This document shows positions 1 to 44,368 of a stretch of DNA of 44,368 nt, one piece after another (positions within the stretch are counted from its first letter, which is position 1; each line of letters begins with the position of its first letter). This DNA is from Thermostichus sp. DRC_bins_24. GTDB lineage: Bacteria > Cyanobacteriota > Cyanobacteriia > Thermostichales > Thermostichaceae. The notes beneath the pieces are model-generated. The model did no database searches. It was not told the origin of the DNA and was given only the letters and a program-made list of their open reading frames with translations. The DNA lies in the NCBI GenBank assembly GCA_039794845.1, contig JAUQVK010000097.1, positions 1 to 44,368 of the forward strand. The letters run 5' to 3'. The position numbers and the translations under genes were made by a program.

Positions 1-1138
1 AGAGAATCACATCCAACTGGGCCGAGCGAATCCGGGCTTGCCAGGCTTCTAGGCTCAGGGATCCGGTCAGAAACTGTTCGAAGCGCTGGGGCAGAGATTG
101 GGTGATGTCATCTTGAAGGTCTGAGGTGTGAAAGCCGTAGAGGGCGAACTGGCTGCGATCCAAGGCCTCCACCCAGCCACGGGTAATGATCTTCCAAACT
201 GAGTGATCCCGAAAAAGGCCGGAGACAATACCAACCCGCAGTTTGTTGCGTTTGTTGGCGGGGGATCTTGGGGTGGGTGGGTGGGGATAACGGGCCGCCA
301 TCACCCCGTGGAGAAGGGATCCATACCCTTGTTGCAGCTCGCGGTCGTTCTGGCCTTGATAGGGCAAAAAAAAGGGTTGTACCAAGCCGATCCCGGCGGC
401 GGCCCGTTCCAGTACGTGAGGATCCCGCAGCAGGGGCTCCAGTGTCCCTTTCACTTGCAGGAGGGCTTGGCGGTACCGCTCCCGTGCCGTTGCAATCTGG
501 CTTTCGGTCTCGTAGAGCAGCGGCAGTTGGCTGACACACCACCCCAAGCCGGCGGCCAAATCGGCGGGATCCCGTTCCCAAAGTTGGCGAAACAGCTCGG
601 CGGCTTCTGGTTCTCGGCCACAGTCTCGCAATAGGATCGCCAGAGTATAAGCAGCATCGGCAAAATCCGGCTGTAGGGCCAGAGCTTGCGATAAAGGATC
701 CAAGGCGGCTTCTAGATGCCCCTGCTGGCGCAGCACCAACCCCAGCTGATACAGAATCTCGGGATCCGGACCGCTTTGCTCCAAGGCTAGTTGAAAGTGG
801 GTTTTTGCCTCGGCAAGTCGGCCAGCCTGTTTGAGGGCAATTCCCAAGTTGAAGTGGGCATCGGGGAACTGGGGCTGCTGGGCAATGGCCTGCCGGATCA
901 GCTGAATGGCATCCTCCAGGGATCCCTGTTGCTGCCGACACACCCCCAACAAGTGCAGCACTTCCGGGTGGGCAGGGTGTGCTTTCAGAATGTGCTCGTA
1001 CAGAGGAATGGCTTGGGTCAGTTGCCCCGACTGGTGGTAGCCAACCGCCTGTGCCAAAAGGTGTTGCAGATTTGGAGGGGATCCCGGGTGGGCGGGATCC
1101 CGTCTTTTGCCAAAGCCTTTCCCCCCCTTAACAACCAT
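1..1138 (-). CDS. TPR-repeat O-GlcNAc transferase-like protein (SPINDLY/GT41 family), runs off the left edge
   Basis: Not in the ORF track because it has no stop in the window. Manual translation from ATG 1138 gives MVVKGGKGFG...LLAQAVGYHQSGQLTQAIPLYEHIL...DAHFNLGIALKQAGRLAEA (TPRs), then KLRVGIVSGLFRDHSVWK and AQLDVIL, typical of the GT41 catalytic N-lobe. Confidence 0.85.
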   Translation of the reverse strand, partial: MVVKGGKGFGKRRDPAHPGSPPNLQHLLAQAVGYHQSGQLTQAIPLYEHILKAHPAHPEVLHLLGVCRQQQGSLEDAIQLIRQAIAQQPQFPDAHFNLGIALKQAGRLAEAKTHFQLALEQSGPDPEILYQLGLVLRQQGHLEAALDPLSQALALQPDFADAAYTLAILLRDCGREPEAAELFRQLWERDPADLAAGLGWCVSQLPLLYETESQIATARERYRQALLQVKGTLEPLLRDPHVLERAAAGIGLVQPFFLPYQGQNDRELQQGYGSLLHGVMAARYPHPPTPRSPANKRNKLRVGIVSGLFRDHSVWKIITRGWVEALDRSQFALYGFHTSDLQDDITQSLPQRFEQFLTGSLSLEAWQARIRSAQLDVIL

Positions 1139-1182
1139 GCCGAGTCGCACGAGGAAACCTAGTACCCCACCATTGTCTAGCG

Positions 1183-1431
1183 TCAAAGCCATTCTTCCAA
1201 ACGCCCCAACTGATCCCGAAAGCCATGGGTGAGTTCGCGGTACCACTCCCGCAGTTCCAGTTGATCCACGGCCCGCCGCAATGCCTCTTGAGAACGCTCA
1301 ATCGGTCGCAGGGCCGCGGGCGGGATCCCTTCTTGAGCGGCCAACTGTTCGAACAGGGCCAGTTCCGTTTGCAAATACAAAATCAGGTTGGCCACATCCT
1401 GAGGGTGCGGGTAGGGGGTGGAATCGGGCAT
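1183..1431 (-). CDS. Small helical hypothetical protein (82 aa, MPDSTPYPHP...)
   Basis: C-terminal part of ORF 1183..1935. The upstream part is antisense shadow of the phosphatase gene. ATG at 1431. Confidence 0.6.
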   Translation of the reverse strand: MPDSTPYPHPQDVANLILYLQTELALFEQLAAQEGIPPAALRPIERSQEALRRAVDQLELREWYRELTHGFRDQLGRLEEWL

Positions 1432-1527
1432 TGGGGCAAAGACCAGCAACACTGGCTCCATTGTGGCCAGGGATCCGCCCCAGGCTGGTAAGGTGAGGAA
1501 GGATTTTTCGCTACTGTTGAAGGTGCC

Positions 1528-2028
1528 ATGCCCCAAAAGCTCCTGTTCGTCTGCCTGGGCAACATTTGTCGCTCCCCCACCGCTGAAGGAATTACGGATT
1601 ACCTCCTGCGCAACAGTGGCATCTCGGAAGCGATTCTCTGTGATTCGGCGGGCACCGGAGCCTATCATATCGGCAGCCCTCCGGATCGGCGCATGCGACA
1701 GGCCGCCCAACGCTATGGGCTGGATCTGCGGGGCCAAGCCCGCCAAATTTGCCCGACGGACTTGCGGGAGTTCGATTTGATTCTGGCGATGGATCGGCAG
1801 AACTACCGCGATATTCTCAACCTGGATCCCCAGGGAAAATACGCCGAGAAAGTGCAGTTGATGTGCAGCTATTGCCGTTTCCACTCCGATGAAGAGGTAC
1901 CGGATCCCTACTACGGAGGAGAAGAGGGCTTTCACTACGTGATCGAGTTGCTCTGGGATGCCTGTAGCGGCCTGTTGGAATCGTTGGTGCCGGGATCCCA
2001 GCTGCCCCCCTTGCCCCCCCGCACTTGA
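1528..2028 (+). CDS. ptpA: Low-molecular-weight protein tyrosine phosphatase
   Basis: VCLGNICRS P-loop, DSAGT and DPYY motifs. Confidence 0.93.
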   Translation: MPQKLLFVCLGNICRSPTAEGITDYLLRNSGISEAILCDSAGTGAYHIGSPPDRRMRQAAQRYGLDLRGQARQICPTDLREFDLILAMDRQNYRDILNLDPQGKYAEKVQLMCSYCRFHSDEEVPDPYYGGEEGFHYVIELLWDACSGLLESLVPGSQLPPLPPRT

Positions 2029-2305
2029 GCCATTCTCTGGGCGGCAATTCCGTAATTTTATGAAGCATCTCTAGGCAGGAGGATCCCTTTTGACTAGTTT
2101 TGGGGGTGGGATCCCTGGTTTGGGACGGGCTGGTTCTGATGGGTCAGCGCCTTGCCCTGTTTGGCAATCTGTATTGAGCAATCGGGTTGATAAACGGTGT
2201 TCTAGAAAACTTGTGGGAGATGAATACTCATGGACAACTCTTTATCCGGGCTGATCTCGATCGCCTTTTACGTCTTTTTCAGCTTGGCCTTTACCTAATA
2301 CACCT

Positions 2306-2716
2306 ATGCAACGACCTGCCAGCGTTACCCTGATCGCGCTCATTCAAATGGTGTTTGCCGGGCTCACCCTGTTGGTCAGCCTGTTCGGTGTCATGGCCGG
2401 GGCTTTGGTGGGGGGACTGGCGGCCTCGGGGGGAGATACGCTCTTCGGAATAGTCCTGGGCAGTTTGGTGATCTTGATTTTTTTGCTGGGCGTTACTTCA
2501 GGGTTCCTCTCGATTGTCTTCGCCATTGGGCTGTTGCAATTAAAGGGTTGGGGTTGGCTGGGATCCCTGGTGATGCAGTCGCTGGGGCTGGGGTTTGGGC
2601 TGCTGCAAGTCCTGAGCAGAGAACGGGGAGCGATGTCTCTGGGCAGCCTCATTATCAGCGGTGTGATTGTCTATATGCTGTTGCGGCCTGAGGTGAAACG
2701 AGCTTTTGGTCGCTAG
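2306..2716 (+). CDS. Small integral membrane protein (about 4 TM)
   Basis: RPxxVT start, hydrophobic segments, GLLQLKGWGW and YMLLRPEVKRAF end. Confidence 0.8.
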   Translation: MQRPASVTLIALIQMVFAGLTLLVSLFGVMAGALVGGLAASGGDTLFGIVLGSLVILIFLLGVTSGFLSIVFAIGLLQLKGWGWLGSLVMQSLGLGFGLLQVLSRERGAMSLGSLIISGVIVYMLLRPEVKRAFGR

Positions 2717-2875
2717 GAGAGAGGGGTAAGGTTGAGGGATAAATGTACACGATCCTATTCACACCCTCTAGCGAAGAAGCACCTTTCTCATATCCAAGTT
2801 TGTGAGTTATGAAAAATGAACAACATCGCCAGATGGTGGATGCCACCCTCCTCATCTTTCTTGAGATGAACAGAC

Positions 2876-3128
2876 CTAGACAGACTCAGCAATAACTCTT
2901 GCATTAAGTAGCGTGAAAATTCGGTCGAGCTCTAAAATTCCAGCTGGTTCTATCTCTTCATCGGTTGTCAGGCTAGACTGTCTTTTTTTCTCGTTGAGTG
3001 TTTCTAACCGCTCTTGCAGAGCATCACTGAATTTGAACAGGTTCAGGACTCGCACTGATTTGAGCTGAATCCCAGCATCAACCAGCATCAATATAAGAGG
3101 AAGGCTGAATCATCAGTTGCGCATTCAT
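2876..3128 (-). pseudogene. Small cyanobacterial hypothetical (antitoxin-like) gene frameshifted by a 10-bp duplication
   Basis: ATG 3128 reads MNAQLMIQPSSYIDAG then stops. Removing one copy of CCAGCATCAA (3072-3091) fuses it in frame to IQLKSVRVLNLFKFSDALQERLETLNEKK...ELDRIFTLLNA. Confidence 0.7.
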
Positions 3129-3236
3129 TAGTCACATCGGCTCTGAGAATTAGAGCGTTGTCTTATTGCTATTGATGAACAACAATAGCAGATGGTTGCT
3201 AAATTATTTTTATCTGTAGAGACAGTAGTGTTCCCC

Positions 3237-3551
3237 TTACCACTTGAGCAGGTTGAAACTCTCCATATCGATGGTGGCGCGATTGCGGTAAATCCCCAAC
3301 ACAATCGCCAAACCCACTGCCGCCTCTGCAGCTGCCACCGTAATCACGAACACCGAAAACACCTGGCCGCGAATCATGCCCGAATCGAGAAAGTTGGAGA
3401 AAGCGATGAAGTTCAAGTTCACCGCATTCAGCATCAACTCAATTGACATCAACACGCGAATTGCATTGCGGCTGACGATTAACCCATAGATGCCAATGCA
3501 AAAAAGAATGGCTGCCACCAGTAAAAAGAATTCCAGCTGCAACATTGACAT
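3237..3551 (-). CDS. ndhE: NDH-1 subunit 4L (NuoK)
   Basis: LFCIGIYGL...[14 protein letters not shown]...[12 protein letters not shown] motifs. GAGGAG RBS before ATG 3551. Confidence 0.97.
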
Positions 3552-3614
3552 ACTCCTCAAGAGCCTTGGGTGAATTTGCGTAGTAATTGAATTGCCTAGG
3601 GATCCAAGAAACCC

Positions 3615-4223
3615 TTAACGGGTGCTCACCAACTCTTGCTCCAACTCGGTGCCCGATTCGATCTGCGGTCGGGCACGCTCCAGTAGGCTCAGATCCCCTT
3701 CTCCCATCTGCGGGAGCGCAAATTCTCGACGAGCCAAGACAATCGCCCCGATAAGAGCCATCAGCAGCAACACCGAGGCCAGCTCAAACGGCAGCAGATA
3801 ATCGCTGAAGAAGTGCCCACCCATCACCAAAACGCTGTTCAAGGATTGGATCGGCTGCAGCTGCCAGGGGGTATCGAAGGCCATGGTTACCAAAAGGGCA
3901 AACAACCCCAGACACACCACCGCCGTCACCCCATTGCGTAACCAGCCCAGCTTCAAAGGGGCGAAGTTGTAGCGCCGATTCACCAACATGATGGCGAACA
4001 GGATCAGCACATTCACCGCACCGACGTAGATGAGCACCTGGGCTGCTGCAACAAAATCCGCATTCAAGAGGAGATATAGCCCGGCCATGCTCAAGAAAAC
4101 GCCCCCGAGCAGAAAACCTGAGTAAACGATGCTGGGGGCCCAAACGACTCCTAGAGCAAACCCGATGGCCATCACCGACAGCACTGCAAATGTGACCAGT
4201 TGTACGCCTTCTCCGAGGGTCAT
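3615..4223 (-). CDS. ndhG: NDH-1 subunit 6 (NuoJ)
   Basis: FVAAAQVLIYVGAVNVLILFAIML and YLLPFELASVLLL motifs. Confidence 0.97.
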   Translation of the reverse strand: MTLGEGVQLVTFAVLSVMAIGFALGVVWAPSIVYSGFLLGGVFLSMAGLYLLLNADFVAAAQVLIYVGAVNVLILFAIMLVNRRYNFAPLKLGWLRNGVTAVVCLGLFALLVTMAFDTPWQLQPIQSLNSVLVMGGHFFSDYLLPFELASVLLLMALIGAIVLARREFALPQMGEGDLSLLERARPQIESGTELEQELVSTR

Positions 4224-4348
4224 GCGATATCTGTCCTTTCGATGGTTGTCCCTTTATCACTGTACTGTCCCATCGGATTTAGGAGAAGCACGACTCCCTT
4301 TTCAGATCGATAGAGGAATCTCTAGGGTTACAGAATGCCAGATGCCGC

Positions 4349-5668
4349 TTACCAGCTCCCCCCGGCCCCGCCACCGCTGCTGCTACCGCCCCCAAAATCG
4401 CTACTGCTGCCACTGCTGCTGGAACTGCTGCTCTCGGTGTAGGTCAGCCTGGGAATTTCAATATCTCTTTCGCTGCGGTACTGGCAACAGGGGCAGGTGA
4501 AGGTTTCTCGCCACAACCCAGGGTAGGAATAGGTGGCTTCGGCGATGACTTCAGTTCGGCGGTCAAGGGTGAGGGCTTGGCACTGGGGGCAGGTGTGGCG
4601 ACGATAGAGCGCTTTTTCCGAAACCAACAGAGCAACCCCTTGACAGGTCGGACATAGCCAACCGTAATACCGCGCTCTGCCATGGCTGTGGGCTACAAGC
4701 TCTGGCTCGGATAGATAAGAATGAATGGCCTTGGGCTCAATTCGCTGCATCGGCTGACGGCAGCGTTCACAGCAAACCGGTTGAAAGGGGATCCTGTGCT
4801 TCAGGCACAAGGTGCCATCGGTTGCCACAATCGCCATAACGGGCAAAACGAAAACTTGCAAGTTGCGGGTGACCAGCACAGCCCAAAAACCAAGCAAGAT
4901 CGAAGCCGAATAAAGAAACAGCCGAATGGAGGTGCTTTGTGTTCCAAAGCGGGAAGTTTGTGCCCCTGAGCCTATGCTTTTTAGGGGTGTGGCCCGTTCC
5001 CCCCGCTGCTTTGCCGTGGCGTAAACCGGCCGGCGAGACTGCTGCCACCCCAGCCCCAGCCCGCCAATGCCCAACAACAACAGGATCCCTTCCGCCAACG
5101 AGGTATCGACACCCTCCAAATGGCCCAGGGATCCCCTGCCAACTCTCCCGGTGGTAGCCGCCGCTTCGCCCTGCAACACGGAGATCAACTGCCGCACCCC
5201 TGCCAAGGTACCCCCATCAAAATCGCCAGAACGAAACTTGGGAAGGATCTGACGGTCGATGATCTGCTGTACCTGTGCGTCGGGGAGAGTGGTGGCCAAT
5301 CCGGTGCCCGTTTCAATTTCGACCCGCCGATCCCCCACCGAAATGAGAAACAACACGCCGTTGTTTTGAGCTGCCTTGCCGATACCCCAGTGGTTAAAAA
5401 GCTGTGTGGTGAAGGCTTTTGGGGTGGCGTACCCTTGAGTATTCGGTACCGTGACCACGGCCATTTCTGCGCCGGTGCGCTGTTCCAACTGGGTGATGAG
5501 ACGATCCAGTTCGCGTTCGGTACTGCTGCTGAGGATATCGGCGGTATCGGAAACCCAACCTCCATAGCTTTGGCGGGGATTGGGAACTTGCTCGACGGTG
5601 ATGGCCAAGACAGGCTGTGGCAGGAGCAACACCACACCCAACAGAACTGCGGCCCAGGCTTTTGGCAT
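4349..5668 (-). CDS. TPM-domain (TLP18.3/Psb32/MOLO-1) membrane protein with Cys-rich C-terminus
   Basis: Signal peptide, VSDTADILS...WGIG...NNGVLFLI...RRVEIETGTGL, TM helices, four CxxC pairs, FGGGSSSGGGAGGSW tail. Confidence 0.9.
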   Translation of the reverse strand: MPKAWAAVLLGVVLLLPQPVLAITVEQVPNPRQSYGGWVSDTADILSSSTERELDRLITQLEQRTGAEMAVVTVPNTQGYATPKAFTTQLFNHWGIGKAAQNNGVLFLISVGDRRVEIETGTGLATTLPDAQVQQIIDRQILPKFRSGDFDGGTLAGVRQLISVLQGEAAATTGRVGRGSLGHLEGVDTSLAEGILLLLGIGGLGLGWQQSRRPVYATAKQRGERATPLKSIGSGAQTSRFGTQSTSIRLFLYSASILLGFWAVLVTRNLQVFVLPVMAIVATDGTLCLKHRIPFQPVCCERCRQPMQRIEPKAIHSYLSEPELVAHSHGRARYYGWLCPTCQGVALLVSEKALYRRHTCPQCQALTLDRRTEVIAEATYSYPGLWRETFTCPCCQYRSERDIEIPRLTYTESSSSSSSGSSSDFGGGSSSGGGAGGSW

Positions 5669-5749
5669 GGTGTCCCCTAGTTCACGGCTACCTTGATTTT
5701 AGTGAACAAATACGGTAGCAGCGGCGACCCCCAACACCGGCAGCCGTGC

Positions 5750-6168
5750 TCAACGGCCTCGCCCTCCCAGGCGTCTTCTTAGCCAAGGCCCAGCCCAGTA
5801 GAGCAACAATAGCCCATTCAGGGCCAATTCCACCCACCGGGATCCCTGCACCCACCCCTTCCAACCCAAGCCGAGCAACAGCACGGTTGGCGAATGCAAA
5901 AAATTGGCGAATGCAAAAAAATATTGCGGCTGGCGATCCAAAAGGGATTCTGGAAAAACAGTTGCCGAAACATGTAGCGAAGGGCCTCTGTCGGATCCCA
6001 GTCTAGGACCAGGCAAGAGTACACCCAGCCCCCCAAGGTGAGCAGATACAGGGGAATATCAGGCACAGGGGATCCCCACCACCAAGTGGAGCGAATCGGC
6101 CTTAGCCCCTGTTGCTTGAGGAGCCGCCCCAAAGCCGTCGTCAGGAGAAAATGGGTGGAGGTATTCAT
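5750..6168 (-). pseudogene. Membrane metal-dependent hydrolase-like gene, frameshifted and probably truncated
   Basis: MNTSTHFLL...GSPVPDIPL...FWIASRNIFLHSP continues in another frame as FLHSPTVLLLGLGW. The switch coincides with a 17-bp tandem duplication at 5887-5920. Confidence 0.65.
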
Positions 6169-6179
6169 CAACTGTCCAA

Positions 6180-9821
<3,642 letters not shown>

Positions 9822-9959
9822 CTAAAGGCCAGGCGTGAGCTTGATATCAAAAATCACCTCTATAATAGCACAAAAGGCTAGAACGGCCACTTAGCCGCCT
9901 CTGAGAGCTAGCTTTAGGGTGGGATGCAGATTTAGAGGTAATACAGATTTCACTCAGCC

Positions 9960-10514
9960 CTAACTCAGAAAGCTCTCCACCAAACCGGGGGGAGGTTGGA
10001 CCTGCACCTCCCCTTTTTCCAGATCCACGCTGGGCACAAACGCCTTCACAAAAGGGATCAAGACCTGTCGGCCACCGGGGGTGGTTACCTCCAGCACATC
10101 CTGGCCAGCTGCCAAAATTGCCGAGACCTCCCCCAGCAACTCCCCCCGGTGATAGACCGCCAACCCGATCAAATCCCGGTAATAATATTCATCCGGCTCC
10201 AGGGGCAAGCGGTCGGAAGCCGGCACCAACACATTGGCCCCCACCCACGCCTCAGCCGCTGTGCGATCCGGGATCCCTTCCAACCGCACCAAATACAGAC
10301 CCTTGGCGGGGAAAAATTGCCCCTGAAGCAAGGGGTACAACCACGGTTCAGGATCGCCATCGCGTTGCAGCCAGCGTTGCCCGGGTTCCGTAAGGCGCTC
10401 GGGAAAATCCGACAAACACTTCACCCGCAGCCAGCCCCGCAAGCCGTGGGCCGCCACCACCTGCCCCACCAGCAACCAGGCGGGATCCGGTCGTCGTTGG
10501 GCCGGGGCCATCAT
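9960..10514 (-). CDS. rimM: Ribosome maturation factor RimM
   Basis: VGQVVAAHGLRGWLRV, EYYYRDLIGL and LIPFVKAFVPSVD motifs. Confidence 0.95.
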   Translation of the reverse strand: MMAPAQRRPDPAWLLVGQVVAAHGLRGWLRVKCLSDFPERLTEPGQRWLQRDGDPEPWLYPLLQGQFFPAKGLYLVRLEGIPDRTAAEAWVGANVLVPASDRLPLEPDEYYYRDLIGLAVYHRGELLGEVSAILAAGQDVLEVTTPGGRQVLIPFVKAFVPSVDLEKGEVQVQPPPGLVESFLS

Positions 10515-10516
10515 GT

Positions 10517-11494
10517 CTAGTCGCGCCGAGGAAAGTCTGCTTCAGTCGGAAAGGAGGTTGGGGCGCGAAAGGGAAACTTCTGAGGGGGCAAGGTGCGGGA
10601 GCCGGAACCCTCTCCAGGCTTGGAGACATCCACCATCGAGAGCAGCCCTTGCAGTGTGCCCGGTATCGAGTTGGGATCCATAAAGATCACCTTGGAGCTA
10701 GGGCTATTGCCCACCTTGAGGCCCATATCGATGTAGTTTTGCGCCATCAGGTATTGCAGGGCGTTGGCGGCCTGTGGATCCGCCTGCAAGGTAGCAGCAA
10801 TGGTTTTCAAGGCTTCGGCGGTTCCTTCGGCCAGCAGGAGGCGTTCTCGCTTATCGGCCTCTGCCCTTAAAATTTGGGCCTTGGCAGCACCGGTGGCTTG
10901 GTTGATGCTGGCCTGCTGTTCCCCTTCGGATTTGAGAATGGCGGCCCGCTTTTCCCGTTCAGCGGCCATTTGCTTTTCCATCGAGTCTTGCACGGTTTTG
11001 GAGGGCTGAATGTCCTTGACCTCCACCCGCGTTACCTTGATCCCCCAGGGATCCGTGGCCTCATCCAGTTCCGTCAGAAGGCGGGCGTTGATCTCGGAGC
11101 GGGAGGAAAAGGTCTGATCCAAGACCATACGGCCAATTTCGGAGCGCAGGGTCGTCAGCACCAGATTGATCAGGGCCCGCTGCACATCCTCCACCGCGTA
11201 GCGGGCTTTAATCATGTCGGTGATCCGCCAGTAGACCACAGCATCCGCCATCAAGGAGACGTTGTCGCTGGTGATACACTGCTGCGGGGGCACATCCAAC
11301 ACCTTCTCGCGGATGGTTTCCCGGTACACAATGCTGTCAATGGGGGGCAAGATAAAGTGCAGTCCGGGGGTAAGCTTGCGGTGAAACTTGCCCAGCCGCT
11401 CCACCAGCGCCTCATAACCCTGGTTGATGATTTTGACAGAGTTGAATAGGTAACCGAGAAAGATCAGGGCAATGGCCGCCAAGATGCCTGGCAT
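10517..11494 (-). CDS. SPFH/band 7 (stomatin-like) protein
   Basis: [29 protein letters not shown] and [13 protein letters not shown] motifs. Confidence 0.93.
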
Positions 11495-11647
11495 AGGGGT
11501 TCTCTCCTTGCGCAGAGTCCAAGCTCCATCTTAAGCGATTGCCCTTTCCTCCTGAGCTCAAACCCTGTACAGCTTTTCTTAAGGTTCCCGTTATCTCAGG
11601 GGGCCATCAAGGGGTTATCACGAAAGCGTGGCAAGGGGATCCCATCC

Positions 11648-12646
11648 ATGAAGTTGAGCAGCAAAACTCTCGAAGTTGTCCTGAACAAAACGTATGACGT
11701 GATCGTGGCGGGTGGCGGTGCAGGCGGGCTGTCGGCGGCGATCTATCTGGCCCGTTACGGGCTGAGCTGCTTGGTGGTGGAAAAAGGCAAAGGTCGCTCG
11801 TTTTGGATGCAGGACTTGCGCAACTACCTCGGTTTGGCCCCAACCACCCCCGGTCGAGCAGTGTTGAAACAGGGAATGGAACATGCCCTCAGTTTGGGGG
11901 TGGACTATTTGCGGGGATTTGTCGAAGATGCCAGCGATGAGGGGGATCTCTTCGCCGTCAAGGTCAAGGTGGGCAAGACCAACAGTCTTTACCCCATTTT
12001 CCGCAGCAAATATTTGATCGCCGCCACCGGCATTATCGATCATCTGCCGCAGTTGCCGGATATGCAAAATGTTTATGACTACGCGGGCTATTCGCTGCAT
12101 GTTTGTTTGATCTGCGATGGTTATGAAATGCGGGATCAAAAAGCGGTGTTGATCGCCAATTCTGAGGCACAAATGAACGCGGCTTTTGTGCTCAACTGGT
12201 TTACCCCTTATATTTCAGTGTTAACCCACGGTTTATGCTCGGTCAGCCCTGCAATGCGGGAGAAACTCTCGGATCATGGCTATCCACTCTACGAGTCTCC
12301 CATTCGTCGCTTTTTGGGCGAGAACCACCAGTTGAGCGGCGTAGAACTGGAAGATGGCACCCACATTGAAGCCACCACGGGCCTTGTGGCAATGGGATCC
12401 CGCTATCACAACGCTTATTTGAAAGGGATCCCGGACTTGGTTTGGCAGGGGGAAAACTTGGTCACCGATGAATGGTGCCGCACTGCCCATCCACGACTGT
12501 TTGCCCTGGGGGATTTGAAGCAGGGCCTGAACCAAGTATCGATTGCCGTTGCCGATGGCACCCTGGCTGCCACTGCGATTTGGCGGGAGATCCGCCGGGC
12601 CACCCCCCCACGCAAGTGGTCAGAACGACTGGGATCCCCGGCCTAG
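11648..12646 (+). CDS. NAD(P)/FAD-dependent oxidoreductase, thioredoxin-reductase-like
   Basis: GGGAGGLSAA FAD motif, CLICDGYE CxxC and FALGDL. Confidence 0.9.
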   Translation: MKLSSKTLEVVLNKTYDVIVAGGGAGGLSAAIYLARYGLSCLVVEKGKGRSFWMQDLRNYLGLAPTTPGRAVLKQGMEHALSLGVDYLRGFVEDASDEGDLFAVKVKVGKTNSLYPIFRSKYLIAATGIIDHLPQLPDMQNVYDYAGYSLHVCLICDGYEMRDQKAVLIANSEAQMNAAFVLNWFTPYISVLTHGLCSVSPAMREKLSDHGYPLYESPIRRFLGENHQLSGVELEDGTHIEATTGLVAMGSRYHNAYLKGIPDLVWQGENLVTDEWCRTAHPRLFALGDLKQGLNQVSIAVADGTLAATAIWREIRRATPPRKWSERLGSPA

Positions 12647-12733
12647 GTCAGGGATCCCAACCATCCAAAGGAACCGGATCGGGGCGGCTATGATTTTCTT
12701 AACCATATTCTGTCCTTTCTCTCGGTCATCTTC

Positions 12734-13630
12734 ATGAAGCCTGTCCTCCCTCTGGCCCTGCTGTTGGGATCCCTGTCCTTCGCGATGAGCCCACAGTCTG
12801 TCTCAGCCCAAGCCCTGATCCCGGGTACGGTGGAGCGGGTGATCGGGGGGGACGATGTGTTGGTGAATATCAACGGCGAAACGCTGCAGGTGGATCTGGT
12901 GTACGTCCGCCCGCCGATCGGATCTTTGGAGGCGGAACGACAAGCCCGCAACCATCTGGAACAACTCTTGCCCCCCGGCACTCCGGTGCAGCTGGATGTG
13001 GCCTGGCGCGCTTCTGATGGCCGTTTGTTTGCCTATGTTTACAGCCGTGATGGCTTGGTGAATGTGAAGATGCTGGAAGCGGGGCGTTCTGTGGCTCCGT
13101 GGCAGCTGCCCAATCCGGTCTTACAAACCTGGTATAGCGAGGCCCAGGCCCACGCTCAGGCCAACCGGTTGGGGGTATGGCAGGCGGTAGAATCCGCTTC
13201 CACAGCACAGGCAGCTACCCCCTTGCCGGGTGGGATCCCGATGTGGAGTATAGGGGGAGCAGTGGCGGTGGTCTGGCTGGGGCTGTTGGCCCAGAAGTTT
13301 CAACGCAAGCAGAACCTCCCTCACCCAAGCCGAGAACTGCACAAACTCCAGGGATGCCTGGCAGAGCAACTCACCGAGCAAAAACGCCTAGAGCGACAAC
13401 TGCAAGCGGCCAAGCAGCAGGTAGAAACTTGGGTAGAACGGGCCAAGCTGGCCCTCCAAAACGATCAAGAGGAACTGGCCCGACAGGCCCTGCTGCGCAA
13501 GCAAGCCCATCTCAAGGAAGTGGAACGGCTGCAGCGAGCTTTGGATGCGGTGGCGGTACAGGTAGAAACTACGCGCGTTGAGCTGACCAGAGGGAAGGCT
13601 CCGTCCGGTCAGGGGAACGATCTGGAGTAG
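12734..13630 (+). CDS. Thermonuclease (SNase-like) domain + TM + PspA/IM30-like coiled-coil fusion
   Basis: Signal peptide; VERVIGGDD...DGRLFAYVY...VNVKMLEAG...AHAQANRLGVW; TM helix; WVERAKLALQNDQEELARQALLRK. Confidence 0.8.
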   Translation: MKPVLPLALLLGSLSFAMSPQSVSAQALIPGTVERVIGGDDVLVNINGETLQVDLVYVRPPIGSLEAERQARNHLEQLLPPGTPVQLDVAWRASDGRLFAYVYSRDGLVNVKMLEAGRSVAPWQLPNPVLQTWYSEAQAHAQANRLGVWQAVESASTAQAATPLPGGIPMWSIGGAVAVVWLGLLAQKFQRKQNLPHPSRELHKLQGCLAEQLTEQKRLERQLQAAKQQVETWVERAKLALQNDQEELARQALLRKQAHLKEVERLQRALDAVAVQVETTRVELTRGKAPSGQGNDLE

Positions 13631-13647
13631 TGGAGGGAAACCCATCT

Positions 13648-14001
13648 TTAGCTGCACTGCTGGGTCAGCCGCTGCCACAGCTGGGGGGGGATGCACTCAT
13701 GAGGACACTTCAGGGACTGAATTTGAGGCAGATCTTCGGGCAAATAGTGTAGGGCCACCCTCGCCGTCGGATCCAAAAGGCTGCGGCGCCTCTGGGGGTG
13801 CTCCTCAGCTTCCCCCAGAAACACATCCAGCCACTGATCCTGTTTTTGGTAGCGAATCCTCAAAGCAGGTTCTGCAGAGAACGGAGCCTCTTGGCGGTAA
13901 AGCTGAAAGCCCCGCTCAGGACTCCAGCCCAACCACCACTGGGGAGCCCACCGGCCCAAATGGGTATGCCAAATGCCTGACCCAACCTGCTGCCATGCCA
14001 T
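13648..14001 (-). CDS. Hypothetical protein (117 aa)
   Basis: ATG-started ORF convergent with the upstream gene and filling the gap. No recognised motif. Confidence 0.6.
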   Translation of the reverse strand: MAWQQVGSGIWHTHLGRWAPQWWLGWSPERGFQLYRQEAPFSAEPALRIRYQKQDQWLDVFLGEAEEHPQRRRSLLDPTARVALHYLPEDLPQIQSLKCPHECIPPQLWQRLTQQCS

Positions 14002-14653
14002 GCTTACAACTCCGCTACCCCGTTGCGTCGGGGATCCCTACTGGACTGAAAGTTGGTTTGACTGCTACTCAGCCAGAAACCTTACCAGACTCCTCTAGCT
14101 TAATGCAAGTCTTTTGCAAGGAGTCGGAGAGGCTGTCGACAAATCGGTAGCAACAACTATTGCAATTTAGTCTCAATAAAGGTATGCTGTTCCCAAGTTG
14201 AGTGGTGGAGTTAAATCCATCAATCTTCCTCTCTTGTCTTGGATGTGTCATAGGGATCCCGTGCCGGCAGAGTTAGCCATCCTGCTGGGGGCAGGGATCC
14301 CTCTTCCTCCAAAAGCGAGAGGCTACTTATTGCGACCCAATCTTAATTTCATTCGGTTTGACTCCTTCCACGTTCTGGCGGCTGGCTTCAGCGACGGGAT
14401 TCTCAGCTCGGCGCAGGGAGGTGTTTTTGTGTAGAGTTCCTGAAGGAAGATAGAAGCCTTAAGAAGTAAAATATCCGTTAAGTTTTTGTAGGGGAATCTT
14501 TTTCCCTACGCTTGTTTTGTATGCTATTCCTGCCTTGATCTTGTGCGATCTTGTGCTGAGCAAGAGATGGAAAAGTTAAGAAAAAAAGGATCAAACAGAT
14601 GAATCTTCAGATAAGATCGGGGCGGCGTTGACGCTAACCGCGACGAAGAGATT

Positions 14654-14690
14654 GGAGGGAGGATATCCTAACATCCTCTCTCCTTTTCTT
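14654..14690 (+). terminator. Intrinsic terminator-like hairpin
   Basis: GGAGGGAGGAT-8 nt-ATCCTCTCTCC stem followed by TTTTCTT. Confidence 0.5.
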
Positions 14691-14754
14691 ATGGGATCCC
14701 TACATGAATCTATCTCTATGAGACTCTATGAGACTGTCTTAGGGTTTTAAGTCT

Positions 14755-15510
14755 TTAAAGAGTGGCGCCCCGATCCTGTAACCACTGAATGGCCATTCTA
14801 TGCTGGCGCTTTTGTGCGTAGGCTAGGGGGGTATGTCCATCCTCATTGCGGGGATTCAACTCGGCCCCGTTTTCGAGCAAAACTTCCAGCATTTGGACAT
14901 GACCTTCCCAAGCGGCCCAGTGCATGGGTGTAGCCCCAAATCGATTGCGCGCATTCACATTCGCCCCGTACAAGAGCAAAAAGCGGGCAATGCCCAAATG
15001 CCCTTGGGTAGCGGCTTCGTGCAGCGGGGTTCGGCCTGTTTCATCCGCGGCATCCACCGGGGATCCCTTGGCCAAGAGGCGTGCCAAAATGCTTTTACGC
15101 CCGGTGGCGGCAGCCCAATGGAGAAGAGCATGGCTATTCGCCCCTTTTTCGATCAATAAGCCGATGACCTCTGCCTGATCGGTTAAAGCAGCCCGATGCA
15201 AAGGGGTATATCCATAGCAATCTGGGAGATTAATCTCGCTGCCTGCCCTCAAAAGACGACCCACAAGGGTGACCTGCCCCCTCGCCGCAGCCAAATGCAG
15301 AGGAGTTGCCCCTGCAGGATCCAAAGCATTGGGGGAAGCACCATAAGCCAATAGCAAATCCAACAGCTCTATATTGCCAAGAACAGCTGCTTTATGAAGT
15401 GGAGTCAATCCTTGAGCATCGGGAGTATTGACATCCTCCCCTTGTTGTAAATAAGTTAACAACTTCTGTGAATTTTGATCCTCAAGGGCTTGGTGAAGGG
15501 CTTCACTCAT
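14755..15510 (-). CDS. Ankyrin repeat protein
   Basis: Repeated GxTPLHxAA motifs. Confidence 0.95.
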   Translation of the reverse strand: MSEALHQALEDQNSQKLLTYLQQGEDVNTPDAQGLTPLHKAAVLGNIELLDLLLAYGASPNALDPAGATPLHLAAARGQVTLVGRLLRAGSEINLPDCYGYTPLHRAALTDQAEVIGLLIEKGANSHALLHWAAATGRKSILARLLAKGSPVDAADETGRTPLHEAATQGHLGIARFLLLYGANVNARNRFGATPMHWAAWEGHVQMLEVLLENGAELNPRNEDGHTPLAYAQKRQHRMAIQWLQDRGATL

Positions 15511-16237
15511 AGAAAAGAGTTGAGCAAAAAGAAGGGATTCTCAGTTGGGCAGGATGCCGGGCTCGGGGTAGCTTGGGCAAAGTCTAACACTGGATCCCGC
15601 TCTGCTGTCCTACTGGGCTGGGACGCTAGGGAGGGACTGGCAATGGGAGCTGTGGAGCTCGGTGCTCGGCCATGAAAACCTTTCCCCTCGGAACTTGCAG
15701 ACCTATCTAGCTACCCCTCAAGCAGGTGGGTCAACCCTTTCAAGAAATTCGGATCCCGCTGGGTACACCGAAGTTTGCCGGGCAAATGGCTGCCTATTTC
15801 CCCACAGACCGAGTTCCCGTCTTGCGGCGTAGCTTTTTAACCCTTTGGGATTCATTTTTGGGATTTATTGGCGATTGTGGAAGATTGGGTATGGTCACTC
15901 CAGATAAGAACGATGCACTTTCTGACCCTTGCAGATGCCATGATGCGCCCGTGGTCAGCCAGCTCCAGAGCTCCAGATCTATGGGGTGAAGTTGCAGGAC
16001 CCTGTGGCAGCCCATGCAGAAGCGTGTTGGCTTTGCCTGTCTTTCAAGAGTGGAGAGTGGCGGCAGCAGAACCAGAGATGCTCGTGACAGTATAAACAGG
16101 AGCAGGTTTGCGACTGGTCAAGCCTCAGCTGCCATGGCATGATCGGCGTACCGGCAGGCTGCGGCCGGTTTGCGGCTTAAGAGCCTTGCCCGAACTTGTT
16201 CAAATCTTTTCTCTACCCCTTACCCTCGCCGCCGTTT

Positions 16238-16807
16238 ATGGATTACTACGCGATCCTGAACGTGTCTCCTGAAGCAGATACGGAAGAAGTGAAGCAGGCG
16301 TTTCGTCAGCTGGCTCGACGGTTTCACCCCGACGTGGCAGGGGAGGGATCCCGAGAGCGGTTTCAACAAATCCGCCAAGCCTATCAGGTGCTGAGCGACC
16401 CCGAACAGCGGCGGCGATACGACGCGCAGCGGCAATCACCTCCCCCCAGCGCTCCTGCCCCGAGGGAGGGTCGGGTCGTCGTCCGCCCTGGATCTGCTTC
16501 GGGAGAATCGCCCGATCAAGAGCTGCTCAAGGAGGGGATTGCCCGGGTCAAGGCGGCCTGGCGCAACCGACAATTGCCCATGGCGGTGGCCCAGGCGGAG
16601 GCTCTGCTTAAACGGTTTCCCCACGCCAGCGAGGCCATCCACATCTTGGCTTTGGCCTACCAGCGCTTCGGCAATCACTTGATCTACGAAGGGCGTACCC
16701 AACAGGCGGAAGCCTATCTGAGAAAGGCCCTGGCCACCGAGCCGCGCAATCGGGAGTTGGCGTTTGAGGTGAAGCGGGATCTGGCCCGTCTGGGCATTCA
16801 TGACTAG
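16238..16807 (+). CDS. DnaJ-domain protein with C-terminal TPR-like helices
   Basis: MDYYAILNV...FHPDV...[15 protein letters not shown]. Confidence 0.9.
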
Positions 16808-16862
16808 TGCTTGGGTTCGAGTCTACCCGCCGATTAGCTAAAGCCAAGACTCAACTTTAGAC

Positions 16863-18293
16863 TCAACTTTGCTTGTTCAACAGGTCGGCGGCCCATTGCT
16901 GCACCTGCTTGCGGTTGACCTTACCCTGGGGGCTGCGCGGGATCCCTGCACACCAGAGCCAGTGTTTCGGACGTTTGAAGGGGCTCAGTTGGCGGCTCAA
17001 GTGCCGGTTCAGTTGGTTTTCCAGTTCTGTCGGGCTCCCTGTTTTGGGTTTGGGGACAACGACTGCCACCACCTGCTGCCCCCACTCCGCATCCGGCAAG
17101 CCCAACACCCACACATCCTCCACCCAGCCCGTGGCGCGGATCTCCCCTTCCACCTCGGCGGCCATCACCTTTTCCCCGCCCGTCAGGATCAGATCATCCG
17201 CGCGCCCCAGCCAGTACAGGGATCCCTCTTGATCCAGATAGCCCAAATCCCCTGGGACAAAGCTTTGCTGCTGCCAAAGGTGAGGGTAGTACCCCAGGGC
17301 CAACGACTCTGCTTGGATGTGAAGGGTGCCCACGGCCTGACCGGGTAGGGGATCCCCTTGGTCGGTGCAAACCTGGAGAGTGGCATGGGGCAGAGGCCGA
17401 CCCAGACTCTCGTTCCCTTGCAAAAATTGCTCCGGCAATAAGGTGCACACCTGGGAAGCGGTCTCCGTCATGCCATAGGTAGGAGAGAGGGGAAGGTGAA
17501 GCCGGCGGGCCTGTTGCCTCAAGCTGGGCCAAGTGGGGCCACCCCCAACCAAGATGGCACGAAATTGGCGCAGGGCTTCCAGCACCGCCGGCTGGGAGTT
17601 GTGCAAAAGCCGTTGCAGCTGGGTGGGCACAAGCGACAGAAAACTCCCCGGCAAGGGGGGATCCCAACGGTTGGCCTGCTGCTGTTGTTTCCAATCCCAA
17701 AGCACCAACCGGCCGCCGCTCAGCCAGGAGCGGATTGCCTGCATCAAACCGCTGACATGGTACAGCGGCAAAACACAGTAGCTGTGCACGGCCCCGACGG
17801 CAAAATGCTGTTGATGAGCTTTGGCAGATGCGCCGAGGGTGAGCCAGGAGTGGATGGCCCATTTCAGGTTGCCGCCGGAGCCGCCGGTGGGAATACAAAG
17901 GGGTGGCCAATGGGGGTTGGGCAACGCCTTCAGAAGATCCTGGAGGAGCGGATTGAACGGGTTGGGATCCCCCTGCAACCGCCCCTGTCGCCAATACCAA
18001 CCGGATCCCAGGGTTGCTAGAGCCTGTGCCCACTCCCGGGATCCCCAGCTGGGGTTGCCCAAAAACAGCGGGATCCCCAAACGTTGACAGGTCAGAACGA
18101 TCGCCCATACCTGCACGGGATCCGACTCCGCCACCAGCAACGGCACCGTCCCTCCTGCCAAAGGTCGCAGGTGTTGCTCCAGCTCCGATAGCCGCTCCTT
18201 CAGGGCCGGAGAATCGGGATCTTGCTCCGCAAGGTGCGGAGCACCATCTTGCTCCGCAAGGTGCGGAGCACCATCAAGCTTTAAGTCGTGCAT
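16863..18293 (-). CDS. menE: O-succinylbenzoate-CoA ligase
   Basis: PTGGSGGNLK, PLYHVSGL, YGMTETASQ, GDLG and GRADDLILTGGEKV motifs. Start uncertain (18293 or 18314). Confidence 0.88.
   Translation of the reverse strand: MHDLKLDGAPHLAEQDGAPHLAEQDPDSPALKERLSELEQHLRPLAGGTVPLLVAESDPVQVWAIVLTCQRLGIPLFLGNPSWGSREWAQALATLGSGWYWRQGRLQGDPNPFNPLLQDLLKALPNPHWPPLCIPTGGSGGNLKWAIHSWLTLGASAKAHQQHFAVGAVHSYCVLPLYHVSGLMQAIRSWLSGGRLVLWDWKQQQQANRWDPPLPGSFLSLVPTQLQRLLHNSQPAVLEALRQFRAILVGGGPTWPSLRQQARRLHLPLSPTYGMTETASQVCTLLPEQFLQGNESLGRPLPHATLQVCTDQGDPLPGQAVGTLHIQAESLALGYYPHLWQQQSFVPGDLGYLDQEGSLYWLGRADDLILTGGEKVMAAEVEGEIRATGWVEDVWVLGLPDAEWGQQVVAVVVPKPKTGSPTELENQLNRHLSRQLSPFKRPKHWLWCAGIPRSPQGKVNRKQVQQWAADLLNKQS
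18222..18275. repeat. Two tandem 27-bp hairpin repeat units inside menE
   Basis: TTGCTCCGCAAGGTGCGGAGCACCATC x2 directly after GATC; encodes DGAPHLAEQ twice. Confidence 0.92.
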
Positions 18294-18300
18294 AGCAAGA

Positions 18301-18582
18301 TCAAGAGCTGGCACCCACCTCTCCTTGATTCACCGGCAACTCAATCATCAAATCCACTCGGGTGGCCACCAGAGCGATTGCCTGTAACACCGCCCCCATC
18401 TGTTCTTTTAGACTGGTCAATTCCTGCTCCAAAGACTGAACCCGTCCCGCCAGCCCACCAGAAAGATGGCCCTGAATCAAGGCGGTGAGGGTGGCTTCTG
18501 GCGAGGGATCCCCGCGCTCCTGCTGCAGCTGGATCAACTGCTCGTAGACATCCTTGGGCAAAGCAATTGACATCATGTCCAT
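18301..18582 (-). CDS. Small hypothetical protein, possible ribbon-helix-helix N-terminus plus coiled coil
   Basis: MSIALPKDVYEQLIQLQQERG pattern, then heptads; abuts menE. Confidence 0.65.
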   Translation of the reverse strand: MDMMSIALPKDVYEQLIQLQQERGDPSPEATLTALIQGHLSGGLAGRVQSLEQELTSLKEQMGAVLQAIALVATRVDLMIELPVNQGEVGASS

Positions 18583-18724
18583 ACAGTCGCGGCGGTTTTG
18601 CGGATCCCCTGCATTGTAGAGGAATCCCTGTTCGGGATCCGCCTGGGGGGATCCCAGAGGAACTGAGAGGATAGGTTTGGGCTTGGCTTATGATGATCTA
18701 GGTTCAAATCGGGAGGTTGGTGTC

Positions 18725-18838
18725 GTGATCGAGCCAATTTTGTTGGGGATCGTTTTGGGTATGGTGGTGGTTACGTTGGCGGGCTTGTTTGTGGCCGCCT
18801 ACCTGCAGTATCAACGGGGCAACAAGATCGGTTTGTAA
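18725..18838 (+). CDS. petG: Cytochrome b6f subunit V (PetG), 37 aa
   Basis: Not in the ORF track. GTG start after [42 protein letters not shown]. Confidence 0.95.
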
Positions 18839-18879
18839 GGCTGAACGGTTTCGGCAGGCCCGAGATGGATTGAGGTGGC

Positions 18880-20544
18880 ATGGCGATGCACTGGCTGCGC
18901 ACTGTTGCTGCTTTACGGGAGCATGTGGCTACCTGGCGGGGATCCACCGTTGGCTTGGTGCCTACGATGGGATCCCTGCACGAAGGTCATCTCAGCCTGA
19001 TCCGCCGCTGCCGCCAAGAGTGTGACCATACGGTGGTCAGCATTTTCGTCAACCCGCTGCAATTTGGCCCCCATGAAGACTGGGAGCGCTACCCCCGCGA
19101 CGGGGAAGGGGATCGGGCGTTGTGTGCAGCCGCCGGGGTGGATGTTGTCTTTGCTCCGGATCCGGAGGAAATGGGGGCCGATCTTGCTACACAAGGTGCG
19201 GAGCACCATCGGGCCAGAGGCGGTGACCGCACTTGGGTGATGCCCCCCGAATCTCTGCTGCAAACCCTCTGTGCCCCCCATCGCCCCGGCCATTTTCGCG
19301 GAGTGGCGACGATTGTTTTGCAACTGTTGAACATCGTGCAGCCGCAACGGGCCTACTTTGGCCAAAAAGATGCCCAGCAACTGAGGATCATTCAGCGCCT
19401 TGTGCAGGATCTGCAGCTGCCCACCACGATTGTCCCTTGCCCGATTGTTCGGGAAGCAGATGGCCTTGCTTTCAGCTCCCGCAACCGTTATCTTTCGGCA
19501 TCTGAGCGACAGGTGGCCTTGGGGCTGTACCGAGCTTTGCGGCGGGGGTACGACCGTTGGCAAGCAGGGGACACTTCTGCCGAGGGAATCCTCTCGGCAG
19601 CCCGAGCTGAACTCGACCGTGACCCGCAGCTACAGCTGCAGTATCTGGAACTGGTGGATCCACAAACTCTCCAACCCCTCCATCATGTGGAACACGAAGG
19701 TCTCTTGGCCATTGCCGCCTATGTGGGGCAAACTCGCCTCATCGACAACCTGCTGCTCTCACCGGAACCCGCGCCGGAAGATGGGGATCCCCTGCGGGAG
19801 GTGCAACCGGCTGCAAGGCCAGAGGGAACTTCGGCTGTCCGTCGCCCATTGATCGCCATCGATGGCCCGGCCGGGGCCGGAAAATCGACGGTGGCCCGGG
19901 CCGTGGCGGCCCAGCTGCACCTGCTGTACCTGGATACAGGGGCGATGTATCGGGCGATCACCTGGCTGGCGCTGCAGCAAGGGATCCCTTTAGACGACGC
20001 GGAAAAACTGACTCAACTGGCCGCCCAAACCCAGTTGACCTTGAAGAGTGGCACCTCCTCTGTGGAGCCAACCCGCATCTGGGCCAACGGCGAAGAAATT
20101 ACCCAGGCGATTCGCTCCCCGGAAGTCACCCGCTGGGTTTCCCAGGTTTCGGCAGTGCCGGGGGTACGGCAGGAGTTGGTGAAGCGGCAACGCAGCATTG
20201 GCCGAGATGGCGGCGCGGTTCTGGAGGGTCGGGATATTGGCACCCACGTCTTTCCCGATGCGGAGCTGAAGGTGTTTTTGACAGCTTCGGTGGAAGAACG
20301 AGCGCAACGGCGACAACATCAACTGCAAGCGCAAGGGCAACAGGTGGCCTTAGAGGAATTGGAAGCACAAATTCAACAGCGGGATCGCCGTGACAGCGAA
20401 CGGCCCATTTCCCCCCTGCGGCCTGCCCCCGATGCCATTTTGATCAACACGGATCACCTCAGCCAATCGGAGGTGCAAGACAAAATTGTGATGCTGTACC
20501 GGCAGCTGTTGGCCCGGTCGAGCACGCCGCGTTTTGATCAATGA
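18880..20544 (+). CDS. panC: Bifunctional pantoate-beta-alanine ligase / cytidylate kinase
   Basis: VPTMGSLHEGH, RPGHFRGV and FGQKDAQQ, then IAIDGPAGAGKST and EGRDIGT (Cmk). Confidence 0.96.
   Translation: MAMHWLRTVAALREHVATWRGSTVGLVPTMGSLHEGHLSLIRRCRQECDHTVVSIFVNPLQFGPHEDWERYPRDGEGDRALCAAAGVDVVFAPDPEEMGADLATQGAEHHRARGGDRTWVMPPESLLQTLCAPHRPGHFRGVATIVLQLLNIVQPQRAYFGQKDAQQLRIIQRLVQDLQLPTTIVPCPIVREADGLAFSSRNRYLSASERQVALGLYRALRRGYDRWQAGDTSAEGILSAARAELDRDPQLQLQYLELVDPQTLQPLHHVEHEGLLAIAAYVGQTRLIDNLLLSPEPAPEDGDPLREVQPAARPEGTSAVRRPLIAIDGPAGAGKSTVARAVAAQLHLLYLDTGAMYRAITWLALQQGIPLDDAEKLTQLAAQTQLTLKSGTSSVEPTRIWANGEEITQAIRSPEVTRWVSQVSAVPGVRQELVKRQRSIGRDGGAVLEGRDIGTHVFPDAELKVFLTASVEERAQRRQHQLQAQGQQVALEELEAQIQQRDRRDSERPISPLRPAPDAILINTDHLSQSEVQDKIVMLYRQLLARSSTPRFDQ
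19184..19210. repeat. Third copy of the 27-bp hairpin repeat, inside panC
   Basis: TTGCTACACAAGGTGCGGAGCACCATC after GATC (2 mismatches to the menE copies); encodes LATQGAEHH. Confidence 0.9.
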
Positions 20545-20738
20545 GCCTTTTCAGGGGCTGGTCGGGTGCTCCGGGGATCCCGCTCTGATCGAGGGTATGG
20601 AGATGGGTGCTGAGCTTGGGCAAAACCGCTAAGGTAATGAGATGCTGGCTGGGATCCCGCCGACGAAGATGGGCCGATCTGCTGTTTTCTGGATGAGCCA
20701 AAGCCATCTCCTGCGTGCGGTGCACGACTCGGAGGAGT

Positions 20739-21767
20739 ATGGTTAACGCCCTCCTCTTGGCCTTTTTGTTGCTCCTCTCAGGAGCGTGTTCTGGGGCCGA
20801 AACCGCCATCACAGCCATGGATAACCTGCGCCTGGAATCCCTGATCGAAGAACAAGGGGATCCCCAGGGGGTGTATCGACTGGCCCAACAACAACGTTCT
20901 CGGCTGATCACCACTCTGTTGCTGGTCAACAACTTCGTCAACATCGGCATTGCCGCCCTGGCAACCACCATCTCGATTCAGCTGCTGGGATCCCAGTTTG
21001 GGGCCTTGGTGGCAACCGTTCCAACCACGATTGTGGTGCTCTTGTTTGGGGAGGTGGCACCCAAATCTTTGGCGGTGAGCCATCCCCTAGCGGTGTTTCG
21101 CTGGATGGTGCGGCCTGTTCATACCCTATCGGTGCTGCTGCGCCCGTTTATTCAGGCCTTTGAGTGGATCGTCAGTAAACTTTTTAACCTGTTGGAGCTC
21201 TCCCCACTGACGGCAACGGCTTCTCTTAAGGATTTGGAGCTGCTGATCGATGTGTTGGGGCAACGGGGGCTGCTGGATTGGCAAAAGCGGCGCCTGTTTC
21301 GCGGGGCCTTGGCTCTGGATTTGATCCAGGCACGGGATGTGGCCAAACCTAGGGTAAAAATGGAGACGATCTCCCACGACAAAACGCTCCAGGATGTGGT
21401 GAAGCTCTGTTTGGAAACCGGCTATTCGCGCATCCCGGTGCAGGGAGACTCTAAGGATGAGATCGTCGGCATCATCCACCTGAAACAAGCCCTGCGCCAT
21501 CTGGAACAAAAAGGCAATGGTGAGGTGACCAAGGCGATGAGTCCCCCTCTTTTTGTGCCGGATACCAAGCGCATTAGCCTGCTCCTCAAAGAAATGCTGC
21601 GCTCCCGTCAACACTTGGGAATTGTGGTGGATGAATTTGGTGGCACCACCGGCCTGATCACACTGGAGGACATCTTGGAGGAACTAGTGGGGGATATCTA
21701 CGATGAGAGCGATCTTTCCCCTCTGCTGCTACAGCGACAACGGCGACAAAATGCCTCTTCCCCTTAG
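20739..21767 (+). CDS. CNNM/CorB-type (hemolysin family) DUF21 + CBS protein
   Basis: SGAETA, FGEVAPK, GYSRIPV and VVDEFGGTTGLITLEDILEELVG motifs. Confidence 0.92.
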   Translation: MVNALLLAFLLLLSGACSGAETAITAMDNLRLESLIEEQGDPQGVYRLAQQQRSRLITTLLLVNNFVNIGIAALATTISIQLLGSQFGALVATVPTTIVVLLFGEVAPKSLAVSHPLAVFRWMVRPVHTLSVLLRPFIQAFEWIVSKLFNLLELSPLTATASLKDLELLIDVLGQRGLLDWQKRRLFRGALALDLIQARDVAKPRVKMETISHDKTLQDVVKLCLETGYSRIPVQGDSKDEIVGIIHLKQALRHLEQKGNGEVTKAMSPPLFVPDTKRISLLLKEMLRSRQHLGIVVDEFGGTTGLITLEDILEELVGDIYDESDLSPLLLQRQRRQNASSP

Positions 21768-21782
21768 ATGGATAAAAAGGGA

Positions 21783-22094
21783 TCACCCAACTTCCAGGGG
21801 ATCCGAGTCCGGGGCTTCAGGATCTTCGAGAGGGGTGAGTTCCACAAAGCCAGGATCGACGGGATAGCGGGCCACAAAAAAGATCCAGAGGCTGTGGATC
21901 CCTAAGCTCAAGCCCCACCAACCCAGCAGGGGCACCAACCACGGCCAATCAGCCCGGTACAGTTGTTGAAAAAACACCAGCCCAGACCCGCTACAGAGAA
22001 AAATGGCAATGTGGGCGGCATAGGTATAGCGATCATCCAGCTTGCGAAATTCGGGATCCTGACGGGAGGGTTTACGAGGCCAGCGAGGAGGCAT
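21783..22094 (-). CDS. 2TM-domain protein
   Basis: MPPRWPRKPSRQDPEFRKLDDR start characteristic of the cyanobacterial 2TM family; two TM helices. Confidence 0.82.
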   Translation of the reverse strand: MPPRWPRKPSRQDPEFRKLDDRYTYAAHIAIFLCSGSGLVFFQQLYRADWPWLVPLLGWWGLSLGIHSLWIFFVARYPVDPGFVELTPLEDPEAPDSDPLEVG

Positions 22095-22113
22095 GGAAAT
22101 AACCTTTCAAAAC

Positions 22114-22743
22114 TTAGAGCCTTTTCAAGTGTAAAACAGCCCTTGGCGGGGATCCCTGAGGGGAGGAATCGACCTCCCTTTTGCGAAACAACAGCTTCAC
22201 CGCCCTTTTGCCCAGCCAATACAGCATCAAGCCCATCAACAGCACCGCCAACCCAGGGGCGATCACTGTTACCACCGCCAACACCAGAGCGGTGACATTC
22301 TCCCCCGTAGCCAACAGCGGATTGCCCAACCCTCCCGTGGTAGCAGAAGACACCAACCGCAACACATCCGTCGTACCTTGGGTGATCCCGGCTGCCCCAC
22401 CCCCAAGGATCGCTGCTAAAGTCCAGCGCAGCACCGGGCTCACTTCGCCAATATCCCCGAGCGCCGCCGACATCACCAGGATTCCGGCCACCACCGCCAC
22501 CGGTGTAGCCAGTACATCCAGAAGGTTATCCACCCAGGGCACGTAGTAGGCCGAAACCTCGAAAAACGTGGCCACGGCAAAGACCATCAGCGCCACCTCT
22601 GAGCCAATCCACTGTAAATCGGGAGCCAGAGTAAGGTGCCCAGCCCGAGCGGCCATGCTCATCACCAAGAGGGGCACAAAAATGCGAAAGCCACAAGCAG
22701 CACTGAGGCCCAGTCCCAAAAAAATGGCCATTAGGCTTTCCAT
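22114..22743 (-). CDS. DUF4126 family membrane protein
   Basis: GLGLSAACGFRIFVP, YYVPWVDNLLD and STTGGLGNP-like motifs. Confidence 0.88.
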   Translation of the reverse strand: MESLMAIFLGLGLSAACGFRIFVPLLVMSMAARAGHLTLAPDLQWIGSEVALMVFAVATFFEVSAYYVPWVDNLLDVLATPVAVVAGILVMSAALGDIGEVSPVLRWTLAAILGGGAAGITQGTTDVLRLVSSATTGGLGNPLLATGENVTALVLAVVTVIAPGLAVLLMGLMLYWLGKRAVKLLFRKREVDSSPQGSPPRAVLHLKRL

Positions 22744-23025
22744 TGCTCTTCCTTTCCATCTGGGTGATGATTTGGGCAGTGCCACTCTCCCCCTACTCTA
22801 GCCAAGAAGTTGGATTCTGTTGGATTCTAAAGAGTGATATGCCTCTTTCGTCACTCTAAGCAGAGGAGAACAGAATTGAGGTAGACATCCAAGCCGAGCA
22901 TGAGTCGTCACCTACTCCCCGAGGAAGCATAGGGCCATCTGTCTACGCCACGTCCTACCCGGTGAAGTTGAATCCTTATTTTTCATCAGCCTCTGAGAGG
23001 CACTTGCTCTGGCCGTCATTAAGAT

Positions 23026-24009
23026 TTAATAAGTCGCTTTCAGGCGACCTAGCACATAGTCTTGGGTGAGAATGGGCGGATAAAGGGGATCCCTGCTGTA
23101 ACGACCCACACAGGCAATTTCCGCATCAAAATTGGGATAAACCACAAAGGCCGTGGAGTAACGGGAGCGCTGCGCCTGCTCACCCATCGGCAGCACAACC
23201 CGATGAGGGGTGGAACAAAATTCATGGTTGGTCCAGCGCTGCATTAAATCACCCGTATTCACCAAAATCGCCCCCGGGATCCAAGGAGCCGAAATCCACT
23301 CCCCCTGTTGGTTGCAGACCTCTAACCCCCCGACATCATCCTGAAACAGCAGGGTAATGCTGCCGTAATCGGTATGGGCTGCAGCACGAGTTTGGCCCTC
23401 TTGCAGGTGACCCGGCAGGGGTGGATAGTGCAACATGCGCAAAATAAAATGCTGCCGATCATGGCGACTGACGAAGTACTCCCTCGGCAACTGCAAAGCC
23501 AGGGCAAAGGCCTGCAAAATCTGTTGGGTGGCGGTGCTGGCGGCCTCAAAAAAAGACAAGACCCCTTCCCGAAAGGCTTCGGCATCGGGAGGCCAAAGGT
23601 TGGGATGGTCGTACTCCGTTAAACCCGAAGAAGTGATGGCATTCAGTGGGCCTTCTTTGCCCACATTAAAGCCTTCTTTCAAATCCCCCGGTAGACAGGG
23701 ATCCAACCGTTCACTTTCCAAAGGTGAATAACCGCGATTGCTACCGTGGTCACGCCAAGAAAGGCTATCTTTCACCCCTTGGGGTAGGGCAAAAAACCAG
23801 CGCACCTGGTCAAAAAACCGGTCGATCTCCCTTTGCTCGATGCCAAAGTTGGTGAGGTACAAAAACCCAATTTCATGACAGGCTTGGTAAATTTGTTGGG
23901 CCACCTGTTCCTGTTGGCTTGGATCCCCGTGAATAAAGGGATGCAAATTCACCATTGGGATCTTTTCGGTAAGGGCAACGGCTTGATTTTGCCCAGGGGC
24001 GGCACACAT
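23026..24009 (-). CDS. 2-oxoglutarate/Fe(II) dioxygenase, isopenicillin N synthase family
   Basis: GFLYL, NRGY, LHYPP, HTDYGSITLL, STPHRV and RYS motifs. Confidence 0.93.
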   Translation of the reverse strand: MCAAPGQNQAVALTEKIPMVNLHPFIHGDPSQQEQVAQQIYQACHEIGFLYLTNFGIEQREIDRFFDQVRWFFALPQGVKDSLSWRDHGSNRGYSPLESERLDPCLPGDLKEGFNVGKEGPLNAITSSGLTEYDHPNLWPPDAEAFREGVLSFFEAASTATQQILQAFALALQLPREYFVSRHDRQHFILRMLHYPPLPGHLQEGQTRAAAHTDYGSITLLFQDDVGGLEVCNQQGEWISAPWIPGAILVNTGDLMQRWTNHEFCSTPHRVVLPMGEQAQRSRYSTAFVVYPNFDAEIACVGRYSRDPLYPPILTQDYVLGRLKATY

Positions 24010-24043
24010 GAGGGGATCTCCAGAAAAGATGAGAACTAAGGAA

Positions 24044-25030
24044 TCAGCAGGACCGGGAAAACAGTTGGGCCAGTTGTCGGCGCATCAGGATCCCGGGTTT
24101 GTCTGAGGCCATGTGTTGCTCCTGAGCCAAATCCAGGGGGGTGTCGTAGTCGGTGGTTTCCAAAATGCCCCGATCCTCAGCAGCGATGGCCCGTTCCCAG
24201 GCGGTGATGTCGGCTTCTGGCACCTCTGCTTCGGTGTCGTTGCTGAGGCAAAACTGGATCACCTGCGAAGTGGCATCGTCGATAGGGGTGGCAAAGGTGC
24301 AGATGATGCGGACAATGCCATTGCCATAGGTGAGGGTGAGCTTGCGACCAAAGGGCATGTACCACACCATGTCGTTGCTTTGGATCGTCTTGGGGTCGGC
24401 CATTTGCAAATTTTGCTGCTGTTCGGGTGGGTTGACGACGGGCACCCAGGCACGCACCCGCAAGCCATACTCATACACCTCCGTTTCCAATCGGGGAGGG
24501 ATGGGTTGTTCGGCATCCCCAAAGCTGTTGCAGTGCACAAAGGCCAGGTGGGCCATATCAAAGGAGTTTTCCATCAGCCGCAAGCCACTACAGCGCCAGG
24601 GTTCACACAGCTGGTGCATCAGACGAAAAGCTGGATCAGAGGCTTCGGCAATGGTCGGGATCCCGGTCAAGGGCTCCTCCAGGGCCACCCACACATAGCC
24701 ATAGGCCACCTGAGCAGCATAGGCGGGCACTCGATAAGACTCCGGGATCTGCCCGCAGATCTGGGGCACCCTTACACAGCGGCCCTCGCCATCAAATTGC
24801 CAACCGTGATAAGGGCACTGAAGGGCACCTTCCACCACCTGTCCCTGGGACAAACGGGCTGTGCGATGGCAGCAGCGATCCGCCAGGGCAAACACACCAC
24901 CCCAGCCATCCGCCCAAAGCACCAAGGGGGATCCCAGCAGGACGAAACGCAATGGCCCCGACTCCAGCTCCCCGGCTCGGCAAACGGGATACCAAAAGTT
25001 CCGCAGTTGCGGCTGTTGAGTGACCAGCAT
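24044..25030 (-). CDS. Rieske non-heme iron oxygenase alpha subunit (VanA/NdmA-like)
   Basis: CCHR...CPYHGW Rieske site and ENSFDMAHLAFVH Fe site. Confidence 0.92.
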   Translation of the reverse strand: MLVTQQPQLRNFWYPVCRAGELESGPLRFVLLGSPLVLWADGWGGVFALADRCCHRTARLSQGQVVEGALQCPYHGWQFDGEGRCVRVPQICGQIPESYRVPAYAAQVAYGYVWVALEEPLTGIPTIAEASDPAFRLMHQLCEPWRCSGLRLMENSFDMAHLAFVHCNSFGDAEQPIPPRLETEVYEYGLRVRAWVPVVNPPEQQQNLQMADPKTIQSNDMVWYMPFGRKLTLTYGNGIVRIICTFATPIDDATSQVIQFCLSNDTEAEVPEADITAWERAIAAEDRGILETTDYDTPLDLAQEQHMASDKPGILMRRQLAQLFSRSC

Positions 25031-25149
25031 CCGTTAATCATGCAATGGATCTGATTCCACGCTAATCAGGATAGGATCCGGAAATCGGTAGCTTAAAACA
25101 CCGGATCCGGAAGCACAGGTTCTCATCCAGCCCCGCATCAACCGGTATC

Positions 25150-28100
25150 CTAACCGACATGAGGGGTTGGGTTGGTCAGGCCGATCACCTGGGTATGGGC
25201 ACCCCGAGCCTGGGTCACACCAATCGTGCGCTCTGCCTTTTCGATCATGGGGCGGCGCAAACTGACCACCAAAAACTGTGCCTGCCGGGATTGCTGCCAG
25301 ATCATGTTGGCCAACTTTTCCACATTCGCCCCATCCAAAAACATATCCACCTCATCGAAGGCATAAAAACTGGAGGGGCGAAACCGCTGTAGGGCAAAAA
25401 TGAAGCTCAGGGCCGTCAGGGATTTTTCTCCCCCCGACATAGCACTGAGACGACGCACTGGCTTACCCTTTGGATGGGCCACTAGAGTTAGACCTCCCGC
25501 CAAGGGATCCTCTGGATTTTCCAATTCCAAATGGCCATCACCATCGGAAAGCTGGGCAAAAATGCTCTGAAAATGGCCATTGACGGCGTTAAAAGCATCC
25601 AAAAAGGCTTGGCGGCGCAGGGTGGCAAAATTTTCGATGCGCAACAACAATTCTGTTCGTTCTTGGTTGAGGGTGTCCAACTTAGCGCTCAAATCCGTGA
25701 GGCGAACTTGCGTTTCTTCGTATTCGGTAATCGCCAGCATATTGACGGGTTCGAGGGAACGCAGTTTGTCTTCGGTTTTGCGTTTTTGCCGCTGCAACTC
25801 ATCCAACGTTAGGTTGGCAGGCAAATCGGGAAGTGGATCGGGCAGATCTTGGGCAGCCGCGTGCAGTTGCGTTTGCAGCTGGGCGAGCAGGGCTTCTTTT
25901 TCCTGCTGTTGGGTGAGGGCATTGTAGCGTTCCCAATCGAGGCGCTGGATCTGCTGTTGTTGGGCGCGCACTTGAAATTCCTGTTGATCCCGTTCTTGGC
26001 GAAGATGGGAGAGACGGGCTTCGAGCTCGCTCATGTGCTGCCGTTGGTCGGCGATGTGCTGTTGGGTTTGGCGAATAATCTCTTGCTGTTGCGCGATTTG
26101 CGCCTGCAGTTGGGTCTGCCGCTGCTCACTTTCTTGTAGGCGCTCCTGTTGTTGCTGTACTTTGGCGCGGTTGAGTTGTTGTTGGGTGGAGTTTTCTTGC
26201 CGTTGCCGCTCCAGTTGGTTGAGTTGTTGCTGGAGCTCCGCCAGATGGCTCTCTTGTTGTTGAACCGTTTGCTGAATTTGCTGCCAATGCTGGTTCACCG
26301 GGGATCCCTCCAGTTGGCTGAGCTTGAGGGTAAGATCCGCCAGGCGCTGTTCCAGGGGAACGAGGTAAAGCTGAATTTGCTCAAGCCGCTGCTGAACCTG
26401 TTGGCTTGCGGTTTGCAGTTGCGCCAGGGATCCCTGCAGCTGCTTAAGGCGGGCCTGTTGGTTTTGGCAGTCGGATTGGTGGCGCTCCAGATATTGCTGG
26501 GCTTGCAAGGTGTCTTGGCGGGCGGGTAGCAGGGCTTGGGCCAGCTGTTTCTCACGGGCTTGGCCAGCTTGTAGGCGTGGGGTGAGGGCGGCCAGCAGCT
26601 CTTCGATCTCGGCAAGGCGGGCCCGCAATTCGTCCACTTCCGCGTGTTCGCCGGCGGAAAAGTGGATCCCCTGTCGTTGTGGGCTGGTGCCGCCGGTGAT
26701 TGCCCCCGAGGTTTCCAGAAGTTCTCCTTCTAGGGTGACGATGCGATGCTTGCCAATGTGAGGCTGGGCCAGTTCCAGGCTCTCGAAAACCAGGGTAGAG
26801 CCGAGCACAAAGCCAAACACATCTCGGTAGCGATCTTCAAAACGCACCAGGCGAATGGCGTAGTCAATCAGGCCATTCAACTTCAAAGGGCTGGGCGGGC
26901 GGGTGGTTTGTAGTTTATTCAAGGGTAAAAAGGTGGCTCGTCCCGCCTTTTCCCGTTTCAAAAAGTTCACGGCACTGACGGCCACCGTGTCATCTTCCAC
27001 CACCACAAACTGCAACCGGCCCCCGGCGGCAATCTCCAGAGCCAGTTGATACTGTGGATCCACCTGCCCCAGTTGGGCCACCAACCCCAAGACCCCCGGC
27101 AGACGAGCGCTCAACACGGCTTGGGTTGCCCGGGATCCCTGGGATTCCTGCAAAACTTGGCGACGGGTTTCCAATTTATCCAGTTGCCGCTGCTTGCTGT
27201 GTAGCTCAGCCGTCAGCCGCTCGTGGGTGGATCGATCCAGTTCCAGGCTGGCCTGCAGCTGGGCCAATTCCTGGGCCAGGGTCTGTACCTGGGTTTCCGA
27301 CTGACGGCAGGAGTGTTCTAGGTCGGCGGTAAGGGCAAGGTGGAACCCCAGCCATTCCTCAATTTGGGCGATCTCTGCTTGGGTCTCTTGGCTTTGGCGC
27401 TCCAGTTGTCGCTGCTGCTCCTGTAGGCGAATTTGCTCCTGTTGGAGAGGCTCCTGTTCGGCGCGAATCTCCTGAATATGGCGGGTGAGGTAGCGTTGCT
27501 GTTTCACCCAAGCATCGGAGGATTGGGCCAGGGCTCGCAGTTGCTCACGGCTGTGTTCCAAGCCCGTTTGGGCTTTCTGTTGCTGGGTTTGCAGGGATCC
27601 CTGGGCTTGAGTGAGTTGCTCCTGTTCTGTCTGTAGGCATTCCAGTTCTGCGTCCAGATTGTGCAGTTGCGCTTGAGCGTGTTGGCGCAGGTGCTGACCC
27701 TGCTCGATCTCCTGCTGCCACATTTCAATTTGTTGAGTGGCCTGTTGGAGTTGCGCTTCGGCAGTGGCGATCTGGGCTTGCAGGTGCAGGTATTCTTCCT
27801 CCCCAAGGGCATGGATGCGGCTTTGCAATTCCGTCAGAGTGGCTTCTGCTTGTTTCAAATTGTCGTTCAAAGCTTCCAGCTCAGCAGTGGCTTGAGCCTG
27901 AGTGCTGAGGAGCTGCTGAATCGAAGCTTGGGTTTGTTCCACTTGCGTTTGCAAATGTCGCCAAAGCAGCACCTGTTGCTGCTGTTCCAGGGTTTCCAAA
28001 TGCAGTCGCAGTTGCCGGTACTGCTGGGCTTTTTCACTTTCCTTGAGCAGCCGCTCCCCTTGGGCCTGCAATTCTTGCTCGATGAGGCGGAACCGCTCAA

Positions 28101-28731
28101 TCTGTTCTCGTACTGCCTCTAGCTTGTTGTTGGCCTGGGCGATTTTGCGGTCGAAGGTGGCCACCCCCGCCAATTCGTCGATAATCTGCCGCCGCTCCTT
28201 GGCGTTCATGGAAATAATGCTGGTGACATCCCCCTGCAAAACGACGTTGTAGCCGTTCGGGTAAATGTGCATCGCCTCGAGTTGTTCGTGCAGCTCGCTC
28301 AGGGTGCAGGGCACATCGTTGATATAAAAAGTGCTGGTGTAGGCAGGAGAATCGGGATCCTCTCCGCGTCCGGGGCTAACCCGCAGACGACGACTCACTT
28401 TCCATTCCCTTGAGGATGCTGCTCCATTGCTGTTGTTAGAAGCTACCGGACGGGATCCCTGCCCCAGATCACCCAGATCAAAGGTGACCGAAACATGGGT
28501 CTCGACTCGCCGATGGCCATTGAGACTGCCCGAATGCACCAGATCCAGCAGCTTTTCCGCCCGCATGCCCCGCGAGGAAGACAACCCCAGGGCGAACAAA
28601 ATCGCATCGAGAATATTGGATTTGCCAGAGCCGTTGGGGCCGGAAATGACGGTAAACCCCGGCAACAATGGCATCGACGTCGTGCTACCAAACGACTTAA
28701 ATCGGGTCAACTCAATCTGTTTGACGTACAT
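25150..28731 (-). CDS. smc: Chromosome segregation protein SMC
   Basis: FKSF, GPNGSGKSN, hinge GRATFLPL, MSGGEKS and DEVD motifs. Confidence 0.98.
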   Translation of the reverse strand: MYVKQIELTRFKSFGSTTSMPLLPGFTVISGPNGSGKSNILDAILFALGLSSSRGMRAEKLLDLVHSGSLNGHRRVETHVSVTFDLGDLGQGSRPVASNNSNGAASSREWKVSRRLRVSPGRGEDPDSPAYTSTFYINDVPCTLSELHEQLEAMHIYPNGYNVVLQGDVTSIISMNAKERRQIIDELAGVATFDRKIAQANNKLEAVREQIERFRLIEQELQAQGERLLKESEKAQQYRQLRLHLETLEQQQQVLLWRHLQTQVEQTQASIQQLLSTQAQATAELEALNDNLKQAEATLTELQSRIHALGEEEYLHLQAQIATAEAQLQQATQQIEMWQQEIEQGQHLRQHAQAQLHNLDAELECLQTEQEQLTQAQGSLQTQQQKAQTGLEHSREQLRALAQSSDAWVKQQRYLTRHIQEIRAEQEPLQQEQIRLQEQQRQLERQSQETQAEIAQIEEWLGFHLALTADLEHSCRQSETQVQTLAQELAQLQASLELDRSTHERLTAELHSKQRQLDKLETRRQVLQESQGSRATQAVLSARLPGVLGLVAQLGQVDPQYQLALEIAAGGRLQFVVVEDDTVAVSAVNFLKREKAGRATFLPLNKLQTTRPPSPLKLNGLIDYAIRLVRFEDRYRDVFGFVLGSTLVFESLELAQPHIGKHRIVTLEGELLETSGAITGGTSPQRQGIHFSAGEHAEVDELRARLAEIEELLAALTPRLQAGQAREKQLAQALLPARQDTLQAQQYLERHQSDCQNQQARLKQLQGSLAQLQTASQQVQQRLEQIQLYLVPLEQRLADLTLKLSQLEGSPVNQHWQQIQQTVQQQESHLAELQQQLNQLERQRQENSTQQQLNRAKVQQQQERLQESEQRQTQLQAQIAQQQEIIRQTQQHIADQRQHMSELEARLSHLRQERDQQEFQVRAQQQQIQRLDWERYNALTQQQEKEALLAQLQTQLHAAAQDLPDPLPDLPANLTLDELQRQKRKTEDKLRSLEPVNMLAITEYEETQVRLTDLSAKLDTLNQERTELLLRIENFATLRRQAFLDAFNAVNGHFQSIFAQLSDGDGHLELENPEDPLAGGLTLVAHPKGKPVRRLSAMSGGEKSLTALSFIFALQRFRPSSFYAFDEVDMFLDGANVEKLANMIWQQSRQAQFLVVSLRRPMIEKAERTIGVTQARGAHTQVIGLTNPTPHVG

Positions 28732-28844
28732 GACACCGCACATCTAGTGTGGCCACCACCAGATGATGGCAACAGGCTAGCATGGGTAGCGAAACTTGCG
28801 TAGCCAACCGACCCGATTGAGCCACTCCAGGTTGCCCGAAGCCC

Positions 28845-29219
28845 TCAGGTCGGTGTTCGGGGGGTAGACTCCGGATCCGTGAGCAGATCTGCCTTCTGCA
28901 GCAGGCGATGCACCTCCGCACTCAGCTCCTGCCAACTGTAGGTCAACAGGCTCGCCTTCGGGATCAGCAACAGCCGATAGCCGGTTTTCAAGCGCGGGCA
29001 TAAGGGCCGCAGAATTTCTCGCAACCGGCGACGCAAGCGGTTTCGGCGCACCGCCGATTTGCTTACCTTTCTGCTGATCACCAACCCCACTTGGCTGGGG
29101 ATCCCTGGCTCTCCAGGGCGAAACAGCACCGTCAGACTTGAACTGGAGCGGCGTTGCCCTTCCTGATACAGGGCTTGAAAGGCTCGACGATCGCGCAATC
29201 GATGACGAGCAGGCAACAT
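28845..29219 (-). CDS. rnpA: RNase P protein component
   Basis: GLVISRKVSKSAVRRNRLRRRLRE; downstream of rpmH. Confidence 0.96.
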   Translation of the reverse strand: MLPARHRLRDRRAFQALYQEGQRRSSSSLTVLFRPGEPGIPSQVGLVISRKVSKSAVRRNRLRRRLREILRPLCPRLKTGYRLLLIPKASLLTYSWQELSAEVHRLLQKADLLTDPESTPRTPT

Positions 29220-29306
29220 GTATCAGGCAAACATAAAGCAAAATAGCTCAGCAGAAGGGGATCCCTGCTTGGATCAGACCCTAGCTAGGTAAACGTACCC
29301 ACCAAC

Positions 29307-29447
29307 TCAAGAAGCAGCCAAACGATAGCGCCCTTTGGCCCGCCGCCGCCGCAAAACTTGCCGCCCGGTTGCGGTTTGCATTCTGGCACGAAACCCAGAG
29401 ACTCGGATACGCCTGCGATTGGTGCCGCGAAGGGTACGCTTGGTCAT
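29307..29447 (-). CDS. rpmH: 50S ribosomal protein L34 (46 aa)
   Basis: Not in the ORF track. [46 protein letters not shown]. Confidence 0.96.
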
Positions 29448-29704
29448 GGTGAGGAACCCATGGGGTCAATAACGTTTAACAAAGTCGACGAGACTGAAGC
29501 TCACCCGTGCAGACCGAAATTCAGCCTACCTGCAGCCAGTCACGGGTTCATGATCGTAACAGACTTAGCGAAAATTCGCCAGATTGGACACCCTGCGCGA
29601 AGCGGCTAAATTGGGGTATCCTGAGTCCCTGTCGAGGGGGCAGAGGTGCCAACCGGCGCCGCTGGTTTCCCTTGGCCTTCGACTTATCGCTCTGGGTGTG
29701 TTGT

Positions 29705-31111
29705 GTGGATATCTCCCTCGATCAACTCTGGGATGAGGCTTTGGGGCATCTGCAGGTGCAGCTCAGCCGCCCAACCTTTGAGGCCTGGATCAAAACGGCA
29801 CGGGCTGAGTCGCTGGTGGGTAACCGTCTCACCATCTGTACCCCCAGCGAATGGGCGCGGGGCTGGTTGCAAAAACACTATGCCCCCACCATCACTGAAG
29901 TCGTACAACGGGTGGCCGGGATCCCTTTGCAGGTGGAGTTTTCGGTTTCCCCCCACACCCTAGCCGAAGAAGAACCCCACTCCGCAGAAGATCTTTCTTC
30001 AACAACCCGCAGTGCCAACAGTTTGCCCGCTTCCACCACCTTGGGTCTGGAGGTGAACGGCGGCTTACCGATGCGAGCACCCGATCTCAACCCCAAGTAT
30101 TCTTTCTCTCGTTTTGTGGTCGGCTCCAACAACCGCATGGCCCATGCTGCGGCGCTGGCAGTGGCGGATAAACCTGGGCGTGCCTACAATCCGCTGTTTT
30201 TGTGTGGCGGGGTGGGGCTGGGCAAAACCCACTTGATGCAGGCGATTGGCCACTACCAGCTCGAGGCGGATCGTCGCGCCAAAATTTTTTACGTGTCCAC
30301 CGAGCGGTTCACCAACGACCTCATCGATGCGATCCGGCGGGACAGTATGCAGTCTTTCCGGGAGCACTATCGAGATGTGGATGTCCTGTTGGTGGACGAT
30401 ATCCAATTCATTGAGGGCAAGGAGTATACCCAAGAGGAGTTTTTTCATACTTTTAATACCCTGCATGAATCCGGTAAACAAATCATCCTGGCTGCCGACC
30501 GTTCCCCCCATCTGATCCCTCGTCTGCAGGAACGGCTGTGTTCCCGCTTTTCTATGGGCTTGATTGCCGAAATTCAATCACCGGATATCGAAACCCGCAT
30601 GGCCATCCTCAAGAAAAAAGCCGAGTACGAGGGGATGAACCTACCCGCCGAGGTGATCGAGTACATTGCCACCACCTACACCAGTAACATCCGCGAGCTG
30701 GAAGGCGCCCTGATCCGGGCCGTCGCTTATGTATCGATTTCCGGCCTGCCCATGAGTGTGGAAACCATTCAACCCATCCTCAACCCCCCCACCGAACCGA
30801 AGGAGATCACCGCCGATATCGTCATTGCTGTGGTCTGTGAAGAATTCGGCATCGATCGGGATAGCTTACTGGGATCCTCCCGCAAGCGAGACATCAGCCA
30901 AGCCCGTCAGGTGGCAATGTTTTTAATGCGCCACCACACCAACCTCAGTCTGCCGAAGATCGGGGATTATTTTGGGGGCAAAGACCATACCACCGTTCTC
31001 TACAGTTGCGAGAAGGTCACCCAACTACAACGGGAAAACCTGCAATTCGAGCGGCAACTGCAAAACCTGGCAGAACGGCTGCGGGTGACCGCTAACAATC
31101 GCGAGAACTAG
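29705..31111 (+). CDS. dnaA: Chromosomal replication initiator DnaA
   Basis: [35 protein letters not shown] and [10 protein letters not shown] motifs. Likely GTG start at 29705. Confidence 0.98.
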
Positions 31112-31311
31112 GGTATGCCCTTTTGTATACAGCCCTTTCGCCAGTCACACATAACAAATATGGACAAATATGGAAGTTGAGATCTACTCTCTGGAGGGCT
31201 AGCCCTCCGGGCCCCGCGAAAGCGGGAGCAGGAAGTACAAGACCTGCCCTGGAAGACCCGCGCAAGGGCGGTAAATCAACTTACACATCGCAAATTACAT
31301 ATAGCAAACAT

Positions 31312-31411
31312 ATAGCAATCCGACCTGATTCATGCAGCTCGGACCGGCATCTTGCCCGTGCAGGCGAGACGCCTACCCTACAGGTTTTCACGATTCACGC
31401 AGGATTACTAC
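31312..31411. repeat. About 100-bp MITE-like element with imperfect terminal inverted repeats and an internal hairpin
   Basis: ATAGCAATCCGACCTGATTCATG matches the reverse complement of 31389-31411 at 16/23; internal GGCATCTTGCC...GGCGAGACGCC stem. Confidence 0.45.
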
Positions 31412-31464
31412 GGATCAACGGGGATCCCCGGTGAGTTAGGAAATCGGTTTCAGCTTACCTCGCA

Positions 31465-31533
31465 GGAGCCCCGCGCTCCATGCGTAGCATGTTGGCGTTA
31501 GCCTGCCGCCAAGGATTGCGTCGGGTAGTTTAC
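31465..31533 (+). mobile_element. Orphan IS200/IS605-family right-end remnant
   Basis: GGAGCCCCGCGCTC...GCGTCGGGTAGTTTAC resembles the right end of the tnpB element in this window (GAAGCCCGCGCGCT...GCGTCGGGTACTTCAC). Confidence 0.65.
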
Positions 31534-31794
31534 AACTGGATGCGATAGGGGAAAAAGCCCAACCCGCATGACCTCAGCCCCTCTTACCTTGGCAAAAAAC
31601 TCTGCTGCCTCCAGCAACCTGCGCCCCACCCCCTGACAACGATAGCCAGCATGCACAAACAGATCAGAAACACAGACATAGTCGGTGCGGGGATCATCCG
31701 GATCCGTGGATGGTAGCGTCACCACGACGCAGACAAAGTCAACCACCTCTTGCCCCAACACCGCTAAGCAGGATTCGTCCTTGATACAGAGCAC
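31534..31794 (-). pseudogene. GNAT acetyltransferase fragment
   Basis: VSDLFVHAGYRCQGVGRRLLEAAE motif A. Lacks a normal N-terminus and the 3' end runs into the IS end. Confidence 0.7.
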
Positions 31795-31971
31795 AACACT
31801 CCTATCAGAGACACCGCCATCGCTTGTCCCGGAAACAAATCAAGAGCGAAGCCCATTCATGATCCCGAAACGGAGCAACACAGCCCAAAGCACAACACGA
31901 TGGAACCAACCTTCGTACTCGATCCCCCAAACTGCATCAACCCAAGGAACTCCCTGGCTTCCTCAACAACC

Positions 31972-32350
<379 letters not shown>

Positions 32351-32480
32351 TGGGTTAGGGATCGAGATTTTAAACTTCTCCATCTACGAGCTGTGCGTTT
32401 TCCAAAACTTGTCTGGGGGGGAGGGATCCAATTCGGGCAGTCGGTGTAGGATGTGCGTGTTCAGCCCTCAAGTGCCCCTC

Positions 32481-33833
32481 ATGGTGCAAGCCCAACGCGT
32501 CAACGAGACAGAGCCACTAGACCGCCAAGTTCCCGGCTCAGAGTCTTTTGAGGAACTCGAAACCGCTCATGTGCGCGGGACGGAGTTCTTGTCTCAGAGC
32601 CGCTTTGACGAAGCCACCAACTGGCCTGCCCCGAGCCCGAATGGCCTCAGTCTCACTTGCGAGCAAGCGGATCTCAGCCATCACTTGGCCTCCGTGGGTC
32701 GCGCCGTTGCCAGTCGACCCGCCATGCCGGTTTTGGCCAATGTGTTGCTGGAAGCCGATGCGGAAACTCAACGGGTGGCCCTCACTGCCTTTGACCTGAA
32801 CTTGGGCATTCGCAGTGAGTTTGAGGCCCAGGTGGAGGGATCCGGTCGTACTACCCTACCTGCCAAGTTGCTCAGCGATATCGTCAGCCGCCTGCCCAGT
32901 GGCCCGATGACCCTGAGCCAGCCCCGGGAAAGCGCCCCGATCACCCTCACCTCTGCTACGGGTCAGTACCAGGTGCGGGGTCTGTCGGCGGAGGACTACC
33001 CCACCCTGCCGAAGATTGGCGATTCGGAAGAGGGTGAAGCAGCCCAGGGCTCGCCAGAATCCGGCGAGCAGGCTTTGGAGCTGCAAATCGAGAGCCTGTT
33101 GCAAGGGATCAGCCAAACCCTCTTTGCTGCCTCTGGGGATGACACCAAGCAGGTGCTGACGGGGGTGCATGTCAAACTGTTGGCGGGGGATCCCCCCTTG
33201 TTGGAGTTTGCGGCTACCGATGGGCATCGTCTGGCAACGGTACAGGCGGAGTTGAGCAGTGATGGGATCCCCATGGGGGTAGGGTTAGATTTCACCATTC
33301 CTGCCCGTACTTTGCGGGAACTGGAGCGCATCCTCAGCACCCAGGCCGCCGACAGGGTGCAGTTGCGGTTTGACCGGTCTCAGGTGCAATTTAGGCTGGA
33401 AGGGCAGCTGGTTACCAGCCGCCTTTTGGAGGGCCAGTACCCCGACTACAAGCGCCTAATTCCCACGCAATTTGAGCGGCAAGTAACTCTCGAACGGCGA
33501 CCCTTAATCGAGTCTCTGGAACGGGTAGGGGTGCTTGCTGCCCAAAAAAACGACATCATCAAGTTTAATCTTTCCGCAGCATCTCAAACCCTGCACATCA
33601 GCACCGAGGCCCTCGATGTGGGCAGTGGCCAAGAATCGCTACCCGTGCAAATGTCCGGCCCTGATTTGGAGCTGGCTTTCAACGTGCGTTACTTGCTCGA
33701 TGCCCTGAAGGTGTTTCACACGCAGCAAGTGAGCCTGGCCCTCAACGGTGCCACACAACCCGCCATTTGGAAGCCGATTGGGGCGATGCGCCTCTGTTAC
33801 TTGGTCATGCCGGTGCAACTGCGGGCCACGTGA
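32481..33833 (+). CDS. dnaN: DNA polymerase III beta clamp
   Basis: LTAFDLNLGI, AATDGHRLA, RLLEGQYPDY, AFNVRYLLDAL and YLVMPVQLR motifs. Start uncertain. Confidence 0.96.
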   Translation: MVQAQRVNETEPLDRQVPGSESFEELETAHVRGTEFLSQSRFDEATNWPAPSPNGLSLTCEQADLSHHLASVGRAVASRPAMPVLANVLLEADAETQRVALTAFDLNLGIRSEFEAQVEGSGRTTLPAKLLSDIVSRLPSGPMTLSQPRESAPITLTSATGQYQVRGLSAEDYPTLPKIGDSEEGEAAQGSPESGEQALELQIESLLQGISQTLFAASGDDTKQVLTGVHVKLLAGDPPLLEFAATDGHRLATVQAELSSDGIPMGVGLDFTIPARTLRELERILSTQAADRVQLRFDRSQVQFRLEGQLVTSRLLEGQYPDYKRLIPTQFERQVTLERRPLIESLERVGVLAAQKNDIIKFNLSAASQTLHISTEALDVGSGQESLPVQMSGPDLELAFNVRYLLDALKVFHTQQVSLALNGATQPAIWKPIGAMRLCYLVMPVQLRAT

Positions 33834-33995
33834 AGTACCCGACGCTCCTCGCAAGCGAAAGCGCGCGGGCTTCTCTAATCAACCGCGACTGCCTCGGAGA
33901 GGGTAGACTTGCGCCTTCCTCCCTTGGGTCTTACATCGCGTCCTAGAGCAGAAGCCCCACTTCCTGAGGCCAAGTGAGCCAGACCCTGGCTCACC
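33810..33995 (-). ncRNA. Predicted TnpB omega-RNA (scaffold over the tnpB 3' end and right end; guide from flanking dnaN)
   Basis: Known TnpB architecture; hairpins at 33838-33870 and 33974-33994. Boundaries approximate. Confidence 0.6.
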
Positions 33996-35324
33996 AGAAT
34001 CCGCAAGCCTTCATTTTTGATATTGATTGCCGCGTTGATGTCCCTGTCGTGCCGTTCTCGGCAGTGGGGGCATACAAACGAGCGAATCGATAAATCTATC
34101 TTTTCTAGCGGTAGCAGTGTGTTTGAACAAAGATGAGAGCTTGGGAAGAATCGCCCAATCTCTAGATACACTTTGCCCTCGAACTCTGCTTTGTATTTGA
34201 GCATAGTACAGAATTGTCCCCAGCCAACATCGCTTATCGCTTTGGCTAGGTTGTGATTCTTGACCATGTTTTTAACAGCTAGGTCTTCCACCACAATCAC
34301 TTGGTTTTCGTTGACTATCTTGCGGGATAGCTTGTGATGAAAGTCTTTTCTCACTCTGGCAATTTTGGCGTGAACCTTAGCAACCTTGATTCGTGCTTTG
34401 TTTCGGTTCTGACTGCCTTTCCTTTTTCTAGACAGCTTACGCTGCTTACGCTTCAGATTTCGTTCATGCTTTTTGAGATGGCGAGGATTGACAAACCTTG
34501 AACCATCGGATGTGACGGCAAAGTCAGTCAATCCCAAATCAATCCCAATTGCCTTGCCATTACTGGAAGAATCAGGCTCTTCTGTGCCATCTTCCACCAA
34601 CAACGATGCAAAGTATTTTCCATCTGGCATCTTCGACACTGTAACTGTTCTTAGTTGTCCTTTAATCGGTCTGTGAATCTTTGCTGCAACCGTTCCTAGC
34701 AAGCCAGGAAACTTGATTGCAGACTCAGAAATCACTTTGACGTTTTGGGGGAACTGAACGGACTGGCGACGATGCTTTGATTTGAAATTGGGATATTTTG
34801 CTCTACCCTCAAAGAAATTCTGAAACGCTTGAGATAGATTCAGTACCGACTGCTGTAAGCATTGTGAATAGCACTCTTTCAGCCATTCATACTCTGCTTT
34901 TAGTGCAGGAATCTGTTTTTTCATCGTCAAGGCAGAAATTCCCTTGCCTGTCGTCTTGTACGTTTCCGTCATGACAGACAGGCAATGATTCCACAGCCAT
35001 CGTGTACAGCCAAAATGCTTGGCTAGGGTGACGGACTGCTCGTCGGTAGGGTAAATTCTGACCTTGATTGCTTTTAACATGCCGCTATTTTGGCATGAAC
35101 CTAGTAATCTGATAGATACTGGCTGCGTTGCGTAGACTATTGCTTGCTGCTGTGCACGGCTTTCAGCCTACGGGAGCATCGTTCCCCACTGCGCCTTTGG
35201 CACGCTGGCGCGTTGGCTTCTGCCTGCCGTAGGCATAACAGCAAGCGCAGCTCTCATCCCGACGCTCACCTGGAACTCGCCGCCAGCGGCGAGCCTTAGA
35301 GCGCGGGGCTAGGAACGACCTGCG
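33830..35324 (-). mobile_element. IS200/IS605-family element, tnpB only (IS1341-like, non-autonomous)
   Basis: Right end GAAG-CCCGCGCGCT...GAGCGTCGGG-TACTTCAC. Left end CTAG-CCCCGCGCTC...GAGCGTCGGG with AGAC 12 nt upstream. No tnpA. Lower GC than flanks and no GGGATCCC seen. Confidence 0.85.
33875..35080 (-). CDS. tnpB: RNA-guided endonuclease TnpB
   Basis: KAIKVRIYPT HTH start; RuvC GIDLGL / VVEDL / DRDINAA intact; Zn finger CSNT...CPHC. Confidence 0.95.
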   Translation of the reverse strand: MLKAIKVRIYPTDEQSVTLAKHFGCTRWLWNHCLSVMTETYKTTGKGISALTMKKQIPALKAEYEWLKECYSQCLQQSVLNLSQAFQNFFEGRAKYPNFKSKHRRQSVQFPQNVKVISESAIKFPGLLGTVAAKIHRPIKGQLRTVTVSKMPDGKYFASLLVEDGTEEPDSSSNGKAIGIDLGLTDFAVTSDGSRFVNPRHLKKHERNLKRKQRKLSRKRKGSQNRNKARIKVAKVHAKIARVRKDFHHKLSRKIVNENQVIVVEDLAVKNMVKNHNLAKAISDVGWGQFCTMLKYKAEFEGKVYLEIGRFFPSSHLCSNTLLPLEKIDLSIRSFVCPHCRERHDRDINAAINIKNEGLRILVSQGLAHLASGSGASALGRDVRPKGGRRKSTLSEAVAVD

Positions 35325-35341
35325 GTCTACCCGCCTAGTAG

Positions 35342-36730
35342 CTAAAGCTCAAGATAAGTAGCCAAGCTAGCGCGGCGGGTCGGAGCAAATTGGGCACAGG
35401 TGGACAAAATGGGTTCCAACACTTGGGCGTGGCTTTTTTGAAACTGCCGCAACAGACTCTCGGGATCCAGCTGATGGGCAAACATTTGGTGAACAATGCC
35501 GTGCCAAGTGCGGGTGGCTTCAGCGCCTAAGTGATGATAGAGAAAGGTGGCCAAAGGGGAGCAGGTTAGGTCGTGGCCGGTGGCACCGGATCGACCTTGG
35601 TGCAGCAGTTCCAAAACAATGGGATTGTGGGCCACGGTTGGGCAGGTGGATCCCGTCCTCTGTGGATCCCAAAGGGTTTGGTGGGGACCATCCCAGCCTT
35701 GGCCGGAGGCGCGATAGCCCAGAAATAAGGAGATGGGACCGTCGCCGCCACTGCTGAGGGCCACTGCTTCCAACAGGCCAATTGCCAACAGTTGGACGCC
35801 AATATACTCTTGCCCAATACGCAGGTTATGGGCTGCCTGCTCGGTCATCGCCTGCCAAGTTTCTGGGCTGGGGTAGCCGCGGTGATGTCGGAACACCCGC
35901 TGCGGATCTAAGTTGAGAAAAAATTGCTCCATCCGCTGCAAAACACGGCGATAGTCCACCACCGAGTAGAGATTAAACTCCAGCAGGCGTGGGTTCATTT
36001 CCGGCAGCAGTGCCCAGGTGTGATCCAAAAAGGCTCCGGCATCAGCAGAGGCAAAATTTTCCACATCACGGTTGGCTAGCTCTACTGCATCCCGCAAGAT
36101 TTGCCCAATGTGCTCAGAACTCAGCCTCAACTGCAGCTCACGGTTGAGCTGTTCAACCCGGCCTTCCAACTCTTCTAGGCTGGAGTAGCCACCGGCATTG
36201 TTGGGACGAAACGGAATGGTGGATTCGATATTGGCTACGATCGCCACTTGATTTGTTATGGAGAGCCACGGCCCCAATTGATCCAAGGCCATATAGGCGC
36301 TCAAAAACTCGTTAATGCCATCTGTGTGGCTGTAGTGCTGCCCTGGCTCAAAGTTAAACAGGCGTAGACAGATGTGCAGCGCCAAAGAAGGTTCGACAGC
36401 AGCAATGTGGATCCCGGTGGGGGTGGGAATGATGGCCCCCTCCTGCAGCAGCCTTTTGGGGAACCCGTGGGGACCAGAGTCGGGAGCGTGTTGATCCAAC
36501 TGGAGGTAAACGATGTCGTGAAAGAGACCCGCCAAAATCTGAATCGGAGAGCCAGCATGGCTGATAGTTAAGGTGTGATGGGTGGTATGAAAGCGGCGGG
36601 ATCCCCGTTCCATGCGGGTGAAGATGAGAACGGCCATCCGCTCAATCTCCGGAGGAGGCACCTTCACCCTGAGCTGTGCGAAGGCTTGTTCCAGCAGATT
36701 AATGACCTGGATCAGCGGCGATTCCGGCAT
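35342..36730 (-). CDS. Hypothetical protein with HD-domain-like motif
   Basis: RRFHTTHH...LAGLFHDIVY...ANRDV. Confidence 0.75.
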   Translation of the reverse strand: MPESPLIQVINLLEQAFAQLRVKVPPPEIERMAVLIFTRMERGSRRFHTTHHTLTISHAGSPIQILAGLFHDIVYLQLDQHAPDSGPHGFPKRLLQEGAIIPTPTGIHIAAVEPSLALHICLRLFNFEPGQHYSHTDGINEFLSAYMALDQLGPWLSITNQVAIVANIESTIPFRPNNAGGYSSLEELEGRVEQLNRELQLRLSSEHIGQILRDAVELANRDVENFASADAGAFLDHTWALLPEMNPRLLEFNLYSVVDYRRVLQRMEQFFLNLDPQRVFRHHRGYPSPETWQAMTEQAAHNLRIGQEYIGVQLLAIGLLEAVALSSGGDGPISLFLGYRASGQGWDGPHQTLWDPQRTGSTCPTVAHNPIVLELLHQGRSGATGHDLTCSPLATFLYHHLGAEATRTWHGIVHQMFAHQLDPESLLRQFQKSHAQVLEPILSTCAQFAPTRRASLATYLEL

Positions 36731-36905
36731 CTCAATCTCGAGTCCTGCTGAGGGGTTCGGGCTTGGCTGATGGCTAGATGCACAGAATGAGGTCAGCTTA
36801 TCCCATGACCGGGGAGCGGGTCGTTAGTAAGGTTGCAAGGGGAAGTCGGGAGCTTCCTTCAAGATAGAAAGGTCAGTCTTGTGGACTTGTGATTGAAATC
36901 ACAGC

Positions 36906-38105
36906 TTAAACATAGCGATGGGTGAACTCCTGCACAAAATCCACACGTCCTTTGCGCAACACTGCCGGATCCAGGCGCTCGGTGGTGTTGCAGGTCATCA
37001 GCACCACCAGCTTTTGTTCGCAGTGGGGGTGTTCTGGATCGAGCACACTCCGGTGCAGGGTGCCGTCCAGAAAACTGAGGATACGTTCGGTTTTGCTGCT
37101 CTGTTGCGCCACTTCGCTGCTGCGGTCTTGGGCGAGGTTGTCTGCTTCGTTGACGATCAGGCATACCCGCTCCAAGTAGGGGGGTGGAATGAATTCTTGT
37201 ACCGCCTCGTGATCCAGGATGAACACTACATAACCCAGCGGCACCAGCAGTTGGTGGGCTACCGCCTGCGTCCAGACGGTTTTTCCGGTGCCCGGGATCC
37301 CGTGTACCAAGACTGCCAGACGTTCCTGCTGCAAGATCTGCTGTTGTACCCGATCGGTGAAGGCTTGAATCTCGGCGGGGAAAGAGCTGATGGGGTAGCT
37401 GCTCTGGATTTGCCCAATCCGGCTTTGGTAGCCGCTGAGCATCACCGCCAGGTTATAAGTGACCTTGCGAATCAAGGGCTTGAGATCTACCCCAATTAGG
37501 GTGTAGCGGCGGCGGGTTTGATAGGTGGTCTCAATTTGTAGCCAAATCTGATGCTCGGGCCAAAAGGCGTAGACAGTGCCTAGGCTGCGAATTTGCTCCC
37601 AACTGTTAAAGCGTTCGATCGGGTAGTAGAAGTAGCGATCCATGAACACCTGCACAATCTGTGTGGGCCGCCCCAAGTAGTCTAAGATTTTTAGAACCGT
37701 GATTTCTTTGAGACGGGCCAGGGCATAATCGATGGGAATTTGGTCTCGGCTCACCTGTTGTTGGATTGGGGTCTCCGTGGCAAGTAAGTTTTGAAAGGTA
37801 TAGTCGGGGCCGGGTGGGGGTGGGGTGATGCTGTTCCAAAATTCGCCGATTTCGTAGCGGGTATTTTCTGAGAACAAGTTGAGCAAATTGGCCAGCGGGC
37901 TAAATTCGTTGCGCCCGACGGCGTTGGCGATGTCGCTGCACACATCCAGGACTTTTTGGGTCAGATCCCAGGGATCCTGCATCACCAGTTGCCAAAAGTA
38001 CTCCGCATCAAAATGCCGATGCAACGGCCGCCACCCGGATCCCAAAAGGTTCTGGCGGTCAGGCTGCTGGTACCTAGGGTAGTAGTTGTCGTAGCTGTTA
38101 TCCAT
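36906..38105 (-). CDS. AAA-family ATPase
   Basis: HGIPGTGKT Walker A, LIVNEAD Walker B-like, TCNTTERLDPAVLRKGRVD SRH. Likely ATG at 38105. Confidence 0.88.
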   Translation of the reverse strand: MDNSYDNYYPRYQQPDRQNLLGSGWRPLHRHFDAEYFWQLVMQDPWDLTQKVLDVCSDIANAVGRNEFSPLANLLNLFSENTRYEIGEFWNSITPPPPGPDYTFQNLLATETPIQQQVSRDQIPIDYALARLKEITVLKILDYLGRPTQIVQVFMDRYFYYPIERFNSWEQIRSLGTVYAFWPEHQIWLQIETTYQTRRRYTLIGVDLKPLIRKVTYNLAVMLSGYQSRIGQIQSSYPISSFPAEIQAFTDRVQQQILQQERLAVLVHGIPGTGKTVWTQAVAHQLLVPLGYVVFILDHEAVQEFIPPPYLERVCLIVNEADNLAQDRSSEVAQQSSKTERILSFLDGTLHRSVLDPEHPHCEQKLVVLMTCNTTERLDPAVLRKGRVDFVQEFTHRYV

Positions 38106-38319
38106 GCAGGGGCAGGGGCTGAGGGGGCAGGGTATGTCAGAGCTTTGCGAGCAGGGATCCCACAGCTCCGGGCGGGGCCAAGAGGAGGAGACTCTGGAAT
38201 GGATTGTGGATGTGTATGTTAGCTTGAAAGCCCGTAGGATCGGGATCCCAAAATGACCCTCGATCCGAAAGATACCGCTCATACGTGCAAATCCCAAAAT
38301 CCTCCTCCGTGTGTTGCTC

Positions 38320-39303
38320 TTAGGACTTTGCAGAACGTTCCAATCCCTGTGCTCCAAACTTTGCAGCACCCTTTAGAGCCGCTTGGGCATTGCGTCGCAA
38401 CCGTTTGGCTTTCAGTCTGCGCAGAGCCGAGGCAGGAAACTTTTGCTGGAATTCCCCATCGCTCATCTGGGCCAGGTCCTGGAGACGGGGGGCCACATTC
38501 CAGGGGTAAGGTTGAAAATCCGGGATCCCGCTCGGTTGGGCAAAGCGTTGGTTCCAGGGGCAGACATCCTGGCAAATGTCGCATCCGGCAACCCAGTTGT
38601 GTAGGTTCTGGGTGATGTCGTCAGGGATCCCTTCGGCATGGCTTTCGAGGGTGTGATAGGCAATGCACTGGCGGGAATCCACCACTCCAGGGCTGACGAT
38701 GGCTTGGGTGGGGCAAGCCTCCAGACAACGGCGACAGGTGCCGCAATGGTGGGTGTGCGGTCGGTCGGGAATCAGCGTTAAGGTGGTCAGAATCACCCCC
38801 AAAAAGATCCAGGAGCCATACTCGCGGGTGAGCAACAGGCCATTTTTGCCAACCCACCCCAAGCCTGCCTGCATGGCCCACGGTTTTTCTGCCACCGGGC
38901 CGGTATCCACGTAAAAGCGGTTTTGGCAGGAAGGAAATTCCGCCTGCATCCAGAGGTGAAGCTGCTTCAACCGTCGCCCCAACACCCGGTGATAATCGCG
39001 GCCCCAAGCATACCGAGAGATTTTACCCTTGGTCGGATCCCGACTATGGGGAATGGGGGTGTAGTAGTTCAAGGCCACTGCGATCACAGATTTCGCCCCC
39101 GGCAACACCAAGGTGACATCCAGCCGCCGGGGATCCTTCATCCAGGCCATATCGGCAGCCATCCCCTCCGCCAACCAGCTTGGTAAGCCCCGCAAATCAG
39201 GGGGATCCGCCACGCTGGCAATGCCGACTTTGTCGAAGCCAAGCGCTAGCGCCTGCTGTTTCACGCGCTCTGTGGCTCTGGCTTGCTCCGTTTCCCCCAA
39301 CAC
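38320..39303 (-). CDS. queG: tRNA epoxyqueuosine reductase
   Basis: ISRYAWGRDYH, VDTGPVAEK, CGTCRRCLEACPT and GCDICQDVCPWN motifs. Confidence 0.96.
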   Translation of the reverse strand: MLGETEQARATERVKQQALALGFDKVGIASVADPPDLRGLPSWLAEGMAADMAWMKDPRRLDVTLVLPGAKSVIAVALNYYTPIPHSRDPTKGKISRYAWGRDYHRVLGRRLKQLHLWMQAEFPSCQNRFYVDTGPVAEKPWAMQAGLGWVGKNGLLLTREYGSWIFLGVILTTLTLIPDRPHTHHCGTCRRCLEACPTQAIVSPGVVDSRQCIAYHTLESHAEGIPDDITQNLHNWVAGCDICQDVCPWNQRFAQPSGIPDFQPYPWNVAPRLQDLAQMSDGEFQQKFPASALRRLKAKRLRRNAQAALKGAAKFGAQGLERSAKS

Positions 39304-39324
39304 GGGATCCCTGTCGCAACAGGT

Positions 39325-40749
39325 CTATTCTGGCAACCCCATGACGCGGCGGTAACGGGCCTCCAGTTGCTCCGCTTGTTCCGATTTTCGGAAGGGCGAA
39401 CCAGACTCTGGGAAATTCCAATGGCTCTGGGCAAAGAGATCCTGCCGCAGCTTGGCCACATCCACCGTCGTCACGGTTCCGGAAGACACCACCTGTTTCC
39501 CTTTCACCCAAACGCTGTCCACCACCTGTGTGGGGCGGCCCAAAATCAAGAGCCCAATCGGGTCGGTACGGGGCAAAATCGACAGTTGGGTCAGGTCGTA
39601 GAGCACCAAGTCCGCCTGCATCCCCACCGCCAGGGATCCGAACTGATCCGCCATGCCAACTCCCTTGGCCCCGCCTCGTGATGCCATGTCTACGCTCTCG
39701 CGGGGGGAGATCCAGTTGCGGTAGTCGAAATCCGTAACATTGTGCAGAATGCTGCCGATTTTAATCGCCTCCAACAGATCCTGGGAGTCGTTGCTGGCCG
39801 AGCCATCGCAGCCAAAGGAGACATTCACCCCCGCCCGCCGATACTTCAACAGAGGGGCAATGCCGCTGCCCAGGCGCAGGTTGCTCAAGGGGTTGTGAAC
39901 GACGGTGGAGCCGGTGCGGGCCAAGATCTCGATATCGGCATCGGTGAGCCAAACGCAGTGGGCCAAGGAGGTTTTGGGGTCCAGATAACCGATGCGTTCC
40001 AAATGCTCCACTGCGCTACAGCCATATTTTTCGTGGGCCAACATTTGCTGGGCGCGGGTTTCCAGCAGGTGGGCGTGGCGGGGCAGGTTATATTTTTGGC
40101 TCAGCTCCACGCAACCCTTAAACAGATCGTCTGAACACAGTTGAATACCGGTGGGAGCCACCATCAAAGTTATTCCCTCTTCCGGTCGATGGAATTGCCG
40201 CACCGCTTCTTCCACAATTTCCAGTACCTCTGCGGTGCTGAGGGGATAAGCCTCGTGCTCCAGATCCTGAGACTCGCCACTGGGCACGCCGGTGGACAGG
40301 GCTTGATCCTGAATCAGGGGGCCAATAAAGGCGCGGATCCCACTTTGTCGGTAGGCTCGCACGGCGGCTTCGATGGTGGCCAGCTCTTGCCCGGGGATCA
40401 GCACCAAATGATCCACCACAGCGGTGCCGCCCGTGAGCAAGGTTTCTACGGCGGTGCCCAACGCGCTCAGATGGATTTTTTCAGGATCCAGCGGCGCATT
40501 CTCATGCAGTTGCGCGAGCCACAACTCCAGTGGATAGGGAGGAATGAGCCCCCGCTGCCACATTTCCGAAGAATGGGTGTGGGCGTTGACAAAGCCCGGT
40601 AGCAAAAGTTTGTCGCGGGCATCCAGTTCTGTGCCGGTTGCCGATAAACCTGAGCCCATCGCCGCAATTCGCTCCCCTTCAATTTGCACATCCGTGGTTT
40701 CATAGCCTGTGGGGGTGGGAATCAACGCATTGCGTAGGACGTAGCTCAT
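39325..40749 (-). CDS. Amidohydrolase, TRZ/ATZ (nucleobase deaminase-like) family
   Basis: PGFVNAHTH, HAHLLET, AHCVWL, HNPLSNLRLGSG and GCDGSASN motifs. Confidence 0.9.
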   Translation of the reverse strand: MSYVLRNALIPTPTGYETTDVQIEGERIAAMGSGLSATGTELDARDKLLLPGFVNAHTHSSEMWQRGLIPPYPLELWLAQLHENAPLDPEKIHLSALGTAVETLLTGGTAVVDHLVLIPGQELATIEAAVRAYRQSGIRAFIGPLIQDQALSTGVPSGESQDLEHEAYPLSTAEVLEIVEEAVRQFHRPEEGITLMVAPTGIQLCSDDLFKGCVELSQKYNLPRHAHLLETRAQQMLAHEKYGCSAVEHLERIGYLDPKTSLAHCVWLTDADIEILARTGSTVVHNPLSNLRLGSGIAPLLKYRRAGVNVSFGCDGSASNDSQDLLEAIKIGSILHNVTDFDYRNWISPRESVDMASRGGAKGVGMADQFGSLAVGMQADLVLYDLTQLSILPRTDPIGLLILGRPTQVVDSVWVKGKQVVSSGTVTTVDVAKLRQDLFAQSHWNFPESGSPFRKSEQAEQLEARYRRVMGLPE

Positions 40750-40838
40750 GCCAGGGATCCAAAAAAGGCCGCTTGCTACCTTAGCGTGTCGGAGTTAACC
40801 GTGCCAAGGAAAAGCAGTGAACAAAGTCGTCAATGGCG

Positions 40839-41642
40839 TCACAAGTTGCTGTGGGCTGCCTTGAGGGCATTCAGCAGATCCAGGCTCAGCCCCATCATAT
40901 TCAGATAAAACCCTGCCTTATTCGGCCCGTGATAATCGCTGCCCCCCGTTACCACCAGGTTGTGCTTCTGGGCCCATTTCAAGAGTTGCCGCTTCACCCG
41001 TACGCTGTGATCCGGATGATAAACCTCCAAGCCCATCAACCCCGCCTCTAACAGCGCTGCAAACGTATTTTCTAAAGTATCTCCCCGAAACAGAGCTGGA
41101 TGGGCCCATACCGGCACCGCCCCACAGGCTCGCAACAGCTGGATCCCTTCCAGGGCACTGAACTTTTCGTAGGGCACAAAGGCTGGCCCCTCATCCCCCA
41201 GAAACCGCTCGAATGCCTCACGCGCACTGCGCACATGGCCTGCTTTCACCAGAGCTTGGGCCAAATGGGGCCGACCGGGGGCCAAATGGGTATCGGGCAT
41301 GGGGATCGGGTAACCCAGTTCTGCCAGTCGCTGCACCATGGCCTCGGCCCGCCGGATTCGCCCTTGGCGACGGTCTTCCAAAGGCGCCGCCAGCCGGGTT
41401 GGGTCGGGATAAAACCCCAGCAAATGCAAAGAGCGCCCCTGCCAAACGGTGCTCAACTCCACCGCCGGGATGATTTCGATGCCCCATTCGGATCCCGCCT
41501 GTAGGGCTTCGTCCCAACCGGCCAGGGTGTCGTGGTCGGAAATGGCCAGAGCTTTCACACCGGCACGAGCAGCTGCCTCCACCAATTGCGATGGACTCAG
41601 GGATCCATCCGAACAGGTGGTATGGCAGTGGAGCTCCAGCAT
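40839..41642 (-). CDS. PHP-domain phosphoesterase (TrpH/YciV-like)
   Basis: LHCHTTCSDG, SDHDT, AHP and TGGSDYHG motifs. Confidence 0.92.
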   Translation of the reverse strand: MLELHCHTTCSDGSLSPSQLVEAAARAGVKALAISDHDTLAGWDEALQAGSEWGIEIIPAVELSTVWQGRSLHLLGFYPDPTRLAAPLEDRRQGRIRRAEAMVQRLAELGYPIPMPDTHLAPGRPHLAQALVKAGHVRSAREAFERFLGDEGPAFVPYEKFSALEGIQLLRACGAVPVWAHPALFRGDTLENTFAALLEAGLMGLEVYHPDHSVRVKRQLLKWAQKHNLVVTGGSDYHGPNKAGFYLNMMGLSLDLLNALKAAHSNL

Positions 41643-41646
41643 CGGC

Positions 41647-42417
41647 TTATTTCTTTTTCTTGGTGGATCCCTTCTTGGCGGGTTTGGTCTCGGTTGCCGG
41701 AGCAGGGGCCGGTTCTTCTGCCGGCGGGGGTTCTGCCGCTTTTGGGGGCTCTGCCGGCTTCAGACCCACTTGAGCAGCCGCAGCCACCTCAGCGGCAAAA
41801 TCCACCTCTTCTTTTTCGATCCCTTCTCCTAGCACGAAACGCACAAACCGCCGCACTTGAATGTTTTCCCCTAGCTTGGCAATGTGCTGTTTCACCAATT
41901 CCTCGACGGTGATCGAAGAATCCTTGATGAAGGGTTGATCCAACAAAGATAACTCTTTCAGACGCTTTTCGATACGACCTTGCACGATCTTTTCCCGCAC
42001 ATTTTCGGGTTTACTGGCCAAGTCGTCTTTGCCCATTTCGATGGCTTTCTCTCGCTCCACCACTTCGGGGGGAATCTGGGCAACGCTGACGTATTCCACG
42101 TTTTGGCAGGCGGCAATTTGCTTGGCGATATCTTGCACCAATTTCTTAAAGTCTTCGCCGCGTGCGACGAAGTCCGTTTCGCAGTTTACCTCCACCAACA
42201 CCCCAATCCGATTGCCAAAGTGGATGTAGCTATCTACCGCCCCTTCTGCCGCGACACGGCTGGCCTTTTTGGCTGCTCCTGCCAACCCCTTCTGTCGTAG
42301 CCAGGTGATGGCTTTTTCCATGTCGCCCTCGGATTCGACGAGGGCTTTTTTGCAGTCCATCATGCCTGCGCCTGTCTTTTCACGCAGCTCTTTGACCAAT
42401 TTGGCATCAATACTCAT
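41647..42417 (-). CDS. tsf: Elongation factor Ts
   Basis: [19 protein letters not shown] and [10 protein letters not shown]; downstream of rpsB. Confidence 0.98.
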
Positions 42418-42589
42418 GAGGGTTCCTCGAATCTCACATCGTACAAAAGGACAGAAGGACGTGGCCGGATATGAGGATGGGCGGGATTGGGAAAAATTGT
42501 GAATCTATATTTCAAGGATACAGGCTTCTGGGGCGGGGACAGGCAGGGAGATGCTCGGTCGGCATGGGATCCCTGCCTTGGGCTAGAGG

Positions 42590-43387
42590 TTACTCGCCCT
42601 CGTCAGCGTCGCCCTCGTCTTCGTCCTCCATATCCTCCAGACCTTCATCGTCCAGATCCATGGCACCCTCGTAGTCGAACTCATCCTCTTCGCTGCTGTC
42701 GAGCTGTCCATGGCGTCCTTCGTAGATGGCATCTGCCAGCTTGCCCACGATCAGCTTGATGGCTCGAATCGCGTCATCGTTGGAGGGAATGAATACGTCG
42801 CTCAGATCCGGATCACAGTTGGTATCCAGCAGGGAGATGATCGGAATGTTCAGCTTGATGCACTCTTGAATGGCGTTGGATTCCCGCCTCTGATCCACGA
42901 TGATCACTGCATCTGGGAGCTTGCGCATGGTTTTAATGCCGCCCAAGTATTTCTCCAATCTGGCCAATTCCCGCTTCAGACGAGCTGATTCTTGTTTGGG
43001 CAGGCGATCCATGATGCCGCTGCTCCGCATTCCCTCGATCTCTTTGAGGCGCTCGATGCGGGTTTTGATCGTAGCCCAATTGGTGAGCATGCCCCCCAAC
43101 CAGCGTTGGTTGACGAAGTAGCTGCCACAGCGACGGGCTTCCTGGGCGATGATCCCAGCTGCTTGCCGCTTGGTGCCGATGAACAGGAATCGCTGCCCTT
43201 TTTCGGCAGCATCCCGCACATACTCATAGGCCTCGTTGAGATAGCGAGCGGTTTGCACCAGGTCGATGATGTGAATGCCGTTTCGCTCGGTAAAAATGTA
43301 GGGTCGCATCTTCGGGTTCCAACGGCTGGCCTTGTGGCCGAAGTGAACCCCTGCCTCCAACAGTTGAGGCAAACTGACTACGCTCAT
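42590..43387 (-). CDS. rpsB: 30S ribosomal protein S2
   Basis: [20 protein letters not shown] and NDDAIRAI motifs. Confidence 0.98.
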
Positions 43388-43495
43388 GGATTGGTCTTCT
43401 CCTACGGGTTAGCCTCCGCCCGAACAAGTCCCATCTGAGGACACCCGATGGTTCAGGCGTGCGATTTTTAAACAGCTCAACCAAGCTAGCACGTT
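43388..43495 (-). promoter_or_regulatory. rpsB promoter and putative S2 autoregulatory leader
   Basis: Extended -10-like TGCTAGCTT, then CGCACGCC...GGGCGGAGGCTAACCC resembling rpsB leaders. Confidence 0.5.
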
Positions 43496-43588
43496 TACAG
43501 CAGGATCCAACAGCCCGGGGTTAACGACAGATAGGATCTGATGCTAGACTAGCGAAGCACTTCTAGAGGTCTCCTCTCGCAGGTGCAT

Positions 43589-43662
43589 CGGGGCGTAGCG
43601 CAGCTTGGTAGCGCACCACTTTGGGGTAGTGGGGGTCGAAGGTTCAAATCCTTTCGCTCCGA
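43589..43662 (+). tRNA. tRNA-Pro (GGG), CCA not encoded
   Basis: Cloverleaf with acceptor CGGGGCG/CGCTCCG, anticodon arm CCACT-TTGGGGT-AGTGG and T loop GGTTCAAATCC. Confidence 0.96.
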
Positions 43663-43736
43663 TTCTATGTAAAATCTCTCAATCCTGCTCCCTATTGGGT
43701 TTCAGTGATTACCCCCCTCCTCCTGAAGAGGAAGGA

Positions 43737-44353
43737 TTAACCCCCTAAATGTGGCGATTGGGGGCCTGGGGTCTCCCTAAATCGCTTTAGGTTGTTGGGT
43801 CGGTGCTTGTGCCGGGATCTCATCTGAGACTGGAGAAGCTTCTTTTGATAGGGATCCACATCTTTGCGCCAGATGACGCGATGCCCCTGCAGGGTGGCTC
43901 CATGCTGCCGCAGACAGTCTTCCCAGCCGTTGGCAAAGCGAATGGAGCGCGGATCCTCCAGCAGTCCCCAATCCTCTTCTTGACGGGTGAGCTTGGCAAA
44001 TTTTTCGTAGCCTGGGTAGTCTGGCAGTACCAGTGCATCTTTGCGGTGGATGAGGGGGGGATTGTCCGTGAGGTCAAAGTCTTGGTAGCGGACGTGTAGA
44101 TCCCTGAGGTCGATTTCCATGCGGGTGTGGATAGCGGGATGAGGATCCCGGTCGAAATGGGGCACGAACAGATAGGCAATTTTGGGTTGTCGGGTCTGGA
44201 ATTTGACCAGGGTGGCTTCATCTGGGCGGCCTGTTCAAGCTGCTGCAGCCGGGGATCCAGCCTGGAAAGAGCCGAATGGTGGACGTAGAGAGCATCCGGC
44301 AGGCATTTCCCCACTGGGTTAGACTTGGCAAGCTGGGTCAGCGTCTCGTCCAT
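43737..44353 (-). pseudogene. Frameshifted gene resembling the C-terminal domain of DNA phosphorothioation-associated putative methyltransferases
   Basis: GKCLPDALYVHHSAL in one frame; ATLVKFQTRQPKIAYLFVPHFDRDPHPA...NPPLIHRKD in another; switch near 44220-44230. The first frame is open to the window edge. Confidence 0.65.
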
Positions 44354-44368
44354 TGTGATAGAGGATCC

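Follow-up and report, generated by a model that had tools for sequence, protein, structure and literature searches.

To our knowledge, only one earlier description exists of mobile DNA 24-27 nt long, from the Nostoc group. Elhai et al. (Genome Res 18:1484) reportedly described these elements in 2008 as SDR1-8, dispersed repeats of 21-27 nt in Nostoc punctiforme and its relatives. The SDR families are said to be unlike in sequence and to have a common secondary structure with compensatory changes, and they reportedly occur nested in minitransposons and also in tandem. The Nostoc SDRs are the closest known relatives of the units reported here. Both belong to one size class (our units have 27 nt and 24 nt, in many copies), and nesting in MITEs, tandems and nesting in other repeats were also observed here. 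A structure with compensatory changes is common to both, compared by description, and the sequences of SDR1-8, set apart by description as well, are apparently different. SDRs are reportedly confined to the Nostocaceae, whereas these units occur in another lineage, a hot-spring, GGGATCCC-rich group, and here some copies lie in frame within housekeeping enzymes and are reported together with their empty sites. The literature search gave no description of these repeats in this lineage, Elhai 2008 being known in part only. Nostoc small dispersed repeats are also treated in PMC4390886 and PMC5861425. Section 3.3 of the former states that SDR5 interrupts HIP1 GCGATCGC exactly after its third nucleotide (GCG|ATCGC). 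The units appear to have this X|ATC position, but use AT(C/G) in general and not only the HIP octamer. By the description available in PMC4390886, the micro-repeat itself is not a HIP, neither HIP1 nor its derivative GGGATCCC.

REP/REPIN sequences, which go with RAYT transposases, are short dispersed palindromes regarded as non-autonomous mobile DNA (PMC3116915, PMC3733652), and some REPs lie in ORFs and are translated (PMC3733652). The units resemble them as short palindromic dispersed repeats of which some are translated within ORFs. They differ in their ends (NTC...CACC, no GTAG/CGTC tag), in forming direct tandems and not inverted doublets, and in having an exact length and an exact insertion rule; there is no associated RAYT, the draft genome G000 having a frameshifted Y1 fragment only. 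Rickettsia palindromic elements (RPEs) are described in PMC3733652 as in-frame palindromic insertions in protein-coding genes. In-frame palindromic repeats in functional protein-coding genes are common to RPEs and our units, which differ in their 27-nt length, their target triplet and their phylum. RPEs are roughly 100-150 bp long and belong to another phylum, the genes that carry them stay functional, and we know of no target triplet for them. Miniature elements derived from IS200/IS605 have a length of at least 100 nt, and they go in on the 3' side of a target of 4-5 nt. With these 'peel and paste' elements the units share hairpins, strand-specific insertion by a short conserved sequence and the lack of a duplication, but they are 27 nt long and sit 5' to their triplet; G000 has no intact Y1 gene, and Y1 matches are unrelated to unit counts. 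Classical MITEs (DDE transposase) have terminal inverted repeats and a target-site duplication; the core of our units is near-palindromic, but there is no duplication.

The units in menE and panC

The window (the whole stretch of 44,368 nt that was analysed) harbours the following features:

16863-18292, minus strand: menE, O-succinylbenzoate-CoA ligase, host gene; likely start ATG at 18292-18290, the ORF extending to GTG 18314
18219-18245, plus strand: type-1 unit 1, ATC followed by the 24-nt core TTGCTCCGCAAGGTGCGGAGCACC; antisense to menE and read as DGAPHLAEQ
18246-18272, plus strand: type-1 unit 2, direct tandem of the identical unit 1; exact core match
18273-18275, plus strand: ATC triplet 3' of the menE pair; probable original target, judged from filled/empty pairs
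18880-20544, plus strand: panC/cmk fusion, host gene; NCBIfam profile match
19181-19207, plus strand: type-1 panC unit TTGCTACACAA, with two substitutions in hairpin 1; sense, read as LATQGAEHH (PanC residues 102-110)
19208-19210, plus strand: ATC triplet 3' of the panC unit; probable target, the sister empty sites being GCCGA(T/C)C(C/A)|GG
31203-31223, minus strand: type-2 module, CCGC-TTTC-GCGG / GCCC-GGA-GGGC, in one superfamily with the type-1 units; lies inside the MITE copy at 31128-31273

The menE locus (18218-18279) reads G-ATC-TTGCTCCGCAAGGTGCGGAGCACC-ATC-TTGCTCCGCAAGGTGCGGAGCACC-ATC-AAGC and the panC locus (19180-19213) reads G-ATC-TTGCTACACAAGGTGCGGAGCACC-ATC-GGG. This agrees with the preliminary description, which reported a tandem 27-bp pair in menE and one unit in panC; the panC copy has diverged. 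A 19-mer search with up to three mismatches found five matches in the window (0.02 expected from 100 window shuffles), namely three on the plus strand and two reverse-strand self-matches of palindromic copies. Unit 1 of menE folds as a 9-bp hairpin (-10.9 kcal/mol, DNA, 37 °C). The panC copy has two differences from the menE units; since both fall in the left arm, the 9-bp hairpin is broken, and this copy folds only as a 5-bp GGTGC-GGA-GCACC hairpin. An Rfam scan of 17800-19600 (E up to 1) gave no match, and a promoter and terminator scan of 18100-19000 gave nothing above shuffles.

The host-gene names menE and panC, proposed from the sequence, were borne out by profile scores: 825.5 bits on NCBIfam NF005661 (O-succinylbenzoate-CoA ligase, cut-off 795) for the ORF at 16863-18314 (minus strand), and 760.6 bits on NF010004 (bifunctional PanC/Cmk) for the ORF at 18880-20544 (plus strand). 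The NF005661 match starts at residue 33 of MenE, just past the tandem pair. The MenE N-terminus consists of MHDLKL and then DGAPHLAEQ twice, encoded by the pair, and every in-frame start codon ahead of the genus-conserved segment LKERLSELE also precedes the units. In PanC, residues 102-116 have a pLDDT below 50, the rest of the model being confident. As read from these frames, both insertions are translated with the frame kept, as had been proposed for a 27-bp insertion, and the claim that the unit has no stops in the orientations used is correct for the frames used in menE and panC. None of the six frames of the menE variant contains a stop. Six-frame stop-freedom was considered as a special adaptation and rejected, as 22% of random 27-mers of this genome share the property. 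The common N=A unit variant would place a TAG in the menE frame.

Family size, taxonomic range and exact presence/absence differences

We consider that the three units are members of a genus-restricted, non-coding, non-autonomous micro-repeat family spread by insertion, with a probability of about 80%. A genome search for more copies, one of the checks put forward beforehand, revealed a dispersed family. G000 harbours 94 matches to the generalised type-1 pattern (48 outside larger repeats), 73 matches with up to five mismatches from the 24-nt core, and 58 exact copies of GGTGCGGAGCAC. Approximately half of the type-1 copies occupy one spot in a MITE of about 120 copies; basal MITE copies without the module show a net difference of 27 nt. 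Tandem arrays of one to four units were seen. Across the 12 genomes of the genus scan, copies were present in G000 (21), G004 (11), G003 (4), G010 (3) and G008 (3), while the other seven genomes and the controls had 0. The class scan of 401 genomes detected the type-1 core in four, every one of them a member of this genus, and in 0 of the 389 genomes searched outside it. A sister 27-nt family (type 3, ATC-GTGC-TCC-GCAC-G-ACCC-GGA-GGGT-C) has 36 copies in G000, 37 in G008, 5 in G010 and 4 in G004, and a 24-nt sister family occurs in 12/12 genus genomes with 2 to 141 copies each (14 in G000). In both sister families the architecture is that of type 1, and comparison of the genomes reveals exact gaps of 24 or 27 bp or differing copy numbers. 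A search of G000 for a gene flanked by inverted units (a possible master copy) found none in this 115-contig draft, from which repeat-borne genes may be absent. In G000 only nine pairs of units have a spacing of 300-3500 bp, without any regular inverted geometry.

Exact 27-bp filled/empty differences distinguish species at 11 loci, namely panC, the gene of an MBL-fold nuclease, three sites of a GAF histidine kinase gene and six loci filled in sister genomes. These loci and the genome copies support the initial view of a dispersed, insertion-polymorphic micro-element. Alignment with sister strains, suggested earlier as a way to find empty sites, gave clean 27-bp gaps, as in 11/11 same-genus panC orthologues; eight more distant orthologues also lack the 9-aa segment, which is absent from all 19 panC orthologues. 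At C25:51474 there is an exact 27-bp gap, 5/5 sisters being empty. The six loci empty in G000 are filled in G003, G004 or G008 (10 pairs aligned). The histidine kinase gene on contig C35 has three filled/empty sites, including a 54-bp tandem pair, and the G003 copy at this gene carries a nested 48-bp insert. A strain of approximately 93% identity (run X2, 1083-nt contig) omits exactly 27 bases at 18251 and has one menE unit, not two; the tandem copy number at C6:65447 likewise differs between genomes (1 vs. 2). The hairpin loop is flipped (GGA vs. TCC) at one orthologous site. Outgroups polarise insertion versus precise deletion at panC and C25:51474 only. Seven poorly aligned loci (L028, L033, L039, L101, L105, L107 and L109) and C72:21764, where sister regions are not alignable, were left out of the clean events.

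Target, unit boundaries and secondary structure

Of 12 sites, nine have ATC and two have ATG as the triplet 3' of the unit; ATC makes up 2.1% of background trinucleotides (binomial P = 1.5e-13). X is G at five of the nine X|ATC sites, compared to 47% GATC among genomic NATC, so GATC at some insertion sites reflects background frequency. The HIP1 derivative GGGATCCC is hyper-abundant in this genome (4573 copies). The flank check formulated in advance was borne out for the 3' enrichment of ATC but not for GATC, and the proposed GATC targeting gives way to X|AT(C/G) as the site. At three histidine kinase sites, the left triplets (GTC, ATC and TTC) are missing from the empty allele and unlike the target (ATG/ATC). 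The left triplet would thus travel with the unit, which contradicts the 3-bp ATC duplication around a 24-nt core assumed in the preliminary description. In 17 sister copies, the left triplet shows no correlation with the right one. These alignments give a mobile unit made up of NTC and 24 nt, apparently inserted directly 5' of AT(C/G) without target duplication; this left/right register rests mainly on the three histidine kinase sites, pair L041 agrees a little better with the alternative register, and the 3' flank of the 24-nt family is less regular (TTC, TTT, TTG and ATC all seen).

Covariation was analysed in hairpin 1 of 42 distinct cores. Pair 1-11 is TA in 23 and CG in 8, and pair 2-10 is CG in 22, TA in 7 and TG in 7. 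Watson-Crick pairs fill 60 of 84 cells, compared to 43.5 ± 3.9 in shuffled data (0/2000 shuffles reach 60), the kinship of MITE-borne copies being uncorrected. Type 3 shows a compensatory change (GTGC/GCAC vs. GTCC/GGAC). This covariation favours two mini-hairpins as the likely conserved structure, over the single 9-bp stem initially proposed as the conserved fold. Stems of four bases have marginal stability, and for the menE variant the thermodynamically preferred fold is the 9-bp hairpin.

The 27-nt unit consists of a 5' NTC (mostly ATC, also TTC/GTC) and two adjacent mini-hairpins, hairpin 1 being YYGC-NNN-GCRR and hairpin 2 GGTGC-GGA-GCACC; the menE variant can alternatively fold as a 9-bp hairpin. 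Insertion takes place in a fixed orientation, directly 5' of AT(C/G), with no duplication. The earlier suggestion that insertion recreates its own target holds: because the unit itself starts with ATC, each insertion would offer a new ...CACC|ATC site, and this accounts for tandem pairs and arrays. Copies would persist inside genes because the length is a multiple of three, the protein regions are tolerant and the read frame has no stop. Tolerated sites of this kind may be a surface loop of PanC, the N-terminus of MenE, linkers between the domains of a GAF histidine kinase and the C-terminal tail of the MBL-fold nuclease. The mover is probably a trans-acting, strand-specific, host-encoded enzyme that would recognise small hairpins and cut 5' of AT.

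Possible mechanisms of spread and implications

A broader reading is offered tentatively, as one that may well be wrong. A 24-/27-nt module system, active throughout the genus, would be driven by an enzyme recognising the two mini-hairpins; a core-genome nuclease or recombinase, other than Y1 HUH, would insert modules strand-specifically 5' of AT(C/G), lengths being kept to multiples of three as most landing sites are coding. The X|ATC cut shared with Nostoc SDR5 would reflect one ancient cyanobacterial mechanism tied to GATC/HIP biology. If this is true, the modules are among the smallest mobile DNA known, continually writing 8- or 9-residue loops into proteins.

We consider it unlikely that a Y1 HUH enzyme (IS200/IS605 TnpA or RAYT) moves the units as ssDNA, the mini-hairpins being minimal left and right ends. 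Such an enzyme would fit the orientation fixed relative to an asymmetric target, the absent target duplication, the covarying hairpin architecture and tandem formation; Y1_Tnp genes are present in the genus, and a tandem pair in G008 lies 0.9 kb from a Y1 tnpA, within the adjoining tnpB-like ORF. However, Y1_Tnp matches occur in 12/12 genus genomes whatever their type-1 or type-3 content, and the co-distributed HUH/RAYT enzyme for which the preliminary description suggested a search did not emerge, matches and unit counts being unrelated in the 12 genomes. The unit-richest G000 has only a 21-bit frameshifted remnant (draft assembly), the single matches of G009 and G011 hold in-frame stops, and no conserved single-copy RAYT was found in the genus. 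The unit lacks the GTAG/CGTC tag, and it goes 5' of its conserved triplet, whereas IS200/IS605 elements go 3' of their target. In G000, the orientation of units showed no dependence on local GC skew (50 vs. 52), a low-power test because the skew is weak (median absolute value 0.015).

Somewhat less likely again is spread without a dedicated enzyme, by template switching or slippage at hairpins with 2-3 nt microhomology and short-patch gene conversion. ATC-like triplets on either side of the core and the variable tandem number in menE and at C6:65447 (1 vs. 2) are consistent with it, as is the GGA/TCC loop flip, typical of intrastrand template switching. At histidine kinase site 1, however, the 5' GTC of the donor and the ATG of the target have one base in common, too few to direct a precise return switch, and the exact 27-nt unit recurs at 11 unrelated loci; one architecture with exact lengths in three sequence families points to structure recognition, not replication accidents. 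An RNA intermediate with reverse transcription, reportedly proposed by Elhai et al. in 2008 for the Nostoc SDRs, appears improbable here. The structure could equally be RNA, and transcribed genes hold many of the copies, in both orientations, but there is no Rfam match, and neither the exact boundaries nor the DNA-level target triplet requires RNA.

The anatomy first proposed, a 24-bp inverted-repeat element cut and pasted into GATC with a 3-bp ATC duplication, is very improbable. The menE and panC copies do read GATC-core-ATC and the core is nearly palindromic; against this stand the three histidine kinase left triplets, the uncorrelated triplets of the 17 sister copies, the constant unit orientation relative to an asymmetric triplet, and GATC not above its 47% background. 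Immobile units, with 9-aa segments as ancestral or convergent coding repeats, explain only that the segments are translated and were ruled out by the 19/19 panC orthologues without the segment and the filled/empty sites, the same DNA occurring in both orientations, different frames, intergenic DNA and MITEs.

Micro-repeats spread by insertion now have a second lineage, not related to the first, in which three sequence families follow one design. The search for the enzyme now has exact unit boundaries, a simple target rule and a dozen empty/filled sites, and the X|ATC position common to SDR5 in HIP1 and these units provides a tie to the old puzzle of cyanobacterial GATC-centred palindromes. The units break short-read assemblies, since contigs end at units in the related-strain data. 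Short lineage-specific loops of conserved enzymes, among them PanC, MenE and sensor kinases, can be repeat insertions, not adaptive changes.

Repeat units in menE and panC and their host genes

The window holds a tandem pair of 27-nt units in menE and a single unit in panC/cmk (type-1 units), as the preliminary description had reported. Both loci were confirmed from the window sequence, the panC copy differing from the menE copies at two left-arm positions.

18218-18279: menE tandem pair, G ATC TTGCTCCGCAAGGTGCGGAGCACC ATC (identical 24 nt) ATC AAGC
19180-19213: panC unit, G ATC TTGCTACACAAGGTGCGGAGCACC ATC GGG
18301-18582, minus strand: 93-aa ORF directly upstream of menE, without a Pfam match

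A 19-mer from the unit gave five matches in the window at up to three mismatches (0.02 expected from shuffles). Of the host ORFs, one is MenE (NF005661, 825.5 bits with the cut-off at 795) and the other is PanC/Cmk, a bifunctional protein (NF010004, 760.6 bits with the cut-off at 524). The product of the panC unit, LATQGAEHH, forms PanC residues 102-110. In an AlphaFold model of residues 1-300 (15-sequence alignment, mean pLDDT 85.4), the sole internal segment predicted with low confidence was 102-116, comprising the insert and an already length-variable loop. The PanC of another genome of the genus (G010, L009) carries a different 8-aa extra segment in the same loop (DMPNGTLS), a few codons past this site and with no resemblance to the units.

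Read antisense, the menE pair encodes DGAPHLAEQ twice, preceded by MHDLKL and followed by DPDSPALKERL, and the MenE family profile match begins immediately after the pair. Sister-species menE genes start 10-12 codons ahead of the conserved LKERL and lack the DGAPHLAEQ segment. There is no in-frame start between the pair and the conserved LKERL part, indicating that the pair is translated. The common unit variant with A at N (the variable loop base of TTGC-TNC-GCAA) would yield TAG in the menE frame; therefore, the copies found there, with C at N, are those that selection would let through.

Filled and empty sites and the insertion target

The mobility proposed in the preliminary description is well supported by exact 27-bp differences between genomes at 11 loci. 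The panC unit corresponds to a clean 27-bp gap in 11 of 11 same-genus orthologues, and the 9-aa segment is also missing from 8 further, more distant ones. The unit at C25:51474 (ten codons ahead of the stop in a 615-aa MBL-fold/beta-CASP ORF) is absent from all five sisters, where the empty site reads CCCT-ACC|ATC-AGCC. When ten sister copies were aligned to the genome carrying the window (G000), one locus carried a unit in each genome, three pairs aligned too badly and were left out of the count, and six loci showed a clean 27-bp gap in G000.

Loci filled in a sister genome and empty in G000 (clean 27-bp gap): L036, L041, L047, L029, L034, L035

A ~93%-identical strain, represented by a 1083-nt contig from another hot-spring metagenome run, has the panC unit and lacks exactly 27 bases at 18251, giving one menE unit versus two; this comparison is of contigs, not reads, and the best-matching run is possibly the source of the present assembly. 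The gene of a 1577-aa multi-GAF histidine kinase (C35:7610-12340) harbours four units at three sites.

Alleles at the three histidine kinase sites (the bar marks the insertion point)
Site 1: unit present in G000 and G004, lacking in G003 and G008; empty CCAG|ATGGGC, filled CCCG-GTC-core-ATGGGC
Site 2, 54-bp tandem pair: distributed among the genomes as at site 1; empty GACT|ATGGCC, filled GACT-ATC-core-ATC-core-ATGGCC
Site 3, reverse orientation (unit's strand): unit present in G000 and G003, lacking in G004 and G008; empty AAAAAGCG|ATCCCC, filled AAAAAGCG-TTC-core-ATCCCC

The left triplets at these sites are GTC, ATC and TTC, and therefore the left triplet arrives with the unit, contradicting the earlier proposal of an ATC target duplication around a 24-nt core. 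Left and right triplets were uncorrelated in 17 sister copies, and 20 of 58 MITE-borne copies start with TTC. Judging from these alleles, the right triplet is the target and the mobile unit comprises 27 nt (NTC plus 24) placed immediately 5' of AT(C/G). Site 3 in G003 (L120/L122, C9) has a further 48-bp insert nested within the reverse-oriented unit.

The triplet 3' of the unit was ATC at nine of 12 sites, ATG at two and CTC at one (ATC in its empty allele), while ATC represents 2.1% of trinucleotides (P = 1.5e-13 for at least 9/12). G preceded five of the nine ATC sites, and GATC accounts for 47% of all NATC in G000, a genome with 4573 GGGATCCC; the GATC targeting formerly suggested is consequently unneeded to explain the data. 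A resident unit begins with ATC and so offers a new CACC|ATC site, which accounts for the tandem pairs; the idea of a self-made target is retained, but with AT(C/G) as the target and no need for GATC. The C25 target, ACC|ATC, resembles this unit junction.

Hairpin design and possible mechanism

The menE variant folds into the 9-bp hairpin initially described (-10.9 kcal/mol as DNA, 37 C), but covariation across the family favours two mini-hairpins. In 42 distinct cores, from copies chosen solely by the invariant right half, hairpin pair 1-11 was TA in 23 and CG in 8, and pair 2-10 was CG in 22, TA in 7 and TG in 7. Watson-Crick cells amounted to 60/84, compared to 43.5 ± 3.9 after shuffling (0/2000 shuffles as high; the counts ignore shared descent). 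By contrast, long-hairpin pair 2-22 was mismatched in 28/42 cores and pair 6-18 in 21/42. The conserved design of the family is two mini-hairpins.

The comparisons establish that the unit has an exact length and a fixed orientation to an asymmetric target, that no duplication arises, that the family conserves its structure and that tandems grow. A trans-acting enzyme may bind the small hairpins and cut 5' of AT. An origin of the units purely by template switching is unlikely, as the donor 5' GTC and the target ATG at kinase site 1 have one base in common. A HUH/RAYT enzyme, named earlier as a possible mover, has a compatible geometry, but it found no support: PF01797 matches occur in all 12 genomes of the genus and do not follow the number of units, the sole match in G000 is a frameshifted fragment, and the single matches of G009 and G011 carry stops. 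Unit orientation was unrelated to local GC skew in a low-power test.

Family size, sister families and relation to known repeats

The dispersed family extends beyond menE and panC. G000 (3.50 Mb, 115 contigs, 56.9% GC; window on C97) has 73 matches to the 24-nt core at up to five mismatches, 58 exact occurrences of its right half GGTGCGGAGCAC and 94 copies of the generalised unit pattern, 48 of them with non-repeated flanks. The remaining copies lie at one spot of a MITE with ends TACAGCCCTT...AAGGGCTGTA, whose 17-mer gave 139 matches (~120 with a MITE end). Basal MITE copies read GCTTCC-TCA-GCC at this spot; others have the type-1 module (net +27 nt), and some a second module of like design (type-2; CCGC-TTTC-GCGG, GCCC-GGA-GGGC). 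One copy lies in the window. A composite repeat of ~100 nt ending ...GGAGCACTGCGACGGATCTTGGTAG also includes a type-1 unit, with optional 14-nt and 30-nt pieces present or missing by copy.

31128-31273, minus strand: 146-bp MITE copy of the ~120-copy family, ends TACCGCCCTT...AAGGGCTGTA, type-2 two-hairpin module at 31203-31223
Composite-repeat sites in G000: C16:23100-23290, C44:900-1080, C101:107800-107960, C11:34600-34760, C50:1850-2000, C85:36650-36790

At up to two mismatches, the type-1 unit was found in five of the 12 genomes of the genus (G000 21, G004 11, G003 4, G010 3, G008 3) and not in the other seven; all controls gave 0. A class-wide sample of 401 genomes had an exact 17-nt core in four, each of them a member of this genus. 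In G008, a tandem type-1 pair lies within a 503-aa tnpB-like ORF (C65, L025 703-2214) that has weak OrfB_IS605 and Cas12f1-like TNB matches and adjoins a divergent Y1 tnpA.

Two sister families share the type-1 design, and unit lengths in all three are multiples of three. The second 27-nt family (type-3; ATC-GTGC-TCC-GCAC-G-ACCC-GGA-GGGT-C) includes a compensatory GTCC/GGAC variant and occurs solo or as 1-4-unit arrays within another repeat (G000 36, G008 37, G010 5, G004 4). One type-3 unit in G004 (L103, C3:85201) stands against two at the orthologous site in G000 (C6:65447-65500). The first-hairpin loop is flipped at this site (GTGC-GGA-GCAC versus GTGC-TCC-GCAC), as would follow from an inversion of the hairpin. 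The 24-nt family, (A/T)TC-GCG-NNA-GCG-K-TGC-GGA-GCA-NN, is present in 12/12 genomes (G005 141, G006 106, G008 84, down to 2 in G009; controls 0). Exact 24-bp gaps between genomes were found among the sister families at L110, L114 and L116. Along the single-contig chromosome of G006 (C1), the 24-nt units appeared by eye to be strand-clustered (mostly minus at ~0.7-1.2 Mb, mostly plus at ~2.2-3.0 Mb).

Our literature search did not find these repeats described. REPs and RPEs are reported in PMC3733652 to occur in frame within genes. The present units are unlike them in their tag and size, in how they are arranged and in the enzyme linked to them. In PMC4390886, GGGATCCC is identified as the HIP found in hot-spring Synechococcus of the OS-A/B' lineage, with which the HIP content of G000 is consistent. 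Going by published descriptions, the closest known kind is the SDR families of Nostoc (Elhai et al. 2008): according to section 3.3 of PMC4390886, SDR5 inserts between nucleotides 3 and 4 of HIP1 (G|ATC), the same X|ATC position as for the units here, whose target is not confined to the HIP octamer. The introduction of PMC5861425 states that no SDR-like repeats were found outside Nostocaceae. The initial observation is confirmed, its GATC, duplication, single-hairpin and HUH details are corrected, and the units represent a variant form within a class of elements already recognised but little explored.
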